Source of the DNA: an uncultured Candidatus Saccharibacteria bacterium
GTDB lineage: Bacteria > Patescibacteriota > Minisyncoccia > Phycocordibacterales > CSBR16-119
NCBI GenBank assembly: GCA_964531475.1
Contig: CAZHCS010000001.1
Coordinates: 112,739-176,738, forward strand
Direction: 5' to 3'
DNA length: 64,000 bases
Shown in pieces: positions 1 to 64,000 of this stretch (positions within the stretch are counted from its first letter, which is position 1; each line of letters begins with the position of its first letter). The translations under genes were made by a program, and so were the position numbers. Under the pieces are notes generated by a model that did not search any database, was not told where the DNA came from, and worked only from the letters and a program-made list of their open reading frames with translations.

Positions 1-519
1 GCGGTTCGGCAATCTTCTAAAGGCTGGATCATCCAAGTGTTTTGGCAAATATTTCCAGTTCAATTCGCTTCCGTGCCAACCGTTCGACCCGATGACGCGC
101 AGGTTAATGTTGTCGCGACCGACCAGATCGATGGAGGTATTTGCAGCAGTATTGTCGCTCCGTGTCAGCATCAGGTCTACAAGATAATCGACGGTAACGA
201 TGTCGCCTGCCCGCAACAACGGACGCATGTCTCCGGGAAATACTGTTGGGTCAGTGTCGACGTCGTTCGGGGAACGAATTTCGATGCGCTTTTTCATATC
301 GAGTTGCCGGTTAAGCACTCGTGCCAGAACTTCATGGGCAATGAAAATCTTCGGAACAGAAGCCGGATACATGAAATGATCCATATTCCAGCCGAAAATT
401 CGATTGTCGAAGTCGTTCAAGTCTGCAACGGCAAAACTGACTTCATAATTGCCAAGGGTGGGGCCGAAGAGATCTTTGATGTCCTGATTTCGTTTCTCGT
501 CTAGTTGTAGGGGTGCCAT
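1..519 (-). CDS. Serine beta-lactamase / DD-peptidase-like hydrolase (3' end beyond window)
   Basis: Minus-strand ORF with ATG at 517-519 and no stop before the window edge. Translation MAPLQLDEK... contains SVPK (SxxK) and, about 66 aa later, SDN, which is the class A beta-lactamase/PBP spacing. Not in the ORF track because it runs off the edge. Confidence 0.5.
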   Translation of the reverse strand, partial: MAPLQLDEKRNQDIKDLFGPTLGNYEVSFAVADLNDFDNRIFGWNMDHFMYPASVPKIFIAHEVLARVLNRQLDMKKRIEIRSPNDVDTDPTVFPGDMRPLLRAGDIVTVDYLVDLMLTRSDNTAANTSIDLVGRDNINLRVIGSNGWHGSELNWKYLPKHLDDPAFRRLPNR

Positions 520-619
520 GGTGCTCTTTTTTTGCCTACACTACCATGATAAATCGTGACTGTACAGCTCTATTTACAATACAAAAATTTTGTGATAAAT
601 TCTCAAAAAACCGCACAAG

Positions 620-1171
620 ATGTACTCTGAAAGTAACTACAGAACAGTAAAAGCAGCTGCGTACGATGCCCTTAAGGCCGTCCTTGAAAAAGATGCGGAG
701 CTCAAAACTCTGGTACACACGTACGCTGACAACAACGTCAGAGAGGGTGCGAGCGAGGTACCGCTTATCGAACTGGCATTCTTGTGGGACAAGGAAACCG
801 GCTGGCAACCAGGCTCAAAAGGATGCTTCCGCTTCCATCTCGTGCTCAACATCGATGCATACAATGCCGGCGATCCAAGTCACACCCTAAAGCTCATCGT
901 TTCGCATGTCCCCATGACGGACAATGGCTATGACTGGGATGCCGATGAAGTACATACTCACCCTGCCGATCCGGCTACGCATCGCGCCCACGACTGCAAC
1001 CAGTTTATTGCATTCATGTGTCAGCTCACCGAGCGAGGGACTCTGCGGCGGCACCTCACACAAGTGATCGAGTCTCGCGGCACGTACAAGCCCTTGTTCA
1101 TCGAAAACCTTGAAAAGAGGTCGCATGCACGCAAACAGAGACTGCTGCGGAAGCAGGAAGTCTCAAGATGA
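620..1171 (+). CDS. Hypothetical protein
   Basis: 183-aa ORF after an AT-rich spacer, with a TGn-extended -10 (tgtGATAAAT) upstream and a strong terminator downstream. No recognisable motif. Confidence 0.5.
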   Translation: MYSESNYRTVKAAAYDALKAVLEKDAELKTLVHTYADNNVREGASEVPLIELAFLWDKETGWQPGSKGCFRFHLVLNIDAYNAGDPSHTLKLIVSHVPMTDNGYDWDADEVHTHPADPATHRAHDCNQFIAFMCQLTERGTLRRHLTQVIESRGTYKPLFIENLEKRSHARKQRLLRKQEVSR

Positions 1172-1180
1172 CGCAACGAG

Positions 1181-1210
1181 AAAACCCCGGTCATGCCGGG
1201 GTTTCTTCTT
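1181..1210. terminator. Bidirectional rho-independent terminator
   Basis: ccccggtcatgccgggg hairpin flanked by an A-run and a T-run. It lies between the convergent 620..1171 and prfA genes. Confidence 0.6.
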
Positions 1211-2201
1211 ATTCGTCGTCTTCGGTTGTCTCGGAGATATCCCCTTTTTCCATCCTCTCGCCCACAGTCGCGAGAATATCCTCGATCTGGCCATTCAAAA
1301 CCAGCGGGATATTGCTCCAAGATTCTTTGATCCGGTGATCGGTGATTCTGTCCTGCGGGAAGTTATACGTGCGGATTTTTTCTGAGCGGTCACCCGAGCC
1401 TATTTGACTAGCGCGGTCGGCGGAATATTTCCGTGCCTCTTCTTCGTCTTGTCGCTGCTGAAGCCTGGACTTTAGGAGCGCGAGCGCGCGTTCACGGTTG
1501 GCAAGCTGGCTGCGCTCGACCGTCGAACGGACGTCGATTCCGGTCGGTTTGTGGATGACGCGAACAGCCGACTCTACTTTGTTGACGTTTTGTCCGCCGG
1601 CACCGCCTGCACGGGACGTCTCGAATTCAAGATCGCTATCAGGAATAACAATGGTTGTCTTTTTAAAAATTGGCAGAATGGCGACCGATGCTGTCGATGT
1701 ATGAATCCTGCCCTGCTTTTCTGTCGCCGGGACGCGCTGTACACGATGAACACCTGTTTCGAAGCGCAGATGTTTGTAAATATCTTTGCCGTGGAATTCA
1801 AACGATGCTTCTTTGTATCCACCCAAATCGTTTTGCGATTCGTAGTCTTTTTTCCAAGAGAAACCCTGTTTTTCAGCATAACGCTGATACATTTCGGCAA
1901 GCTGTCTGGCGAAAAGGGCGGCCTCGTCCCCGCCGGCGCCGGCCCGGACTTCGAGCATTATTTCGTTCGGAAATTTTTCTTCTTCACGTTCGGCCTTGAG
2001 TATTTTTTCTGCCTGCTCTTCAATAGCGTTCCGTTCATTTGCAATACGAGCAAGCTCTTCTTCCGCCAACTCTTTCATGTCCGGCGACATTTCTAGCATT
2101 TCGCGAGCTTCTTTTTCCGCAGCCGAAAGAGCGTCGAGCTGACTGCCGAGGTACGCCGTCTTGTGGTTTGCTTTTATGTCTTCGATAGTGAACTTCAACA
2201 T
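1209..2201 (-). CDS. prfA: Peptide chain release factor 1
   Basis: GGQ motif ([11 protein letters not shown]) and the PAT tripeptide (RF1-type, not SPF). Length 330 aa. TAGAAT -10 lies 6 nt upstream of the ATG. Confidence 0.9.
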
Positions 2202-2246
2202 ATGTATATTCTAGCAAAGTCCCTACTACGCTAAAGCTTCGCAGGG

Positions 2247-2272
2247 TACAAAAAAACGCCAATAAGGCGTCT
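2247..2272 (-). terminator. rpmE terminator
   Basis: acgcc-aataa-ggcgt hairpin followed on the minus strand by T7. Confidence 0.5.
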
Positions 2273-2284
2273 TTACGTGAGTCG

Positions 2285-2539
2285 TTATTTTTTCTTCGTC
2301 GCGGCAGCGCGCTTCTTGAACTTGTCGACGCGACCGGCAGTGTCGAGGACAGTTTCCTTGCCCGTGTAGAATGGGTGCGAAGCAGAGGAAATTTCAACCT
2401 TGTAGAGGTCGTATTCCTTGCCATTAAATTTACCCTTTTCCGATGTCTTGATGACTGAACCAATCAAAAACTGGGCGCCATTGGAGACGTCTTCAAAGAT
2501 GACAGGGCGGAAATTTTCCGGATGGATGTCTGTTTTCAT
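2285..2539 (-). CDS. rpmE: 50S ribosomal protein L31
   Basis: 84 aa, MKTDIHPE... with a C-terminal basic tail, typical of L31. Confidence 0.85.
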
Positions 2540-2576
2540 GGGTAGAATACTAACACAGGGTTTTAACTAAAACAAG

Positions 2577-2646
2577 CCCCCACACCTACTTTTTGACGGG
2601 CAACGCCCGGGCGCCTCAGGCGCGATCAAAAAGTAGGTGTGAGGGC
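2577..2646. other. Long inverted repeat / putative three-way-junction structured element
   Basis: A 20-bp near-perfect stem (cccCcacacctactttttga / tcaaaaagtaggtgtgaggg) encloses two short GC hairpins (cgggcaacgcccg; gcgcctcaggcgc). On the minus strand it is followed by a T-rich tract. Confidence 0.4.
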
Positions 2647-2675
2647 AGGCCCTTTTCATTCTAGTTTTTCATATA

Positions 2676-2704
2676 TTGACACAATTAAAAAATAATATTA
2701 ATAT
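2676..2704 (+). promoter_or_regulatory. Sigma-70-type promoter (TTGACA-17-TAATAT)
   Basis: Perfect -35 with a 17-nt spacer and a TAATAT -10. It drives the small ORF at 2723. Confidence 0.5.
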
Positions 2705-2722
2705 GACGAGAAATCCAGAACA

Positions 2723-2893
2723 ATGAATAAGCCATTTTTCATTCTTGCTGTTCCACGAACCAAAAGCAGTGGTTCGAAAAGAAAAGCTGCCAAGAAAAGG
2801 GCTCCCAAAAAACCAAAGAGTGAGAAAAATGGGCGTGCAGGAGGATCTATGGAAGACCCCGAGGAACGTGACATTTTTGGCAATCTAGCGTGA
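2723..2893 (+). CDS. Small, highly basic 56-aa protein (or ncRNA)
   Basis: ATG..TGA translating MNKPFFILAVPRTKSSGSKRKAAKKRAPKKPKSEKNGRAGGSMEDPEERDIFGNLA. It has a consensus promoter upstream and a perfect hairpin terminator downstream. It falls below the ORF-track size cutoff. Coding status is unproven. Confidence 0.35.
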   Translation: MNKPFFILAVPRTKSSGSKRKAAKKRAPKKPKSEKNGRAGGSMEDPEERDIFGNLA

Positions 2894-2902
2894 TTACCGA
2901 GG

Positions 2903-2937
2903 AGGCCCACGTCATGACGTGGGCCTTTCGATTTTCA
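2903..2937 (+). terminator. Rho-independent terminator
   Basis: aggcccacgtcatgacgtgggcct perfect palindrome followed by ttcgattttc. Confidence 0.55.
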
Positions 2938-2972
2938 CTACTTTGTACATAGGTCTTGCCTATGCGCTATTT

Positions 2973-4373
2973 TTAATCATTGTCCGCCTTTTCCAAAATG
3001 TCGATATTGGCCTGGATGACTTTTACGTGCTCCATGACAGCATTGCCGTAGAAAACATTTTTAACTGCTGGATCAGTACATGACCTACCCGAGTAATAAC
3101 GGCACGCAGCATTCCATTCTGCCGTATAGGTCTTGGCACTGGCGCCCAGGTCTTTCACATAGAGCGCGGTCGCCATGATAGCGTGTGCCGGATTCCACGG
3201 ATCAGGTACGCTTACCCCGACAGCAGCGCCAATTCGTGACTGCAGACCCATCCATGTAGACGGGATAAATTGCGATGGACCCATAGCGCCGCCATAGCCT
3301 ACAGCAAATGGGCACGAGACACGTGTGACAAGCGGGTCGCGGCCAAGCTGTTTCAATAGTGTCTGAAGTACAGGCAGGTCTCGAGTTGGGTGTATACCAT
3401 TACTGTACACGGTGCCGCTGTTTATATTTTTTGTTTTTCCAGTCTCAAGATCAGTGATAGTACATGTACCAACATTGGAACCCAAGTTGGTTTCTTGCTT
3501 CAAGATAGCCAATATATACGCAGGACGTACTCCGGTGGCGTTGCCGGCTGCCTTGGCGAATTCATAAGCCTCGCCAAACGGAATAGGGCCAGCGTCACGG
3601 AAACGGAATAGTTCGGCGCGAATTTTGGCGGCTTGGGCCTGACGATCTTTTACGATCTGTGCGTACTCGGCTTCTTTGTTTTTGGAAATAGAGAGAAGAG
3701 TTTTCTGTTCTTTCTCGTTGGCTTCAATCTGACTCTTTTGCTGTTCGATTTCTTTCTTGGCGTCAATCTCTTCGTCCTGTTTGACCTCGAGCTCTTTTTT
3801 GACACCCTCTGTGCGTTCTTTGGTCCCGCGAATATCTTGGACCGAATCATGAACGGATTTTTTCACCGACGCGAATGTGTCGACGTCGGCATAGAATTCC
3901 GAAATTGTAGACGACGACAAAAGAGCGTGCGCAAACGTCACCTTGTCGAGCTCGTTAGTCTTTCTGATGAGCTGCTCGAGAGACTCTTTACCCTTTTCGA
4001 TGTCTTTATTAAGAGCGCTTATTGTCTGCTCTTTTGTTTTGATATCTTTGCCAAGCTTTTTAATGGTTATATCCTGCTGATTGATCTTTTTCTTGGCGGC
4101 ATCAATGCGGCTCTGCAAAACGCCAATGTCGCGCTGAATGCTGGCCGATTGGCCTTTTTGGTTGTTGAGTTTCGCCTGTTCGGCCGCTATTTCCGCCTCG
4201 CACTGCTTCAAAATCTGCTCGAGTTCGGCGTCAGATTTACCGGCGATATTTCCATCGCAGGCCGCATCAACCGGACGCGCCAAAAAGAAAACTGATAAAG
4301 ACAAAAGCACCACTCCCGCAAGAATGATGCTTTTGTTAACGCTACCTGTTTGTATCTTGGAAAGAAAATTCAT
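2973..4373 (-). CDS. Secreted coiled-coil protein with C-terminal lytic transglycosylase (SLT-like) domain
   Basis: N-terminal signal/TM segment and about 250 aa of K/E/Q-rich coiled coil. The C-terminus has ...QETNLGS... and GAMGPSQFIPSTW...DPWNPAHAIMATALYV, resembling the SLT E-S / G-x-M-Q / Y-L motifs. Confidence 0.6.
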   Translation of the reverse strand: MNFLSKIQTGSVNKSIILAGVVLLSLSVFFLARPVDAACDGNIAGKSDAELEQILKQCEAEIAAEQAKLNNQKGQSASIQRDIGVLQSRIDAAKKKINQQDITIKKLGKDIKTKEQTISALNKDIEKGKESLEQLIRKTNELDKVTFAHALLSSSTISEFYADVDTFASVKKSVHDSVQDIRGTKERTEGVKKELEVKQDEEIDAKKEIEQQKSQIEANEKEQKTLLSISKNKEAEYAQIVKDRQAQAAKIRAELFRFRDAGPIPFGEAYEFAKAAGNATGVRPAYILAILKQETNLGSNVGTCTITDLETGKTKNINSGTVYSNGIHPTRDLPVLQTLLKQLGRDPLVTRVSCPFAVGYGGAMGPSQFIPSTWMGLQSRIGAAVGVSVPDPWNPAHAIMATALYVKDLGASAKTYTAEWNAACRYYSGRSCTDPAVKNVFYGNAVMEHVKVIQANIDILEKADND

Positions 4374-4413
4374 GTTGTGAATTCTCTCGCCGGAAATGTA
4401 CAGAATGCGAGAG

Positions 4414-5052
4414 TTACTCCGCCGGAGCGGCTTCTTCGTCTTTTTTGCCCTTGGCTTCGACTTCGATCGAAGACAAATCGATTGGAGCCGATTCGATAGG
4501 CTCGTCTTTGGCGACAGTCATCGACGCAACGACGGTTTCTGCATCGTCGACAAGAGTGACGCCAGCCGGCAACACGACGTCCTTGAGCGTAATAACGCTA
4601 TCCATGCTTGCGAGCGCAGACAAGTCGACAGAAATACCGTGTGGCACATTTTTCGGCAAAGCCGAAACCTTGACCTCGTGAAGCGACTTGACGAGGACGC
4701 CACCACCCTTGGCGGCAGCCGATTCTCCGACGAATTCGAGCGGAACATCGACTTCGATCTCTTTGGTCATGTCGACGGCCAAAAAGTCGATATGGATCGG
4801 TTCATTAGTAACCGGATCATGCTGGATATCGTGGACAAGCGCGTCAAACGATCCAGATGGTGTTTCGAGCGTAAGAGTATTTGTCTCACCAACCTCTTTG
4901 AAAATCTTGGTAAAGTCTATCTTTTTAACGACGATAGGGGTCGTTTCTCGCTTAAATCCGTAAAAGACCGCCGGGACCTGGCCGGAGTTCCGTAGGTCAG
5001 CGTTCTTGGAAGCAGGATTGCGGACGTCTGCATGTAACGTTGTCATAGGCAA
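4414..5052 (-). CDS. rplY: 50S ribosomal protein L25 / general stress protein Ctc
   Basis: L25/Ctc-like sequence with an acidic C-terminal extension. The true start may be the second Met (MTTLHADV). TATAAT -10 lies 8 nt upstream of the ATG. Confidence 0.8.
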   Translation of the reverse strand: MPMTTLHADVRNPASKNADLRNSGQVPAVFYGFKRETTPIVVKKIDFTKIFKEVGETNTLTLETPSGSFDALVHDIQHDPVTNEPIHIDFLAVDMTKEIEVDVPLEFVGESAAAKGGGVLVKSLHEVKVSALPKNVPHGISVDLSALASMDSVITLKDVVLPAGVTLVDDAETVVASMTVAKDEPIESAPIDLSSIEVEAKGKKDEEAAPAE

Positions 5053-5200
5053 GCATTATAAAAGAGATACCGCCAAAACGCAAGCAGATAGTAAGAGCAA
5101 ACTGGAGCTCATCGCCGCCTCGGCCCTATAGAGTTTTTTCTGTTCTTCGTCTCTCATAAAAATAGAGACGTGGGACGAGGACCAATATTACGCCAGAGGT

Positions 5201-6898
5201 TTATTTATCTAGGCGGATAAACTCGTGCGATTCTTCTAATGCGAGCCCTACCTTTTTCTTTGGATTCCAAATGACATTTGGATCCATAATCTCTTTCATT
5301 TCCCGGAAAATTCCGACCATGACTTCGCCGAACATAAGTGCAAGGTATGGCGTACGAATAAGACCGTCATTGTGCTCGGCCGTCATAGAGCCGCCGCAAG
5401 TTTTGACCAATGCGAATACTTCTTTGGAAACTCGTTTAATAATATCCAGGGTTTTCGGATCTCGGAAATCCATAAGTGGAATGACATGCAAATTACCGTT
5501 TCCCAAATGCCCAGCAATCGTGTAGAGCATCTTTTCTCTGTCCAATATTTCAGTTAGTTTCGGCAGGTATTCCGGCAAACGCGCAACTGGCACAATGACG
5601 TCGTCAATAAACGGTGCCGTGCGGAGATTTTTGGAATGATCGGACAAAAGTTTGAATGAGTCACGGCGAATGTGGAAATATTTGTCGCGCTCTTCGGCGG
5701 TTTTGGTGATACGCGTTTTGACCCGAAAGCCCTTGATACGACTTTCGGCAACACGCACTTCCGAAATAAGTCCCTCTTCACTGTTTGAGACAAATTCGGC
5801 CAAAACGATGAGTTTTGGGATACCGCCTGTGAGCATCATGAAAAGTTCTGGCAGGAATTTGAAACCGTATGCAATGGTGCCGAAAAAACCTTTGTTTCGA
5901 ACGAAACTGCGAAAGAATTTCAATGCAAATGTGAGCGTATGGTCGTCGTAAACCTCTAAAGTCTCTACGTCATTTTTCATAAGCTCGGCGGTCAGCGCTG
6001 GTATTTCTTGCAAATTTTTTACGAAAACTACAAGCAACTTTGATCGCGTCTCTACTTCGACCAGTCGGTAAGTGATTTCAGTAATAATACCGGTGGTACC
6101 CTGCGCGCCGACAAAAAGCTTGGTCGGATCAAATGTTTCGGTCGACTGATTCCAAACATCCCAGATGAGATACCCCGAAGAATTCTTGTTAACGTTTGGC
6201 TTTGCTGCCGCAATCTCTGACATGTTGCGCTTGCACAGATTCCAAATTTTGCGATAGATTTCGGCCAGACGATTGTCTTCTAAAATTTTTGCTTCAAGTT
6301 CAGTCCGGCTAAGCGGCGCAACTTCATATTCATTGCCATCATCTAAAACAACTTTTAAGCGCTCGACAAAATCTTTATTCTGTCCGTATTTCAAAGTTTT
6401 TTCCCCTGCCCCATTGTTTGCAACCATGCCGCCAACTGTCGCAAGTTCGCGCGAGGCCGGATAGCACGGCATGATAAGACCCTGCTTGAGGGTTTCTTTC
6501 TCAAAATCTCGATAAAATGTGCCCGGACGAACAACCGCCTTTCCTGCAATATTGAAATCGTGACCAGTCGGAGATTTTTGGGTGCCAAATTTGCCCCGCT
6601 CTACACTAACTACGCCAGTCATATAACGAGTCATATCAAGAACCACGCTCATAGTAAGAGGTCCGCCCGTCATGTCGGTCCCAGCCCCACGAGCTGTAAA
6701 TGTTACATGGTAGTAACCCTCTGCGTTGATCTTATGAGCAAAACGCACAAGAGCGCCAATATCTGCGACATGTTTTGGATAAACTACCAACTCGGGTCGG
6801 ATAGAAAAAATACTGTAGTCGCGGCTATATTTTTCCAAAACTGATGGCGAATCATCAATGTCACCTTCTATAATCTTGGCGATTTCCTGTTTTAACAT
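5201..6898 (-). CDS. FAD-linked oxidase (GlcD / FAD-binding PCMH family)
   Basis: Preferred start is MLKQEIAK (ATG at 6898); the track's longer N-terminus runs into a terminator hairpin. The PCMH FAD-binding region ...HVTFTARGAGTDMTGGPL... is present. TATAAT sits 6 nt upstream of the ATG, so the mRNA is likely leaderless. Confidence 0.8.
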   Translation of the reverse strand: MLKQEIAKIIEGDIDDSPSVLEKYSRDYSIFSIRPELVVYPKHVADIGALVRFAHKINAEGYYHVTFTARGAGTDMTGGPLTMSVVLDMTRYMTGVVSVERGKFGTQKSPTGHDFNIAGKAVVRPGTFYRDFEKETLKQGLIMPCYPASRELATVGGMVANNGAGEKTLKYGQNKDFVERLKVVLDDGNEYEVAPLSRTELEAKILEDNRLAEIYRKIWNLCKRNMSEIAAAKPNVNKNSSGYLIWDVWNQSTETFDPTKLFVGAQGTTGIITEITYRLVEVETRSKLLVVFVKNLQEIPALTAELMKNDVETLEVYDDHTLTFALKFFRSFVRNKGFFGTIAYGFKFLPELFMMLTGGIPKLIVLAEFVSNSEEGLISEVRVAESRIKGFRVKTRITKTAEERDKYFHIRRDSFKLLSDHSKNLRTAPFIDDVIVPVARLPEYLPKLTEILDREKMLYTIAGHLGNGNLHVIPLMDFRDPKTLDIIKRVSKEVFALVKTCGGSMTAEHNDGLIRTPYLALMFGEVMVGIFREMKEIMDPNVIWNPKKKVGLALEESHEFIRLDK

Positions 6899-6914
6899 GT
6901 AAGTATTATACCAA

Positions 6915-6946
6915 ATGGAAAAGCCGGGCCCTGCGGGCCCGGCTTT
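6915..6946 (-). terminator. Terminator of the dksA-like gene
   Basis: gccgggccc-tgc-gggcccggc hairpin followed on the minus strand by ttttcc. Confidence 0.6.
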
Positions 6947-6960
6947 CAATCCATCGAACA

Positions 6961-7650
6961 TCACGCTGCGATCGCATCCAACCTGACGCGCACTAGTACT
7001 CCCGTAACTGCCCCCTTTTGACCAGGCTGATGAGCCTTGACCTCGACACACGTGGTCGCGACGAGGGTCGCCCTGAGGCGCTCTTTACTGATGAGCTTCG
7101 TGGTAACACTGCAGATGCCATAGGTCTTGTTACGAATGCGGAGCAGGGCGTTCTCCAAGTTCTTGATGAACTTCTCTTGCCGCCCGGCAAGCCGTGACGT
7201 CTCTTCGCGGCTCAGCGTCTCGCTGCCATCCTCGATGAGCTTCAAGCTGGCAGAATCGGTATTCTCCGTGCCGTTGCTGTCGGTATTGGCAAGTGTCCGC
7301 TTCAAGATCTCGTAGTCATTGCGAGCATCGTCCAACTTCTTTTCGATGAGTAGCTTGAATTCTTCCAGCTCCGGATCACTGTAACGTTTGCGATTACCGG
7401 GCTCGAGTGTGGACTTTCCTCCCGGGACGACATTAGGCATCTCCTTTCTGCGCATCGGCGGTCCAGCAACCCTAACGAGCGACGGTTCCGCCTGCGGAGG
7501 ATTGTCCAGCTCGGTTGGTTTTTTCTTGCGCGTTCTCGTGGTTTTGGCCACCGGCTCCTTCGTTGCTTTGACCGCACTCTTGCGAGCCGGTTTAGCCACT
7601 TTCGCGACCTTCCCGGACTCAGCCTTCTTTAGGCTCTGTTTTTTACCCAT
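6961..7650 (-). CDS. DksA/TraR-family protein with lysine/alanine-rich H1-like N-terminal tail
   Basis: The C-terminus (...NKTYGICSVTTKLISKERLRATLVATTCVEVK) resembles a DksA coiled-coil plus a 2-Cys degenerate zinc finger. The first ~90 aa are K/A/P-rich. Start taken at MGKKQSL (7650). Confidence 0.6.
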   Translation of the reverse strand: MGKKQSLKKAESGKVAKVAKPARKSAVKATKEPVAKTTRTRKKKPTELDNPPQAEPSLVRVAGPPMRRKEMPNVVPGGKSTLEPGNRKRYSDPELEEFKLLIEKKLDDARNDYEILKRTLANTDSNGTENTDSASLKLIEDGSETLSREETSRLAGRQEKFIKNLENALLRIRNKTYGICSVTTKLISKERLRATLVATTCVEVKAHQPGQKGAVTGVLVRVRLDAIAA

Positions 7651-7702
7651 GGGGTGGTTTTTGGTTTTGTTCGACGTTTTTTGTTGGAAAGAACAGAGTA
7701 CT

Positions 7703-7731
7703 ACTATACAACTACGGGCATAATACGTCAA
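7703..7731 (-). promoter_or_regulatory. Promoter TTGACG-17-TATAGT
   Basis: The minus strand reads ttgacg tattatgcccgtagttg tatagt, upstream of the dksA-like gene. Confidence 0.4.
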
Positions 7732-7779
7732 CTTTAAATTCCCCATTTCTTTAACGGGCGACCTGGTATACTTGAAAAC

Positions 7780-8781
7780 ATGAAATCATTAGATTTTTTG
7801 GCTGTAGGCGACATGGCTGTCGATGCGTTCATCGAGCTCGAGGACGCTCGCGTTACGTGCGATATAAATGACAGCAATTGCACAATATCGATGAAGTTTG
7901 CCGATAAAATTCCCTACAAAGACGTAACTGTCGTACACGCCGTGGGCAATAGTCCAAATGCAGCGGTTTCGGCTGCGCGACTCGGTCTCGGGTCAGGGCT
8001 TGTCACTCATGCTGGTAGCGACGAAACGGGCCGAGAGTGCCTTGCATCTCTTGCGCAAAATGGTGTAGACACGACATTTGTAACACAAGAGTCTGGTCTA
8101 AAGACCAACTACCACTACGTTCTCTCTTACGATGCTGATAGAACTATTCTGATAAAGCATCAACCATTTACTTATGACTTCCCTACCGAAACCAAAAACC
8201 TTGCCGCGCCGCGGTTCATGTATCTGTCATCGATTGGAGATAACACGCTCGCTTATCACGAACAAATTGCCGATTATCTAGAAGCAAATCCAGACATAAA
8301 ACTAGCCTTTCAGCCGGGCACTTTTCAGATGAGGCTTGGTCACGAAAAGCTTGCGCGACTCTACAAACGCACCGAACTTTTCTTCTGCAACAAAGAAGAG
8401 TCGCAAAGAATACTTGGTACCAACGAAAGCGACATAAAGGTCTTGCTTAAAAATATGAGTGACATCGGACCGGCGACCGTCTTTATTACCGACGGTCCGC
8501 GCGGCGCGTATGCATACGACGGTGAGCATTTTTACATGGTACCTATTTATCCCGACCCGAAGCCGCCGGTTGAGCGTACTGGCGCGGGCGATGCTTTTGC
8601 TTCTACTGTCACTGCGGCGATAGCTCTTGGTAAATCACTTCCAGAAGCGCTCCTATGGGGTCCGGTTAATTCGATGAACGTAGTGCAATATATCGGTGCG
8701 CAAAAAGGATTACTTACGCGTGAGCAGCTAGAAGAACTTTTGGCCAAGGCACCAGAAGATTATAAGGTTAAAGAAATATAA
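7780..8781 (+). CDS. PfkB-family carbohydrate/nucleoside kinase
   Basis: The ribokinase-family signature TGAGDAF is near the C-terminus. Length 333 aa. Confidence 0.8.
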   Translation: MKSLDFLAVGDMAVDAFIELEDARVTCDINDSNCTISMKFADKIPYKDVTVVHAVGNSPNAAVSAARLGLGSGLVTHAGSDETGRECLASLAQNGVDTTFVTQESGLKTNYHYVLSYDADRTILIKHQPFTYDFPTETKNLAAPRFMYLSSIGDNTLAYHEQIADYLEANPDIKLAFQPGTFQMRLGHEKLARLYKRTELFFCNKEESQRILGTNESDIKVLLKNMSDIGPATVFITDGPRGAYAYDGEHFYMVPIYPDPKPPVERTGAGDAFASTVTAAIALGKSLPEALLWGPVNSMNVVQYIGAQKGLLTREQLEELLAKAPEDYKVKEI

Positions 8782-8782
8782 A

Positions 8783-9319
8783 ATGGATTTTTTTAATAAG
8801 CTAAATAGAGAATTTAAACTCGCTAAACCTGCAAGCGAAAGAGTCGAGACGGACCCCACAATCAAAAAAGAGCCGTCTCTCGAAGATTTTACTGATTTAT
8901 TGAATAAAGAGGCTGAAAATCGTCCCGAATTCGGTCAAAATGAAATCGAACAGGATATCGAGCGTCTTGAGCTTCGCTATCGTGAATTGTCCACCAAGCC
9001 CGAAATCGTCTCGTATATCGAAAAGATGGGTCAATACATACAGGCCCAAGAAGCGATCCAGGACCTCACAAAACGATTAGAACAAGCAGTCTCGGACACG
9101 GATAGTACAATAACGATTGATCAGATCAGAAAAAACGAAGGACGGAAACAAGTCTTTGAACAAGGCATGGTTTCAATCGAGCGCGAACTAGCTAAGATGG
9201 AAGATTCATTCTCTGATCTTTCTAAAGACTTGGCCGAAATGAAGGCTCTTGAAGAAAAAATTTCCCACCTACAACAAAAACTTGATGCATTCTACAATCA
9301 GCCTCAAGATCAGAACTAA
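8783..9319 (+). CDS. Hypothetical coiled-coil protein
   Basis: 178 aa, E/K/Q-rich. Its start lies 2 nt after the upstream stop, suggesting coupling. No motif recognised. Confidence 0.55.
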   Translation: MDFFNKLNREFKLAKPASERVETDPTIKKEPSLEDFTDLLNKEAENRPEFGQNEIEQDIERLELRYRELSTKPEIVSYIEKMGQYIQAQEAIQDLTKRLEQAVSDTDSTITIDQIRKNEGRKQVFEQGMVSIERELAKMEDSFSDLSKDLAEMKALEEKISHLQQKLDAFYNQPQDQN

Positions 9320-9357
9320 ATCCCTACAAGCTAAAAGCTAGTCACTAAAAACTCGTC

Positions 9358-10344
9358 TTAGCGCCTCTTCAAAACTTTTTTAACGGCGAGCTTGATATGG
9401 CTAACGTCCATACCATAGTGAGCAATGAGTTCATCCATCGTGCCTGATTGGCCGAATTGATCATGAACTCCGATAAATTCTTGGAAACAAGGCTTCGTCT
9501 GCGCCAACGCTTCGGCAACAGCGCTACCCATACCGCCAGCGATTTGATGCTCCTCTACCGTAACCACACGGCCTATTTTGCTGACGTAGTCTATCATGGC
9601 CATATCGAGTGGTTTTATGGTAGCAAGATGTATAACGACGGTCTGTATTCCCTCTTCAGAAAGCTCTTTAGCCGCCACAAGTGCGTTGTGTGTCAGTGCG
9701 CCGGTTGAAATGATAGCGACTTTCGGATCAGCTGATTTCCAGAATATCTGTGATTTGCCGATTTCAAAAGATGTGTCTTTGGTTGTGATAACTGGTGTTT
9801 TTTCGCGACCAAGGCGGATGTATACCGGGCCTTCGGACTGTGCGGCCCAAAGAGTCGCTTTCCTGGCTTCTTCGGCATCGCAAGGATTGATAACAGTCAT
9901 TCGCGGCAACATGCGCATGAGACCAATATCTTCAAGCGCTTGATGCGTCGCACCGTCAGGGCCGACCGAGACCCCGGCGTGACAGCCGGCAATTTTTACC
10001 GGGACGTTGTTTATACAGATCGTGGTACGGATCTGTTCATTGTTCCTGCCAGGAGAAAACGAAGCGTATGACATGATGAATGGAATCTTGCCGTAGTTCG
10101 CCATGCCCGATGCCACAGCCGCCAAATTCTGCTCGGCCACGCCCATCTCGACGTAGCGCTTTGGGAATTTTTCCTTGAACCAATGCGCGCGCGTAGACTC
10201 AGCGAGGTCCGCGCACACGGCAATGACTCGCTCATCTTTCTCGCCCGCTTCTACCAATCCATGCCCAAAACCGTCCCTGGTCGGAACTTTCTCGACGCCT
10301 GGAGAGAACAGCTTGTCGTTTAGTTTTGAATTGGCGTTGAGCAT
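9358..10344 (-). CDS. Transketolase, C-terminal (pyrimidine-binding) subunit
   Basis: Split transketolase C-half, with ...EQNLAAVASGMA...PFIMSYASF... and the C-terminal TK_C region. Confidence 0.85.
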   Translation of the reverse strand: MLNANSKLNDKLFSPGVEKVPTRDGFGHGLVEAGEKDERVIAVCADLAESTRAHWFKEKFPKRYVEMGVAEQNLAAVASGMANYGKIPFIMSYASFSPGRNNEQIRTTICINNVPVKIAGCHAGVSVGPDGATHQALEDIGLMRMLPRMTVINPCDAEEARKATLWAAQSEGPVYIRLGREKTPVITTKDTSFEIGKSQIFWKSADPKVAIISTGALTHNALVAAKELSEEGIQTVVIHLATIKPLDMAMIDYVSKIGRVVTVEEHQIAGGMGSAVAEALAQTKPCFQEFIGVHDQFGQSGTMDELIAHYGMDVSHIKLAVKKVLKRR

Positions 10345-10345
10345 A

Positions 10346-10639
10346 TTATTTTAGGTTAAACAAAACTATCAACACAACTGCAATTGCAATTAAAAGCAGC
10401 GTGCCACTTCGCCTCTTTAGGAATTTAGACAGGTATCCTTGCTCTTCGAGACTTTTGGAACCAAACATAAAGAAAACTATTCCAAACACTGGCCCCCAAA
10501 TTAACAGAACAATGGCGGCATCAGATTTTGGAAATGCAGATTGACCCATCATCCAAAGGATCAAAAGCCTAAGACTATTTAGAAGCAGTAAAACCCCAAT
10601 CGTTATTATAAAATAGTTTGTAAGGTTTCCTTTTTTCAT
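10346..10639 (-). CDS. Small membrane protein (2-3 TM)
   Basis: 97-aa hydrophobic ORF wedged between the two transketolase halves, with 1-3 nt gaps on each side. Confidence 0.5.
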   Translation of the reverse strand: MKKGNLTNYFIITIGVLLLLNSLRLLILWMMGQSAFPKSDAAIVLLIWGPVFGIVFFMFGSKSLEEQGYLSKFLKRRSGTLLLIAIAVVLIVLFNLK

Positions 10640-10642
10640 AAT

Positions 10643-11506
10643 TTATTCACTATGACCTCCTTCTATTTTACCTTTCATCGTCCGTAATTCCTTCAACCAC
10701 TTTTGCTCTTGTTCCTTGTTCGGCGGGGTGCCGTGCCATTTGTAGTCGTACTCGATTTCGCTGATGCCTTTGCCGGCAATAGTGCGCGCAATGATGACTG
10801 TCGGCTTCTCGACGATCGCTTTCGCCTGTTCTACCGCGTCGACAATCGCTTCCATATTGTGGCCATCGATCTCGAGCACATGCCAGCCAAATGCACGCCA
10901 TTTATCTGCAAGTGGCTCGAGCGGCATGATGTCTTCGGTCATACCGTTGATCTGTATATTGTTGCGGTCGATCACGGCAGTCAGGTTCGAGAGCTTGTTC
11001 GCGCCGGCGAACATTGCCGCTTCCCAACTATTCCCAGCATCGAGCTCGCCGTCAGACAGGAAGCAATACGTGCGGAATTTTTTGCCGTCCATACGCGCAG
11101 CAAGTGCGTATCCGGCGGCTTGCGAAAGGCCAGAACCGAGTGGGCCAGAAGTAGACTCAAGTCCCGGCAATTTCTCGCGTTCCGGATGCCCCTGGAGCCG
11201 TGAGCAGAACTTACGCAGCGTAGAGAGCTCCTTGAGCGGGAAATACCCGGCATGAGCCATTGTGGCGTATCTGACAGGCACGATATGGCCGTTTGAGAGA
11301 AAGAGCCTGTCACGCTCGTCCCAATCTGGCCGCTTCGGATCGTGCTTCAAGATATGGAAATAAAACGCTGTGAAAATATCCGCCATATCGAGCGGCCCGG
11401 CCGTATGTCCCGAACCGGCGTCTTCGAGCATATCGATAATGCTTTGGCGAATGTCATTCGCCTGTAGCTCGAGCATTTTCTCTTTTCCGGGGTTTAGATT
11501 AGGCAT
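10643..11506 (-). CDS. Transketolase, N-terminal (TPP-binding) subunit
   Basis: ...GSGHTAGPLDMADI...SDGELDAGNSWEA..., the TPP-binding N-half. Confidence 0.85.
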   Translation of the reverse strand: MPNLNPGKEKMLELQANDIRQSIIDMLEDAGSGHTAGPLDMADIFTAFYFHILKHDPKRPDWDERDRLFLSNGHIVPVRYATMAHAGYFPLKELSTLRKFCSRLQGHPEREKLPGLESTSGPLGSGLSQAAGYALAARMDGKKFRTYCFLSDGELDAGNSWEAAMFAGANKLSNLTAVIDRNNIQINGMTEDIMPLEPLADKWRAFGWHVLEIDGHNMEAIVDAVEQAKAIVEKPTVIIARTIAGKGISEIEYDYKWHGTPPNKEQEQKWLKELRTMKGKIEGGHSE

Positions 11507-12176
11507 TTGAAACTCGTTTAAAATCTTCTATTGCAATCTCGGGAGCGTTCGCGCCGAATATCCCTGAGCCGGAGACGAGACGATTCGCGCCGGCGAGGGC
11601 GAGTTCACGCGCGGTTTCAAGGTTTACTCCGCCATCAATAGAAATTATAGCACCTGGCTTTATTTCGCGGACATGACGAACCTGATCAAGTACACGCGGA
11701 TCGAATGGTTGACCCTGGTAGCCGATATTTTCTATACCCATAAGCTGCACAAACGCAGCTTTGCGGATTATTTCACGCCAATTTTCGAGATTATCCGTCG
11801 TTAGAAACGCAATCCCCCACTCAGCGCCAATCTTTTCAATCTCATTTTCAAAAACTTCCCTATCTTCAATCGAATTGGCATGTATTATGAGCCGTGACGC
11901 GCCAAGCTTTACGAATTTTCGTAAGTCCGCTTCTGGTCCGCGTACCATCAGATCAAATTCGTATTTTACTTTGTCGCTAAATGGCAAACGAATCTCGCCG
12001 TCGATTAATTCTTTGACACTCTGTTGATCCTTCGGGAAAAACGGCCACGATTTCGCCTCGACGAATTGCCCGTCCATTAGGTCGAGCTGCACCCACTCGA
12101 CGTGCAAAGCGACCTTCTCGGTATGTTCGCCGATATCGTGAAAGCTTTTCGGCATGATAGCCGGGATAATTTGCAT
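11499..12176 (-). CDS. rpe: Ribulose-phosphate 3-epimerase
   Basis: MQIIPAIMP...DLMDGQFV...SIDGGVN, which is Rpe-like. TAGAAT sits 6 nt upstream of the ATG. Confidence 0.85.
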   Translation of the reverse strand: MQIIPAIMPKSFHDIGEHTEKVALHVEWVQLDLMDGQFVEAKSWPFFPKDQQSVKELIDGEIRLPFSDKVKYEFDLMVRGPEADLRKFVKLGASRLIIHANSIEDREVFENEIEKIGAEWGIAFLTTDNLENWREIIRKAAFVQLMGIENIGYQGQPFDPRVLDQVRHVREIKPGAIISIDGGVNLETARELALAGANRLVSGSGIFGANAPEIAIEDFKRVSNA

Positions 12177-12227
12177 ACTTCTATTCTATCATTTTCTATC
12201 CACTAGAAGCTAACCACTAGCCACTCA

Positions 12228-13220
12228 TTAAAATCCTTGATCCGCGCGACATTCTTCTTGGAGTCTTTTGGTGAAAACATTTTGCGCTTCTTCGAAATTA
12301 TCAGGATTGCCGTCCCAGGCAATGAGTGCGTCGTTTTGTAGTGCGCGTGAGTATGAAAAAGCTATCTGCCACGGCAATGGTTCGAGTTTTGCCATTTCTC
12401 GCAGGTTGTCTGTCGCCTCTTTCGGACTTTGTCCACCCGATAGGAAAACCACGCCAGCTGTTTGCCTAGGCACTATCGCCTTTAAGACATCTGTCGTGTG
12501 CTTTGCAACCGTTGGCGCGTCAGCTCTCGACTCGTTCTGTGAACCAGAAATAACCATACTTGTTTTCAATATGAGCCCTTCGAGAGAAACGAAATACTTC
12601 GGTAGTTCTTCGAACAAAATAGTAAGCACGCGATGCGTTACCTCGCGAGATTTCTCGATAGAGTGCGGTCCATCGAGTAGAACTTCTGGCTCAACTATCG
12701 GGACAATGGATTCATCCTGACAAGCCTTGGCATAACGCGCGAGAATCTTGGCATTTTCACGAATACATTCGTCAGTCGGAGTCGTAGCAGAGATTTTGAA
12801 CGCCGCACGCCATTTAGCAAACGAAGCGCCCATAGCGCGATACTCGGCAAGTCTGCCCGGCAAACCGTTTAGACCCTGGGTAATAGTTTCCTCTGGAGAG
12901 CCTGGCATAGGGACCAAGCCTTCGTCGACTTTGATCCCGATAAGCACGCCGTGCTGCTCCATGTATTTTGTAAACGGTACTCCGTCAGATGTTGATTGCC
13001 TTAGAGTTTCGTCATAAAGAATAATGCCGGTGACGTAGTCTTCGAGATGAGGAGTAGTAATGAGAAGTTCTCGCCAAAGCCTACGCATGCCTTCGGTTTC
13101 GGGAATGCCAAGCGCGTTGAAACGTTTGTTACATGTCGCATTGCTTTCGTCCGCAGCCAAAATACCTTTTTTGGGCTCGACAAGTCTATTAGCGATAGTG
13201 TGAAGCTTTTGGATATCCAT
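12228..13220 (-). CDS. fba: Fructose-bisphosphate aldolase, class I
   Basis: Eukaryote-type class I FBA signature ...GILAADES... and a Schiff-base lysine region. Confidence 0.85.
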   Translation of the reverse strand: MDIQKLHTIANRLVEPKKGILAADESNATCNKRFNALGIPETEGMRRLWRELLITTPHLEDYVTGIILYDETLRQSTSDGVPFTKYMEQHGVLIGIKVDEGLVPMPGSPEETITQGLNGLPGRLAEYRAMGASFAKWRAAFKISATTPTDECIRENAKILARYAKACQDESIVPIVEPEVLLDGPHSIEKSREVTHRVLTILFEELPKYFVSLEGLILKTSMVISGSQNESRADAPTVAKHTTDVLKAIVPRQTAGVVFLSGGQSPKEATDNLREMAKLEPLPWQIAFSYSRALQNDALIAWDGNPDNFEEAQNVFTKRLQEECRADQGF

Positions 13221-13228
13221 GAGGGTAA

Positions 13229-13256
13229 GTTTATAGTTTTTAGGTTATAGTTTATA
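13229..13256. repeat. TTATAGTTTTTAG-type spacer motif, copy A
   Basis: tttatagtttttaggttatagtttatag lies in the fba-rpiB spacer and is part of a 17-bp stem inverted repeat (aggttatagtttatagt / actataaactataacct). Confidence 0.5.
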
Positions 13257-13297
13257 GTAAAAAATCTATGCACTATAAACTATAACCTATGCACTCG

Positions 13298-13741
13298 CTA
13301 ATTATCTAATTTCATTATCCTCCTATTGTGTCGTTCATCTCCGGAAAATTTTGTGGAAAGAAATAGATCAACGGCGGCTTTCGCTTCTTGTTCTGAAATA
13401 AATCGTGCACCGAGCGAGAGAATATTCGCATCATTGTGCTCGCGTGCGAGCTTGATGATTTCTTCTGGTCCGCCGTAGTAGACCGCAGCACGAACACCGA
13501 AAAGCCTGTTAGCCTCTACGGCTTCACCCGTTCCAGTTCCACCGATAACAATACCGAAGGCGTTGGAATCAGTTTCTGCCACCCCTTCGGCAACAAGCGC
13601 GACGAAGTCTGGATAATCGTCTGTCGGATCAAAATGCTCCGGACCCTTGTCCACGACCTCGTGTCCCATAAGCCCAAGATGGCTCACGAGCACTTTCTTC
13701 ATTTCAAAACCGGCGTGATCGCTTGCGATGTAGATTTTCAT
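13298..13741 (-). CDS. rpiB: Ribose-5-phosphate isomerase B
   Basis: MKIYIASDHAGFEMK... RpiB/LacAB family, 147 aa. Confidence 0.85.
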   Translation of the reverse strand: MKIYIASDHAGFEMKKVLVSHLGLMGHEVVDKGPEHFDPTDDYPDFVALVAEGVAETDSNAFGIVIGGTGTGEAVEANRLFGVRAAVYYGGPEEIIKLAREHNDANILSLGARFISEQEAKAAVDLFLSTKFSGDERHNRRIMKLDN

Positions 13742-13745
13742 GTTT

Positions 13746-13773
13746 AGTTTATAGTTTTTAGCTTATAGTGTAT
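13746..13773. repeat. TTATAGTTTTTAG-type spacer motif, copy B
   Basis: tttatagtttttagcttatagtgtatag lies in the rpiB / 4-helix-bundle spacer. Confidence 0.5.
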
Positions 13774-13779
13774 AGAGTA

Positions 13780-14136
13780 TTATTTCAGTTTCTGTCTCAT
13801 TGAGTTTAACATTTTCATTACTTCTGCCAATAGCTTCTCTGCAATTGAAGTATCAATGTTTTTACCGAATGGAAGATTTCTCAGCAAAATTAGTTGAGTC
13901 TCTAGTTCTGCACTTGACCCGTAGGCTATTGTAATAAAATTACAAAAATCCTTTCTTGTCCCTCGTTTACTACCTTCAGCAATATTGGACGGAATTGAAA
14001 CTGCGCATCTGTTCATCTGGGAAGAGAGTCCGAATTTCTCTGATTGTGGTAGCTGAGACGTGATCTCGTATACCTTAATTGCCAACTCCATACTCTTCTG
14101 CCAAACGACCAGGTCTTTGTTGGAATCCAAGCCCAT
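13780..14136 (-). CDS. Four-helix-bundle protein (PF05635-like; rRNA-IVS protein / Avd-like family)
   Basis: ...VWQKSMELAIKVYEIT...NRCAVSIPSNIAEGSKRGTRKDFCNFITIAYGSSAELETQLILL..., the hallmark pattern of this family. Length 118 aa. Confidence 0.7.
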   Translation of the reverse strand: MGLDSNKDLVVWQKSMELAIKVYEITSQLPQSEKFGLSSQMNRCAVSIPSNIAEGSKRGTRKDFCNFITIAYGSSAELETQLILLRNLPFGKNIDTSIAEKLLAEVMKMLNSMRQKLK

Positions 14137-14140
14137 ATTC

Positions 14141-14168
14141 GTCGTCTATAAACTATGCACTAAAAACT
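14141..14168. repeat. TTATAGTTTTTAG-type spacer motif, copy C (inverted)
   Basis: The reverse complement reads gcttatagtttttagtgcatagtttatag, in the 4-helix-bundle / gap spacer. Confidence 0.5.
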
Positions 14169-15201
14169 ATAAGCTCGTCGCTGTCTTCAGTACGTGCTGA
14201 AGCAGCGTCGCCGTATACCCCATCTCGTTGTCGTACCAAGCCATAACTTTGACCAGGTTGCCGCCAACGACGCGCGTCATCTCTAGGTCGACAATGCTCG
14301 GGATCGTCACGCCGATAATGTCTGAGGAAACGATCGGCTCGTCAGTTGCAGTCAGAAGTCCTACCCAACGCGGATCTTTCGAAGCGGTAACGAGAATCTT
14401 GTTAACCTCTTCAACCGTCGTTGGTCTCTTGGAAATGAACGTCACGTCGACAAGCGAGCCGACTGGCACCGGCACGCGAATGGAAATGCCGTCGAAAAGT
14501 CCGGTTAGCGCAGGGAAAGCTTTGGTCACCGCTATCGCCGCGCCCGTAGAACTTGGGACAATATTTTCCGCCGCAGCCCTGCCCTCTCGCAAATCTTTTT
14601 TAGACGGTCCATCAACGAGCGCCTGCGACGCCGTGTATCCGTGAACGGTGGAGAGGATTGCCTTTTCAATACCGAGAGATTCGTGCAAAACGCCAATAAG
14701 TGGCGACGCGGCATTCGTCGTGCATGAAGCATTGGACGTAATATCACATGTGCCGAATTTGTCTTCGTTAACGCCAAGAAGAATCGTTTCGCCAGGTACT
14801 GTTCCGTCAGAGTCTTTCGCTGGCGCGGAAATGACAACCTTCTTCGCACCCTGGTCGAGATGGAATTTGGCCTTCTCAAACGAAGTAAAAAGTCCCGTTG
14901 ATTCTACGACAACGTCGATATTTAAATCTTTCCATGGAAGTCCTGCGGGGTCTTTGGAAGAAACAAATTTCGTCTCGAGCTTTTTAGCACCATCAGAAAC
15001 GACAAGGTTACCGGAACTAAAATCCACAGAAAAAGGCGCACGACCATACACTGTGTCGTATTTGAGGAGATACGCGAGACTTTCTATAGTGCCAAGGTCG
15101 TTCACAGCCACGACTTCTATATCGTCGCGCTCCCAGGCCATCTTATAAAAAGCTCGCCCAATGCGACCAAAACCGTTTATGGCAACACGTACTTTTTGCA
15201 T
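14167..15201 (-). CDS. gap: Glyceraldehyde-3-phosphate dehydrogenase
   Basis: NGFGRIGR Rossmann motif and the SCTTNA active-site signature. Confidence 0.9.
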   Translation of the reverse strand: MQKVRVAINGFGRIGRAFYKMAWERDDIEVVAVNDLGTIESLAYLLKYDTVYGRAPFSVDFSSGNLVVSDGAKKLETKFVSSKDPAGLPWKDLNIDVVVESTGLFTSFEKAKFHLDQGAKKVVISAPAKDSDGTVPGETILLGVNEDKFGTCDITSNASCTTNAASPLIGVLHESLGIEKAILSTVHGYTASQALVDGPSKKDLREGRAAAENIVPSSTGAAIAVTKAFPALTGLFDGISIRVPVPVGSLVDVTFISKRPTTVEEVNKILVTASKDPRWVGLLTATDEPIVSSDIIGVTIPSIVDLEMTRVVGGNLVKVMAWYDNEMGYTATLLQHVLKTATSL

Positions 15202-15260
15202 GAAGATATTTTATCACCACATACTGAAAATACCTCAACAAGTATTTGTCTTATCCACAA

Positions 15261-15285
15261 CTGGTCGAGGTCGGACCTCGACCAG
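15261..15285. repeat. REP palindrome, family 1 (inverted copy)
   Basis: CTGGTCGAGGTCgGACCTCGACCAG, a 25-bp palindrome 18 nt upstream of the RAYT start. Confidence 0.7.
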
Positions 15286-15302
15286 TTTGTTAAAATTAAT
15301 CT

Positions 15303-15920
15303 ATGACTCGAAAAGATTCCTTTACGACCGGTTATCATTATCACGTTTATAATCGTGGTGTCGATAAAAGAAACATTTTCAAAAGCAAATCTGATTATGC
15401 TCGATTTTTAGACATACTCGAGCGTTTCAATAGTTCCCTAGCTGCAAATAATACGTCACGTGATTCAGTTCGCAAGAGAAAAGAAGACCTATCGTTAGTC
15501 AAAATTCACGCACATTGCTTAATGCCGAATCATTACCATCTTATTTTGGAGCAGCTTGTAGACAATGGGATTTCAAAATTTCTTCAAAAAGTAATGACGG
15601 GCTATACGATGTATTTCAATTTGAAACACGAACGATCAGGCGTTTTATTCCAAGGCAAGACAAAATCAAAACTTATACTAGAGGACGACTATCTCCGTTG
15701 GCTTAAGCAGTACATTGCACTCAATCCACTCGATCTCCATACACCAAATTGGAAAGAAAATGGAATTCAAGATCATAAAAGTGCAATCAATTTTTTGAAA
15801 GATTACGCTTATAGAAGCGAATACGATTATAACGATTGCGACCTTAACGGCTTTATTAAAGAATTACAAGAAGACAACTGGTCGAGGTCCGACCTCGACC
15901 AGGTGCGCGTTGAGAAATAA
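15303..15920 (+). CDS. IS200-like Y1 transposase (REP-associated tyrosine transposase, RAYT-like)
   Basis: HUH motif CLMPNHYHLILE and the catalytic-Tyr helix KQYIALNPLDL. The 3' end of the ORF runs through a REP copy. Confidence 0.8.
   Translation: MTRKDSFTTGYHYHVYNRGVDKRNIFKSKSDYARFLDILERFNSSLAANNTSRDSVRKRKEDLSLVKIHAHCLMPNHYHLILEQLVDNGISKFLQKVMTGYTMYFNLKHERSGVLFQGKTKSKLILEDDYLRWLKQYIALNPLDLHTPNWKENGIQDHKSAINFLKDYAYRSEYDYNDCDLNGFIKELQEDNWSRSDLDQVRVEK
15878..15902. repeat. REP palindrome, family 1
   Basis: CTGGTCGAGGTCcGACCTCGACCAG inside the last codons of the RAYT gene (WSRSDLDQV). Confidence 0.7.
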
Positions 15921-15980
15921 ATTGGTGGAAAAGCAAAGCGCCCCGTCGAAACAGGGCGCCAAGATGCTATTAGCTCATGC

Positions 15981-16463
15981 CTACGGCAGGTAGTACTTGA
16001 GATCCGAGTACCCGCCATCACTATCAGGATTAGCTTCCCACCCGAAGTCTTTCACCAGATGGTCTCTGAGCAGCTGTGCCATGGCAGCAAGTGCCTTTTT
16101 CCATTCAGGGTATTTCGTTTCAGAGTCCCTGAAGTCCACATAGTGAACACCGTCGGTGATACCGAGGATGCAATGATAGCGCTCTCCCTCATTGGGATAC
16201 AGGTTGATTCTCAACCCGATCAGATCTACGTCTTTGTTAATATCGAAAACGTACCTGGTCAATATTGTCATTCCAGGATATTCGTCACTAAGTCTTGCCC
16301 CCTTGGCATTGTTTGAATGACCATCAAGATCAAGAATTGCCTCTGGGGGCAAGACCTCTAGCCTGACACCCTTGTTCTCTGAGTTATGAACGTCCCACCG
16401 CTGAAAAGCGTCTGCCAACTCCTCAACGAGAACTCGAGCGATCTTATACTGGAGCATGTCCAT
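15981..16463 (-). CDS. Hypothetical protein
   Basis: 160-aa ORF adjacent to the RAYT unit. No motif recognised. Confidence 0.45.
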   Translation of the reverse strand: MDMLQYKIARVLVEELADAFQRWDVHNSENKGVRLEVLPPEAILDLDGHSNNAKGARLSDEYPGMTILTRYVFDINKDVDLIGLRINLYPNEGERYHCILGITDGVHYVDFRDSETKYPEWKKALAAMAQLLRDHLVKDFGWEANPDSDGGYSDLKYYLP

Positions 16464-16537
16464 TTTGCAATTGTGTTGTGCCCTTTTCAGGAGCTGGTTT
16501 GTACTTTTTGTGTCGGTAATTTTATAGCATTTTATTA

Positions 16538-17962
16538 CTATTTTGTCAATATTTCCTGGAGTATCTTCAAGGCAAGCTGCGGATTGGCGCTTCCCTTAGA
16601 CTCACGCATAAACTGCCCGACGAGGAATTGGATGGATTTTTCGTTACCGGATTTGTAGTCTAGGGCGACTTTCGGATTGGCGACGATGATGGCTTCGGCG
16701 GTGGCCTTGAGTTTACCTTCGTCGAATTCTTGAATGAGGCCGTGCTCTTTGGCGAAAGTCTCTGGATCGATATCAGCTTTTACGATTTCCGCGATAAGGT
16801 CTTTGGCTCCACGAGAGCTTAGTTTATTGTCGCCGAGCATCTGCATGATTTTCGCAAAGCTTTCTGGTTTCGGGAATTTAAAATCTGCGCCAGCAATCTT
16901 TCGAAGACCATTTAAATCAGACAAAATATAGTTCACTGCTGGTCGAGGTCCGACCTCGACCAGGATTGCTTCGAGAAATTGGATTAATTCAAAATCTGAA
17001 ACGAGAATCTCAACATCCTCATCTTTAATGCCAAGCGCCTTCAGCCTCTCACGCTTCGCAGACGGAAGTTCTGGCAATTCCGCTCGCATCTTTTCAAGAT
17101 CAAACATCTCATGCAAGTACATCTTCGGAATATCTGGTTCCGGGAAGTAACGATAGTCGTGAGAATCTTCTTTCTTCCTTTGTGAAAATGTCGATTGTTT
17201 GTTTTCGTCCCATCCGCGCGTTTCTTGGATAATCTCGCTTCCCTTGCCAGCTTCAAGAAGCGCAATGTGGCGCTTGATCTCGTACTCGGCCGCTTTTTCG
17301 ACAGCTTTGAAAGAGTTTATGTTTTTGACTTCGACTTTTGTGCCAAATTTGTCCGTATCAGAAACAGACAAGTTCAGCTCTACACGCATTTCACCCTTTT
17401 CCATGTTCGCATCAGACACACCGAGGGTTCGGAGAAGTAATTGGAGTTCGCGTCCGAAGTCACCCGCTTCTTTGGCGCTATGAATTACTGGTTCGGTAAC
17501 GAGTTCCATGAGTGGCACACCAGCGCGATTGTAGTCGATGAGCGAAAAGCCCGCCCCGACCGAAGCGTCGGGGTCGCCATCCCTGTGTTTGTTGTTCGCG
17601 GTATCTTCTTCGAGATGCACGCGCGTTACAGCGACACCATTGAGTTTTCCACCAGAAACGATCGGATATTTGTATTGAGAAATTTGGTAGCCTTTCGGGA
17701 TATCCGGATAGAAATAGTTCTTGCGGTCAAATTCGGTGAAGTTCGCGATGTTGGCACCGAGCGCGAGGCCGACTTTGACCACGCTCTCGACGGCTTTCAT
17801 ATTCGGCACAGGCAAAGTTCCTGGATGCGCCATACATACGGGACAAACATTGACGTTTGGCTTTTCCTCGTCGGGATTATTCCGGCACGCGCAAAACATC
17901 TTGGTAGTTGTTTTCAACTCCGCGTGAATTTCTAACCCAATTGTGACTTTGTAATCTTTCAT
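16538..17962 (-). CDS. gatB: Asp-tRNA(Asn)/Glu-tRNA(Gln) amidotransferase subunit B
   Basis: MKDYKVTIGLEIHAEL... GatB N-terminus and a C-terminal GatB/YqeY domain. It contains an in-frame REP copy at 16939-16963. Confidence 0.9.
   Translation of the reverse strand: MKDYKVTIGLEIHAELKTTTKMFCACRNNPDEEKPNVNVCPVCMAHPGTLPVPNMKAVESVVKVGLALGANIANFTEFDRKNYFYPDIPKGYQISQYKYPIVSGGKLNGVAVTRVHLEEDTANNKHRDGDPDASVGAGFSLIDYNRAGVPLMELVTEPVIHSAKEAGDFGRELQLLLRTLGVSDANMEKGEMRVELNLSVSDTDKFGTKVEVKNINSFKAVEKAAEYEIKRHIALLEAGKGSEIIQETRGWDENKQSTFSQRKKEDSHDYRYFPEPDIPKMYLHEMFDLEKMRAELPELPSAKRERLKALGIKDEDVEILVSDFELIQFLEAILVEVGPRPAVNYILSDLNGLRKIAGADFKFPKPESFAKIMQMLGDNKLSSRGAKDLIAEIVKADIDPETFAKEHGLIQEFDEGKLKATAEAIIVANPKVALDYKSGNEKSIQFLVGQFMRESKGSANPQLALKILQEILTK
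16939..16963. repeat. REP palindrome, family 1, embedded in-frame in gatB
   Basis: An identical 25-mer encoding LVEVGPRPA within the GatB linker region. Confidence 0.7.
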
Positions 17963-18039
17963 AGGCGTGCTTGTCCGTCCGTAGCTTTAGCGAAGGAGGA
18001 AATCTCGAGGCCGATGGTAACCTTGTACTTCGGATTCAT
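17959..18039 (-). other. 26-codon fossil copy of the gatB 5' end (uORF overlapping the gatB start)
   Basis: ATG at 18039. It translates MNPKYKVTIGLEISSFAKATDGQARL, versus the GatB N-terminus MKDYKVTIGLEIHAELKTT. Its TGA overlaps the gatB ATG (ATGA). Differences are mostly synonymous with higher-GC codons. Confidence 0.4.
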
Positions 18040-18127
18040 AAAGGGCATTTTAGCAGAAATTTACATTTTTCTTAAGTGTTTGACAAACAACTTAGACTAA
18101 AGTATTTTTATCTACAAACAGGACGTC

Positions 18128-18319
18128 ATGAAAATCTTCCGATATCGCCCAGCTAACAATGAAGAACGGGAACAGCATTTCCGGTTCGCCATGATTTGCA
18201 TCTTTGCCGTGGTCGGCTTTCTCATGGCAATAGTATTGCTGTCCCCTAACACAAGTCCTTTCGAGAAATTCCGAAAACACAATGACAAAGAGTTAGTCCC
18301 GCAAACCCAGCGGGACTAA
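18128..18319 (+). CDS. Small hypothetical membrane protein (63 aa)
   Basis: AGGA lies 4 nt upstream of the ATG, and there is one hydrophobic segment. The ORF is convergent with obg and abuts it. Coding status is uncertain. Confidence 0.3.
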   Translation: MKIFRYRPANNEEREQHFRFAMICIFAVVGFLMAIVLLSPNTSPFEKFRKHNDKELVPQTQRD

Positions 18320-18320
18320 T

Positions 18321-19319
18321 TTATTGCCTCAAAATCTTCACTAACTCATCCCCCACTTTCTTCACCGACTCATCATCAAACGCCGACATCGTTAAAACTT
18401 CCTTACCGAGCTTTTCAAATTCCTTTTTCATTTTCTTGATCGTATCAGCATCCGCAACATCTGTTTTCGTGAGAATGATTATTTCTGGCTTGGCCGCGAG
18501 CTCTTCATCATAATTTTCCAGTTCCTGGCGAATATTTTTATACGTCTGCATCATGCCAGAGGTTCCGAGGTCGTCCGAGGAGCTGAGATTTTCAAAAGAC
18601 ACGAGATGCGCGATCATTTTGGTGCGCTTGATGTGCTTGAGGAACTTGAGACCGAGCCCCTTGCCTTCGGACGCGCCTTCGATGATGCCCGGGATGTCGG
18701 CAATGACGAATTCTTGGAGAACGCCCAAATGCGGATCAAGCGTCGTGAAGGCGTAGCTCCCGATTTTCGACTTGGAATTCGTGACGGCGTTGATGAGCGT
18801 ACTCTTGCCCGCATTCGGATAGCCGACGAGCCCGAGGTCGGCAAACAAGCGGAGTTCGATATGAAAATGCCCAGCCTCGCCCGGCTTGCCGGGAGTCGAC
18901 TCGTACGGAGTCGTGTTAGTCGACGATTTGAAATGTTCGTTCCCGAGACCGCCCTTGCCGCCCTTGAGCACAAGGATCTTCTGTCCGGCTTCAGTGAGCT
19001 CGTATTCTTTTCCTGTCTCGTTCTGGGTGACGACGGACCCAACCGGAAGCTTGATGAACAGGTCTTTGCCCTGCGCGCCGGCCATCTTTTTCTTGAAGCC
19101 CGCTTCGCCGTTCTCGGCCAAGAATTTCGTATCGTGGGTGTAGCTCGCGAGGAGTCCCGAATCTTTGACGCCTTCGATATAGACATCGCCGCCGTTCCCG
19201 CCATCGCCGCCGGCAGGCCCGCCGCGGTCTTCGAATTTGTCCTGGCGCCAGCGAACAACCCCGTCTCCGCCGGAGCCTGCACGCGCGTAGATTGTCAGTT
19301 CATCGATGAATGCCCTAAT
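18321..19319 (-). CDS. obg: GTPase Obg
   Basis: Obg-fold N-terminus (FIDELTIYARAGSGGDG..GGDGGNGG) plus a G-domain (GYPNAGKST, DIPG). The in-frame region upstream of the first ATG has no ATG/GTG/TTG. The start is proposed as ATT or ATA overlapping the upstream stop (TAATT). Confidence 0.75.
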   Translation of the reverse strand: MRAFIDELTIYARAGSGGDGVVRWRQDKFEDRGGPAGGDGGNGGDVYIEGVKDSGLLASYTHDTKFLAENGEAGFKKKMAGAQGKDLFIKLPVGSVVTQNETGKEYELTEAGQKILVLKGGKGGLGNEHFKSSTNTTPYESTPGKPGEAGHFHIELRLFADLGLVGYPNAGKSTLINAVTNSKSKIGSYAFTTLDPHLGVLQEFVIADIPGIIEGASEGKGLGLKFLKHIKRTKMIAHLVSFENLSSSDDLGTSGMMQTYKNIRQELENYDEELAAKPEIIILTKTDVADADTIKKMKKEFEKLGKEVLTMSAFDDESVKKVGDELVKILRQ

Positions 19320-19867
19320 TATGCTGCGTCATTATAGGTAGAATTAAAATCTTCTTTGCTCGGCAGTCTTTCCGTTGGCCAATATTCATTCACTCGGCCA
19401 AGTTTCATTCTTGCAAGCTCCTCAGCTGAGGGCGATTTTATATACTCATATTTAAATAAATCTTTATAATCAGCCATCTTTGGTAAATAGCTGAACATAA
19501 GCATCAAAGGCTCCTCTCTTGGTATTTCACGTCTGTCAGTTATATCCGAATCTATAAGTCTGACTGCGCGGTCACCAAATTTATCTCTGATTTGCAATTG
19601 ATATGCTTTAGGGAGCTTGGAAACTCTTCCATCAAACCAGTTATTGAATTTTGCCTCCAACTCCTTGGCCTTTTCTATGTTTTCTAATGAAAAACCAAGT
19701 TCTTCATCCATGACAACGTATTTTCTTATCTCATCAGCTATATCAAGATATGCTTTTTGAAGCTCAAAATCCGGAACGTCTTCCATGAAGTTATAGTTGC
19801 CTGGCTCCCAAGAATCCACGTGCATGGGCTTTCCTGTATCTCTTTTTTCCATCATTCCTTCAAACAT
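19319..19867 (-). CDS. Hypothetical protein
   Basis: 182-aa ORF immediately upstream of obg, in the same operon context. Confidence 0.5.
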   Translation of the reverse strand: MFEGMMEKRDTGKPMHVDSWEPGNYNFMEDVPDFELQKAYLDIADEIRKYVVMDEELGFSLENIEKAKELEAKFNNWFDGRVSKLPKAYQLQIRDKFGDRAVRLIDSDITDRREIPREEPLMLMFSYLPKMADYKDLFKYEYIKSPSAEELARMKLGRVNEYWPTERLPSKEDFNSTYNDAA

Positions 19868-19876
19868 AACCTATTT

Positions 19877-20800
19877 CTAGCTGTTTAATGCCTTTTGCGC
19901 AAGGGCGAGTGCGCCATCCTTGGATTTGGCGACGCAATAGAACCGGCCATCGTGCGCAAAATATGCATCAGCGACTCCGGAAGCTTTTTGGAAATCCGCT
20001 TCTCGAAGACCCGCCCACTCGGCCGGGAACGGCTTACGGGACTCGAACGTATCAGCAGCTTTCCTGACCGTCTCGATCTTCCATCCGTCGCCTTTGGATT
20101 TCGGATAAACGAAATATAGCGGTTCAGCATGATCCACCAAGACGCGATTCACATCCTGGCGCGAATAGGGTTTGCCGAGGATAATGAGACGCTTGTCTTG
20201 CGCGTTCTGATATTCGGCATAAATATCGCGTTCGGCTTCGACCGACGCTTTGGCATGGACGATCTCACGCGCGATGACGGATTTCGCCCAAGCAACCGCC
20301 GCATTGAACTGCGCGAACTCGCGGCTCTCGTCCTCGTTCCAAGCGAGGTTAAACGCGCCGATGATCCCCGATGCCGAATAAGGAAAGACGCGTTCGATGA
20401 CTTGCTTCGAGATATCCTGTCCGTTGTCGACGGCGTCAAGAGATTGAAAGATTTTCTTGTCGAGGACTTCGGCGATAACAGCATCGCCACCGCACAATTC
20501 CGGGCCGTATGCTTTCCAGACAAGTCCGCAAGCCGCATACATAATACCGTTCTCGCGCATACCAGCACGGCCTTTTTGATGATGGTCGAATCGGCCGCGT
20601 GCCGGGTCGTAAACCCCGCCAACATCGAACACGAAGTCCGCACGCTCTATAGTCTCTTGATCGCGCGTGCGGACTATTTCGTACCGCTCGCCTTTTGCAT
20701 CGAAATGCATTTCTAAGATCGCGCAAGCGAACACATCGTCGGCATGAAAGCCTGAGTCGTGGGTGACAAGAATTTTCTTTTTTGCCAGGAAGCTAAACAT
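19877..20800 (-). CDS. MYG1/UPF0160-family metal-dependent hydrolase
   Basis: The N-terminal THDSGFHADDVFA motif is characteristic of the MYG1 family. Confidence 0.7.
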   Translation of the reverse strand: MFSFLAKKKILVTHDSGFHADDVFACAILEMHFDAKGERYEIVRTRDQETIERADFVFDVGGVYDPARGRFDHHQKGRAGMRENGIMYAACGLVWKAYGPELCGGDAVIAEVLDKKIFQSLDAVDNGQDISKQVIERVFPYSASGIIGAFNLAWNEDESREFAQFNAAVAWAKSVIAREIVHAKASVEAERDIYAEYQNAQDKRLIILGKPYSRQDVNRVLVDHAEPLYFVYPKSKGDGWKIETVRKAADTFESRKPFPAEWAGLREADFQKASGVADAYFAHDGRFYCVAKSKDGALALAQKALNS

Positions 20801-21147
20801 TAGTCTTCTTTGTTCTTGCCGAACATGCTGCCGATCCAGTTGAACACCGACACAACAAGAGAGCCGAAAAGCGCCGCGGTGAATGTATCAACGTCCATAC
20901 CCGGCACGATTCCCGAGACGAACCAGAAGAAGAGCGCGTTCAAAACAACAAGGAAGATACCGAGAGTAATGATGGTAATAGGTAGTGTCAGGATGCGGAT
21001 GATTGGCTTGACGATGAACTGAACGACAGTGAGAAGCGCGCCGGCGATAACAATCGTTAACCAGCCATCAGTGTGGACACCGGCAACGAGATAATCGGCC
21101 AAGAAGACCGCGACCGAAAGTAATATGAGTCGTATGAGTAATTTCAT
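20800..21147 (-). CDS. DUF360/holin-4-like small membrane protein
   Basis: 115 aa with 3-4 TM segments. Its start codon lies directly against the inverted-repeat element at 21148. Confidence 0.55.
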   Translation of the reverse strand: MKLLIRLILLSVAVFLADYLVAGVHTDGWLTIVIAGALLTVVQFIVKPIIRILTLPITIITLGIFLVVLNALFFWFVSGIVPGMDVDTFTAALFGSLVVSVFNWIGSMFGKNKED

Positions 21148-21256
21148 CCCGTTAGAAGCAGGTCGCGGTCTTTCCGCTCCATGCTTGGTTATTATTTTTA
21201 ATCATAAACATAATTTTAGCATAGTTTAAAGATTCGTGACCGCGGCTTCTAACGGG
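21148..21256. repeat. CCCGTTAG-TIR palindromic element, copy 1
   Basis: Arms cccgttagaagcaggtcgcggtc / gaccgcggcttctaacggg with an AT-rich core. Flanks are TTCAT on the left and ATTCATG on the right. Confidence 0.65.
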
Positions 21257-21271
21257 ATTCATGTCAATAAT

Positions 21272-21727
21272 CTATGCGAATAATTGATCGACTGCGTTCT
21301 TGACGTCAGCGCCGTCAGCCTTGCCCTTCAAGTCTTTCATAAGCGCACCGACGAGCATTCCCTTTTTCGAAGCGTCGGTGATGCCAAGCTCGGCTTTCTT
21401 CGCTTCGGCGAGTTTCTGTACTTCTTCAAACGGCATCATTTCCGGCAAGAATTCCGTGAGAATGACGAGTTCTTTCTCTTCTGATTCTGCAAGCTCAGGC
21501 CGGCCGCCGTCGATGAACTGCTTGATCGATTCTTTGCGCTGCTTTGAAAGACGCGTGATGACTGCCAGCGCTTCCTCGTCAGTAAGCATATCCTGGGGCG
21601 TACGCTTCGTCGCGACGAGCTCGTTCGTGAACGCCGTCGAGATGCCGCGCATGACCAGAACCCGGCTTTCGTCCTTGGCTTTCATAGCCGCCATAATTCC
21701 CCCTTTGATTTGTTCGTGAAGTGTCAT
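21272..21727 (-). CDS. yqeY: GatB/YqeY-domain protein
   Basis: 151 aa with the typical YqeY pattern. Confidence 0.8.
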   Translation of the reverse strand: MTLHEQIKGGIMAAMKAKDESRVLVMRGISTAFTNELVATKRTPQDMLTDEEALAVITRLSKQRKESIKQFIDGGRPELAESEEKELVILTEFLPEMMPFEEVQKLAEAKKAELGITDASKKGMLVGALMKDLKGKADGADVKNAVDQLFA

Positions 21728-21770
21728 GATGTTATTTTAGCAATATTCATAGTAAATTAAAAACGATCAC

Positions 21771-23615
21771 TTATTTACGGTAACGGAATATAAATTTCTT
21801 ATCAAAATCCCTAAAAACCTTTTTTGATCCGCCACATGTTTCTACATCGAGGAATCTCTTACCATCTATACACCTTGAATAATAAATTACTTCATAGGGA
21901 TGAACACTAATTGGCTCCATTGCAACCAAAACATTATCTGGTCCATCGTAGTTAATTGCCAAATACGGTCCCATTTCAGCTGGACACATTTCAAGACCTA
22001 ATTCTTTGCAGCTCTCAATAAATTTATCAAAATAAAGATCTTCTTTAATCCCTAATTCTTCAGGAGTGAACCCTACAAGATTATATGTTTCTCTATTTTG
22101 ACTGAATTCTGTTCTGTTTAACGCTACCCTGAATGTATTTACATTATTGTGAATACCTCTTTCTTTTAATTTATATTCGGCTTCCCCAGAGTTTCTAATT
22201 TCTAGATTCGTTTCGAAATCCAATAAGAAGATATTGTCTTTTGGAAATCGCTTATACATGTGCTCAATACGAGGATGGTCTTTGATTTTTTTGAAAATGT
22301 CAAAATTCCAGTCTCCAATATAGACCTTCGTATTCTCCTTTATCTCGTCAAGATTATGAGCAATTTGATCTTCTGTACAACCAAAGACGGTCGGTGCGTC
22401 TTCTTCTGGATTTCTTTTACTCAGTAACTCAGAAACTCTCGGATCCTTGTGGTATCCAAATCCCTCAATCGGTGAGTTTAGTTCGTATATAAAGATTAGG
22501 TCTTCTTTTGAAAAAACCTCTCCCTTTTCTTGTTTCTCACAAAGAAGGGTTAGGTATTGCATATCAGCTGATTTCTTTTGATAAACATCAGCCTCACTAC
22601 CGAATTCAGAAAGTTTGTTACTAAGAATCTCTTGCATGGATGATTCAACAGCTTGATTAGGGAGGACGCCCCTTACTTCGGCAATTTTATCTTTTCCTTG
22701 CATACGAATAGCAAGACGAGGCTGTGTTGGTTCACCATTTGAATCATAACTATAGTACACATAGAAATCTCCAGTTTCTATTTGCTGTTTTGCGGTTGAT
22801 TGTCCCGCCGTACACCAGCCTGTTCCTTTACCTTCAAGTGAGGTAAAAAGTTTTTCAGCTTCTCCGTCTTTGCCTTGTTCGTATTTTATCCATTCACCAC
22901 GAAGTTCTTCTTTGTTCTCCATTTGAGCGGCAAGAGACTCTTGGGTCAACTCGGCATACAAATCTGGAAACTTTTTAGAAAAAGCATCTTGTATTTCGGG
23001 TTCTTTGAGATTCTTATTATCAGCTTTTACTTTTTCGTAAATATCAGCTATCTGCGCTAGTGGTTCGCGATAAATATCTGGAAATGGCGCAACAGTAGTT
23101 TTGGTACGCTTTTTATATTCACCACGTTCTTTGTCGAACTGTGAAAGTTTGGTTATATTTTTCCAGACATAATATTTAAACCATGCGGGATAGACAGCAT
23201 CATCCGACGTCAAATAGTCCATCCAAGCGTCGAGAGAAGCTTTCTGGTCTTGAATAGCTACTTCTTTCATTTGATTGCGAGTTTCTTCTGGAATTACTTC
23301 AACAGCCTGCCCTCGCTCTCGAGCAATTTTTTGTTGGAGTTCAAAATAGCTTTCGGGGAAATTTTCTTCTTTTATAATCAAAGAGTCGTATATCTTTGAT
23401 CGGAAAAGTTCTAGATTTCTTTTTCTAGTTTCTTGGTCTTCATTAAGAAATATATTTTCTAGACGTTCGGCGTAAGCTTCAATGCGATTGGAAGGGTCAT
23501 TTGGAATACTTTCACCGGATTCTTTTTCTTTTCTAGAAACAGCCCTTTTAACTTCTGGAGAAGTCTGAAGTTCTGGATTTTTCATATGTAGCGGATGTTT
23601 TTCCATACCCAGCAT
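21771..23615 (-). CDS. Large hypothetical protein (614 aa) in a low-GC segment
   Basis: The ORF is clearly AT-richer than its neighbours. No motif recognised. A leaderless-type -10 (TAAAAT) lies 7 nt upstream. Confidence 0.55.
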   Translation of the reverse strand: MLGMEKHPLHMKNPELQTSPEVKRAVSRKEKESGESIPNDPSNRIEAYAERLENIFLNEDQETRKRNLELFRSKIYDSLIIKEENFPESYFELQQKIARERGQAVEVIPEETRNQMKEVAIQDQKASLDAWMDYLTSDDAVYPAWFKYYVWKNITKLSQFDKERGEYKKRTKTTVAPFPDIYREPLAQIADIYEKVKADNKNLKEPEIQDAFSKKFPDLYAELTQESLAAQMENKEELRGEWIKYEQGKDGEAEKLFTSLEGKGTGWCTAGQSTAKQQIETGDFYVYYSYDSNGEPTQPRLAIRMQGKDKIAEVRGVLPNQAVESSMQEILSNKLSEFGSEADVYQKKSADMQYLTLLCEKQEKGEVFSKEDLIFIYELNSPIEGFGYHKDPRVSELLSKRNPEEDAPTVFGCTEDQIAHNLDEIKENTKVYIGDWNFDIFKKIKDHPRIEHMYKRFPKDNIFLLDFETNLEIRNSGEAEYKLKERGIHNNVNTFRVALNRTEFSQNRETYNLVGFTPEELGIKEDLYFDKFIESCKELGLEMCPAEMGPYLAINYDGPDNVLVAMEPISVHPYEVIYYSRCIDGKRFLDVETCGGSKKVFRDFDKKFIFRYRK

Positions 23616-23641
23616 TTTACCTTATCTGTTATAATTTCGAA

Positions 23642-24364
23642 ATGACCTCAAAACAACTCTTATTTCTCGACACCGAAACAACCGGGAACCTCCCAGAAGA
23701 TCGCTTGTGCCAGCTCTGTTACAAACTTGATAACACAATCGTCTCCGAGCTCTACAAGCCGCCGGTCCCTATCACCATCGAATCCATGGCCGTACATCAC
23801 ATCACGGAAAAAATGGTCGCGGATAGGCCGGCATTCAAGGCAAGTCCCGAATGGAAAGCGCTCGAGGGAATGTTCGCAAAAGACGACACTGTGCTCATCG
23901 CCCACAATGCGAAATTCGACGTCGCCATGCTCGAGAAAGAAGGCCTCATGCCGAAGCGCATCATCGACACGTACCGAGTGGCGCGGCATCTTGATCCTGA
24001 AGGCAAGATCTCCTCGTATCGTTTGCAATATTTGCGCTATCTCCTCGGGATCGAGATCGAAGCGACGGCGCACGATGCCAAGGGCGACGTGCTCGTGCTC
24101 GAACAGCTTTTTGAACGATTGATCAAAAAGATCATGGAGACCGAAAATATTTCGCGCGATACAGCCATCGACCAAATGGTAGATATCTCTTCAAAGCCGT
24201 GCTTGTTCAAATTCTTCACCTTCGGCAAATACAAGAACTCAAGTGTTGAAGAAGTGGCCCAAAAAGACGCCGCATATCTGCGCTGGTTGCTCGAACAAAA
24301 GAAGCAAAATCCCGAAGAAGAGGAAGATTGGATCTATACTCTTGAACAAGCGTTAAAGATGTAG
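23642..24364 (+). CDS. DnaQ-like 3'-5' exonuclease (DEDDh)
   Basis: Exo I FLDTETTG, Exo II AHNAKFD and Exo III HDAKGD motifs. TATAAT lies 7 nt upstream of the ATG. Confidence 0.8.
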   Translation: MTSKQLLFLDTETTGNLPEDRLCQLCYKLDNTIVSELYKPPVPITIESMAVHHITEKMVADRPAFKASPEWKALEGMFAKDDTVLIAHNAKFDVAMLEKEGLMPKRIIDTYRVARHLDPEGKISSYRLQYLRYLLGIEIEATAHDAKGDVLVLEQLFERLIKKIMETENISRDTAIDQMVDISSKPCLFKFFTFGKYKNSSVEEVAQKDAAYLRWLLEQKKQNPEEEEDWIYTLEQALKM

Positions 24365-24370
24365 TATAGT

Positions 24371-24574
24371 GTGGCAAAACAATGCCGCATGAGACTATTC
24401 GTACTCACGTTCTTGTTCATGGCGTTCGTGCTTCGCGACTGGCTAATAGAGCCTGCTGCATGGTGGCAACTCTTTGCCGGAGCCTACGTTGCTTTTGTGG
24501 TGGCGCTTATCGTCTGGATACTCGATGGTGTCTACCACGCCAGACGTGACCCCAAAAGCAAATACGCTACCTGA
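24371..24574 (+). CDS. Small membrane protein
   Basis: Two hydrophobic helices, followed by a strong terminator. The start may be the internal ATG at 24389. Confidence 0.45.
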   Translation: MAKQCRMRLFVLTFLFMAFVLRDWLIEPAAWWQLFAGAYVAFVVALIVWILDGVYHARRDPKSKYAT

Positions 24575-24578
24575 CCTT

Positions 24579-24606
24579 TAGGCCCCCGAAATGGGGGCCT
24601 TTGGTA
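24579..24606 (+). terminator. Rho-independent terminator
   Basis: aggcccccgaaatgggggcct hairpin followed by ttggt. Confidence 0.6.
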
Positions 24607-24629
24607 TGTGCTAAAATATTGTCATGAAT

Positions 24630-24745
24630 CCCGTTAGAGATGTTTCGGTTTAGTATTTAATGGGAATCATGATTTTTTATGGTCGTTAATCACTTAGAAA
24701 AAAATAGCCTAGGTACGCAAACCAAAGTTTGCTATCTCTAACGGG
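24630..24745. repeat. CCCGTTAG-TIR palindromic element, copy 2 (degenerate)
   Basis: 12-bp arms cccgttagagat / atctctaacggg. The right end abuts the rmuC ATG. Confidence 0.5.
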
Positions 24746-25774
24746 ATGAACGCAATCATCTACGGCATCATCGGTCTCGTTGTCGGACTTATTCTCGTCC
24801 GGCTTTTCCAGTCGCGTAAAAAGTCTGACGACGGCGCGCCGCTTTTCAAAATGCTTGCCGACGAGATGAAAGACCTGCGCCGCACAATGGACGAAAAACT
24901 CCACCAGTCCAACGAATCTATCCGCTACCAGTCGAGCGAATCACAGCGCCTCATCAAAGAGATCACGCGCGAAATAACCGAAGTCAAAGAGACGGGCCGA
25001 CAAGTCATGGGCTTCACCGACCAACTCCAGCAGCTTCAGAATATGCTAAAGAATCCAAAAAGCCGCGGCGTACTCGGCGAGTATTACCTCGAGACACTTT
25101 TAAAAAATACGCTACCGCCTGGCTCGTACCAGATGCAGTATCCTTTTCAAAATGGCGAGATCGTCGACGCGGCAGTCTTTGTCAAAGACAAAATTATTCC
25201 CGTTGATTCAAAATTCTCTCTCGAAAATTATAATCGTATTACCGATGCTGCTGATCCGTCGGAGCGCGATCGCTTGGAAAAACTATTCTTGAACGATTTG
25301 AAAAATCGCATAGTCGAAACAGCCAAATACATCCGTCCGGAACTAAATACGATGGATTTCGCGTTCATGTTCATTCCCCACGAAGCGATTTATTATGATT
25401 TGCTCGTAAACAAGATCGGCGCGATCGGCGAAGATACTGAAAACCTCATCCAACGCGCAGCATCCAAGTACCGAGTCATCATCGTCTCACCGACCAGCTT
25501 CCTCGCGTACCTGCAGACTGTGCTCCAGGGACTCAAAGCTTTGCAGATCGAAGAATCCGCCAAAGAAATCCAGAAGCGTGTCGGCGAGCTAGGCAAGCAT
25601 TTGAAGTCTTACGAGGACTACCACAACAAACTCGGTCGCAATCTTTCGACAGTCGTGAACCAGTACGAACTTTCTGGCAAAGAACTCAAGAAGATCGACA
25701 AAGACGTCTATCGCATCTCTGGCGAAACTGTCGGCTTGGAGCCGCTCGAAATCGAAAAGCCTCGCGAAGACTAG
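24746..25774 (+). CDS. rmuC: DNA recombination protein RmuC
   Basis: N-terminal TM segment and coiled coil, plus the RmuC core (...DFAFMFIPHEAIY...). Confidence 0.8.
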   Translation: MNAIIYGIIGLVVGLILVRLFQSRKKSDDGAPLFKMLADEMKDLRRTMDEKLHQSNESIRYQSSESQRLIKEITREITEVKETGRQVMGFTDQLQQLQNMLKNPKSRGVLGEYYLETLLKNTLPPGSYQMQYPFQNGEIVDAAVFVKDKIIPVDSKFSLENYNRITDAADPSERDRLEKLFLNDLKNRIVETAKYIRPELNTMDFAFMFIPHEAIYYDLLVNKIGAIGEDTENLIQRAASKYRVIIVSPTSFLAYLQTVLQGLKALQIEESAKEIQKRVGELGKHLKSYEDYHNKLGRNLSTVVNQYELSGKELKKIDKDVYRISGETVGLEPLEIEKPRED

Positions 25775-25799
25775 CTGGTCGAGGTCCGACCTCGACCAG
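25775..25799. repeat. REP palindrome, family 1
   Basis: An identical 25-mer starting directly after the rmuC stop codon. Confidence 0.7.
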
Positions 25800-25887
25800 T
25801 GTGAACCGTTGACAAGGCCTATTTTTCAGCGTATACATGGGTTAGACCCACCTGCACAAAAACCTGACAACTAAAAATCCGACTGGC

Positions 25888-26703
25888 ATGAAGAAGCTCT
25901 TGCTTTTCGTTTTTGGCGCCGCGTTCATCTTGTGTGAATCGTGCACCCGCCATCATCACGTCGTTATGGCTTACGACCTGGACGATACCGTCAAAACATT
26001 GATCACTCCTGGAATGGTATCGTTCGAGGTCAATCGTCCCTGGTCGCATCAGCGTACCTGGGGCCTCATGGAGACCCGCGACGACAGCTTGCTCGGCATG
26101 GGCTATGTAACCCAAGTCAAACGAGGCAAGATTAATTCCATTTACCGGATTGGTAACATGGACACCACTTTCGCTATGCCGAATACGCACTTCTCGATGC
26201 AGGATAGCATTTTGCGGAACGGCAAGAATAAGAAGCTGGAAGTCATCAGGGTAGAACCGGAGCCATGCTTGTGCGAACCCGGTATGGGTATCTCGTTTGG
26301 AGGCGACTCAGTGACGCGCAACTTCGTACCGCCGCAGAAGAAAGTAGTCGAGATCCCGGTCGAAGCACTGCTTGATACGACGGAAGCCGGGCTTCCCGTT
26401 ATTCTCGCGGCACACATCGACACGGTCGATACACCCCTTCCGAACGGAGAGTACAGCTACCGCGTAGCTGTCAGGTACTCCGACAAGACGTCGTGTGATG
26501 TGTTCCGGCTCATCCGAAGCGAATGGCGAAAAGACGTTTTACAAACGATCTATATGCCGTCCGCAGAGCACCGAGAATACTTCCGCCAAGCCTTCGCTGC
26601 AGACAGTACCGACAAGCGAGTCGTGGGATTGGTAGTCATGAAGGACTACGTAGAGCCAAAAGGCGTCAAGAAACAGCCTCACGACAGACGTGATCGCTGG
26701 TGA
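25888..26703 (+). CDS. Secreted hypothetical protein
   Basis: Signal peptide (MKKLLLFVFGAAFILC). A TTGACA-17-TATACA promoter lies upstream. Confidence 0.55.
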   Translation: MKKLLLFVFGAAFILCESCTRHHHVVMAYDLDDTVKTLITPGMVSFEVNRPWSHQRTWGLMETRDDSLLGMGYVTQVKRGKINSIYRIGNMDTTFAMPNTHFSMQDSILRNGKNKKLEVIRVEPEPCLCEPGMGISFGGDSVTRNFVPPQKKVVEIPVEALLDTTEAGLPVILAAHIDTVDTPLPNGEYSYRVAVRYSDKTSCDVFRLIRSEWRKDVLQTIYMPSAEHREYFRQAFAADSTDKRVVGLVVMKDYVEPKGVKKQPHDRRDRW

Positions 26704-26704
26704 C

Positions 26705-26745
26705 GAAAAAGGGCGGGCCGTACGGCCCGCCCTTTCCCCTTTTCA
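26705..26745. terminator. Bidirectional terminator
   Basis: gggcgggccg-tac-ggcccgccc hairpin with an A-run and a T-run. Confidence 0.65.
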
Positions 26746-26758
26746 TTTCAATAATAAT

Positions 26759-27322
26759 TTATCGAACGATCTCGGTGACATCGATCATATACCACTCTTT
26801 CCAGACACCATCAGAAGTATCACGCATGCGCACGACGACATTCTCGCTTTCTTGCAAGACTACGAATTCCCTTTTTGTATCAGGACCTTCACACACGGCA
26901 TATGCGAAAGGTATGCCTGCCTCGGTTGCTGTATCGATGAAATCAACTTCGCGGCATGTGCCAGGATGAACGCCGAGCTTGTATGGCCGGCCAAATGAGA
27001 TAGCGTTGCCATTTCGAGTAAAGTCAGCGAATTCCATCTTGAGCCACGTTTGGTCCGTACCCGCGACTTCTGGACTTTCTGTATCAAAAACCCAGCGCAC
27101 GCCAGAGAATTCATATTCGTAATCCCCCGCCACAACCGGCTGCACAGCAGTAAGCGCAGTATCAGTCTCGGCTTGCGTGTCAGCTGGAGTATCTTCGGCG
27201 CGATCCTTCGGTCCGATGAAGACGATAAGTAACACAACAACAAGAACAGCAGCCCCGACCACCTTAGTTATAAGTCCTCCCACCTTCTGCTCTCCGTTAT
27301 TTTTTTCTGCCATAGTAACCAA
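26759..27322 (-). CDS. Membrane-anchored hypothetical protein
   Basis: N-terminal TM segment with an acidic low-complexity linker. Confidence 0.5.
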   Translation of the reverse strand: MVTMAEKNNGEQKVGGLITKVVGAAVLVVVLLIVFIGPKDRAEDTPADTQAETDTALTAVQPVVAGDYEYEFSGVRWVFDTESPEVAGTDQTWLKMEFADFTRNGNAISFGRPYKLGVHPGTCREVDFIDTATEAGIPFAYAVCEGPDTKREFVVLQESENVVVRMRDTSDGVWKEWYMIDVTEIVR

Positions 27323-27410
27323 AGTTTAGCATTTCCACTTTCTAGAGTAAAAGCCTTGATTTCGAGCAATATTTTATGTATTCTGTCTGGGTCTTTTCGC
27401 AAGAAAATAC

Positions 27411-27485
27411 GGCCCTATCGTCTAACGGTTAGGACGTGGCCTTCTCAAGGCTAAAATCGGGGTTCGATTCCCCGTAGGGTCACCA
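27411..27485 (+). tRNA. tRNA-Glu (anticodon CTC), CCA encoded
   Basis: The manual cloverleaf has a 7-bp acceptor stem, D-arm, anticodon loop ttCTCaa, a TTCGATT T-loop and a 3' ACCA. Confidence 0.8.
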
Positions 27486-27550
27486 CTTCGTGCTAGCACG
27501 AGAAGCGTACAAATAGCCTAATTTGAATATAATCTGTTTGATATTTATTT

Positions 27551-29044
27551 ATGAACTTTATAAACCTATTATCAATACTAGAATCAAAAAATAATTTATC
27601 GGATGATTTATTTAATAAGTACTTAGAATACCTAAACGTCAATCTTGAAGATAACGAAACAGGAGATCTATTAAAATTGACAGAAAGGTTATTTGGAGAA
27701 TATCAAAGTTCAGATATCTTTGATGGGTACTATATTGGATACAAAATACCGCAGATATCAAAAGAGTTTGATTTACTAAGAATCACAAAAAATTCGGTTA
27801 TTAATATTGAATTAAAATCTGGTGCGAGTGAAGAAAGTGTAAAAAAACAGTTAATACAAAATAAATATTATCTTGATTCTCTGAGGAAAGAGAAAATTTA
27901 TAATATTACATATAAATCAAACGAAGATAAGCTTTATATTCTTGATAGGAAGAAAGAGTTATGTGAGTTAGAAGTAAAAGACTTACTAGAAATTTTATTG
28001 ATGGATCCTCCCATAAAAGAGGATTTGGATTCATTATTTGATCCGTCTGAATTTCTTGTATCACCTTTCAATAATACCGATAAGTTTATAAAGGATGAGT
28101 ATTTTTTGACAGACCATCAAATAAAAATTAAGAAGTCTATAATAGAGACAATCGCGAAAAATGAGTTTAGCTCTTACGCTATCTCTGGTAAAGCAGGTAC
28201 AGGAAAAACTTTACTCGTGTATGACATAGCGAAGGAAGTGATGTCTATTGCGAATAAAGTGCTAATCGTTCATTGTGGAAAATTAAATAACGGACATATT
28301 AAGTTACGGGATGAGCATAACTTCGATTTAATTCCGATAAGTGCTTTTACAGAGCAAAGAGTTAAAATGAACTACAGTTTAATTATCTTTGATGAAGCCC
28401 AAAGAATTCGTTCGAGACAATTGACTGTAATTTTAAATAATAAAGGAAAATTTAATTACTTATTTAGTTACGATAAAACCCAAACACTAAGTCTTAGAGA
28501 TGGTAAGCATGGTCTTAAAACTGCCGCTGAATTATATGAGGGAATAAAAAACCATTTTGAATTATCTGAAAATATAAGAACGAATAAAGAAATTGCCTCT
28601 TTCATCAAAAGATTTGTTGACAAAAGTGACAACGTATCCCGAAGAGAATATAAAAATATTACAATACAATACTTTCAGCACATAAATAATGTCACTAGTT
28701 ACGTAAGAAATCTTGAAGATAATGGATGGGTTTATGTAAGTTATACTCCCCAAATGTTCGGGAGTCCGATATATGAAAAATACAATACAATTTCTAAATC
28801 ATTACAAAATGCTCATGATGTTATAGGACAAGAGTTTGATGACGTTGTTGTGATTGTTGGAGAAAAATTTCTGTATAAAGAAACGGGCGAATTAACTCAT
28901 CAGATAAACGGCCCATATATGCCACACAAAATGCTCTTTCAAGCCATGACTAGGGTGAGAAAAAAACTTAAAATAATTATAGTCAATAATCCTGAAATTT
29001 TAGAAAGATGTATAGAGATATTAAGTCCACCTAAAAAAGCATAG
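27551..29044 (+). CDS. PD-(D/E)xK-like nuclease + SF1/DUF2075-like P-loop NTPase (defense-island candidate)
   Basis: Walker A ISGKAGTGKT, Walker B IIFDEAQRI and a motif-VI-like QAMTRVRKKLKII. The N-terminal domain has D..(12)..ELK. The region is very AT-rich (roughly 30% GC by eye) and sits directly 3' of tRNA-Glu. Confidence 0.65.
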   Translation: MNFINLLSILESKNNLSDDLFNKYLEYLNVNLEDNETGDLLKLTERLFGEYQSSDIFDGYYIGYKIPQISKEFDLLRITKNSVINIELKSGASEESVKKQLIQNKYYLDSLRKEKIYNITYKSNEDKLYILDRKKELCELEVKDLLEILLMDPPIKEDLDSLFDPSEFLVSPFNNTDKFIKDEYFLTDHQIKIKKSIIETIAKNEFSSYAISGKAGTGKTLLVYDIAKEVMSIANKVLIVHCGKLNNGHIKLRDEHNFDLIPISAFTEQRVKMNYSLIIFDEAQRIRSRQLTVILNNKGKFNYLFSYDKTQTLSLRDGKHGLKTAAELYEGIKNHFELSENIRTNKEIASFIKRFVDKSDNVSRREYKNITIQYFQHINNVTSYVRNLEDNGWVYVSYTPQMFGSPIYEKYNTISKSLQNAHDVIGQEFDDVVVIVGEKFLYKETGELTHQINGPYMPHKMLFQAMTRVRKKLKIIIVNNPEILERCIEILSPPKKA

Positions 29045-29176
29045 GAAATATTACCGCTACAATGTGTCACTTTTCACCTATGTACGAGAAGGGCCATTGG
29101 GTCATAGTAAAAGTATTAGAAATAACGTTACATGGTAAGGAACCATTTGGTTCTATCTGCTGAGCACTCACAGATA

Positions 29177-29275
29177 CTTGAAAACAAAAACTGCTTTTTG
29201 TTTTCAAGAGATTGTGACGACCGGAGCGATATTTTTGTTTTGCGAAGCAAAGGCAAAAATCGCGAGGTGGGGTCG
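29177..29275. other. Array of three consecutive hairpins at the island boundary
   Basis: cttgaaaacaaaaa-ctg-ctttttgttttcaag; gcgatatttttg..caaaaatcgc; cgcga-ggtgggg-tcgcg. Confidence 0.35.
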
Positions 29276-29475
29276 CGAGAAAATTCTGTTAGGAATTTTA
29301 CTTGTGACCACACAACTTGACTTACTATAGATTATATAGTATTATTTCATTAAATTTCTTTCAAAAGTTACTTGCTTTGCCATAGCCAAAAGAGGCTTTA
29401 TTTAGGCCTTTCCTGGCTATGGCAAATGACGCCTACGCTCCCACCTCGGATTAGAGGTAACAAAAACACAAAACA

Positions 29476-30147
29476 ATGGCTTACAAAAAAGTCGTTGAGG
29501 CGTTGGGTGAATACCCTGCGTCTGTTCTCGAGCTACTCAAGAAGTGGCTCGAATGGTTCGGGCATTTCAAACCCCTCCTCGACCGTTTCCACCAGCTTCG
29601 CAAGGAGGATCTGATGGGACTGATTCACGGGACGCACGAAATCGTGCGAGTAAGGGAAGACGAACCGATCGTAGTCTTCCGTGGGATCTCTGCACGGGTT
29701 GATCTGGATGCAAAACCCACCTGGCCAGAAGATTTCGGCATCCCCGAGCACTTCGGCTTCGGAAATGTGGATGTCCAGAAGAGGTCTCCGAACGATCTCT
29801 ATGTCAACGGAAAGAAGGTCATTCTGTATCAGTCTCCCAAGCAGACGGATGGTGGAGATCCAATTTGGGGATGGGAGGTGCTCAATGAACTTCCTAAGAG
29901 GGTTGTGTTGAACGCCACACTACACAACTTCTTGCAGAAGAACGAGGACTTCATTCCTGAAGACTGGGGCGCTGATGCTGATGGTAAGGTCATCTACATC
30001 TACTTCCTGGGAACTAAGTTCTTCCGAAGGGATGCGGAAGACCAGCGGGTCTTCTTGTATAAGAGGGCTGGCAAGTGGCACTACAGCCGTGGCACGCTAA
30101 GTCGGCAATGGGGGGCTAACGTCTACCTCGCTCGTTTGGAAGACTAG
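29476..30147 (+). CDS. Hypothetical protein
   Basis: 223-aa ORF at normal GC, preceded by a 12-bp-stem hairpin (tttgccatagcc...ggctatggcaaa). Confidence 0.5.
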   Translation: MAYKKVVEALGEYPASVLELLKKWLEWFGHFKPLLDRFHQLRKEDLMGLIHGTHEIVRVREDEPIVVFRGISARVDLDAKPTWPEDFGIPEHFGFGNVDVQKRSPNDLYVNGKKVILYQSPKQTDGGDPIWGWEVLNELPKRVVLNATLHNFLQKNEDFIPEDWGADADGKVIYIYFLGTKFFRRDAEDQRVFLYKRAGKWHYSRGTLSRQWGANVYLARLED

Positions 30148-30170
30148 CAAGTAACCAACACCGCAACACA

Positions 30171-30210
30171 CAGGCGCTTCCTTCGGGAGGCGCCTGTTCT
30201 GCTTTATTTT
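30171..30210 (+). terminator. Rho-independent terminator
   Basis: caggcgcttcc-ttcg-ggaggcgcctg followed by ttctgctttatttt. Confidence 0.65.
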
Positions 30211-30262
30211 GAATAAACTAGACCCAAGCTCTGAAAATCAGCTATACTTGTTTTTATAAAAT

Positions 30263-30625
30263 ATGAAAACATCAATCACAAAACAATTTCGCTTCGAGGC
30301 TGCGCATTCTCTGCCAAATCACGATGGCAAATGCCGTAACTTGCACGGGCATTCGTACCTACTAGAAGTAACCATTTCTGGTGACATAGTAAGCGATGGC
30401 CCAAAGACCGGCATGATTATGGATTTTTCTGATCTCACGAAAATCGTGGACGAAGAAATTATCAACCAGTGGGATCACCAGTTTTTAAACGATATACTCC
30501 CCTTCACTACGAGCGCAGAACACTTGGCACAAGAATGCTTCCGCCGGCTTCAAAATCGCAAATTAAATATTGAACGTATCAGACTTTGGGAGACTTCGAA
30601 GTGTTACGTAGAGGTGGAAAAGTAA
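30263..30625 (+). CDS. queD: 6-carboxytetrahydropterin synthase / PTPS family
   Basis: CxxxHGH motif (CRNLHGHSY), 120 aa. Confidence 0.8.
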   Translation: MKTSITKQFRFEAAHSLPNHDGKCRNLHGHSYLLEVTISGDIVSDGPKTGMIMDFSDLTKIVDEEIINQWDHQFLNDILPFTTSAEHLAQECFRRLQNRKLNIERIRLWETSKCYVEVEK

Positions 30626-30706
30626 CCTCTAATCTAGCCAAACACCAATTTCCGTGCTATGATAACGGCTCGTTAAATTTATATTTACCAATAATAGTAA
30701 CGCCCT

Positions 30707-31336
30707 ATGATTGATGAACGACTTCAAATCGTCGACGAATTGACCGGAGAACCGACCGGCGAGCATTTGTCGCGCAAAGAGACTCTCGAAAACAAACGCT
30801 GGTGCCGCACGACAAATATCTTCGTCTTGAACTCCAAAGGAGAGATCTTGTGCCACCAGCGCTCGCTCAACAAAGAGCGCTTTCCTGGCGCCTGGTCGAC
30901 CCATTTCGGCGGCCACGTGACCGAGGGCGAATCTTTCAAGATTAGTGCCCTCAAAGAGCTAGCCGAAGAAGTTGGCATTTCCGTCAACGCGTTTCAACTC
31001 ATCCCATGGCGCACGAGCAAAAAATCCGTCAGCCGCATCTGGGTCCGCGACTTTATCACCGTCTATGACGGCCCTATAGAAAATTTGAAAATTCAGAAGT
31101 CCGAGATCGAAAAGGTGCAGTGGTTCAATGCTGAAGACATCATGGCCGAACTCGATGCCGAAAGCGACGACGCTAACGAATGGCTCGCCGGCACACACGA
31201 TTTTTACGCCGACTACCAGTGCATGCGCGCGGTCTTGACTGCAACCATCGATGCGGGCATTTTCGGCGGAGATTTCATCCCGCTAAAGACTTGGCACCCA
31301 CTCGCAAACGCCTCGAAATCTCTCGCTCCGCAATAA
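30707..31336 (+). CDS. NUDIX hydrolase
   Basis: Nudix box GGHVTEGESFKISALKELAEEVGI. Confidence 0.8.
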   Translation: MIDERLQIVDELTGEPTGEHLSRKETLENKRWCRTTNIFVLNSKGEILCHQRSLNKERFPGAWSTHFGGHVTEGESFKISALKELAEEVGISVNAFQLIPWRTSKKSVSRIWVRDFITVYDGPIENLKIQKSEIEKVQWFNAEDIMAELDAESDDANEWLAGTHDFYADYQCMRAVLTATIDAGIFGGDFIPLKTWHPLANASKSLAPQ

Positions 31337-31349
31337 AAATCATTCGGAA

Positions 31350-31380
31350 ACAAAAATCCCCGTTCGGGGATTTTTGTTTT
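31350..31380. terminator. Bidirectional terminator
   Basis: aaaaatcccc-gttc-ggggattttt. Confidence 0.65.
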
Positions 31381-32129
31381 TAGAGCCTCTTCAAAACTAA
31401 GCACATAAAAAGTGGTATTTCTTTGCGGGCCTTGTCTTCGGCTTTGGCCATGGGACCCTTTTCACTTTTTCGGTGCGAAATCCATTCTTCTATTTTCGTG
31501 ATAGCGAAGCCTTCTTTCAAAAAGGATTTCGAGTACACCTGGAGCGGTCGATGGTACGACAGTGTGTATTCTCCCGAACCCGCGCCAGGCGCCATGTCTA
31601 TTTTCGTTTCCATTTCGCTCATATATGCGTCGATACGGCGATACTGGGCCTTGGCTTCCCTATCTGTTTCCCACGACGAATGTTTCGGCATACGGAACGT
31701 AGGATGGTTGAGTACAATCACAACTCGTCCGTCTTTTTTCAAAAGACGGCTCATATTTTTTACAACCGCGCCCAAGTCTTTCATGTTTTGGAGCGCGAGA
31801 ACAATAATTATGACGTCAAACTTTTCTCCTTGGAGAATTTTCTGGTCTTCAGCATTGCCAGCCAAAAATTTCGCATTCGCAATATTTTTCTTGGCGATTT
31901 CTATCAACTCTTTGCCCAAGTCGACTCCTACAACATGCTTGGAAATTTTAGAAAATTCCGTAACGAAAAATCCCTGGCCGCAGCCGATTTCGAGGAGCGA
32001 TTCGTCAGGCTTCAAATCGACAACTCGTACAATATTTGGCAACACTACTTGCGCATGATACGTATTATCTCCATCAAGATGCTTGTCGTACCAATCAGCA
32101 ACCTTGCCCCAGGAAGTGTCTTTTTTCAT
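31380..32129 (-). CDS. Class I SAM-dependent methyltransferase
   Basis: Motif I LLEIGCGQGFF. Confidence 0.75.
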   Translation of the reverse strand: MKKDTSWGKVADWYDKHLDGDNTYHAQVVLPNIVRVVDLKPDESLLEIGCGQGFFVTEFSKISKHVVGVDLGKELIEIAKKNIANAKFLAGNAEDQKILQGEKFDVIIIVLALQNMKDLGAVVKNMSRLLKKDGRVVIVLNHPTFRMPKHSSWETDREAKAQYRRIDAYMSEMETKIDMAPGAGSGEYTLSYHRPLQVYSKSFLKEGFAITKIEEWISHRKSEKGPMAKAEDKARKEIPLFMCLVLKRL

Positions 32130-33137
32130 CTAGAATACTTTCTGCTCCTTTGGAAACGGCGGATAGATATCAGGATCGATGGTGCGAGCAAAGCATGTAC
32201 GGCCGGCATCGTGGTCCCAAGAATCACCACCGATTCCCGGATACGGACGAGCCGAAATCGCCGCATCTTCAGAAAAGCCGTCAAACATTGGACGTACGCC
32301 GCCGTATTCCTGCCAGCCTTGTGGCATCACTGCAGAAAAATTGGCGCAAAGTTCAAACGTCATATTTTCTGTTTTTTTGTACTCATAAGTATTTCCCTTT
32401 TCAAACTCTGGATCAACTGGAATCATAAAGCCTGAAAGCGGGTTGGAAAGATCTTCGAGCTTTTCCGGTAAAACTTCTTTTTGTTGCCAGTAGTTAATAA
32501 CTTGCCACTGGATGGATTGCAAGTCCTGCGTGCGGCGTTCGTCGAGACGCCATGCGCGCTGTTCGGCAGGTGTGCCGATGACCGAGAAACTCCAAACTAT
32601 AAGTAGTACTACGAGAGCGGCAAATATCGACGGGCTCCAGGTGTGAATATTGAACGGGCCCCACTTCTTCTGTCCTCGCAACTCCATGACGTAATAAAAC
32701 CCAACTTTGGCCGCGACGATAAGGGTTATACCGACCTTCAAAAGAAAACGAGTTGTAACTTCACCGGCTACGAAATATTTGACCAATGTCACCAAGTCCA
32801 CAATAGCAACCGCGGCCGCCAAAAACATAATTAGATAAAGCATCCATTTGCGGATGACGTCGTCGATGCGGCCCAAACTTCCGCGTGCAGCCTTGCGCCA
32901 GAAATGCGAAATAATGAGGTATGCCGGCAGCATGATGATAAGCGTTGCCATGGCCGAACGTGCGGCGTCAAAATTGTACGTGTTGTAGCCGTAATAGTAG
33001 ACGGCGTTCAGGGCGTCTGGGAATTTGTGGTTGAGTGTCTGAAAGACAAGATTGAGAAACGACGTTACGGTCGCAATAAGCGTCACCAGAACGCCGAGCG
33101 AGAGGAAAAAGAATTTTGGTGAAAGTTTGTTGTCCAT
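32130..33137 (-). CDS. Polytopic membrane protein with C-terminal extracytoplasmic domain
   Basis: 5-6 TM segments. Its stop abuts the methyltransferase start. Confidence 0.55.
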   Translation of the reverse strand: MDNKLSPKFFFLSLGVLVTLIATVTSFLNLVFQTLNHKFPDALNAVYYYGYNTYNFDAARSAMATLIIMLPAYLIISHFWRKAARGSLGRIDDVIRKWMLYLIMFLAAAVAIVDLVTLVKYFVAGEVTTRFLLKVGITLIVAAKVGFYYVMELRGQKKWGPFNIHTWSPSIFAALVVLLIVWSFSVIGTPAEQRAWRLDERRTQDLQSIQWQVINYWQQKEVLPEKLEDLSNPLSGFMIPVDPEFEKGNTYEYKKTENMTFELCANFSAVMPQGWQEYGGVRPMFDGFSEDAAISARPYPGIGGDSWDHDAGRTCFARTIDPDIYPPFPKEQKVF

Positions 33138-33180
33138 AGGAAATAATGAATTGTAATAAAGCCATTATACCACGAAAAAC

Positions 33181-34902
33181 CTACCTATCCGGCGGGATTT
33201 GGTAGTACGACAAGAGGAATTCGGCCAGATTAAAGAACGGTTCTGAGAGTGTTTCGGCGGCGTAGCGGACACCCTGCGGCGAACTGATGGATAGAAAGAC
33301 TAGGAATTTTGGATCATAAGACGGAAAATAACCAACAAAGGTGTGGAGGTTGCGGTCTTCGTAATAGCCGCCCTTTGGATTTGGTATCTGTGCTGTACCG
33401 GTTTTGGCAGCGACACTGTATCTATCCATTTTATATTTTCCGTCACCATAGACATTGTCGACACTGTACGTCAGCATCTTTGAAATAGCGCGACTTGTTT
33501 CTTCTTTCAAGACTTTTGGTTCGTCTTCTTTCGGATAATCAAAAGATTTAGTACCGCCAACATCGTCATAATCTATTTCTTTTACAACATGCGGACGGAC
33601 CAAATAACCGCCATTACCAAGAGCCGACCACGCACGCACGAGCGCCATCGGCGAAAACGAAATACCCTGTCCGAAAGAAATGTTGGCGTATTCGAGCTCA
33701 CGCGGTTCGTCCAGGTTAGATACCAAACCCTTGGCCTCGTTCGGCAAATCGACGTTAGTCTTTTCGCCGAGACGGAAATCCAGCATGTATTCTTTGAACT
33801 TTGGCCGGCCGATTTTTTGCATGGCATAGACCATTCCAGTGTTTAAAGACTCTGACAAAACAGTTTGCATTGTCGTCTGGCCGCGCCCTCTTTTGTCGAA
33901 GTTCTGGATTAGCTTGTCCTCTACCTGGACCGAGCCCTTGTCATAAAACGGCGTAGATTCGGAAATTACTCCAAGGTCTATACCAGCGGCGATGACGAGT
34001 GGCTTTACCACCGAACCGAATTCATAGCTATTTTCGACGAGCGGATTGGAGAATATAGAAACGTCTTCGACTTCTTTGAAATTGTTTACGTCAAATGTCG
34101 GCACGTGTGCGAGCGCGTATAACTCTCCGGTTTGCGGACTCATTATGATTCCGCTAGCAGATTCTGGGCTATAGCGTTCCATAACAGCCTGTAATTCTTT
34201 TTCGAGCACACTCTCGACCGTCGGCTCGATGGTTGTTACGATATCGCCCGAACGCTCTTCGCCTTCGAAAACGACTTTTTTGACACCAGAAAAAATCTCG
34301 GCAAAAACGTTCACGTATAAATCTTCTGGTTCTTTTGCCAGTGTTTCGTTGTAATATTTTTCTAGTCCGTATTGGCCTGACAAAGTATCCCCTGCTCCAA
34401 AACCGACGAAACCAATAGTTTGCGCGGCCATGCTTGTGCCTGGATAAAAACGCCAGCGATGCTTGTAAAGAGAGACTCCCGGTAGTCGAAGTGCTTCGAT
34501 AGCATCTGCCTCCTCGCGAGATATCTCGTCGGCAATTTCTTCATAAGGATCATCTTTTTTGTCGGCGGCCTCGAAAAAGGCTTCGCGATCAATAGAAACA
34601 ACATCGGAAAGAGCGTCGTAGGTCGCCGTACGATCCTTTACGAGAGTTGGGTTTATCGTCAGCATATAACCCGTTTTAACTGTGGCTGCCGAAATGCGAC
34701 TACCATCACGTTTGGTAAAGAAAATAGAACCGCGGTCAAATGTGTCAGATGAGCGCTGATACGAACGGTCAGCCATGTCTTCGTAGGCTTCATTTTTTAC
34801 TACTTGTACCGAAAAAAGTTTGATTACAAAAAATATTCCAACAAGAGTCATGCAAAGAACCAGGACCCGAATACGTGAGAGAAATGTACGACTGCCGTCC
34901 AT
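33181..34902 (-). CDS. ftsI: Penicillin-binding protein (FtsI-type transpeptidase)
   Basis: SxxK (SVVKP), SxN (SESLN) and KTG (KTGTA) motifs. The gene is in an mraZ-rsmH-ftsL context. Confidence 0.85.
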   Translation of the reverse strand: MDGSRTFLSRIRVLVLCMTLVGIFFVIKLFSVQVVKNEAYEDMADRSYQRSSDTFDRGSIFFTKRDGSRISAATVKTGYMLTINPTLVKDRTATYDALSDVVSIDREAFFEAADKKDDPYEEIADEISREEADAIEALRLPGVSLYKHRWRFYPGTSMAAQTIGFVGFGAGDTLSGQYGLEKYYNETLAKEPEDLYVNVFAEIFSGVKKVVFEGEERSGDIVTTIEPTVESVLEKELQAVMERYSPESASGIIMSPQTGELYALAHVPTFDVNNFKEVEDVSIFSNPLVENSYEFGSVVKPLVIAAGIDLGVISESTPFYDKGSVQVEDKLIQNFDKRGRGQTTMQTVLSESLNTGMVYAMQKIGRPKFKEYMLDFRLGEKTNVDLPNEAKGLVSNLDEPRELEYANISFGQGISFSPMALVRAWSALGNGGYLVRPHVVKEIDYDDVGGTKSFDYPKEDEPKVLKEETSRAISKMLTYSVDNVYGDGKYKMDRYSVAAKTGTAQIPNPKGGYYEDRNLHTFVGYFPSYDPKFLVFLSISSPQGVRYAAETLSEPFFNLAEFLLSYYQIPPDR

Positions 34903-34904
34903 GA

Positions 34905-35219
34905 TTAGCGAGGTGTTGCAAGAGATACCATTGTCGTAAAGCGTGTGTCAGGCGCATCGACAAAACCGAGCGCGTAAGCCTTTTCGATTGTCAGTGTATC
35001 GTTCATGGCAAGTGTAGAAAGCTCGAGTTCGCTTATTTCAGCTGCAATAGCGCGCTGCTCGGCTTCAATATTTTTAGTATTCACTAGCAAGAATACTGTA
35101 TTGCCGATAAAGAAAATGTAAGCAAAAAATGACAACGCCGCAAGAAGCGCCAAAACATATAGCGCCTTCATATCGCTCGCGTTCTTTAAAATATTTATTC
35201 GTACGTTTGCGTTGTTCAT
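34905..35219 (-). CDS. ftsL: FtsL-like small bitopic division protein
   Basis: 104 aa with a single TM segment, positioned between rsmH and ftsI. Confidence 0.5.
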   Translation of the reverse strand: MNNANVRINILKNASDMKALYVLALLAALSFFAYIFFIGNTVFLLVNTKNIEAEQRAIAAEISELELSTLAMNDTLTIEKAYALGFVDAPDTRFTTMVSLATPR

Positions 35220-36097
35220 AATTTTTCAATGATTCGTAATTGTGCACTGCGCGCTCGCGGATTTTCGCGCAACTCTTCTGTACTTGGCGTGATCGGCTTT
35301 TTGGTGATAAGCGTTCCCTCTTCAGCCTTGGCCCAATCTCTAAACGTATGCTTGACTATGCGGTCTTCGAGACTATGGAAAGTGATGACGGCAAACCTTC
35401 CTCCCGGCTTCAAAATATCCCATCCGGCGACTAGTGCTGCGCGCAGACTTTCAAGCTCGTCATTTACAGCTATTCGCAGAGCCTGAAATGTTTTGGTCGC
35501 CGGATGAATCCTGCCGCGCTTGTAAAACGAAGGGACAGCGTGCTCAACAACTTCGACTAAACGAGCTGTTGTGTCTATGGGCGCGTGCTCTCTCGCTTCG
35601 ACAATTTCTCGGGCGATTCGACGAGCGAAACGTTCTTCGCCGTAACCATAAATGATGTTTGCGATATCTTCTTCGTCCCAGCGATTGACTATGTCGGCCG
35701 CATCAAACTCTGCTTCGGAAATCTCTTTCTTGAGAGTCATCCGAAGAGGCTCATCGCGCAAGAAACTAAGTCCCCTACCAGATGATTCGAGTTGATCGGA
35801 ACTGTAACCGAGGTCAAGCGCTATGCCATCCACTTTTTCACCCGCGAGCTCTTTCGCCATGTCGCGAAAATTCGCCAAGTGATAAGTGATTGCGGGCGAA
35901 AGCGGCGCCAAGCGCGCTTTCGCCCGCTCTATAGCGTCGGCATCTAGATCGAAAGCGTGGATGGCAACACGCTGTCCGAACCGGCGAACAATTTCTTCGC
36001 TATGACCGCCAGCACCGAGCGTGCCGTCAATCGCGACCTCGCCCGGCTGCAAGTCGAGCGCGTCGATCGTCTCTTGTAAAAGGACTGTTCGGTGCAT
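35216..36097 (-). CDS. rsmH: 16S rRNA (cytosine1402-N4)-methyltransferase
   Basis: MHRTVLLQETIDAL...GTLGAGGHSEEI is RsmH/MraW. The ATG lies 1 nt after the mraZ stop. Confidence 0.85.
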   Translation of the reverse strand: MHRTVLLQETIDALDLQPGEVAIDGTLGAGGHSEEIVRRFGQRVAIHAFDLDADAIERAKARLAPLSPAITYHLANFRDMAKELAGEKVDGIALDLGYSSDQLESSGRGLSFLRDEPLRMTLKKEISEAEFDAADIVNRWDEEDIANIIYGYGEERFARRIAREIVEAREHAPIDTTARLVEVVEHAVPSFYKRGRIHPATKTFQALRIAVNDELESLRAALVAGWDILKPGGRFAVITFHSLEDRIVKHTFRDWAKAEEGTLITKKPITPSTEELRENPRARSAQLRIIEKL

Positions 36098-36098
36098 G

Positions 36099-36551
36099 CT
36101 AGATGACACCCGCGCCGCCGAGCTTTTCGGCCAACGCATCTGCCTGTTTCTCTACCTTCTCCTTGTAAGCAGCCCACGACTTTTCGTTCCAGATCTCTAA
36201 CCGGTTCTGGACGCCGACAAGAGCTGCTTTGGCCCGCAGGCCCGCACGCTCTTTGAGGAAATCCGGCAAGAGCACGCGCCCAATCGCATCGACCGAAACC
36301 TCTGTCGCTCCGCCGAACATAAATCGGTTGAACGAACGGTTATCCGCGGCGAGCATCGAGAAGCCGGAGAGTTTTTCCGAAATCTTTTTCCATTCGCTCT
36401 TTGTAAATACAAAGAGACACTGGTCGAGACCGGGCGTAATCACGAGATCCTTGCCCATCTCCTTTCGGAATTTCGCCGGAAGTGAGATGCGGTTCTTTTC
36501 ATCGATTGTGTGTATGAATTCACCGATGAGCATAAAAATATTACTTACCAC
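36099..36551 (-). CDS. mraZ: Transcriptional regulator MraZ
   Basis: Duplicated MraZ motifs (DEKNRISLP / DAIGRVLLP). The start may be MLIGEF, 6 codons in. Confidence 0.85.
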   Translation of the reverse strand: MVSNIFMLIGEFIHTIDEKNRISLPAKFRKEMGKDLVITPGLDQCLFVFTKSEWKKISEKLSGFSMLAADNRSFNRFMFGGATEVSVDAIGRVLLPDFLKERAGLRAKAALVGVQNRLEIWNEKSWAAYKEKVEKQADALAEKLGGAGVI

Positions 36552-36615
36552 TTCATCCCACTTGAGTTAAATTATACACCACTTTGTCCCACTTGAAAAA
36601 ACTATTTCCCACTCG
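36547..36615 (-). promoter_or_regulatory. mraZ promoter with AGTGGG direct repeats (putative MraZ operator)
   Basis: The minus strand reads gAGTGGGaaat..caAGTGGGacaaAGTGGtgTATAATttaactcaAGTGGGatgaAGTGGtaag, i.e. AGTGG(G) repeats flanking a TATAAT -10. Confidence 0.45.
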
Positions 36616-36685
36616 GTTTGGGGATAACTTCAACGCTCACCAGGCCAGGTCAGAATCCGACAGTATCGTTCGGGTTAGAAAGCGA

Positions 36686-36714
36686 TTGACAGCTAAAAAA
36701 TATGGTTGTACTAT
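36686..36714 (+). promoter_or_regulatory. Promoter TTGACA-17-TACTAT
   Basis: It drives the small ORF at 36732. Confidence 0.45.
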
Positions 36715-36731
36715 AGAGCAAAACCTACCCC

Positions 36732-36929
36732 ATGCGCATGGAATACACGGTTGTTGACCCTAGAACGGGGCATGCTACTGTTCATTACTTCGACAATGCA
36801 CAAGGCCCCAGTCTTGTGCTGGATCAAAAAGCGAGTGAGAACCTAACTAGCTTCACTAGTAGGCTCGCACAAGCAAAAGCAGCATCGGAGCAACAGCTCC
36901 GAAAAGCTAGCCAGGCCAACGCCTCATGA
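36732..36929 (+). CDS. Small hypothetical protein (65 aa)
   Basis: Consensus-like promoter upstream and a very strong terminator downstream. No motif recognised. Confidence 0.4.
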   Translation: MRMEYTVVDPRTGHATVHYFDNAQGPSLVLDQKASENLTSFTSRLAQAKAASEQQLRKASQANAS

Positions 36930-36957
36930 AAAGGCCCCCGCATCGCGGGGGCCTTTT
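36929..36957. terminator. Bidirectional terminator
   Basis: aaaggcccccg-catc-gcgggggccttttt. Confidence 0.7.
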
Positions 36958-36965
36958 TGTTTCTC

Positions 36966-38426
36966 TTAATTGTCCGTTTTTGGCTTCATCAACGGAAACA
37001 ACTGCGTCTCACGTATAGGCTTGTCGACAAGGAATGCAAACAATCGCTCACCGAAGCCAAACCCGCACGTCGGAGGCATCCCGTGCTCAAGCATTTCGAC
37101 AAATTCCCATTCAGGCATCATTGCTTCATCGTCTCCACGAGCAATCAATTTCTCCTGAAGTTCAAATCGCTCTCGTTGATCAATCGGATCATTGAGCTCT
37201 GAGAAACCATTGCCGAGCTCGGAGCCAGCCAATATAACCTGGAAGCGTTCAGTTAGTTCAGGGTTAGCGGGAAGAGACTTTGAAAGTGGTGAGACAAGCT
37301 TTGGATGATTGATTAGGAACGCTGGTCCACCAATCTTCTTTCTGCAGTATTTCCAAAGCGTATCCATTAGACGTTCTCTGTTGTCACCTTCGAATACGAC
37401 TCCGAGCTCTTCGAGCTTTGCCTTCATGTCTTTTTCTGTAGCCTCAAGAACATTCACGCCCGTGACTTCTTCAATCTTTGAAACATAATCTATAGTTTCC
37501 CACTCTTCGGCCAAATCAAATGAGTGGCCGCGCGTAGAGAACTTTGTTGTACCGAACGTTTCCATGGCGATATAACGATACAAATCCTGTACAAGCTTCA
37601 TACCTTCGCGATAATCGGCGTATGACCAATAGAATTCCATGTTGGTGAATTCCTGTAAATGCTCGGGACTGCTGCCCTCGTTTCTATATACCCTTCCTAT
37701 TTCGAAAGTCTTGGGAAAACCAGCCGCCATCAAACGCTTCTGCCACAACTCACCAACCGAAATACGCATGAATACATCGATATCAAAATCGTTATGATGC
37801 GTCTTGAACGGACGTGCCTCTGCGCCGCCAGTCGTGACTTCGAGCGTCGGGGTTTCTACTTCCAAAAATCCTTCGCGCTTTAAAAAGTTTCGCGTGGCTT
37901 CCCAAAATTTAGCCTTTTTATAGAAAATCTCTCGAGCTTCGTTATCGAGCAACAAATCAAGATAACGCTTGCGAAGACGTGTTTCGTCGTCCTGAATACC
38001 AGCCCATTTTTCCGGCATTGGCAAAAGAGTTTTTGTGAGCATTTTCCAGTCTTTGACGAGCAAACTTTCTTCACCTTTTTGCGTCACAAAAAGCGTGCCC
38101 GAAACTTGCACAAAATCACCGACGTCAACGGCGTCAGTAAATAGCTTGAATACGTCGGCCGCGAGCTCGTCCTTTTTCATGACAGCCTGAAAAGTACCTG
38201 TGCCGTCATTTAGGACCACGAAAAGTATCGCGCCTTGGCCACGAATAGCCATAATGCGCCCAACAAGCGAGAGAGTTCTTTCTTCGCCTGAAAGCGCCGC
38301 AAAACCATGCTTGGCTTCAGCCAAAGACATGTCGCGTTTTGTCGCAGCAGGATATGGATCCATGCCTGCGTCCTTTAAGAGCGCGAGCTTCTTTAAACGC
38401 ACGGATTGTATCTCTTCCAAAGACAT
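36966..38426 (-). CDS. lysS: Lysine--tRNA ligase (class II)
   Basis: 486 aa with class II motifs (FEIGRVYRNEG; GGPAFL...GFGFGERL). Confidence 0.9.
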   Translation of the reverse strand: MSLEEIQSVRLKKLALLKDAGMDPYPAATKRDMSLAEAKHGFAALSGEERTLSLVGRIMAIRGQGAILFVVLNDGTGTFQAVMKKDELAADVFKLFTDAVDVGDFVQVSGTLFVTQKGEESLLVKDWKMLTKTLLPMPEKWAGIQDDETRLRKRYLDLLLDNEAREIFYKKAKFWEATRNFLKREGFLEVETPTLEVTTGGAEARPFKTHHNDFDIDVFMRISVGELWQKRLMAAGFPKTFEIGRVYRNEGSSPEHLQEFTNMEFYWSYADYREGMKLVQDLYRYIAMETFGTTKFSTRGHSFDLAEEWETIDYVSKIEEVTGVNVLEATEKDMKAKLEELGVVFEGDNRERLMDTLWKYCRKKIGGPAFLINHPKLVSPLSKSLPANPELTERFQVILAGSELGNGFSELNDPIDQRERFELQEKLIARGDDEAMMPEWEFVEMLEHGMPPTCGFGFGERLFAFLVDKPIRETQLFPLMKPKTDN

Positions 38427-38430
38427 ATGT

Positions 38431-38895
38431 TTATTCTACGTCCAAAATCGAATATTCGACAACGCCTGCAGGGCCTTCGAATAGAGCCTTTTCGCCTTTC
38501 TTCTTGCCGAACAATGCCGAACCAAGCGGCGACTGATACGAAATCTTACCCGCGGCCATGTCAGCCTCGCCTTCACCAACAATGATGAATTCTTTTTTAG
38601 TCTTCTCGCCTTTTTTCTGGACGACGACGTTTGACCCGACTTCGATGCGATCGCCTTTTCGGTGCGAAACAACTTCGGCGGTTTTCAATATACGTTTGAT
38701 ATCAGATACTCTGTCTTCGAGTTTGCCCTGAGCTTCGCGAGCCTGGTGATATTCGGCATTTTCAGAAAGGTCGCCAAGGGATTTGGCGAACTCTAGTGCT
38801 TCAATTATTTCTTTGCGCTCGATCGATTCCAACCGGTGGAGCTCGGCCTCGAGCTCGGCCTTGCGCTCTTTGGTTATCAGTTCTTTGTTGATCAT
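38431..38895 (-). CDS. greA: Transcription elongation factor GreA
   Basis: Start at MINKELITKERKAELEAEL (the track's longer N-terminus overlaps a hairpin). It has a coiled-coil plus an FKBP-like C-terminal domain. Confidence 0.8.
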   Translation of the reverse strand: MINKELITKERKAELEAELHRLESIERKEIIEALEFAKSLGDLSENAEYHQAREAQGKLEDRVSDIKRILKTAEVVSHRKGDRIEVGSNVVVQKKGEKTKKEFIIVGEGEADMAAGKISYQSPLGSALFGKKKGEKALFEGPAGVVEYSILDVE

Positions 38896-38986
38896 GATGA
38901 GCCTAATTCTACCTTTTTTTGTCTTTGAGTCAACCGAAAGGCCCGCCAAGTGGCGGGCCTTTGGAATGAGCAGAGGAACGAGCGGC

Positions 38987-40009
38987 TTATGAGGGCAATA
39001 ATTCTTGCCACCACGGAGCCACGGTGCGAAACGGCTGGACAAACCAACGCAGCGGCTTTATGCCCTGGGTCGTCAGGTTGAAGTGTGCGACCGCGCGAGC
39101 GACCAAGAGTCGCACAGGTATCGTAAAGATTCCAGCAACTAATGCGTTCACGCATGCGGCCATGACGGTCTGCGGCTTGCTCGCAGCATCGGTGGGCCAA
39201 AGCCACGCCGACAGGAAGACAACAGTGGTCGCAACTAGAGCAGGTAAACCGTATCCTCGCGAAGTAGCGGCGAGTAGCGAGAGCTTGTACGCCATCGTCA
39301 AGACGAAATATATCGTCCCCCAGACGACAGATACAACACCCGCAAGAGTGTAGATAACACCTCTAAAGATCGCCCAAACAATCACGATTCCGAACAGTAA
39401 GGCAACAACAAGAGGTCCCCATATCACTGCAGAAAAGACCAGGCCGAACCTTGTGAGCCAGTCATAAAGTTCAGACTTCCAAAAATCATCCATGGATCTG
39501 AGGGCGAACGCGATGCAGAGGTGAACGGACGCCGCGATGACGGTAAGCCCCACTATATCGCGCTCGCTAACGGAAACAAGTTTCTGGAATTCTTGAAAGC
39601 CCCCTATCCAGTATTCGACAATACCGACATACAGAGCGGTCCACGCAAGTCCGAAGCCAAGAATGACTGCAGAATTAACCAGGAGCTCTTGTCGCGTCTT
39701 TTTACTCAAGGTAAAAATCTCCTGCAAGCGGACATATGCTGGGTTTTTACTCCAGCTGTCCGAGACCGCTCGCAGCTGCAACCGTATGTACTGAAGTACT
39801 GAAACGTTTTCACGCTTCGCTTCAGATGCCGTTTTTCGGACACCTGAAATGATCGAAGGGGCGTGGTAGCCCACGAAAGCTCCGATAAATGTCCCGAGGA
39901 TCGAATAGATCCAAGAAATGTCTCCGAGCGCGCTGTAAAGCGTGAACGTCCCGACGAATGCGCCGAGTGCTGCGGCCCGTATTGAGGGCCACGTTTCTTT
40001 TGTTCCCAT
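38987..40009 (-). CDS. Polytopic membrane protein
   Basis: 340 aa, about 8 TM segments. No SEDS (RodA/FtsW) motifs recognised. Confidence 0.5.
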   Translation of the reverse strand: MGTKETWPSIRAAALGAFVGTFTLYSALGDISWIYSILGTFIGAFVGYHAPSIISGVRKTASEAKRENVSVLQYIRLQLRAVSDSWSKNPAYVRLQEIFTLSKKTRQELLVNSAVILGFGLAWTALYVGIVEYWIGGFQEFQKLVSVSERDIVGLTVIAASVHLCIAFALRSMDDFWKSELYDWLTRFGLVFSAVIWGPLVVALLFGIVIVWAIFRGVIYTLAGVVSVVWGTIYFVLTMAYKLSLLAATSRGYGLPALVATTVVFLSAWLWPTDAASKPQTVMAACVNALVAGIFTIPVRLLVARAVAHFNLTTQGIKPLRWFVQPFRTVAPWWQELLPS

Positions 40010-40060
40010 GGAAAAGATCGTTTTGGTTTGGCTACAAAATACTCTTTATGTATGATTTTG

Positions 40061-41833
40061 TCAAGAACTTGCTTCGATATTCTCCTCTACCTTAATTGGT
40101 ATTACCGCCTCTGATTCAACAGGCACGATGGGCTCCCCACCAAAGTATTCCGGAGCACTCTGATTTATGGCATCAAAAAATCCTCGGGCCGCGAACGAGG
40201 CGCTTCTGGTCGCCTCCGACGGGCCTCGTTCCATAAGCACAACGAACGCATATTTCGGCTCCTCGTACGGGAAGAATCCAACCACCCATGAGTTGATGTA
40301 TTGATTGTCACGCCCCGTCTGCGCGGAACCTGTCTTGGCGGCGATATCTATATAACCGACATTCAAGACTTGTCCTGTACCACTGGTCACGACTTCCCGC
40401 ATGCCTTCGCGAACAAGCTCGTAGTCTGACAAGTCAAAATGCTCGGCGACAGTAGCGGCTGATGGCGAAATATCAATTGCGACATGCGGAACCAAAAGCG
40501 TACCACCGTTACCTATCGCTGCAATACCACGCAGCATTTCAATTGGTGTCGCCTGAAAACCGTACTGACCGATGGACGTGTTGTAGGTGTCACCCAAACG
40601 CCAAACCCCGTCTTCAAAAGTTTTCTTTTTCCAATCAGGGCCAGGAACAACACCTCGTGTCTCGCTCAAAATATCAACACCGGTTGGTTGATCGATGGCG
40701 AACAATTTTACGTATTTCTCGATGCGCGAAATACCTAGACCCTCCTGATCCTCATACCCGCCTCCGATGGCATAAAAAAATGTATTTACAGATTCGGCAA
40801 TAGCCTTTGTGACGTCAGCATAGCCGTGGCCACCCTCTTTCCAATCACGAAAAACAGTAAACAGCTCTTTGTTATAAGGATTAGGGACACGAATCTCACC
40901 AGAACTGTAAATATGCGTCGTCGCGTTTATGAGTCCCTCGTGCAGAGCTCCAAGCGCAACAAAAGGCTTTATAGTCGAACCAGGAGAATACAATCCCCCA
41001 ACAAGACGATTCAAAAATGGCTTTTTAGGATCGCTAATAAAACCGTTGATGAGCTCTCGGTTGTCACCTTCGGACAACACTTTAGAGTCGTATTCTGGAT
41101 AACTAGTCGCAACAATAAGCTCGCCCGTTTTTATATCCATCATTGCCCCAGCTCCACCAACATATCCTATCTCTTCGGCAAGCGTCTTTATGGACGTGAA
41201 CATGCTAGTTTGCAAACGCGAATCAATCGACAGCTTTAGATTGGCTCCATGATCAGGTTCATTGACAATATTTTGCGAAATAATTTCGCCCATTACGTTT
41301 TCTTCGACAAGTTTCGAACCATTGATACCGTTTAATGTATCATCATAACGCTTTTCGATACCGTCGAGTCCTTCGAAATAAGTCTTCCAATAAAAACCTT
41401 TTTTATCTTTTTGCGGATAAGCGATATAACCGAGCAACAAACTATGTCCCGGCGAAGTAATATATGTTCTATGCGAGAAATCAAATTCGGCCATATCCTC
41501 TGTGCGCTCATTCCAGGCAAGCTCGACACCATTTCTATCAAAAATAACTCCACGATCAGCAAAAATAATCTCTCCGTCGAGACTGTTACGCTCTGACAAA
41601 TCAAAATATGTCTCGCCCTCTTTTAGTTGCAAAGCGTGCAGCCTAACAGCAAACACCACAAGAGCAAGTACGAAAAAAGAGGCCAGGGTCACAAGCGCGC
41701 TTTTCCTAATAGGATGTTCAATACGACCCTCGAACTGCTGTGTATCAAAGGCTTGGATATTTTTCGAGTCCATCAAGATCTCGTCAAAATCTATTCCCGT
41801 ATTGTGTAAATTTCGGCGGCGTTTCCAGAACAT
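40061..41833 (-). CDS. mrdA: Penicillin-binding protein 2-type transpeptidase
   Basis: N-terminal TM segment, and SxxK (STIKP), SxN (SVN) and KTG (KTGSAQ) motifs. Confidence 0.85.
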   Translation of the reverse strand: MFWKRRRNLHNTGIDFDEILMDSKNIQAFDTQQFEGRIEHPIRKSALVTLASFFVLALVVFAVRLHALQLKEGETYFDLSERNSLDGEIIFADRGVIFDRNGVELAWNERTEDMAEFDFSHRTYITSPGHSLLLGYIAYPQKDKKGFYWKTYFEGLDGIEKRYDDTLNGINGSKLVEENVMGEIISQNIVNEPDHGANLKLSIDSRLQTSMFTSIKTLAEEIGYVGGAGAMMDIKTGELIVATSYPEYDSKVLSEGDNRELINGFISDPKKPFLNRLVGGLYSPGSTIKPFVALGALHEGLINATTHIYSSGEIRVPNPYNKELFTVFRDWKEGGHGYADVTKAIAESVNTFFYAIGGGYEDQEGLGISRIEKYVKLFAIDQPTGVDILSETRGVVPGPDWKKKTFEDGVWRLGDTYNTSIGQYGFQATPIEMLRGIAAIGNGGTLLVPHVAIDISPSAATVAEHFDLSDYELVREGMREVVTSGTGQVLNVGYIDIAAKTGSAQTGRDNQYINSWVVGFFPYEEPKYAFVVLMERGPSEATRSASFAARGFFDAINQSAPEYFGGEPIVPVESEAVIPIKVEENIEASS

Positions 41834-41836
41834 ATT

Positions 41837-42118
41837 TTATTTACCGAAATGAAAAAGTCTTTCCCGCAAAAAACGTGCTGCAAAAAACACAGCGATTGCT
41901 CCCACAGAAATAACTCCAGAAAATGGCATAAGATCGACGCCTTCTAGAGCATACAATGCGTCCATAAATATCATAATTATGAGCCCGGCCGTAAAACGAC
42001 GAAAAAAGAAGCATCCCGCTACGAAGATAACGCAAGAAACTAGAAACGGCCACCACAACGCCGAAACGGCGAGTAGTATCGTGTAGAGCCAAAAATATGT
42101 CCGACTAGTTTGCTCCAT
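41837..42118 (-). CDS. Small membrane protein (MreD-like position)
   Basis: About 93 aa from MEQTSRTYF, with 3 TM segments, directly upstream of mrdA. Confidence 0.4.
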   Translation of the reverse strand: MEQTSRTYFWLYTILLAVSALWWPFLVSCVIFVAGCFFFRRFTAGLIIMIFMDALYALEGVDLMPFSGVISVGAIAVFFAARFLRERLFHFGK

Positions 42119-42156
42119 AACGCCATTATAACGGCCAGAGCAAAACAATCAACGCC

Positions 42157-42597
42157 TTAATCTGGATGCCTTCCAAAGAGAGAAAAAAGCTTGCCAAGAA
42201 CGCGCCTTACTATTGACAGCGCCACTATTACAATGACTGCGTAAAAAACCGTCTTTACCGAGAAGAAAAATATAAGGACCGACAGGAGAACCAGGTGCAA
42301 GAACGACATTATCTTGGTTGCAGGCTTGCTATCATCTTTTGATTCGATGCGTTCATTTGCAACCTTATCGATCGTCGCGGAATATTTTTCGGCACGATCA
42401 CCACGCCAATCTTCAATAGAAGCGGCAAACGAAACAACCGAGGCATCTATTTTGCCGACAAATGTCGACTCTTCGAACGAAAGTCGAGTGAAAAAATTAC
42501 CGGAAGTCTTTTCATTCTTTTCATTTTCTTGCGCCAGGGCAACCGATCCAGGAGTCAACGCAAACACTATTAGTAGGCACAGTAACTTGAGCTTCAT
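42157..42597 (-). CDS. Hypothetical secreted/membrane protein
   Basis: Signal peptide and a C-terminal TM segment. Confidence 0.45.
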   Translation of the reverse strand: MKLKLLCLLIVFALTPGSVALAQENEKNEKTSGNFFTRLSFEESTFVGKIDASVVSFAASIEDWRGDRAEKYSATIDKVANERIESKDDSKPATKIMSFLHLVLLSVLIFFFSVKTVFYAVIVIVALSIVRRVLGKLFSLFGRHPD

Positions 42598-42600
42598 AGA

Positions 42601-43065
42601 CTATTTTATAGGATCGTTTTCGCTGATGAAGTTGTCGATATCAAGAGTAAATGTGCCGATGATACCATTGACGTCGACCGTGTAAGTACCCTTTGGCAAA
42701 CCAACAACGCCGGAAAGGCGGATTGTCTTTTCAAACGGAACCAATGCCTGCGTGCAGTTTTCGGCATCAAGCGGTCGCTTGGACTTAACAGTTACCATAA
42801 ATGTCTTTTCGGCATAATTCTGCGTGATATCACCGACAAGCGTACAGCCATCAGGAGTATAGCCTCGGGCCCTCACGCTAACCTCTACAGGAAACGATTC
42901 GAGCATCATAATATCGATATCTTCGACAACTGCTTCCCCAATAACAACATTTTCATCCGACAAGTCTTTGTCTTTGGCACGAGTTATCAACACGATTCCG
43001 ATTACCACCACCGCTATCGCGAACAGAACCCACATTAGCGTCTTGAATGTATTATTAGTTTCCAT
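42601..43065 (-). CDS. Membrane-anchored hypothetical protein
   Basis: Start taken at METNNTFKTLMWVLF, a TM segment. Confidence 0.45.
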   Translation of the reverse strand: METNNTFKTLMWVLFAIAVVVIGIVLITRAKDKDLSDENVVIGEAVVEDIDIMMLESFPVEVSVRARGYTPDGCTLVGDITQNYAEKTFMVTVKSKRPLDAENCTQALVPFEKTIRLSGVVGLPKGTYTVDVNGIIGTFTLDIDNFISENDPIK

Positions 43066-43150
43066 GGTTTTTTTCTTTAATGGTAATACAAATAGTATAT
43101 CACAATTCACGATGCGTATTATTTGTTCCTTGGTATAATATATTTCATCA

Positions 43151-43834
43151 ATGCCTGAGACGGATATCATCGCAAATTCGTTGGGAGGCCTCTCGTACGG
43201 AGGCATGTTTATACTCGCGTTCCTGTCAAACATGTTTATCCCAGTTCCTGAAGAAATAATCTTGCTAGTCATTGGTTATCTGACTGGCATCGGCGCTTTC
43301 ATGTACCCCATCATAATGGCCATCTTCATATTGGGAATGCTGCTATCGGACTACATGGTCTACTCACTTGCCTTTCATGGCAGCAAGCTAGTCAAAAGTC
43401 TCCAAGCCAAGATGGAAAAGCGCGGTCTCTTGAAGAGCAAAACATACGTCAAAAGGCACATGAAGAAAATAATTTTCTTCTCTCGATTCCTCGTATATCT
43501 ACGATTTATTGGACCAGTCGTAGCCGGGTCAAACCGTGTCCCACGAAAACTTTTCCTCACTTACGATTTTCTCGCGCTCGTAATCTACGTCAATATATTT
43601 CTTGGACTTGGAAACTATTTCCACAAACAGATTCAGGGTATCTCTGAAGGTGTGGCGCAATTTTCGCACTATTTCATAACTATAGTTATCGTCATAGCAA
43701 CAATCGTAGTGTTGCGATTCATTCAAAAGAATTTTATCAAGTGGATGCGCATGATTGGCGATTACATGCCAACTATCATCCCAGGCCTCGAAATGAAAGA
43801 ACCTGAAGAACCGACAAAGAAAAAGAGGAACTAG
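43151..43834 (+). CDS. DedA/VTT-family membrane protein
   Basis: DedA-like pattern ...IPVPEEIILLVIGYL... Confidence 0.7.
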   Translation: MPETDIIANSLGGLSYGGMFILAFLSNMFIPVPEEIILLVIGYLTGIGAFMYPIIMAIFILGMLLSDYMVYSLAFHGSKLVKSLQAKMEKRGLLKSKTYVKRHMKKIIFFSRFLVYLRFIGPVVAGSNRVPRKLFLTYDFLALVIYVNIFLGLGNYFHKQIQGISEGVAQFSHYFITIVIVIATIVVLRFIQKNFIKWMRMIGDYMPTIIPGLEMKEPEEPTKKKRN

Positions 43835-44532
43835 AGGCTCTTCTCTATACCCGCATAATTCAAAAATCCAAAAAGCTCGTACGCCCATGTGGTGATACGG
43901 CTAAAGTCGTCGACGAGAAGCAAGACGCCGATGAAGATGAGTATAAGTCCGGCGATTATAGAAAAGATTTTTGATGAGCCGAGACGCACGCGCTTTCCCT
44001 TTTTCATAAAATACGCAATGAGAAGAAACGGCAAGATAAACCCGAGTGCGAAAAATAAAAACAAGTAGAGTGCTTTCGCAACGCTCGTTGCAAATGCTGC
44101 ATAGAAAAATATCCCTGCCAGAATAGGCCCGACACACGGACTCCAACCGAGCGCGATCGAGACGCCGAAGATAAATGCAGAAAACCTCCCCCTAAATATT
44201 TCACGGAGATCCGCTCCAAACAATTGCCCGCGAAAGAATGGTAGATGAAAAACCCCGAGCATCGAAACCCCAAGCACGATGACAAATATCGCACCGATGG
44301 TCTGCAAGACCTGTTTCGCCGGTGCGAGAACATGACCGAGTAGTCCGGCCAATATTCCAAAGATAAGAAATGTCGCCAGGAACCCCGCGCAGAACAAAAG
44401 CGCACTCTTCATCATTCGTTCGCGTTCGCCATGAGACAAATATGCCACAAACCCCGGCACAAGCGGCAAAGTACACGGCGCCAAAAACATGACGATTCCG
44501 GCAATGAAGGCGGTGAGAATATTAATATCCAT
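43831..44532 (-). CDS. ccdA: Cytochrome c-type biogenesis / thiol-disulfide transporter CcdA (DsbD family)
   Basis: 6 TM segments and conserved Cys motifs (LAPCTLPLVPG; WSPCVGPIL). Confidence 0.75.
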   Translation of the reverse strand: MDINILTAFIAGIVMFLAPCTLPLVPGFVAYLSHGERERMMKSALLFCAGFLATFLIFGILAGLLGHVLAPAKQVLQTIGAIFVIVLGVSMLGVFHLPFFRGQLFGADLREIFRGRFSAFIFGVSIALGWSPCVGPILAGIFFYAAFATSVAKALYLFLFFALGFILPFLLIAYFMKKGKRVRLGSSKIFSIIAGLILIFIGVLLLVDDFSRITTWAYELFGFLNYAGIEKSL

Positions 44533-44635
44533 ATAAAAAGTATAGCAAAAAATCCCTTTCTCTTCTGGCGAACTGATTTAGCCGCGCAGCCCCTCTTCCC
44601 TCGCCACCTTCCCACCCTCTAGACAAAAGATCCTC

Positions 44636-44664
44636 CAATATTCAAGGTCGAACCTTGAATATTG
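44636..44664. repeat. REP palindrome, family 2
   Basis: CAATATTCAAGGTCGAACCTTGAATATTG, abutting the RAYT-2 stop codon. Confidence 0.65.
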
Positions 44665-44665
44665 A

Positions 44666-45280
44666 CTAATCTTCATCATCAAGCAACCCAAGCCTTTCAG
44701 CACCACTTAAGTACTTTATATATGGATCATAGTTATCACAGCTTGACCATTGAAAAGTCTTCAGGAATTTCTTCGTCTTTTCAAGCGAAATCACCCTTCC
44801 CCTTTCTCGCCAACCCTTTTCATACAGGTCTACCGGATTGAGAAGAAGGTATGTTTTCACCTGCTTATAATGCAGATCCGATGTTATAAATTTTGATTTA
44901 GTCTTACCTTGAAACAAGACACCGCTCCGTTGATGCCTCTTATTGAAATACATGGTATAGCTCGTCATCACGCGCTGCAAGAATTTTGAAATACCGCCAT
45001 CAACCTTTTGCTCAAGGATGAGATGGTAATGATTAGGCATGAGGCAATAGTCCAATATATCAACTAGCTGCTCGGCCTCCTTGCGCGGACCACGAGACTT
45101 TCCAGAAAGTCGTATGTCGAGATTCTTTTTCACGTTTCCCCGGATTCCTCTATTCAAATATTCGAGAATGAACAAGAACCTTTCGTAGTCATGTTTGTCC
45201 AGAAATGTTTTTCTCTTATCGGTCCCGCGATTATAAACGTGATATCTTTCACCAGTTATAAATGGTTCTCGAAATCCCAT
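44666..45280 (-). CDS. IS200-like Y1 transposase (RAYT-like), second paralog
   Basis: HUH motif CLMPNHYHLILEQ and the Tyr helix KTYLLLNPVDL. It is about 50% identical to the 15303 copy. Confidence 0.8.
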   Translation of the reverse strand: MGFREPFITGERYHVYNRGTDKRKTFLDKHDYERFLFILEYLNRGIRGNVKKNLDIRLSGKSRGPRKEAEQLVDILDYCLMPNHYHLILEQKVDGGISKFLQRVMTSYTMYFNKRHQRSGVLFQGKTKSKFITSDLHYKQVKTYLLLNPVDLYEKGWRERGRVISLEKTKKFLKTFQWSSCDNYDPYIKYLSGAERLGLLDDED

Positions 45281-45292
45281 CCGACCATTATA

Positions 45293-45327
45293 CCCCAGTA
45301 TCCAAGGTTCGACCTTGAATACTGGGG
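45293..45327. repeat. REP palindrome, family 2 (variant)
   Basis: CCCCAGTATCCAAGGTTCGACCTTGAATACTGGGG, 13 nt upstream of the RAYT-2 start. Confidence 0.65.
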
Positions 45328-45463
45328 ACTACGTGTTTGAAACGAAAAAGGCGCCCCGTGTGGAGCGCCTTCCCTTCGTTATTGAACGTATCACTTGAAC
45401 GAAGCAAGTATCTGCTTGATGCGATTACCCTCGCCATCATCGGGTACCAGTTCGATCAGTTGA

Positions 45464-45919
45464 TCAATGACTTGCATCCCAGGCCAGGCCCAGCACAGCA
45501 CTTAATTGATCCTGGATCTGCAAAAGACCTTTCTTTCCCAAACCCTTGAAATCACCTGTGCGGTAGTAGTGATGCATCGGTTTTGCAACCAGTTCGCCTA
45601 CCGTAAGATCCGGCTTCATTGTCAGAACTTTTCTGATACGAGGATCCAGATCGAGGTTGAGATCAGAAATCTTCTTCAAGAAGACGTCTTCTCCTTCACT
45701 GAACAACTTGACATCCGTGCACTTTCCATCCTTTTTCTCATCAAGGAATGGCCTAAGGTCTCGATCGATGTCGACGTAGTCCATGTCGAACATGACATCT
45801 ATACTAGCGCCTGACGACGTATAGCTTTTCGTCTCGCCACCTCGTATCAGTGTTGCAAAAAGCTTTTGAATCACCTGTTTATGAGAATAGGTGATCCTTA
45901 TGGTGAGCTTGTGTGCCAT
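45464..45919 (-). CDS. Hypothetical protein with RpoA-CTD-like helix-hairpin-helix C-terminus
   Basis: The C-terminus GELVAKPMHHYYRTGDFKGLGKKGLLQIQDQL resembles the RNAP alpha CTD. Start taken at MAHKLTI. Confidence 0.4.
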   Translation of the reverse strand: MAHKLTIRITYSHKQVIQKLFATLIRGGETKSYTSSGASIDVMFDMDYVDIDRDLRPFLDEKKDGKCTDVKLFSEGEDVFLKKISDLNLDLDPRIRKVLTMKPDLTVGELVAKPMHHYYRTGDFKGLGKKGLLQIQDQLSAVLGLAWDASH

Positions 45920-45980
45920 TTGTGTGGGTTCTGTTTGTTTAGAATAGATAGTAGCACATAATATATATAAAGTCAATACC

Positions 45981-46006
45981 AAAAAGCCCTTGAATAAAGG
46001 GCTTTT
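45981..46006. terminator. Bidirectional terminator
   Basis: aaaaagccctt-gaataa-agggcttttt. Confidence 0.6.
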
Positions 46007-46105
46007 TGCCGCTAAGCGAAGCTATAACATATTTTTTCCGAATCCCGAGGACTTAGTGCGAAGACACACTCCCGCAGGGTGAGGAAAAATATGTTTTGCG
46101 GAGCG

Positions 46106-46783
46106 CTACTTTAGTTTCTCTTCCCTCGTTACCCTCCCATCCTCTAGATAGACGATCCTATCGCAAAAGAGTGTATATTCCCTTTCGTGGGTGACCATGA
46201 CGATGGTCTGACCGCGCTTGTTGATATCGCGCATGACTTCGATAATGTGATTGCCCGATGCGGAATCTAGGTTCGCCGTCGGCTCGTCGGCAAACAGAAT
46301 CTTTGGTTCTAGTGCAAGTGCGCGAGCGATCGATACGCGCTGCTGCTCCCCGCCAGAGAGCTGGTTTGGGCGATTCTGCAGACGATGACCGAGCCCCACT
46401 TCTTCGAGGGATTTAATAGCCTTTGCGCGACACACTGAGTCGGAATAGCCGCGCATCATGAGCGGCACCATAACATTTTCGAGCGCATTGAGTTCCGGCA
46501 CGAGCGCGTAGTCCTGGAAAACGTAACCAAGCTGGTCGAGGCGAAACTTTGTCTTTTCCTTGTTCGAAAGCGCGCGGACGTCGATACCGTCTATGGTAAT
46601 CTCTCCGCCTGTCGGCTCGTCGAGCAGACTCATTTGATACATGAGAGTCGACTTGCCGGCGCCGGATTTGCCCATGATCGCCACAAACTCACCTGATTTG
46701 ACGGTGAGGTCGATGCCCTTCAAGACATGCGTCTCGACTTTTCCGTTTGCGAATATTTTGGTTATGTTTTTGACTTCGATCAT
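46106..46783 (-). CDS. ABC transporter ATP-binding protein (MacB/LolD-like)
   Basis: Walker [10 protein letters not shown] and the signature LSGGEQQR. Start at MIEVKNITK. Confidence 0.85.
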
Positions 46784-46787
46784 AAAT

Positions 46788-48035
46788 TTATCTACCCAAA
46801 ATTGAATCGAGCGTATTTTTCCTGATAATAAGTGATGCTGGGATATAGCCGGCAATGAGCGTGACGATGAGTAGAAGCACGAACTTCATCATTGTCGACT
46901 CGATAGGCGCGACCAAGATGCCGTCCGAGAATGGGAAATCGATCGGGTGTTTGTTAAACCCTGGCACCATGACGCCATAGACGACAAGAAGCCCAAGGAG
47001 CGCACCCGAAACGGCGTAAAAAATAGACTGGAAGATATAAGCAAGCTTGATAGCCCGAGCTTCGATACCAATAGCCTTCAAAATGCCGATATATTTTCGG
47101 CGCGTCACGGCATTGATGAAGATGATGATGAAAATAGTGATCGAGGCGACGATAATACCGACCGACCCGATAATGTTCCCAAGGAGAGCAAAGGCAAGCT
47201 TGATATCGACCAAGAATTGCGGTATGGCTTCTGCGGATGTCTGGACTTTAGCATGAGTACCAAGACCACTCTTTACGATTATGTCTTTGAGTCGCTCTTC
47301 GGAAACACCAGCGCTTGCAACAACCGAAACTTCGTTGATATTAAGACTGTCTCGTCCGAAGAATCGGATAAATTCGCTGTCAGTCATAAAAATACGAAAC
47401 GAGGTCTGGTCAACTTTGCTGTCGATAATTCCTTTGACAGTGTACTCTTTGACCTTGCCGTTGGCGGATAGGCGTACGCGTGTGCCTGGAAAAATATCGT
47501 CGAGAGTATCGAAACCTTCGCCAAATTCAGACGTATAGCGCTGAATCATATTCTTGCCCATCAATATATACTGATCGTCGCCTGGCTCTAGATATTCGCC
47601 TTCTTTTACATACTCGGCAAGATTCACCACGTCATTTTCACGACCGACATCGATTCCCGCGACCTGAGCGCCTACCGAATCGCGAAGAGCTGTCGGGTCG
47701 CGGCGGTCACGGTAGTTGGCTTCGACATTTGCCGAGTCCAAAAAACGTGCCGAAAAATTTTTAACTTCCGAAATAGTTCCGAGCGTCGCCAATATATCTT
47801 GGCTTCCTTCGATATAGTTTTCGCCTTTTGGCGTAGACAATAAAACATTGCCTGTATACTGTTCTCGGTTTGCTTTGACCGAACCTTCGATAAGTCCGAC
47901 CAAAATACCCGAGACGCCGACCAGATTCAAAAAGGTCAGCATCATGATAAAGATGATAAGCGCCGTAGTCCATACATTGGCGCGCTTTATCTGGCGAAGC
48001 CCAAGAAGAAAAGCTACACGCAATACTGATCCCAT
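46788..48035 (-). CDS. ABC transporter permease (FtsX/MacB-type)
   Basis: 415 aa with an N-terminal TM segment, a large periplasmic loop and 3 C-terminal TM segments. Confidence 0.8.
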   Translation of the reverse strand: MGSVLRVAFLLGLRQIKRANVWTTALIIFIMMLTFLNLVGVSGILVGLIEGSVKANREQYTGNVLLSTPKGENYIEGSQDILATLGTISEVKNFSARFLDSANVEANYRDRRDPTALRDSVGAQVAGIDVGRENDVVNLAEYVKEGEYLEPGDDQYILMGKNMIQRYTSEFGEGFDTLDDIFPGTRVRLSANGKVKEYTVKGIIDSKVDQTSFRIFMTDSEFIRFFGRDSLNINEVSVVASAGVSEERLKDIIVKSGLGTHAKVQTSAEAIPQFLVDIKLAFALLGNIIGSVGIIVASITIFIIIFINAVTRRKYIGILKAIGIEARAIKLAYIFQSIFYAVSGALLGLLVVYGVMVPGFNKHPIDFPFSDGILVAPIESTMMKFVLLLIVTLIAGYIPASLIIRKNTLDSILGR

Positions 48036-48037
48036 AA

Positions 48038-49411
48038 TTATTCGACGAAGCGCCCGACGAGCGTGTCACCTTCGGAGACACCCGTTACTACCTCGACCAT
48101 ACCATCCGAACCCTTGAGACCGACAACAACCGGGACATTTGTTTCTTCGTCGTCACGCAAAATAGTAACAGACGAACCAGAGTCATCTGTTGTGATAAAG
48201 CGCTGTGGCACGCGAAGAGTATTAATCACTTTTGATTTTTCTATAGAAACAGCGGCCGTCATGCCAGAACGAATACGTTCGTCTTCTTGCGAGAATAATA
48301 CTTTGGCACGATACATAGATACACCATCGACTTCTGTCTCTCCAGGATCGATAGAAGCAAGAGTGCCCGGGAAAATGGTTTCGCCATATGCGTCTAGAGT
48401 TATTGACGCAGGAAGACCAGGGATCAAGTTCACAATATCAGACTCCGGAACCTCTACAGAAACCTCGTATCCGCCAGAGGCTATGACGCCAGTGACAACT
48501 GTGCCTATTTCTGCCTGTTCACCGATTTTAATGTCGAGCCTAGAAACCGTACCAGCAAAAGGCGCTCTTATCGTGCGTTCGTTGAGTCGCGCCATTATGC
48601 GAGCAACGCCGGCCTCTGCTTGTTTTATTCGAGCCATGGATATTTCACGAGAGATATTGCCCTGGTCCGCGGCATCACGACTAGCAAGAGCCTTTTCGTA
48701 TGCGTTTAAGTTTTCGACGTAGAATTCTGATTCGACATTAGGTATATCTATCAACCAAACATCCGTGAGCGAAGTGTCTTCTTTGGTAAAAGACAGATAG
48801 AGCCCTTTGGTTCCAAGAGCTATCGGCTTATAAAAATTTATCTCGGCGAAACCAGTTTCAAGACCGGTGTATCTTATCTTTAGACGTGAAGCGCCACCGG
48901 AAGACTCTATTTCTATGCGGTATTGACCCTCGTCTGCACCGCGATAACTACCTGAAACAGTAGGAGGCTCATTGTCGTTGTCTGTGTCGCGCGAATAGGC
49001 TTCCAATCCTTCAGAGAGAAGTTTGGCACGGGCACTTGCAACATCTGTATCGGTTTCTGCATCAGAAACTTTCGCCTCGGCGCGAGCAAGGTCAAGTGTC
49101 GCCTGTGCATCCTGTAGCTCGGCATACAATGTTGCATTGTCGAGTTCGACGATTTTTCCCCCAGCAACAACTGTGTCGCCGGCTTTCTTGTAGATGCGAG
49201 CCACAGTGCCAGATTCGGAAAATGCCATATCAGCGCCTTGCACCGGCTGCGCTTCGCCGTTTAGTACCAACATGTCTACGACATCGCCGCGCTCGACAGT
49301 AAACGTCGAAGTCTGGTCGTCTTTCTTGCCACCGGCAATGAGAAGAATAAGAATAAGCGCGACTGCGCCAATGATCAATTTCTTTTTGTGTTTGGTCCAA
49401 AATGCTTTCAT
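48038..49411 (-). CDS. HlyD/MacA-family periplasmic adaptor
   Basis: TM segment, coiled coil, then lipoyl and beta-barrel pattern. The ATG at 49411 is preferred over the track's start, which lies inside the IR element. Confidence 0.8.
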   Translation of the reverse strand: MKAFWTKHKKKLIIGAVALILILLIAGGKKDDQTSTFTVERGDVVDMLVLNGEAQPVQGADMAFSESGTVARIYKKAGDTVVAGGKIVELDNATLYAELQDAQATLDLARAEAKVSDAETDTDVASARAKLLSEGLEAYSRDTDNDNEPPTVSGSYRGADEGQYRIEIESSGGASRLKIRYTGLETGFAEINFYKPIALGTKGLYLSFTKEDTSLTDVWLIDIPNVESEFYVENLNAYEKALASRDAADQGNISREISMARIKQAEAGVARIMARLNERTIRAPFAGTVSRLDIKIGEQAEIGTVVTGVIASGGYEVSVEVPESDIVNLIPGLPASITLDAYGETIFPGTLASIDPGETEVDGVSMYRAKVLFSQEDERIRSGMTAAVSIEKSKVINTLRVPQRFITTDDSGSSVTILRDDEETNVPVVVGLKGSDGMVEVVTGVSEGDTLVGRFVE

Positions 49412-49491
49412 CCCGTTAGTGACAGGTCGCGCTCTCACGTGCCTGATAATTTAGATTTGTAATATCCCGAGCGACCACGGTCACTAACGGG
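49412..49491. repeat. CCCGTTAG-TIR palindromic element, copy 3
   Basis: Arms cccgttagtgacaggtcgcgc / gcgaccacggtcactaacggg. The left end abuts the HlyD-like gene ATG. Confidence 0.65.
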
Positions 49492-49557
49492 ATTCATGGC
49501 AACATAATAACATGAAAACGTCCGATTTAGAAGACTGTTTTTTCAATTAAAACAAGA

Positions 49558-49582
49558 ACGCCGCCCCTCGTGGGACGGCGTT
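49558..49582 (-). terminator. Terminator
   Basis: The hairpin acgccgcccc..gggacggcgt is followed on the minus strand by ttcttgttttaatt. Confidence 0.5.
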
Positions 49583-49600
49583 TCTCCTTGCATCATCTTG

Positions 49601-50008
49601 TTAACGAACACCCATAACTACGGGCATCCATTTCCATCTTTCCAGCACCTTCACTGCCTGGCGCCAGCTCGAAAGCACTTGCCTCATCCCCGGACCGTCA
49701 TGCTCGGTTTCGACATATACGCAGTCCTCTTCCCTTACCTCGAGCGTGACTGTTGCCCAGCGCTCATCATTTCTGTCGGGAAAATGAGCGGTGAGACGAA
49801 ACTTGATCATAGTCATGTTATCCAAGGTGTCCATGGAATTCAGTAGGAACTTGCCACCGACGTCCACACAAGGGTCTGCAAGAGTCTGTATCTTGCCCCT
49901 TAGCTCATGACCAGAACCTTCTACTGCTTGACCGGTAACCTTCGTCAGCAGGCCCGTGAGGAATGACACAGCCTTTTCATATTCGAGATCCTGCTTCATG
50001 CTTTTCAT
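49601..50008 (-). CDS. Hypothetical protein
   Basis: 135 aa, terminator-supported. Confidence 0.5.
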   Translation of the reverse strand: MKSMKQDLEYEKAVSFLTGLLTKVTGQAVEGSGHELRGKIQTLADPCVDVGGKFLLNSMDTLDNMTMIKFRLTAHFPDRNDERWATVTLEVREEDCVYVETEHDGPGMRQVLSSWRQAVKVLERWKWMPVVMGVR

Positions 50009-50060
50009 GTAAGTTGCTTTTTCGGAAAGATAACATATTTATTATTAGTTGTCAATATAC

Positions 50061-50088
50061 AAAACCCCTTTGATTTCAAAGGGGTTTT
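50061..50088. terminator. Bidirectional terminator
   Basis: aaaacccctttga-tttc-aaaggggtttt. Confidence 0.65.
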
Positions 50089-50112
50089 GTGGCTTTTTCT
50101 CCTATTAACTGC

Positions 50113-50658
50113 CTAAATTTTAATCTCCGTAAACGTCACCGCGCTCGGCAACGTAAACTTCGACGCATCGGCAGTCCACGGATCGCAGTCGTACGAAAGC
50201 TTCATGTTCGCATCGAACATCTGCTGGCTCGTAGGGGTCGTACCGTCAGCAGTCGTATTTTGGACCACTGCCATTTTGAATCCTGTCGGCATCATCGATG
50301 ACCATGTGTACATGAATTCCCCGTCAGATACCATGTGACTTTCGACAGACATGTTCGTACCACTAGCAGAAACGTCGGACTTGAAATCGCCACGCATCTT
50401 GCCATTTGAGATATAGACTGTGCCGGTTGAGCGGCTGTTTTCGACCGTTTGATCAAACGTACAAACATGGTCGCCGCCGCGAGCAATAAGTTCGGCCGTC
50501 GAGCCTTCAAATTTTTTATTTTCAGCAGGCGCCGGAGTTTCAGCTTCGGTTGTCTGCGTATCTTCGACAACAACTTCGTCTTTCGGTTCACCTTTGATTA
50601 TGAGCACAGCGCCGGTCACCAAGATAAGTCCGAGAAGTACTTTTCCAAATAATGTCAT
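50113..50658 (-). CDS. Membrane-anchored secreted hypothetical protein
   Basis: N-terminal TM segment with a T/S-rich extracytoplasmic domain. Confidence 0.5.
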   Translation of the reverse strand: MTLFGKVLLGLILVTGAVLIIKGEPKDEVVVEDTQTTEAETPAPAENKKFEGSTAELIARGGDHVCTFDQTVENSRSTGTVYISNGKMRGDFKSDVSASGTNMSVESHMVSDGEFMYTWSSMMPTGFKMAVVQNTTADGTTPTSQQMFDANMKLSYDCDPWTADASKFTLPSAVTFTEIKI

Positions 50659-50705
50659 ACAAAATATGTAACTCTGGTAATACGGGTATTATACGATGAC
50701 CTGCC

Positions 50706-51194
50706 CTATTTGAACATAATAGTCATTTCTGCCGCATCATCGAACTGGGATTCGCCGGATGGATTGTCCTTCTGAAAGATAAGCGTACCGCGTTCGCCAT
50801 AGGCCGGTTTTACAAATGTAAGAGTCCCCGAGAACGGCACGTAATCTGTCGTCATCCATTCGCCCTCTGCCATCACATATCCTTCGGCAATAATGAGACC
50901 GTCCCAGTCGGTCAGCGTAACCGGCGCAGAAGCTTCGAAGAACCAATTACCCGGCGCGCGTCCGCGAATAACGAGCGGATTTTCGATACTGTCGCCATCT
51001 TTCAAGTTTTCGACATATATCTTGATCCCGCGAATACTCGTTAGCTCGGTTTCAACTGGAGCCGCAGGAACGGTTGGCGACGGATCCAAGACGACTGGTG
51101 TTTCGGTAGGATGATTTATCTTATTCAACACAACAACAACCAAGATCGCTCCGACTATTACGATAAGTATATTTTTCATAAGATTCCACTGCAT
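50706..51194 (-). CDS. Secreted hypothetical protein
   Basis: The ATG at 51194 lies directly against IR element copy 4. An alternative start is MKNILIV at 51179. It has a TM segment/signal and a beta-rich domain. Confidence 0.5.
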   Translation of the reverse strand: MQWNLMKNILIVIVGAILVVVVLNKINHPTETPVVLDPSPTVPAAPVETELTSIRGIKIYVENLKDGDSIENPLVIRGRAPGNWFFEASAPVTLTDWDGLIIAEGYVMAEGEWMTTDYVPFSGTLTFVKPAYGERGTLIFQKDNPSGESQFDDAAEMTIMFK

Positions 51195-51308
51195 CCCGTT
51201 AGAGACAGGTCGCGGTGATCCCGCGATATGCCTTGATAATGTTTATAATTTTTATATTATTAATCATTGCAGATTTTCCAGAATTTAGCGACCGCGGTCT
51301 CTAACGGG
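51195..51308. repeat. CCCGTTAG-TIR palindromic element, copy 4
   Basis: Arms cccgttagagacaggtcgcggtg / agcgaccgcggtctctaacggg with an AT-rich core. Flanks are TGCAT on the left and ATGCAT on the right. Confidence 0.65.
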
Positions 51309-51317
51309 ATGCATAGA

Positions 51318-52058
51318 TTAGCGAATAACGAACGTCGCGCGGACAGTGACTGATACTTCTTTGTCGACAGTCGATGTGTCATAGCTGCCGTAATCAGAAA
51401 CATCTATAGAATTCGGAGGCAAAACCTGGACGACACCAGACGTTGCGGTCTTTAGTTTACCGACACGTCCGCCTGATGCATTGGCTATCTCTTTAGCGCG
51501 AGCTTTGGCATCTTTGACTGCATCACCCAAAAGCGCCACGCGCGCTTCGGCAAGTCCCGAATAGAAGTACTGCGCGCCGTAAGTCTGAAAGAGAACACCC
51601 GACGCTGCCAGCCCGTCAATGTCGTTCCCTATCTTTGTCACCTTTGCAACATCTTTAGAGTCGATGCTAACTGTCGCGCGGAGCTCATAACGCTTTGGAG
51701 CCGATTCGTTATTGTTGTAGTTGTATTGCTCGTTAAGAATGACTGGAGAAATGGTTATTTCTTCTTCGGCAACACCTGCTTTTACAAGGAATTCTTTGAC
51801 ACGTGCCGTGTCGCGATCGATCTTCGCGTAGCCGCTCGCCAGATCAAATTCGCTCGCATATGCAAGCACTGAACCGGAGAGTTTGGCCGAGTCCGAGACG
51901 ACGCTCATTTTGGCCGAGCCAGTAGAGGTGAGAGTGTTTCCCGCACCGCGAACACTTCCGACGATAATACCTCCTATTACGGCGACAACAATAAGTGCTG
52001 CACCGAGCACGGCCGCCGCTGTCGCATTTTGCTTTTCGAAAATTTGTTTGATTTGCAT
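51318..52058 (-). CDS. SIMPL-domain (DUF541) periplasmic protein
   Basis: Signal/TM segment followed by the SIMPL-like pattern. Confidence 0.65.
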   Translation of the reverse strand: MQIKQIFEKQNATAAAVLGAALIVVAVIGGIIVGSVRGAGNTLTSTGSAKMSVVSDSAKLSGSVLAYASEFDLASGYAKIDRDTARVKEFLVKAGVAEEEITISPVILNEQYNYNNNESAPKRYELRATVSIDSKDVAKVTKIGNDIDGLAASGVLFQTYGAQYFYSGLAEARVALLGDAVKDAKARAKEIANASGGRVGKLKTATSGVVQVLPPNSIDVSDYGSYDTSTVDKEVSVTVRATFVIR

Positions 52059-52072
52059 ATTTATTTTAATTA

Positions 52073-52564
52073 CTAGTAATTAATCTCTAAATTTCGTGGA
52101 TCAGTCGCGTCTTTGTCGATTTTAAAAACAGCAAACATATCTTCCCCATTCCAACGCACGATCTTGTCCTGCTTTGGATCGAATATCCCGTCACCACTAT
52201 CGTGATAAGGCTCGGCATAATATCTCATACCGTCTAAAAGATTTTCAGTAGTACCGACATCAATTTTCGAATGCGCACCAGCTACAAGAAATTCTGAAAC
52301 TCCGATGATTGCGCCATGTTTTCCAGCATCATCACGCCTAACGATTACAAATCCAGCCCTGGAAAGATTTACAGCACCAAGAACTACGACGTCACCCGGG
52401 AGCTGATCTTGCACTACTAAGGCATCAGGTGCCAATCTGGCAAACTGACCAGAAGCGCCGCCGTCATTGACCGCTGGCCCATTAGCGGTTTTGTCAGTTT
52501 TTACAATCATCCAGACCACAAGAGCGACGAGAATGATGAGAATAGTTGAGATGAATTTTTTCAT
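52073..52564 (-). CDS. Secreted hypothetical protein
   Basis: Start at MKKFISTILIIL, a signal/TM segment. Confidence 0.5.
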   Translation of the reverse strand: MKKFISTILIILVALVVWMIVKTDKTANGPAVNDGGASGQFARLAPDALVVQDQLPGDVVVLGAVNLSRAGFVIVRRDDAGKHGAIIGVSEFLVAGAHSKIDVGTTENLLDGMRYYAEPYHDSGDGIFDPKQDKIVRWNGEDMFAVFKIDKDATDPRNLEINY

Positions 52565-52613
52565 ATTTCGAGACGAGTACATCATGGCACCCGTATATGT
52601 ATTGTAGCACATG

Positions 52614-52641
52614 AAAAAGCCCCGCGTGAGCGGGGCTTTTT
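52614..52641. terminator. Bidirectional terminator
   Basis: aaaaagccccgc-gtga-gcggggcttttt. Confidence 0.7.
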
Positions 52642-52651
52642 CATTTTGTAT

Positions 52652-54430
52652 TTATCGCTTCGCTCGGACGCGGTCGTTTTCGGTAAGATGCTGCTTCCGC
52701 AGGCGTACCGATTTTGGCGTGATTTCCAGATATTCGTCATCACTCATGATCTCGAGTCCGCGTTCGATCGAAAGCTCAAGAGGTGGGATGAGCGTGATCG
52801 CTTCGTCATTGCCTGATGAACGTACGTTCGTAAGGTTCTTGCCCTTCGTTGGATTGACGACCATCTCCTCGCCTTTTGAAGTATTACCAAGCACCATACC
52901 TTCGTAAACTTCCGTCGCGGGGCCAATATAGAGAACACCGCGATCCTGCAAATTCCAGAGCGAATAGCCGAGCGCTTTGCCAGTTGCCATAGAAACCATC
53001 GAACCGACTTGGCGTTTTTCTATTTCGCCGGCATAAGGCTTGAAACCAATAACACGCGAAGCAAAGATACCCTCGCCTTTTGTATCAACAACGAATTGGC
53101 CACGGTACCCGAGAAGTCCGCGCGTCGGACCTTCGAGAAGGAGTCGCACGCGATCGCCTTCAGGTTTGATATTTGTAATATGCACCGCGCGTCGTGAGAG
53201 CTTGTCGATAACAGCGCCTTGTGCATCGGCCGGGATTTCGATTGTGACCTCTTCGTACGGTTCAAACTTTTGACCATTTTCTTCACGAATAATTACTTGA
53301 GGCTGACTCACCTGCATTTCATAGCCTTCACGGCGCATATTCTCAAGAAGGATCGCAATGTGAAGCTCACCACGGCCAAATACTTTCATGGTATCGCCTT
53401 CGAAGTCTACGCGTAGACCGACGTTCACCTCGAGCTCTTTGAGAAGCCGTTCGCGGATCTGACGTGATGTAACAAACTTGCCTTCCCTGCCGCCAAACGG
53501 AGAATTGTTAACGAGAAAATTGAGCGCGATAGTAGGCTCATCGACTTTGATAGTTGGAAGCGCGGGTGTTTCTTTTGAATCGCAAATAGTGTCACCGATA
53601 TAGATATCTGGAAGACCGGCCATCATGAAAATATCTCCGGCTTCTACGGATTCGGTGTCCTTTCTATTTGTTCCTTCGAAAATAAAAAGCTTGGTGATAC
53701 GACCTGACGCATCGGACCCGTCATGCTTTTTAACTATTACTGTCTGGTTGGTACGAATTGTGCCTTCGTAGATACGACCGACTGCCATACGGCCAAAGAA
53801 ATTGTCGTATGCGAGATTAAACGGCTGAGCGACAAGTGGTGCATTTGCGTCTCGGTTTGCTACTGGAACTTTCTCGAGTATGACGTCAAGCAAAGGCGTA
53901 ATGTCTTTCTGTTCATCTGCAAGCTCGCGCATGGCAACCCCCTGCTTGCCGATTGCGTAAACAGTCGTAAAGTTTAACTGCTCTTCTGTTGCGCCTAGCT
54001 CAAAGAAAAGCTCAAACACTTCGTCGTGAGCACGCTTCGGGTCAGCGGCAGGTTTATCTATTTTGTTGATGATCACAATAGGCTTGTGTCCGATCTCGAG
54101 AGATTTTTTGAGAACGAAACGCGTCTGCGGCATCGGACCTTCGTGGGCATCGACAACGAGCAAAACGCAATCGATCGAACGCAAAACACGTTCTACTTCG
54201 GAACCGAAGTCGGCGTGTCCTGGTGTGTCAACGATGTTTATCTTTGTACCCTTGTACTCGACACTAGCATTCTTTGCATAAATAGTAATGCCACGTTCTT
54301 TTTCAAGAGCGTTCGAGTCCATAGACGAGCCCTCGTCTTTGACGGCCCCAGCCTGGCGCATTATAGCGTCAGTCAAGGTAGTTTTACCGTGGTCGACGTG
54401 GGCAATGATGGCGATGTTGCGGATTTGCAT
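52652..54430 (-). CDS. typA: Translational GTPase TypA/BipA
   Basis: Start at [19 protein letters not shown], then [13 protein letters not shown], and EF-G-like domains. Confidence 0.9.
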
Positions 54431-54544
54431 AAGGCCAACACTATATCCTATTTTCACAGGTTTGTGAAGTCCGGGCTTTGACTCGCAGATTATTCGGGTG
54501 AATAAAAGATGCCTGCACTGTACCTTCACCAAAAACAAAACGTC

Positions 54545-54985
54545 ATGGCATTTGAGATAACCCCGTTCGAGCTAACGCTCAGTGAACCATGGAGGCGCAA
54601 ACACATAAACAGAGGTTGGATAGGAGCCGGGCCTTGGATCGCTGGCTTCTTGGCATTCATAACCGTCTTTCTTGTAGTTGTAAGCCGAGATGGTACCGTC
54701 TTGACGGCCGTCACCCTGGCGCTTCTCTTTGCAACGATTTTCTGGGTACTTCTATCGGCGCTTCGAAGAGAATCTCTGTACCGACGTCGCGGACACTATG
54801 CCTTTATCCATCGCAAGCTCGCATCGATCGTAGACGGTCAAAAGGTATACGACCCAGAGACGATGCCTCCGCTCGAAGAGATCGTTGATCGCCGAAAACG
54901 CTACTATCAGTATCTCAACTGGACCGGGCAGACAACAGGCCCGCTCGAAGAAGCGGATCCTGTCGGGAGTCTGGAGAATGCGTGA
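54545..54985 (+). CDS. Hypothetical 2-TM membrane protein
   Basis: Start taken at MAFEITPFEL. A bidirectional terminator lies downstream. Confidence 0.45.
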   Translation: MAFEITPFELTLSEPWRRKHINRGWIGAGPWIAGFLAFITVFLVVVSRDGTVLTAVTLALLFATIFWVLLSALRRESLYRRRGHYAFIHRKLASIVDGQKVYDPETMPPLEEIVDRRKRYYQYLNWTGQTTGPLEEADPVGSLENA

Positions 54986-55000
54986 ATATGACGAAACGAA

Positions 55001-55027
55001 ATGGGCCGGCGCTGAGCGCCGGCCCAT
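55001..55027. terminator. Bidirectional terminator
   Basis: atgggccggcgc-tgag-gcgccggcccat. Confidence 0.65.
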
Positions 55028-55032
55028 CTTCT

Positions 55033-55506
55033 TTATATATCATCAAACCCTCCGACAACACCGCCGATATCGCGCGAGCGCCGCATGGCGTCACGAATCT
55101 CGTCAGTCGTCGGCGAGCGGTCTTCGCGTTCGCATAAAAGTTCGAGTTCACACATTGGACATCCGCAATCTTCGTCGGGCTTTATCGGTTCGGCCAAGTC
55201 ACGTTCAACTCTAACCGGTAGGTCGTGAATGAAACGAAGAAGCTCTATCGATAATTCGCTTTCGCTCTTGCCTGGACCAAACTTCGGAATCTCGGCATAA
55301 GCAAAAATCTCTCGCTTCATGTTTTCGTACAACTCTTGATCACGCGGCAGACAAATGTCTACAACATCGCCAGAGGCTAAATCGAGAAACCACACGGAAG
55401 CCGCGTCACCATCGGACATGGCTTCATAGATGCCGAATTCGTCTATATCGCGATCATTCGGCAGAAAATATCCGTATTCTTCTTGATGGGCAGACTGTTT
55501 CTTCAT
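55033..55506 (-). CDS. Hypothetical acidic protein with CGCPMC...C motif
   Basis: 157 aa, terminator-supported. It has a small Cys cluster. Confidence 0.5.
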   Translation of the reverse strand: MKKQSAHQEEYGYFLPNDRDIDEFGIYEAMSDGDAASVWFLDLASGDVVDICLPRDQELYENMKREIFAYAEIPKFGPGKSESELSIELLRFIHDLPVRVERDLAEPIKPDEDCGCPMCELELLCEREDRSPTTDEIRDAMRRSRDIGGVVGGFDDI

Positions 55507-55593
55507 GGGGTCATTCTAGCACTTCCAAGAACAAAAAGAACGGGTGCGAATTTCTTGATTTTAAGACGGACTTGAGGCACTATAGATGGACAG

Positions 55594-55664
55594 TGCCGGG
55601 TCGTCTAATGGTAGGACATCAGGTTTTGGTCCTGAGTATCGGGGTTCGAGTCCCTGCCCGGCAA
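55594..55664 (+). tRNA. tRNA-Gln (anticodon TTG), no encoded CCA
   Basis: The manual cloverleaf has a tgccggg/cccggca acceptor stem, a tcagg/cctga anticodon stem with loop ttTTGgt, and a TTCGAGT T-loop. Confidence 0.75.
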
Positions 55665-55737
55665 CAAACAAAATTTCCTACGACGGTAATCGAGAGTCCA
55701 TGCCTAATAAAAGGCAAATTTTTGCTATACTAGGTTT

Positions 55738-56133
55738 ATGTCACTTTTTGAATCAATATTCAACGGCGGACACGACAACAAACGTGAAGAATCCCGTTCT
55801 GAATCTAGCCACGAAATGATGCGGTTGCCTCTTGCTGATTCGATACATGCGGATTTACGCAATATAGAAAAAGGTATTTTATACAACGACACCTACGTGC
55901 GCGAACGCAGAGACGACACGCTTCCCGGACTTTCTGTTTCCTTTAACGCTGACGAGGATACGCTCGTTGCACTCCTCGACAATGACCTGCCCTACCCACT
56001 AGAAGTCCGAACTGAAAAAGACCGCACGTTAACTGGTACTGTCTGGATCGACGAATCTCACATTAGCAACGCAGTTGAATTCCTGCGGCTGCACAACGTT
56101 GATATCACCGAAGATCCTCGCCAAGCAGCTTAG
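55738..56133 (+). CDS. Hypothetical protein
   Basis: 131-aa ORF downstream of tRNA-Gln. No motif recognised. Confidence 0.4.
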   Translation: MSLFESIFNGGHDNKREESRSESSHEMMRLPLADSIHADLRNIEKGILYNDTYVRERRDDTLPGLSVSFNADEDTLVALLDNDLPYPLEVRTEKDRTLTGTVWIDESHISNAVEFLRLHNVDITEDPRQAA

Positions 56134-56202
56134 ATAACTTTTCCACTCATAATATTGACACATGTCTCTACGCATGTTAATGTTGCAAAAAACGACATTG
56201 AC

Positions 56203-57087
56203 ATGACACGACGAATGAGGCAGTTAAAGATTGCGAAGCAGGTCACGAACCGCGACACACCGTCGCTCGACAAGTACCTGACGGAGATAGGCAAGGTGAA
56301 GTTGATCACGGCTGCCGAGGAAGTGGAATTGGCGCAACGCATCAAACGCGGTGATCACACCGCCTTGGAAGCGCTCACGAAAGCCAACCTCCGTTTCGTG
56401 GTATCGGTAGCCAAGCAGTACCAAGGCCATGGCCTTACATTGCCCGACCTCATCAGCGAAGGCAACCTCGGCCTCATCAAAGCAGCCACCCGCTTCGACG
56501 AGACGCGCGGCTTCAAGTTCATCAGCTATGCCGTGTGGTGGATCCGCCAGCAGATCCTGCAGAGCCTGGCCGAACAAGCCCGCTTCGTACGCTTGCCACT
56601 CAATAGAATCGGATCCATTAACCGAATCGGCAAGGCCATCGCTAAGCTCGAGCAGGAGAATGAACGAACACCGAACGAATTAGAGCTGGCCGAGGTACTC
56701 GATATGACTGTCGACGACGTACGACTCCTACTCTTGGATGCCAGACGTCACGTCAGTATGGATGCACCGTTACCGGGTTCATATTCCGAGAGCAGCATGC
56801 ATGAGGTATACAAAGACCCTGCTGCCGTAAGCGCCGAGGAAATTCTCATTGACGAAGACCGAAAGAGTACTATCATAAGCGTTTTGGATACCTTGCCCGA
56901 ACGTGAAGCTGATGTGCTTATTCGCTTTTATGGACTCAAGGGTAAGCATCCAGAAACATATGAAGAGATCGGTCGAAAGCTCGGACTCACCAGGAGACAC
57001 GTAAGCCTGATCAGACAGCGAGCCTGTAGTCGGCTCAGAAAGTCGGGAAAACGCAACAAGGTACTGAGACATACGTCAAGTAACTAG
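56203..57087 (+). CDS. RNA polymerase sigma-70 family factor (RpoD-like, lacks region 1.1)
   Basis: Region 2 (DLISEGNLGLIKAATRFD...YAVWWIRQ), region 3 and region 4 HTH. The first ATG is at 56203. A TTGACA-17-TAATGT promoter lies upstream. Confidence 0.85.
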   Translation: MTRRMRQLKIAKQVTNRDTPSLDKYLTEIGKVKLITAAEEVELAQRIKRGDHTALEALTKANLRFVVSVAKQYQGHGLTLPDLISEGNLGLIKAATRFDETRGFKFISYAVWWIRQQILQSLAEQARFVRLPLNRIGSINRIGKAIAKLEQENERTPNELELAEVLDMTVDDVRLLLLDARRHVSMDAPLPGSYSESSMHEVYKDPAAVSAEEILIDEDRKSTIISVLDTLPEREADVLIRFYGLKGKHPETYEEIGRKLGLTRRHVSLIRQRACSRLRKSGKRNKVLRHTSSN

Positions 57088-57099
57088 CACTTTACGAGG

Positions 57100-57128
57100 A
57101 AGCCCCGCGCTACGGCGCGGGGCTTTTT
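57100..57128. terminator. Bidirectional terminator
   Basis: aagccccgcgc-tac-ggcgcggggcttttt. Confidence 0.7.
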
Positions 57129-58163
57129 CTATTTATCATCTTCTACGAGATTCATGACAGCAATCTCAAGCGGTAGTGCCTTAACCGATGCGTACTTCAT
57201 CCGCTCCCCCGCCTCGATAAGAGCAATGAGAGATTTTGAATTCAAATGTTTTGATGACGCCCCCGAAAGTTCAGTAATAAATGAGCGTTCGTCATCGGAA
57301 ACATGAGCAAGTAGCGTGTCTTGGTCCCCGCCATAACGAATCAAGAGTGCGAGACGAGCTTTCTCAAGAATAAGTTTTAGAAAAAGCTCCATATCTACGT
57401 TGTCACGGGCGGCCGCGGCGATGGCGGCAAGAGCCGCGGCCGCATCACGCGTGCCGATGCCAGAGAGAGCGGCATTGACCAGTTCGCCCTTGGGCGCACC
57501 GGTCACAAGCTCGACATCTTCGCGCGAAATCTTTTTACCAGAAGACGACGCTATTACTTTTTGTAAAATACCGTGAGTGTCGCGGAAAGATCCGTCGCCA
57601 ACAAGTGCAATGAGTTCCGCCCCAGCCGCATCTATGGAAAAACCCTCTTGTTTCCCGACCGACATAACCAATTCAGCCAAAAGACGCACGTTCGGTTTTT
57701 TGAAAGTAAAAACTTGGCAACGGGAAATGATAGTTTCCGGAACTTTCTCAAGTTCGGTCGTAGCCAAGATAAAAATAACGTGCGCCGGCGGCTCTTCAAG
57801 GGTTTTTAAAAGTGCGTTCCAAGCTTCCTTGGTAAGCATGTGAACTTCGTCGATAATATAAACTTTGTATCGCGAACGAAAAGGCAAAGTAGAAACACCG
57901 TCACGCAAAGCACGGATATCATCGATACCTCTGTTCGAGGCAGCATCTATTTCGTATATATCTTCGGGCGCCGTCTCTAGTTCTTTGGCAATAATACGCG
58001 CAACGGTAGTCTTTCCGGTACCGCGTGAACCGTGTAGCAAATAACTATGCGCTACGGTGCCCTGCTTGATAGATTGAGCAATGACCGAAACTATATGATC
58101 TTGACCGACGACTTCGCCCCAAACAGTTGGGCGGTATTTTCTATATAACGCTTCTTTTGACAT
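57129..58163 (-). CDS. dnaX: DNA polymerase III subunit gamma/tau (short form)
   Basis: KYRPTVWGEVVGQ...GSRGTGKTT... clamp-loader AAA+ with only domains I-III (344 aa). Confidence 0.85.
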   Translation of the reverse strand: MSKEALYRKYRPTVWGEVVGQDHIVSVIAQSIKQGTVAHSYLLHGSRGTGKTTVARIIAKELETAPEDIYEIDAASNRGIDDIRALRDGVSTLPFRSRYKVYIIDEVHMLTKEAWNALLKTLEEPPAHVIFILATTELEKVPETIISRCQVFTFKKPNVRLLAELVMSVGKQEGFSIDAAGAELIALVGDGSFRDTHGILQKVIASSSGKKISREDVELVTGAPKGELVNAALSGIGTRDAAAALAAIAAAARDNVDMELFLKLILEKARLALLIRYGGDQDTLLAHVSDDERSFITELSGASSKHLNSKSLIALIEAGERMKYASVKALPLEIAVMNLVEDDK

Positions 58164-58175
58164 GAAGGTATTGTA

Positions 58176-59210
58176 TCACACCGTGAATTCGGACTCGGAA
58201 GGATTAAAATTTGCCAAAAATTCCCTTGTTAATCTCTCGATAGTTTCATAATCACTAGCTTCCATGAGTTCGATGCGCAATTCTTTTGCACCATGAAAAC
58301 CGTTCACATAGGCTTTGTAATGCTTTTTCATGAGAGCAAAATTTTTCTTCTCGCCAATAAGCTCAATAAAAAGTTTCGTGTGTTTAAGCATGGTTTCAAG
58401 ACGCTCTACCATACCGACCTCCCCCTTGGATTCATCAAAAAGCCAAGGTCTTCCGAAAATAGCCCGTCCAAGCATGACACCATCGCAACCACTTACCTGC
58501 GCCTTGTCTCTGGCATCAGAGATATCTCTTGCGTCACCGTTACCAATTACTAGTGTTTCCGGAGATATTTGGTCACGAAGTCGCAAGATTTCTGGCATAA
58601 GTTCCCAGTGGGCCGGAACTAACGACATTTCTTTTCTGGTGCGCAAATGAAAAGTTACTGCAGGCAATTTCCATGACAAAACTTCTTTGACCCAATTCCA
58701 TTCAAGCGAGTTATACCCGATGCGAGTTTTTATAGTAACTGGGATTTCTCGACCGGCAGACTCGACGCCTCGACGAGCTGCTTCAAGAATGCTTTTTGCG
58801 AGCTCTGGATCGCGCATCGAATACGCGCCGGATTTGGACTTTTCTATAGAACGATCCGGGCATCCCATATTTATATCGATGCCGTCAAAACCAAGTTCGG
58901 CACACAACCGCGCCGCAAATTCCATGTTCGCTGGATTACCGCCAAATAGCTGCGCAATAATAGGTCGTTCAGCTTCGGTATACAAAAGATCTATAGACAA
59001 AGCTTCGCGCCCTTTGTCGGATGCGAGCCCGTCAGCCGAAACAAACTCTGTCCATGTTGCATCGGGAGCCTGGTGGTCAGCTATGAGCTTACGAAATGCA
59101 CGGTCGGTTACGTCAGCCATAGGGGCCAAGACGAAAAACGGACGCCGGTCCTTTAGATTTTTCCAGAAGCCGAAATTAATTTCTTGCATAAGTTTAGTGA
59201 TAAGTATCAA
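58176..59210 (-). CDS. dus: tRNA-dihydrouridine synthase
   Basis: TIM-barrel Dus pattern (FVLAPMADVTD...). Confidence 0.85.
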   Translation of the reverse strand: MILITKLMQEINFGFWKNLKDRRPFFVLAPMADVTDRAFRKLIADHQAPDATWTEFVSADGLASDKGREALSIDLLYTEAERPIIAQLFGGNPANMEFAARLCAELGFDGIDINMGCPDRSIEKSKSGAYSMRDPELAKSILEAARRGVESAGREIPVTIKTRIGYNSLEWNWVKEVLSWKLPAVTFHLRTRKEMSLVPAHWELMPEILRLRDQISPETLVIGNGDARDISDARDKAQVSGCDGVMLGRAIFGRPWLFDESKGEVGMVERLETMLKHTKLFIELIGEKKNFALMKKHYKAYVNGFHGAKELRIELMEASDYETIERLTREFLANFNPSESEFTV

Positions 59211-59254
59211 GTAGTAGGTATCAAAGAATAGAGCCCAAACTTGATACTTTATAC

Positions 59255-60136
59255 TTACTGCTTAATACTTGTTTCTTCGAACCTGTACAATACCCTGCCC
59301 TGGAATCGCGTGTCAATGTATTCCAAGTACAGAGGGCGTTCAGCAAACACAGCTTTGAAATCTGCCTCGCCAACAGCGGCTTCTACCTTGCGTAGCGTCG
59401 AAATCAAAGACTCGTCTTCGTTGAACAAAAGAGTTGCGAATTTGCCTGTCAAAGAAGGATGGTCAAGAAGAAGCGTATGTTGTCCATCAAGCCCGATAAC
59501 TACAGAGTGTGCTGGTAGCCCTATGTCCGCTAAGCCTTCAACAAAATCAGAAAACTGCGCCATACTGCTCGTAGTAGCCAGAGTTGTTCCAATAGGCTGT
59601 GTCGGATCTGAAATACCGCCATAAAACACAAGATAAACTCCATCGGTAAAAAAAGGAGCCCTATCGAAAATAAAACCTCCATGATCTATAAAGTAACAAG
59701 GGTTTGATTTAAATCTTTCTTCATAGAGAGGCGCGTCAGAGCCGCACCAAGCATAGGCTGCGGTACGCTCTTTTATTTCTATGATTAGACTAGAGCCGTT
59801 ACGCTCGATAGACGTGACAGATTCTATTCTAGGAAAAAGTTCGGAGACTTTAGAAGATATTCGTTCTTTGGAAAACAAAAATATATTACCGCGCGCGTAA
59901 ACGAGCGCCTGATTACCATTCAAATATTCACGAATACGAGCAGAAACTTCTTCCGGAGAAACAATGCGCGTGCCTTCTACCAAAACATCGGTGATCAAAA
60001 GTTTTGGCAAATGCGACAACGCGCCCAGTCCAAAAAAAAGTGCGGCAAGCAAAAAAATACCGAGAGTGAATCTACCTAACGCCCTGCGGCGCACTTCTAC
60101 CTTGACTGCTGACGGACTAGGAGCGACATGCCTCAT
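59255..60136 (-). CDS. FtsQ/DivIB-like division protein (POTRA domain)
   Basis: N-terminal TM segment followed by a POTRA-like region (ITDVLVEGTRIVSPEEV). Confidence 0.5.
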   Translation of the reverse strand: MRHVAPSPSAVKVEVRRRALGRFTLGIFLLAALFFGLGALSHLPKLLITDVLVEGTRIVSPEEVSARIREYLNGNQALVYARGNIFLFSKERISSKVSELFPRIESVTSIERNGSSLIIEIKERTAAYAWCGSDAPLYEERFKSNPCYFIDHGGFIFDRAPFFTDGVYLVFYGGISDPTQPIGTTLATTSSMAQFSDFVEGLADIGLPAHSVVIGLDGQHTLLLDHPSLTGKFATLLFNEDESLISTLRKVEAAVGEADFKAVFAERPLYLEYIDTRFQGRVLYRFEETSIKQ

Positions 60137-60139
60137 AGG

Positions 60140-61420
60140 CTAAGCGCCGATTATCTCTTTTGGAAAATATTTCCGAAGAGCGGCCGGGACTCGGACGGAG
60201 CCATCGGCCTGCTGGAAGTTTTCGATAAGCGAAACAAGGATGCGCGGCGTCGGGATTGCTGTACAGTTTAGCGAGTGTGCAAATCGCAACTTGCCTTCGG
60301 CGTCCTTGTAGCGAATATTAAAGCGGCGTGTTTGAAAGTCGTGGAAATACGACGCAGATGAAATCTCTCGATACTTCTCTTCGCCCGGAACCCAAAGCTC
60401 GATGTCGTATTTCTTGACCTGACCAAGCCCCAAGTCGCCGCCGCAATTCATGACAGTGTGATACGGTATCCCAAGCGACTCGATGAATTCTTCGGTATTC
60501 CTGTTAAGCCATTCATGGAATTTTACCGAATCTTCATGCGAAGCTTCGCACAACATAACCTGTTCGACTTTGTAAAATTCGTGCACGCGGATCAATCCCT
60601 TTACGTCCTTTCCATGACTTCCCGCCTCGCGACGGTAGCATGGCGAAAATCCAAGAAACTTGATCGGCAGTTCTGCTGCAGAAAGCACTTCATTCGAATA
60701 GTAGCCCATTATTGGAACTTCGGCGGTACCAGAAAGATAATCGTTATCCTGGGTCTCGAACAAATCTTCGGCATCGTTAGGCAAATGCCCGGTACCATAA
60801 AAATGTTCTTTACGAACTATTGCTGGTGCGAGTACTGGAGTAAAGCCTTTTGCCCCAAAGAAATCCATCGCATATTGCCAAATAGCCATGGACAAGAGCG
60901 CGCCGTCATTTTTGAGGAAATAACCACGAAAGCCGTGAACCTTTGCCCCGCGCTCAAAATCAGCCATGTCGAGGGCCTTCATGATCTCGATATGATCTTT
61001 GGGTACAAAATCAAACTTTGTTTTTTCGCCCCAAACTTTTACTTCTTTGTTTTCTGCATCAGAATCACCTTCTGGTACTGACATATCAGGAACGTTCGGG
61101 ACACGTAACATAAAATCACGCCATACCTCCATGACGGTCTTGAGCTTCTCTTCTTTTAGTCTTAGCTCTTCTTTTACGAGCTGCATGTTGCGGATAAGCT
61201 CGGCTTTGGCGGCCTGATCAGTTATCTGTGGTATACGGTCGGAGACGGCGTTCTGCTCTGCGCGCATTGACTCTACTTCGCCAAGAATAATGAGGCGCTC
61301 GTCGTCGACCTTTAAAAGCTCCTTAAGGTCTATTTTGACGCGCTTTTTCTTGGCGGCCATTTCGACAATATCGAAGTTTTCCCGAATGAATTTGATATCT
61401 AGCATGAGGGCATTATACAA
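60140..61420 (-). CDS. serS: Serine--tRNA ligase
   Basis: N-terminal coiled-coil arm and a class II core, 426 aa. Confidence 0.9.
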   Translation of the reverse strand: MYNALMLDIKFIRENFDIVEMAAKKKRVKIDLKELLKVDDERLIILGEVESMRAEQNAVSDRIPQITDQAAKAELIRNMQLVKEELRLKEEKLKTVMEVWRDFMLRVPNVPDMSVPEGDSDAENKEVKVWGEKTKFDFVPKDHIEIMKALDMADFERGAKVHGFRGYFLKNDGALLSMAIWQYAMDFFGAKGFTPVLAPAIVRKEHFYGTGHLPNDAEDLFETQDNDYLSGTAEVPIMGYYSNEVLSAAELPIKFLGFSPCYRREAGSHGKDVKGLIRVHEFYKVEQVMLCEASHEDSVKFHEWLNRNTEEFIESLGIPYHTVMNCGGDLGLGQVKKYDIELWVPGEEKYREISSASYFHDFQTRRFNIRYKDAEGKLRFAHSLNCTAIPTPRILVSLIENFQQADGSVRVPAALRKYFPKEIIGA

Positions 61421-61439
61421 AAATGTTATGATTTAGGGA

Positions 61440-62294
61440 ATGCCACAGATCATCAAAATAATTTCGAACATTCCCGAGAAACTAAAGGAAATAAACGATC
61501 CCCCGAAAAAGCTATATATTGAAGGGGAGCTTCCCAAGGATACCAATCTAAAATATCTTGCCGTTGTTGGATCTCGCAATTTTACGACATATGGAAAACT
61601 CGCTTGTGAGCGGATAATTGATGGCCTAGCCGGATACCCCATCGTCATTGTTTCGGGGCTCGCACTTGGGATAGATGCTATCGCTCATGAATCAGCACTA
61701 AGAAATAAATTGATAACGATAGCCATGCCGGGCTCGGGCATAGCGGAAAAAGTCATCTCACCGCGCACAAACTATCTCCTTTCGCGCGAAATACTAAAAA
61801 GAGGCGGGTGCATAATTTCAGAGCTAGAGCCCGAGATGTCCGGAGCAAATTGGACATTTCCTCGTCGTAATCGTCTAATGGCCGGACTTTGTGACGCAGT
61901 ACTTCTGATTGAAGCGAAAGAAAAATCTGGAACACTCATCACAGCCAGACTCGCAATGGAATATAATCGTGATGTTCTCGTAGTACCGGGGGAAATTTTT
62001 TCTGAAACGTCAAAAGGTACGAACAAGCTCTTGAAAGATGGCGCCCATCCGTGTCTTGGGGCCAAAGAAGTTTTGGAAATGCTTGGTTTCAAAGAACAAG
62101 AAAAAATTGAAAAGACGTATGATGATTGCACAGACATTGAAAAGAAACTACTCGATCTTCTATACGAACCAGCACCAAAAGAATCACTCTTACTCCGCTA
62201 CGACGGCTCGGCAACGGACTTCAATATGGCGCTTTCTTTGCTTGAATTGAAAGGACACATCAAAGAAACGATGGGAGAAATAAGGAAGGTTTAA
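61440..62294 (+). CDS. dprA: DNA-processing protein DprA (Smf)
   Basis: Rossmann-like DprA core (LAVVGSRNFTTYGK..GLALGIDAIAHESAL). Confidence 0.85.
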   Translation: MPQIIKIISNIPEKLKEINDPPKKLYIEGELPKDTNLKYLAVVGSRNFTTYGKLACERIIDGLAGYPIVIVSGLALGIDAIAHESALRNKLITIAMPGSGIAEKVISPRTNYLLSREILKRGGCIISELEPEMSGANWTFPRRNRLMAGLCDAVLLIEAKEKSGTLITARLAMEYNRDVLVVPGEIFSETSKGTNKLLKDGAHPCLGAKEVLEMLGFKEQEKIEKTYDDCTDIEKKLLDLLYEPAPKESLLLRYDGSATDFNMALSLLELKGHIKETMGEIRKV

Positions 62295-62460
62295 AGATCA
62301 AAATATTCCTTCAACTTTTCACTTCCACCAACTTTTTCATATTGGTAACAATAAATAATAAAACTATAGATTAACTACCTACTGATCATCACCAGATTTT
62401 CTAAACATCAACTGATTATCAACTCAAAAGTTGCAGAAAAACTTTTTTTATAGTTTACTG

Positions 62461-64000
62461 ATGGGCATGACGAAACTCCTTATCGTCGAATCACCCGCAA
62501 AAGCCAAAACAATCGAGAAATATCTCGGCGATGACTACCGCGTCATGGCCTCTGTCGGACACATTCGCGACCTTCCGAAATCAAATAAAAAAGCCGTCGA
62601 TATCGAGGCCGGCTTTGTCCCCCACTACGAAATCTCTCCTGTAAAAAAGAAGGTTGTTTCCGAGCTTAAAGCCGCGGCAAAGAAAGCCGACGAGGTCATT
62701 CTCGCGACCGACCTCGACCGCGAAGGCGAAGCTATTGCATGGCACCTTTCCGAAGCACTCGACCTCAAAAAGCCGAAGCGCATAACCTTTAACGAAATAA
62801 CCAAAGAAACTATCCAAGAAGCCGTAAAGCACCCTCGTCAAATAGATGACAACTTGGTGCAGGCACAAGAGGCGCGCCGTGTTCTCGATCGACTCTTTGG
62901 CTACGATCTCTCCGGCCTGATTTGGAAAAAAGTCCGCTACGGTCTCTCGGCTGGGCGAGTCCAGTCGCCAGCGCTGCGCATCATCATGGAACGCGAACGC
63001 GAAATCCGCGCCTTCAAACCAGAAACATACTATATATTGACTGCGCTTCTCAAAAAGGGCGAGGAGATGCTCTTTACCTGCGACAAAGAGATTTGGGACA
63101 AGACTGAAGCAGAAGATATCCTTAAAAAAGGTAATGCCGGTTCGTGGTCAGTCGTGTCCATAAAAGAAAGCGAACAGCAGCGCCAGGCGCGTCCTCCGTT
63201 TACGACTTCGACACTTCAACAGGTCGCTTCGACTCGACTTGGGTTCGCCCCATCGCGCACCATGGGTGTCGCACAAAAGCTCTACGAAAATGGCTTCATC
63301 ACCTACATGCGTACTGATAGTCAAAATCTTTCCAAGGGCGCCCAGGCCGAAATGCTTTCGTGGGTTCAAAAGAATCTAGGCAAAGAATACGCACAGGCGA
63401 ATGTATACGCTAAAAAATCCAAGAACGCCCAAGAAGCCCACGAGGCCATCCGTCCAACACACCCTTTGGAGCGCTCTATCAACGGCACCGACGACGAGCA
63501 AAAACTATACCGACTCATTTGGGAACGCGCGATCGCGTCTCAAATGGTCCCAGCCAAAGTCTTGAAGACGAAAGTCTCGGCAAATATAAAAGATGAATCA
63601 ATTCCAAATTTCTCGATCAACGGATCACGCGTTCTCTTCCCCGGCTGGCTAGCTGTCGACACCCGAGCTCGTGGCGAAGACACTGAAGTGCCGAAATTAA
63701 ACGAAGGCGATGAGCTCGATCTCACAAAGATGGATTCTGAGGAAAAGCAAACCGAGCCACCGAGCCGCTATACCGAAGCGGGGTTAGTCAAAGAGCTCGA
63801 AAAGCGCGATATCGGTAGACCTTCGACGTATGCTTCAATCATACGCACTATCGAAGAGCGTGGTTATGTGACCAAACAGGGCCGCACTCTTTTCCCGACC
63901 GAAACCGGAGACGTCGTGTCGACATTCATCGAGAATAATTTCGGCGAATATATTTCTGACTCGTTTACAGCTGAAATGGAAGGAAAGCTCGACCAGATTG
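62461..64000 (+). CDS. topA: DNA topoisomerase I (5' part; continues beyond window)
   Basis: TOPRIM (LLIVESPAKAKTIEKYLG, DLDREGEAIAWH) and the active-site Tyr region (TYMRTDS). No stop before the window end, so it is absent from the ORF track. Confidence 0.9.
   Translation, partial: MGMTKLLIVESPAKAKTIEKYLGDDYRVMASVGHIRDLPKSNKKAVDIEAGFVPHYEISPVKKKVVSELKAAAKKADEVILATDLDREGEAIAWHLSEALDLKKPKRITFNEITKETIQEAVKHPRQIDDNLVQAQEARRVLDRLFGYDLSGLIWKKVRYGLSAGRVQSPALRIIMEREREIRAFKPETYYILTALLKKGEEMLFTCDKEIWDKTEAEDILKKGNAGSWSVVSIKESEQQRQARPPFTTSTLQQVASTRLGFAPSRTMGVAQKLYENGFITYMRTDSQNLSKGAQAEMLSWVQKNLGKEYAQANVYAKKSKNAQEAHEAIRPTHPLERSINGTDDEQKLYRLIWERAIASQMVPAKVLKTKVSANIKDESIPNFSINGSRVLFPGWLAVDTRARGEDTEVPKLNEGDELDLTKMDSEEKQTEPPSRYTEAGLVKELEKRDIGRPSTYASIIRTIEERGYVTKQGRTLFPTETGDVVSTFIENNFGEYISDSFTAEMEGKLDQI

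Follow-up and report, generated by a model that had tools for sequence, protein, structure and literature searches.

RAYT2, a gene at positions 44666-45280 on the minus strand of the 64-kb stretch of DNA that was analysed as a whole (the window), probably encodes a RAYT-class nuclease of the Y1 HUH type that has been inherited vertically, acts on single-stranded DNA, and is tied to a private hairpin, the two forming a REPtron-like unit of a Patescibacteria radiation. Copies of this hairpin stand directly before and behind the gene, the same bracket recurs around most homologous genes, and hairpin and protein diverge together. Work on RAYT/REP systems has hardly extended beyond the Proteobacteria and a small number of other phyla.

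The RAYT2 protein

RAYT2 is an ORF with an ATG start and encodes 204 amino acids. Its product belongs to the RAYT class of Y1 HUH enzymes and matches the Pfam profile Y1_Tnp (PF01797) with 28.9 bits, which is above the gathering cut-off of 23, and its score of 34 bits against the NCBIfam RAYT equivalog NF047646 is below the cut-off of 80. The Pfam search returned no domain beyond Y1_Tnp and thus no HTH-like tail (Bac_DnaA_C, HTH_23, HTH_28) at the C-terminus. In an alignment of 36 homologs, the two histidine residues of the HUH motif (H84-Y-H86), the catalytic Y144 and the residues N148 and P149 are invariant, the latter three belonging to the tyrosine motif Y144-L-L-L-N148-P149, which has the class-2 form Y---NP. 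The motif strings of RAYT2 are PNHYHL, LFQGK, and YLLLNP. The invariance of the catalytic HUH and tyrosine residues argues for nuclease chemistry having been retained.

The AlphaFold2 model of RAYT2 (pLDDT 86, pTM 0.82) was compared with the PDB by Foldseek, and the best match was 4ER8_A (E 8.8e-6, TM 0.52/0.63), the RAYT of E. coli in complex with a REP hairpin, followed by the TnpA proteins of IS608, ISDra2, and IS200; the Foldseek probability was 1.00 for each of 4ER8, 2A6O, 2VIC, 2F4F, and 2XM3. Sequence searches of the PDB, either with the single RAYT2 protein or with the 36-sequence profile, returned no Y1 structure, so that these structures were found by the fold search alone. The profile score, the invariant HUH and Y...NP residues, and the fold match to 4ER8 bear out the initial annotation of the gene as RAYT-like. 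The family is large: at E <= 1e-10 it comprises 3,740 cluster representatives (50% identity), and the named matches are from Patescibacteria. Among the ORFs of the window, no tnpB-like neighbour is located near RAYT2.

The hairpins flanking RAYT2

The palindromes which the initial annotation had seen on both sides of the RAYT-like gene are two hairpins of one family, designated family 2. The downstream hairpin, CAATATTCAAGGTCGAACCTTGAATATTG (44637-44665), begins 2 nt past the stop codon and consists of a perfect 13-bp stem and a 3-nt loop reading CGA on the plus strand, while the upstream hairpin, CCCCAGTATCCAAGGTTCGACCTTGAATACTGGGG (45293-45327), is separated from the ATG by 12 nt and has a stem of 16 positions with one mismatch and the loop TCG, again read on the plus strand. 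Since the loops are asymmetric (CGA and TCG), the two copies can be seen to be inverted relative to each other. Folded as single-stranded DNA, the downstream hairpin reaches -11.5 kcal/mol (z = -8.7) and the upstream hairpin -13.6 kcal/mol (z = -6.2), and in either case none of 200 shuffled sequences folded as well. The family-2 core CAAGGTNNNACCTTG occurs exactly twice in the 64 kb, compared to 0.08 expected occurrences; further strings of this family are TATTCAAGGTCGAACCTTGRATA and the 13-mer AAGGTCGAACCTT. A search of Rfam gave no match in the region 44300-45700.

The downstream copy was scored as terminator-like on the minus strand. At the other end of the gene, a -10-like hexamer, TATAAT (45287-45292, minus strand), can be read in the sequence 6 nt upstream of the ATG, where it abuts the foot of the hairpin, and TATAAT or TATCAT followed by 6-7 nt and ATG is also present in the orthologous loci L002, L004, L006, L226, and L230. 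This hexamer may be the promoter of a leaderless transcript; as no full sigma-70 promoter (-35/-10) was predicted upstream of RAYT2, the idea derives from the -10-like box.

A second RAYT and its hairpin family

A co-resident paralog, RAYT1 (15303-15920, plus strand), encodes 205 amino acids and is 51% identical to RAYT2 at the protein level (E 4e-61), in line with the earlier description of RAYT2 as the second of two paralogs. These are the two RAYT genes of the 64-kb window, in which no near-identical RAYT copy was found. RAYT1 is accompanied by a palindrome of its own, CTGGTCGAGGTC[G/C]GACCTCGACCAG, designated family 1, which has four copies in the window. One of them, AACTGGTCGAGGTCGGACCTCGACCAGTT (15259-15287), is located upstream of RAYT1, and another at the 3' end of the gene (15875-15905), where it is in inverted orientation and the ORF reads through it. 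The two extra copies of this family are dispersed: one (16939-16963) lies within the coding sequence of gatB, and one (25775-25799) follows an rmuC-like ORF (24746-25774) directly at its stop codon. A simple insertion of the palindrome into gatB was considered and rejected, because GatB has no extra residues at this position when compared with solved structures and close orthologs. In our judgement, the adjacency of RAYT1 and gatB has apparently been kept in relatives whose GatB proteins are 89-95% identical.

When aligned, the cores of the two families, TCGAGGTCGGACCTCGA (family 1) and TCAAGGTCGAACCTTGA (family 2), are distinguished by a single compensatory base pair (G:C to A:T) and by one base of the loop, so that the common AGGTC..GACCT core previously proposed for them is roughly right, save for these differences. 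The proposal of two co-resident RAYT/REP lineages is partly supported: the two paralogs do have their own distinct and related hairpins, but family 2 is only a candidate REP family, with no copy beyond the gene flanks within the 64 kb. In addition, the GT[AG]G tag is missing, and the protein scores 34 bits where the RAYT equivalog requires 80.

Conservation of the hairpin bracket and co-divergence with the protein

The bracket was surveyed in six orthologs (L002, L004, L006, L226, L229, and L230; 55-75% identical) and in 80 more distant metagenomic loci. All six orthologs are bracketed by hairpin pairs, and in total a matching 13-mer hairpin core was present on both sides of 64 of the 86 homologous genes for which both flanks were available, as opposed to 1 of 252 ORFs from these loci which served as controls. 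Across the family, the hairpins are near-perfect, with a median stem of 11 bp and loops mostly of 1 or 3 nt, and the median distance between the foot of the downstream hairpin and the stop codon is 0 nt. The cores are locus-specific, yet they share the tip R-A-G-G-T/loop/A-C-C-T-Y; G4 and C10 occur in 52 of the 53 cores. The GT[AG]G tag is not enriched (5 of 322 hairpin feet vs 7.5 expected by chance); within family 2 of the window, GTAG is found 1 nt from the foot of the upstream copy only.

As read from the loop, the hairpins on either side of the gene are inverted relative to each other at 30 loci and in direct orientation at 25. Their arrangement differs between the window and the syntenic ortholog L004 and also between L197 and L207, which are 86% identical, and this difference between close relatives indicates that the orientation of the loop flips on short time scales. 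An inversion between the flanking hairpins was rejected as the cause of the loop swap between the window and L004, since a unit of hairpin, gene, and inverted hairpin is symmetric under such an inversion.

For 53 loci, the distance between hairpin cores grows with the protein distance, from 1.3 up to 7.2 of 13 positions, and the two distances are correlated (Mantel r = 0.41, reached in 0 of 2000 permutations). Moreover, in five contigs with two paralogs (L160, L165, L185, L213, and L223), as in the window, each paralog has a different hairpin. The check proposed at the outset, i.e. whether each RAYT co-varies with its own hairpin class, thus had a positive outcome in both respects. Part of the correlation reflects shared descent, because gene and hairpins are linked, and co-divergence of a linked RAYT and hairpin is not by itself proof of recognition. 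The complementarity that has been kept in the stems and the identity of both flanking copies, both read from the sequences, point to a function.

Hairpins away from the genes

Family 2 has no copy in the 64-kb window beyond the two that flank RAYT2. At the average density of the family, about two extra copies would be expected in 64 kb, and zero copies are weak but not negligible evidence against dispersal of this particular hairpin. In the loci of the homologs, which total 617 kb, 23 extra copies were counted at distances of over 200 nt from the genes, compared to about 0.7 expected, which corresponds to approximately one per 27 kb. The MAG of the syntenic ortholog L004 contains one extra copy of the family-2 type on another contig (L077, 5097-5127), which has 23 of 23 core bases in common and sits between divergent genes. 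The dispersal shown by these sequences is limited to family 1 of the window, the one copy in the MAG of L004, and the family at large.

Species-representative genomes were also scanned for KCAAGGTCGAACCTTGR, and at least 119 stretches matched. Among the matches listed, 80 stretches were from Patescibacteria, and in only 5 stretches was a RAYT homolog present inside the 8-kb block. Inverted doublets with a spacing of 19-28 nt accounted for 85 of the 139 core 11-mers in the Patescibacteria stretches listed and for 0 of 39 in the listed stretches from other phyla, which were all singletons with minimal stems. Several MAGs have many copies with a genome-specific extended stem, e.g. that of Adlerbacteria CAIJVL01 (L034, L094, L135, and L144), and many dispersed copies in other genomes precede T runs. 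Sequence outside long ORFs, 10% of the total, contains 27% of the hairpin centres, which are thus enriched there, but many centres still fall within the ORF mask, which is crude. In viral contigs, a scan with the joint core of family 1 and family 2 yielded 17 single matches.

Genomic context and inheritance of RAYT2

The window and L004 have the gene order FtsX-ABC-RAYT-DsbD-VTT in common; the neighbouring proteins are 58-79% identical and the RAYT proteins 73%. L230 corresponds to the window on the upstream side (FtsX-ABC context). In L002, L226, and L229, the gene is found in a second conserved context, SmpB-FtsH-RAYT...RecG. Among the RAYT proteins of these six loci, the window included, identities are 66-83% and not split by context. 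Two conserved contexts for similar orthologs imply at least one relocation, either of the gene unit or of what surrounds it. Because RAYT2 is syntenic with an ortholog of 73% identity, it looks vertically inherited, unlike an active insertion sequence, and, as far as these sequence comparisons go, it has remained stable for long spans of time. No near-identical duplicates of the hairpin-gene-hairpin unit were seen.

Relation to known RAYT and IS200/IS605 systems

The system resembles the RAYT (TnpA)-REP systems known as REPtrons in E. coli and Pseudomonas in several respects, namely the Y1 HUH fold with 4ER8 as top structural match, the class-2 Y...NP motif as defined by Quentin et al. (2018; PMC6006769), the bracketing of RAYT2 by its own hairpins, the occurrence of related hairpins as solo copies or inverted doublets elsewhere, and the apparent vertical inheritance of the gene. 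It also resembles genomes with multiple RAYTs, in which low-copy, diverged paralogs have one hairpin family each (Quentin et al. 2018; PMC6006769), here with two genes in 64 kb. It differs from the known REP systems in that the hairpins of Patescibacteria lack a 5' GT[AG]G tag, are near-perfect palindromes with loops of 1-3 nt, and carry a tip (RAGGT...ACCTY) which recurs across many lineages of the Patescibacteria. Further differences are the low density of about one extra copy per 27 kb, the mixed orientation of the two flanking copies across the family, which sets it apart from canonical REPtrons, the score of RAYT2 below the RAYT cut-off of NCBIfam, and the restriction of family 2 to the gene flanks within the 64 kb.

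To our knowledge, subclass 2.1 (Group 1) is the largest group of RAYTs and no DNA partner is known for it so far. In the classification of Quentin et al. (2018; PMC6006769), this subclass equals Group 1 of Bertels, and no REPs were found for it. The motifs NHYH, FQ, and YxxLNP of RAYT2 are those of the second motif set given there for subclass 2.1, i.e. NH[YF]H, FQ, and Y[IV]xLNP of the TIRYT type (PMC6006769, Table 1), a likeness that concerns the motif level. The nearest annotated relative outside the Patescibacteria is a 'transposase' of 287 amino acids from a Legionella plasmid, which is 35% identical and has the same motifs; it possesses a weak Bac_DnaA_C/HTH tail, and its gene is surrounded by plain terminal inverted repeats of 26 nt. 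RAYT2 differs from the TIRYT proteins by its length of 204 amino acids without an HTH tail and by flanks that are self-complementary hairpins instead of plain terminal inverted repeats, and the Patescibacteria family as a whole differs from subclass 2.1, which was reported to be without REP-like sequences, by its dispersed copies.

With the TnpA proteins of the IS200/IS605 family (IS608, ISDra2), RAYT2 shares the HUH/Tyr fold and the location of hairpins next to the gene, the recognition of which by RAYT2 would be analogous. Unlike IS200/IS605 elements, which have Y...Q and distinct left and right ends, RAYT2 has Y...NP and identical ends, and neither multi-copy identical elements in the window nor a tnpB-like neighbour are present.

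Alternative explanations

The alternatives differ in whether the hairpins are parts of a mobile element, mere signals of gene expression, or unrelated to the gene. The hairpin-gene-hairpin unit of about 690 bp could be an autonomous IS200-type insertion sequence of minimal size, whose left and right ends are the hairpins and whose excision or insertion left the solo hairpins as remnants. Such an element would fit the tight arrangement of the hairpins around RAYT2, with 12 nt to the ATG and 2 nt to the stop codon, the fold matches to the TnpA proteins of IS608, ISDra2, and IS200, and the presence of similarly diverged orthologs in two contexts, FtsX-ABC (window, L004, and L230) and SmpB-FtsH...RecG (L002, L226, and L229). 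We nevertheless consider it improbable, as each of these contexts is conserved in three genomes and RAYT2 has diverged to the same degree as the syntenic housekeeping genes next to it, as near-identical copies are missing and the two genes of the window are only 51% identical and have different hairpins, and as the tyrosine motif is Y...NP (class 2) and not the Y...Q of class 1, to which IS200 belongs (PMC6006769). Moreover, both ends are formed by one and the same hairpin, here in inverted orientation, and not by distinct left and right ends in direct orientation, and the tnpB partner is absent.

Somewhat less improbable, although still unlikely in our view, is that the hairpins have solely cis-regulatory or structural roles for a fully domesticated protein, the upstream copy being an operator on the promoter and the downstream copy a terminator or mRNA stabiliser, neither of them mobilised, with similar hairpins elsewhere representing ordinary terminators or binding sites. 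The placement of the TATAAT box 6 nt from the ATG and in contact with the upstream hairpin, which is found again in L002, L004, L006, L226, and L230, the terminator-like downstream hairpin, the T runs after many dispersed copies in other genomes, and the syntenic, stable locus of RAYT2 all agree with this. An operator and a terminator need no common sequence, yet 64 of 86 genes have identical cores on both sides compared to 1 of 252 controls; copies in the gatB coding sequence and inverted doublets are hard to explain by regulation alone, and the invariant catalytic HUH and tyrosine residues argue for retained nuclease chemistry. Regulatory roles can coexist with a RAYT that is tied to its hairpin. 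That the palindromes arose by chance or from base composition and have nothing to do with the RAYT2 gene has practically no probability: palindromic terminators are common in the window, and nothing else speaks for it, while it is ruled out by two core matches against 0.08 expected, by folding z-scores of -6 to -9, and by the recurrence of the arrangement in the orthologs and in 64 of 86 homologs, in contrast to 1 of 252 control ORFs.

Possible mechanism and implications

The preferred explanation, a RAYT-class nuclease with a private hairpin, suggests a mechanism in which binding and cleavage by the enzyme, mobilisation of the hairpin, and a regulatory role are inferred by analogy. Like the TnpA proteins of E. 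coli (TnpA-REP) and IS608, RAYT2 would recognise its own hairpin in single-stranded DNA, presumably via the conserved tip R-A-G-G-T/loop/A-C-C-T-Y together with the lineage-specific outer stem, and would cut and rejoin the DNA beside the hairpin. In this way, singlets and inverted doublets of the hairpin could be copied or converted to other sites, and the two hairpins at the gene could be kept identical. In addition, the upstream hairpin abutting the -10-like box may serve in autoregulation and the downstream hairpin at the stop codon in transcription termination.

Two RAYT-hairpin pairs in one genome are a known phenomenon. The gene-hairpin pairs of Patescibacteria are a large set which is apparently undescribed; no earlier description of hairpin systems of the RAYT/REPIN type in Patescibacteria/CPR was found in the literature searched, with most subscription journals lying outside its coverage. 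The sequences of the window and its relatives suggest that the Patescibacteria branch of the subclass 2.1-type group does have cognate hairpins. As a single compensatory pair and a single loop base separate the hairpins of the two co-resident pairs, the specificity of recognition is directly testable.

As a broader and more tentative view, which we regard as possible though not as the likelier case, the Patescibacteria may harbour a very large radiation of subclass-2.1-like Y1 nucleases in which each gene has its private hairpin, the tip of the hairpin (RAGGT/loop/ACCTY) is conserved throughout the superphylum, and several pairs coexist per genome of about 1 Mb, with hairpins that flip their loops, form REPIN-like doublets, and enter essential coding sequences such as gatB without a change in length. 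A question that arises from the findings is what makes ultra-small genomes retain several RAYT-hairpin systems. If the view of a Patescibacteria radiation is true, these minimal, host-dependent bacteria would possess an active system for the copying or conversion of hairpins that is based on single-stranded DNA.

Flanking hairpins and the upstream region of RAYT2

In RAYT2 (44666-45280, minus strand), the stop codon precedes the downstream family-2 hairpin (44637-44665), whereas the open reading frame of RAYT1 (15303-15920, plus strand) runs through its own family-1 hairpin (15875-15905), which overlaps the 3' end of the gene, and ends only at 15920, giving the C-terminus ...EDNWSRSDLDQVRVEK. 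An rmuC-like ORF (24746-25774) is followed, immediately 3' of its stop codon, by a further family-1 copy (25775-25799) that is distant from every RAYT gene.

On the other side of RAYT2, a TATAAT or TATCAT hexamer (window 45287-45292, minus strand) is found 6-7 nt 5' of the ATG and immediately past the upstream hairpin, both in the window and in the orthologous loci L002, L004, L006, L226 and L230. This placement between hairpin and start codon suggests a leaderless transcript and would make autoregulation possible. Across the family, 48 of 84 genes have TAnnnT 4-9 nt ahead of the start, a raw count uncorrected for background. The interval between the upstream family-2 hairpin and the neighbouring 172-aa ORF (45464-45982) contains a strong, GC-rich hairpin with a T run on its 3' side (about 45336-45372, AAGGCGCTCCACACGGGGCGCCTTTTT when read on the minus strand). 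The neighbouring gene thus possesses a terminator of its own and can do without the family-2 hairpin.

Variation and distribution of the hairpins

Between the window and the syntenic RAYT2 ortholog L004, the flanking hairpins have swapped their loop orientations (CGA/TCG), and the same applies to L197 and L207 (GCGACGC/GCGTCGC), two orthologous loci with 86% identity. In both pairs, a simple inversion does not account for the swap, which resembles a flip-flop of the hairpin tips. The conservation of the hairpins can far exceed that of the genes they bracket, since in L160 and L175, two loci with RAYT homologs, the flanking hairpins share 94-100% identity across 28-34 nt and the DNA alignment of the genes is limited to about 157 nt, with 71% identity.

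Among the matches listed from the scan of species representatives (L027-L145), the core AAGGTCGAACCTT is present in many Patescibacteria lineages, including Saccharibacteria, Paceibacterota, Doudna-, Kaiser- and Adlerbacteria, frequently as inverted doublets with a spacing of 19-28 nt and in some copies with T runs on the 3' side. In the Saccharimonadia stretch L036 (408-2605), the 5' flanks of three hairpin copies about 1.1 kb apart are identical over more than 20 nt (ATATTACACAAAATAACACCTA), pointing to a larger repeat unit in this genome. The nearest homolog outside the Patescibacteria, on a Legionella adelaidensis plasmid (L231), lies between 26-nt terminal inverted repeats (TCTGGAGGGTCAGGCCTTGCCTTTTG; 448-473 and 1418-1443), the arrangement of the TIRYT type.

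Palindromes within gatB

The essential gene gatB (16538-17962, minus strand) carries a 25-nt family-1 palindrome (16939-16963) in frame, which encodes the peptide LVEVGPRP. Because GatB of Thermotoga, Aquifex and close orthologs shows no length difference at this site (xKV-EPRxxV), the palindrome must have replaced ancestral sequence without adding residues. Separate from it, gatB contains an 8-aa in-frame insertion, PDASVGAG (17554-17573, minus strand), built from another small hairpin (CCCCGAC-GCTTCG-GTCGGGG). P0271 carries this insertion, which the 95%-identical ortholog P0270 lacks. Two unrelated metagenome loci, L169 (10943-10960) and L199 (942-959), contain the same 18-mer, likewise encoding PDASVG within an open frame, and the hairpin may represent a second palindromic element family with tolerance for coding regions.

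Follow-up and report, generated by a model that had tools for sequence, protein, structure and literature searches.

The adaptor gene and the inverted repeat in front of it

The window, meaning the whole stretch of 64,000 nucleotides analysed here, carries on its reverse strand a gene for an HlyD/MFP-type periplasmic adaptor, followed by genes for an FtsX-type permease and an ABC ATPase (Table 1). The gene upstream of the adaptor ends in an intrinsic terminator, which makes the adaptor the first gene in its transcript. An inverted repeat had been annotated in front of it at 49412-49491. We found its core, CCCGTTAGTGAC…GTCACTAACGGG, at exactly these positions, with CCCGTTAGTGAC at 49412-49423 and the complement at 49480-49491. 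When the 12-mer CCCGTTAGTGAC and its one-mismatch variants were searched for, the window gave four matches where 0.15 would be expected. Similarly, for CCCGTTAG eight occurrences were found and 1.09 expected, and these delimit four elements. No additional, degenerate element ends were found in the window at zero or one mismatch. The copy in front of the adaptor is copy 3.

The ends ATCCCGTTAG and CTAACGGGAT are identical in all four copies, which are 84-120 bp in size and contain no nuclease or transposase ORF. Read in gene orientation each has the form ATG(A/C)-ATCCCGTTAG…CTAACGGGAT-G(A/C)…, and the gene's ATG spans the right-hand end. The arms of copy 3 are 25 nt each and 80% complementary, and its fold has an internal loop of 3 nt against 1 nt. 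Relative to shuffled sequence the RNA fold has a z-score of -4.4, as compared with -4.5 to -8.2 for the other three copies. The gene-proximal arm of copy 3 holds a TAA 4 nt upstream of the ATG and donates the A and T of the start codon. Position 49494 and the original start codon together make up an upstream ATGA, in which 49494-49495 is the upstream GA copy of a 2-bp duplication; the downstream GA copy is 49408-49409.

Table 1. Features around copy 3 and positions of the other element copies in the window
Feature	Position	Strand	Remarks
HlyD/MFP-type periplasmic adaptor gene	48038-49411	-	457 aa; FtsX-type permease and ABC ATPase genes follow
Adaptor's regenerated start codon	49409-49411	-	element-end AT plus G of the duplication
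Copy 3 including terminal AT dinucleotides	49410-49493	-	non-coding, probable MITE-like derivative; core 49412-49491
Copy 3 gene-proximal arm (3' in mRNA sense)	49410-49434	-	terminates …CTAACGGGAT
Copy 3 gene-distal arm (5' arm in mRNA sense)	49469-49493	-	ATCCCGTTAGTGACCGTGGTCGCTC
Copy 3 uORF	49435-49497	-	20 codons, MNPVSDRGRSGYYKSKLSGT then stop; runs from original ATG through 5' arm into loop; stop TGA 49437-49435
GTG 'ORF-track' start	49436-49438	-	in adaptor frame; overlaps uORF stop (GUGA)
Adaptor's original start codon, now uORF start	49495-49497	-	from empty-site alignment
Predicted extended -10 box	49504-49512	-	TGTTATTAT; 6 nt 5' of original ATG, read from sequence
Intrinsic terminator of gene upstream of adaptor	49557-49582	-	
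Copy 1	21146-21258	-	original ATG 21260-21262; regenerated ATG 21145-21147 of holin-like gene 20800-21147
Copy 2	24628-24747	+	original ATG 24624-24626 after TGCTAAAAT-N6; regenerated ATG 24746-24748 of rmuC
Copy 4	51193-51310	-	original ATG 51312-51314, 3 nt past the TAA of the SIMPL gene

The start codon of the adaptor

The initial annotation preferred the ATG at 49411 to the longer ORF-track start, from which the product would begin MRARPVTNG, and called for an alignment of the adaptor N-terminus with orthologs. We ran this alignment and found that the longer N-terminus is not conserved: thirteen fetched homologues start with MKAFWTKHKKK, MKSFW or similar, and none with MRARPVTNG. Across the homologues, which are 51-99% identical, the N-termini read MKAFWTKHKKK, MKSFWNKHKKK, M…NWKKL and the like. 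Since the MRARPVTNG extension is kept in no homologue, the adaptor start is ATG 49411 and not GTG 49438. The GTG had been placed in the left arm of the repeat; it does lie within the element, but at 49438-49436 it is 2 nt past the inner edge of the gene-proximal arm. The ATG had been described as outside the element. It is the right start, but the inverted repeat contributes its A and T, as the terminal AT, and the duplication contributes its G, as the first base. The same arrangement had been proposed for copy 4, and this copy does adjoin ATG 51194, with a product beginning MQWNLMKN and an orthologue on contig L124 beginning MEWNTMKNIII. A minor adaptor isoform with nine additional residues may be made from GTG 49438 by reinitiation at GUGA, because the TGA that stops the uORF overlaps this in-frame GTG.

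Insertion of the element and regeneration of the ATG

In related contigs we found empty orthologous sites for copy 3, which read …TATTAT-N6-ATGAAAGCA, and the counterpart in the window is ATGA(ATCCCGTTAG…CTAACGGGAT)GAAAGCA, with the element in parentheses. The site is empty in L127 (adaptor 76% identical, …TGTTATTATgccgacATGAAAGCATTTTGG), L121 (85%, …TACTATgctgccATGAAAGCA) and L124 (65%, …TGGTAATATgccgacATGAAATCA), and copy 3 is missing from the orthologous site of L125 too. It is present in L126, whose adaptor is 99% identical. The filled site in the window is …TGTTATTATgttgccATGA(ATCCCG…CGGGAT)GAAAGCATTTTGG. From the filled and empty sites it follows that insertion duplicated GA. Empty sites were also found for copy 1 in L130 (TAATCATTTTTTATGAAATTACTC), which encodes an RmuC 98% identical to that of the window, for copy 2 in L132 (TGATAAAATaaaccttATGAACGG) and for copy 4 in L124. 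The duplications in the window are GA or GC, to be set against the empty sites ATGAAAGCA, ATGAAATTA, ATGAACGG and ATGGAATGG. In copy 4 the duplicated GC is at 51311-51312 and 51191-51192, and the regenerated ATG at 51192-51194 starts a Gmad2-domain gene (50706-51194).

The inverted repeat is a mobile insertion with a 2-bp target duplication (GN), placed directly after 'ATG N'. The original ATG and its initiation signals remain upstream, and in the new ATG the AT is the terminal dinucleotide of the element and the G comes from the duplication. Because the ATG is reassembled in this way the host protein is unchanged. The elements had been thought to shape both the leaders and the N-termini of their genes; they are located in leaders, but the N-termini are unaltered, with the same ATG and second codon restored. 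That the repeats are mobile, with empty counterparts, and that the original start codon persists upstream as the start of a uORF had not been noted. The duplication is mostly 2 bp and ranges from 1 to 3 bp. In L045 and L087 we observed tandem copies, in which a second element sits in the ATG rebuilt by the first.

We give next to no credence to the idea that the repeat is no mobile DNA but has been conserved as a cis-regulatory RNA or an operator, for instance as a thermosensor, riboswitch-like structure or repressor site. As such a role would have it, different phyla share identical 10-nt ends, covariation is seen in the stem and part of the gene's AUG is sequestered. Against it stand the empty sites, the target duplications, the presence or absence between close relatives and the tandem insertions, and also the variable interior, the lack of an Rfam match and downstream genes that are functionally unrelated.

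Distribution among genomes and target genes

One genome per species was scanned with the pattern ATCCCGTTAG-N70-100-CTAACGGGAT, from which the G of the ATG was left out on purpose. The scan yielded at least 120 contigs, and the counts given here refer to the matches listed, 137 elements including the window copies. Nearly all of the matches listed are in Patescibacteria (Saccharibacteria, Paceibacteria, Nomura-, Kaiser-, Levy-, Yanofsky-, Campbellbacteria and others), and some are in Sedimentisphaerales/Planctomycetes, Omnitrophota, WOR-3 and Smithellaceae. We found an ATG exactly on the ORF-continuing side in 130 of the 137 copies listed. An upstream ATG occurs in 102 copies and an upstream GTG in 3, and 100 of the 130 show an exact 2-bp duplication. 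The base that follows the upstream triplet varies together with the one that follows the gene's ATG (A-A 88, G-G 13, C-C 3, T-T 3). The seven copies listed away from an ATG keep 2-bp repeats, with AT beside at least one of the two. Since the non-ATG copies show 2-bp repeats bordered by AT, this suggests that the target is AT-NN-AT.

A second, independent scan covered metagenomes and shorter copies (N40-69). There 115 of 131 copies are at an ATG, with ATG (88), GTG (6) or TTG (3) as the upstream triplet and a matching duplication in 97 of the 115. Both scans together gave at least about 260 copies beyond the window, mostly in CPR/Patescibacteria and following the same rule. Only two matches were on viral contigs, and phages are thus no obvious reservoir of the element.

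A link of the elements to envelope and efflux genes, which the initial annotation had drawn, did not hold outside the window, where they lie upstream of topA, glyS, clpP, ssb, pheT, dnaN, dnaJ and ribosomal protein genes. The genes behind them are of all kinds and further include rpmJ, rplI, adk, ppa, def and secG. Insertion hot-spots were considered and rejected: the recurrence of clpP, pheT, topA, rmuC, glyS and ssb is close to chance, roughly estimated at about 12 pairs for random insertion among some 700 shared gene families, and the interiors of the recurrent copies are unrelated.

About 90% of copies are at start codons rather than at other AT-NN-AT sites, and selection arguments are the sole explanation that we offer for this. 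The bias can be explained if an element without signals of its own needs the host start codon for expression, or if the host accepts only those insertions that rebuild the ATG. An intrinsic target preference for ATGNA may also contribute to the bias.

Longer elements with the same ends encode a predicted GIY-YIG nuclease

An analysis of orphan ends in the first 120 loci gave no autonomous partner. When repeat pairs with spacings of up to 6 kb were looked for in all 252 fetched loci, we found three elements of 274-278 bp (in L144, L177 and L222) that have the same ends and contain an 86-aa ORF. The ORF in each of the three is a GIY-YIG domain (PF01541, E 4e-14 to 1.8e-17). The full-length form, which is abundant among the ultra-small CPR bacteria, is about 276-282 bp long with 14-16-bp terminal inverted repeats, ATCCCGTTAGAG…CTCTAACGGGAT, and is occupied wall to wall by an ORF for a predicted GIY-YIG nuclease of 86-95 aa. 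This ORF often begins at the host's original ATG, and its TGA stop overlaps the rebuilt ATG. For example, the layout in L253 is TGGTAGAAT-N6-ATGA(ATCCCGTTAGAGAT…282 bp…ATCTCTAACGGGAT)GAATACT, and the TGA of the nuclease overlaps the ATG of the host gene. The repeat of L256 is a compensated variant, ATCACG…CGTGAT.

With a profile search we obtained at least 7,930 clusters of homologues at E ≤ 1e-8, with typical lengths of 86 or 95 aa. Most of the 31 sequences that were fetched terminate in …KNRLKRFL(S/T)LTG, a tail derived from the 3' repeat (TTC CTA TCT CTA ACG GGA TGA), and about one third, the 95-aa forms, start with MNPVR, which is the host's ATG-A and the 5' repeat read in frame. The only database labels of these proteins are 'GIY-YIG nuclease family protein' and 'putative endonuclease'. 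The best matches among sequences of solved structures were UPF0213 BH0048 (1zg2, E 1.8e-10) and EF2693 (1ywl), followed by SLX1 (7cq2, E 5e-4). The group I intron endonuclease family TIGR01453 was not matched by the 86-95-aa proteins, which scored 17-24 bits against a cutoff of 56. Small GIY-YIG ORFs in L002, L103, L146, L155, L217 and L248 were rejected as partners, being without flanking element repeats; those in L002, L103 and L248 are probably intron-borne, because tRNA-like sequence adjoins them.

A tblastn search of the 64-kb window with the nuclease found no GIY-YIG gene. Remnants of the nuclease were found in short copies, namely in L069 (MNPV..SAFYYVYVLQNKVGEFYTGCTEDL, E 1.7e-6) and L057 (E 1.5e-4). 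Because the long elements have the same ends and short copies retain these remnants, we infer that the window copies are coding-less derivatives of the nuclease-bearing element. They are small and non-coding, with common terminal inverted repeats, a target duplication, empty sites and a longer coding element, which are the features that define MITEs. The enzyme of the coding partner is no canonical transposase, and its role in mobility is a putative one.

Other kinds of element were considered and rejected. REP/REPIN sequences with a RAYT (Y1) transposase do not fit, in that a duplication is present and the gene sharing the ends is GIY-YIG, not Y1. The identity of the coding partner likewise argues against a MITE of the DDE family. 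The polarity of GTTAGAR … YTCTAAC is opposite to that of integron attC sites, RYYYAAC … GTTRRRY, and the copies are dispersed in both orientations amid housekeeping genes and not in cassette arrays. Full-text literature searches found no description of the element; one paper mentions GIY-YIG genes only as horizontally transferred from Patescibacteria (PMC12455944).

Complementarity of the arms

The outer 10 nt of the stem are invariant, as the scans required. The stem reaches about 14 bp, and positions 11-14 vary with compensation. We found 95.3% of stem cells paired and 111 double-sided changes, as compared with 41.5±5.3 after shuffling, and none of 500 shuffles gave a number as high. In the stem, mismatches of the G·T and A·C kinds occur equally often, and the sense strand has barely more stability than the antisense strand (−35.5 vs −34.3 kcal/mol). 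Since the two kinds of mismatch are equal and the gap in stability is tiny, the complementarity looks DNA-like, as in the repeats of mobile elements, and not like a property of an RNA. The interior is consistently oriented with respect to the gene, and a position-weight model called the orientation correctly in 101 of 130 copies. A search of the window with Rfam at the gathering score found two tRNAs only and no match to the element. At permissive thresholds the only matches were to generic miRNA hairpins, at 16-19 bits against cutoffs of 74-100.

These data bear on whether the repeat is an RNA-processing site, at which an RNase III-like cut at the base of the stem would free an mRNA starting at the regenerated AUG and so create a new leaderless mRNA. 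Such processing has precedent, as Correia elements in Neisseria are processed by RNase III-type cleavage, and it would suit a host that depends on 5'-terminal AUGs and a repeat whose long perfect stems are RNase III substrates. However, there is no tolerance of G·U pairs specific to the sense strand, whose fold differs from that of the antisense strand by only about 1.2 kcal/mol, and RNase III cleaves within stems, not at the final pair. Processing also leaves the enrichment of uORF frames described below unexplained. We therefore consider it very unlikely.

Translation signals and reading frames through the element

We examined the 66 first ATGs of the window for initiation signals. A TANNNT box lies 5-8 nt upstream of 21 of them, against 3.3±1.8 for random ATGs, and is usually TGn-extended. 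Shine-Dalgarno-like motifs precede 1 of the 66, as compared with 3.4 for random ATGs. Neighbouring genes in the window are typically 0-4 nt apart or overlapping. Judged by these motifs the host appears to be essentially without Shine-Dalgarno sites and rich in leaderless promoters. At the copy 3 site a two-hexamer scan found no full -35/-10 promoter; TGTTATTAT has the form of a leaderless-type promoter and is kept at the empty sites. Among 119 species-genome copies with an identifiable original start, a -10 box lies upstream of that start in 40 and a Shine-Dalgarno-like motif in 8. Given the leaderless promoters and the -10 boxes at original ATGs, ribosomes would be expected to load at the original ATG.

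Reading frames that enter the element from the original start were compared with those of shuffled sequences. Read-through uORFs ending at TAA(-7), 4 nt before the gene's ATG, were found in 21 of 39 cases in the genomes (4.9±2.1 shuffled) and in 19 of 32 in the metagenomes (7.2±2.1 shuffled). Those ending at TGA(+1), which overlaps the gene's ATG, made up 11 of 43 in the genomes against 4.2±1.8 and 17 of 32 in the metagenomes against 7.0±2.1. Stop-free uORFs fused in frame to the gene numbered 2 of 23 in the genomes, where 2.0 are expected, and 16 of 33 in the metagenomes (12.3±2.3). ORFs of at least 10 codons that begin at an internal ATG were counted in the genome set: 45 end at the TAA (13.2±3.3 shuffled), 25 at the TGA (15.5) and 8 are in the gene frame (15.4).

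The other three window copies have frames of the first kind. A 36-codon uORF (21152-21262) crosses the whole of copy 1, an internal ORF of 20 codons (24679-24741) lies in copy 2 and one of 22 codons (51199-51267) in copy 4, and each stops at a TAA 4 nt before the regenerated ATG. In a relay model, in which the ribosome terminates and then restarts within −12 to +20 nt, the gene's ATG is arrived at in 58 of 105 copies, against 36±4.7 after shuffling. In hosts with Shine-Dalgarno sites the 3' arm contains GAGG or GGAGG 9-11 nt before the ATG, in 5 of 10 copies on contigs labelled as non-CPR as compared with 5 of 120 others; this motif is present in 5 of 6 copies from Planctomycetes and Omnitrophota and also in one viral copy.

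The excess of frames that stop near the ATG, the Shine-Dalgarno motif in 3' arms and the nuclease ORF ending in ATGA point to termination-reinitiation as the way in which the ribosome would be handed back to the gene. The uORF of copy 3 counts against this view: it stops early, 24 nt before the ATG, at GUGA. So do the roughly 40% of copies in which no ORF path to the gene's ATG is evident. Some of the excess of open frames could be a legacy of the ancestral nuclease ORF and not the result of selection. Furthermore, a hairpin of -37 to -53 kcal/mol that begins at +5 of a leaderless mRNA should make it harder for ribosomes to load, unless they translate close behind the polymerase.

Instead of being translated, the hairpin could be skipped, with the stable stem looped out and the ribosome sliding or hopping from the original ATG to the identical ATGN at the 3' base. 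A very stable stem that closes at both codons and has the same ATGN on either side would suit this, as would the roughly 40% of copies in which no continuous ORF path leads up to the gene's ATG. However, the matching N is accounted for by the target duplication. Frames ending beside the gene's ATG are enriched and in-frame fusions are not, which is unexpected for an interior that is not decoded, and the full-length elements are, from their ORFs, plainly predicted to be translated across. On balance we regard skipping as unlikely. Skipping of this kind would have parallels in the bypassing of T4 gene 60 or in T4 genes 25 and 38, whose ribosome-binding sites are split.

An outward promoter within the element could drive the downstream gene or a leaderless mini-ORF. 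The interior is AT-rich and some copies have -10-like boxes, for example TGCTAAAAT in copy 1. A -10 box lies 5-8 nt before 10 of 66 coupled internal ATGs, though, as compared with 20 of 134 other internal ATGs, and the fixed sequence preceding the gene's ATG, TCTAACGGG, is no -10 box. This makes an own promoter a highly improbable explanation.

A model for expression and mobility

We think it probable that copy 3 is a non-autonomous, MITE-like derivative of a tiny GIY-YIG selfish element, that the adaptor gene is expressed by termination-reinitiation and that a nuclease acting in trans provides mobility. Ribosomes would start at the original ATG, either at the 5' end of a leaderless mRNA or just after the stop of an upstream gene, and would translate into the element, reading the nuclease ORF in full-length copies and a short uORF in hairpin copies. 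Translation would then end either at the TAA that the 3' repeat places 4 nt upstream of the gene's ATG or at the TGA within ATGA, and the ribosomes would restart on the gene. In copy 3, reinitiation would have to reach an ATG 24 nt beyond the uORF stop or else use the GTG. The nuclease, supplied in trans, may mobilise hairpin copies through 2-nt staggered cuts at AT-NN-AT junctions. Homing enzymes of the GIY-YIG family, for example I-TevI, produce 3' overhangs of 2 nt, and a stagger of this length would agree with the 2-bp duplication of the element. An affinity like that of SLX1 would suggest that the geometry of a junction or cruciform is recognised at the element ends.

A further-reaching proposal, which we put forward tentatively and hold somewhat less likely than its opposite, is that these elements are coding-less descendants of a new class of minimal DNA transposon. 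Its sole enzyme would be a bare 86-aa putative GIY-YIG nuclease, and it would borrow the transcription and translation start of the host gene, rebuild the ATG and hand the ribosome back to it by way of overlapping stop and start codons. Such an element, without a promoter or ribosome-binding site of its own, would integrate at AT-GN-A after a start codon. Transposition of elements with terminal inverted repeats is not known to be driven by the GIY-YIG family.

Comparison with known systems

The Correia/NEMIS elements of Neisseria, ERIC and RUP are palindromic MITE-type repeats that are transcribed within mRNAs. They share with the present element a size of about 80-150 bp, terminal inverted repeats, a short duplication, many copies, the absence of a transposase and a long hairpin co-transcribed with neighbouring genes. 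However, they have a TA duplication, intergenic targets and an origin in, or mobilisation by, DDE-type insertion sequences, whereas here GN is duplicated after ATG, the start codon is rebuilt and the ends are common to a GIY-YIG gene.

Free-standing GIY-YIG homing endonuclease genes include the T4 seg genes and the I-TevI family. As in these, a full-length relative of our element is a selfish gene whose sole product is a GIY-YIG nuclease. Homing endonucleases, though, have large DNA-binding domains, lack terminal inverted repeats and target duplications and are copied into the cognate allele. The full-length relative differs in encoding a bare 86-aa domain and in having repeats and duplications, and it sits at many unrelated genes; the outcome of insertion that we see is many unrelated sites, each with a 2-bp duplication. 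The closest sequence matches are UPF0213/YhbQ-type proteins and SLX1. SLX1 is a structure-specific endonuclease that cuts junction DNA, an activity that suits an element able to form a cruciform. We know these matches only as ordinary chromosomal genes, not described as mobile or bounded by inverted repeats.

In its short ORFs and translational coupling the element resembles the mycobacterial interspersed repetitive units (MIRUs), small intercistronic repeats with short ORFs that overlap flanking stop and start codons at their ends and are thought to preserve translational coupling. MIRUs, in contrast, are tandem direct repeats within operons, with no terminal inverted repeats and no nuclease-encoding relative. 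Palindromic elements of Rickettsia owe their toleration to in-frame translation. The insert of T4 gene 60 that is bypassed in translation, and its relatives, are likewise mobile and present in expressed sequence (bioRxiv 10.1101/2022.08.31.505936). Both kinds of insert are, as our element would be, tolerated through the way in which they are decoded, but they lie within coding regions and are translated into the host protein or bypassed. The present element instead lies between the start codon and codon 2, and the ribosome would be returned to a rebuilt start. Of the features of gene 60-type bypassing, ATGN on both sides is present; the counts of reading frames, however, indicate decoding of the gap in many copies. 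What sets the element apart from all of the systems compared is its target, the rebuilt ATG, a bare nuclease of 86 aa between inverted repeats and the way in which it is embedded in translation.

Implications

The element is an annotation trap in CPR genomes, where gene callers extend ORFs into it, as with GTG 49438. In the same way, thousands of 'GIY-YIG nuclease family proteins' of 86-95 aa have been called without notice that they are bounded mobile units fused to host starts. Between close contigs, with adaptor or RmuC 98-99% identical, the elements serve as presence/absence markers. The Shine-Dalgarno motif within the 3' arm in Planctomycetes and Omnitrophota suggests adaptation to the host.

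If the proposal is true, few known autonomous mobile elements would be as small as this one, at about 280 bp. By capturing a start codon, regenerating the ATG and handing the ribosome back it would follow an unusual safe-haven strategy, a design that would allow it to colonise essential genes of gene-dense, Shine-Dalgarno-less CPR genomes and to cross phyla. To our knowledge the mechanisms of translation start in Patescibacteria are essentially unstudied, and the elements offer a natural setting in which leaderless initiation and termination-reinitiation can be tested in these bacteria.

Element ends and other repeats and nuclease ORFs

At the RhuM/Fic … DUF1016 locus (fetched contigs L261-L270) we found a full-length GIY-YIG element that ends in AC…GT, not AT…AT, with a hairpin copy 17 nt downstream of it. 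The AC…GT element does not obviously sit at a start codon. This locus shows that the ends of the element vary, and possibly the target varies too. Small GIY-YIG ORFs were also present in three other fetched loci (L002, L103 and L248), where they are without the element's terminal repeats and adjoin tRNA-like sequence. These are probably intron-borne endonucleases of the type that one report describes for Patescibacteria tRNA genes (PMC13011429). The window also contains two unrelated inverted repeats (see table).

Features of the window and of comparison loci
Feature	Location	Strand	Description
Inverted repeat, distinct from the element	window 2576-2646		arms 21 nt, 95% complementarity
Inverted repeat, distinct from the element	window 13228-13289		arms 18 nt, perfect, TATAAACT-rich
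614-aa ORF	window 21771-23615	-	low-GC stretch, GC 0.40
497-aa ORF	window 27551-29044	+	Schlafen-group-3/PIF1-like helicase domain; inside low-GC stretch 28-30 kb, GC 0.38
Element with Shine-Dalgarno-type arm motif	L046, L057, L059, L063, L068		hosts Planctomycetes/Omnitrophota
Element with Shine-Dalgarno-type arm motif	L129 3734-3829		viral contig

Strain differences

The 614-aa ORF has no Pfam match. In three related contigs (L130, L131 and L132) it is missing from the interval that separates yqeY from the RNase T-like gene, and it therefore looks like a strain-specific inserted gene. The region of the 497-aa ORF is possibly a defence island or a mobile island. The first eight codons of rmuC and the region upstream of them (window 24365-24770) are a mosaic among strains. 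RmuC begins MNAIIYGI or MNGIFYGI in the window and L132, which share a small membrane ORF upstream of the gene, while L130 and L131 have MNQWVFLV and other upstream sequence. The remainder of RmuC is 98% identical despite these differing N-termini.

At the copy-1 site (window 21259-21275) a 9-nt spacer separates the yqeY stop from the original ATG. We compared this spacer with the empty allele of L130 (4587-4600), a close relative of the window (RmuC 98% identical), and found that the alleles differ, reading TAA TCATTTTTT ATG in the window and TAG ATTATTGAC ATG in L130. The change in the window produces a -10-like TAGATT 6 nt upstream of the original ATG. This difference could be a post-insertion adaptation, or it could be an allele imported by recombination.

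Translation signals

Across the whole window TGnTAnAAT lies 6-7 nt upstream of the ATG in 21 of 66 genes and Shine-Dalgarno sites are essentially absent (1/66). Same-strand neighbours mostly overlap or are 0-4 nt apart. From its sequence, the window genome appears to use leaderless mRNAs. In other hosts (L046, L057, L059, L063, L068) and in L129, the 3' arm of the element carries GAGG, GGAGG or AAGGAGG 9-11 nt upstream of the rebuilt ATG; the complement of this motif lies in the 5' arm. These motifs look like host-specific adaptation of the same element.
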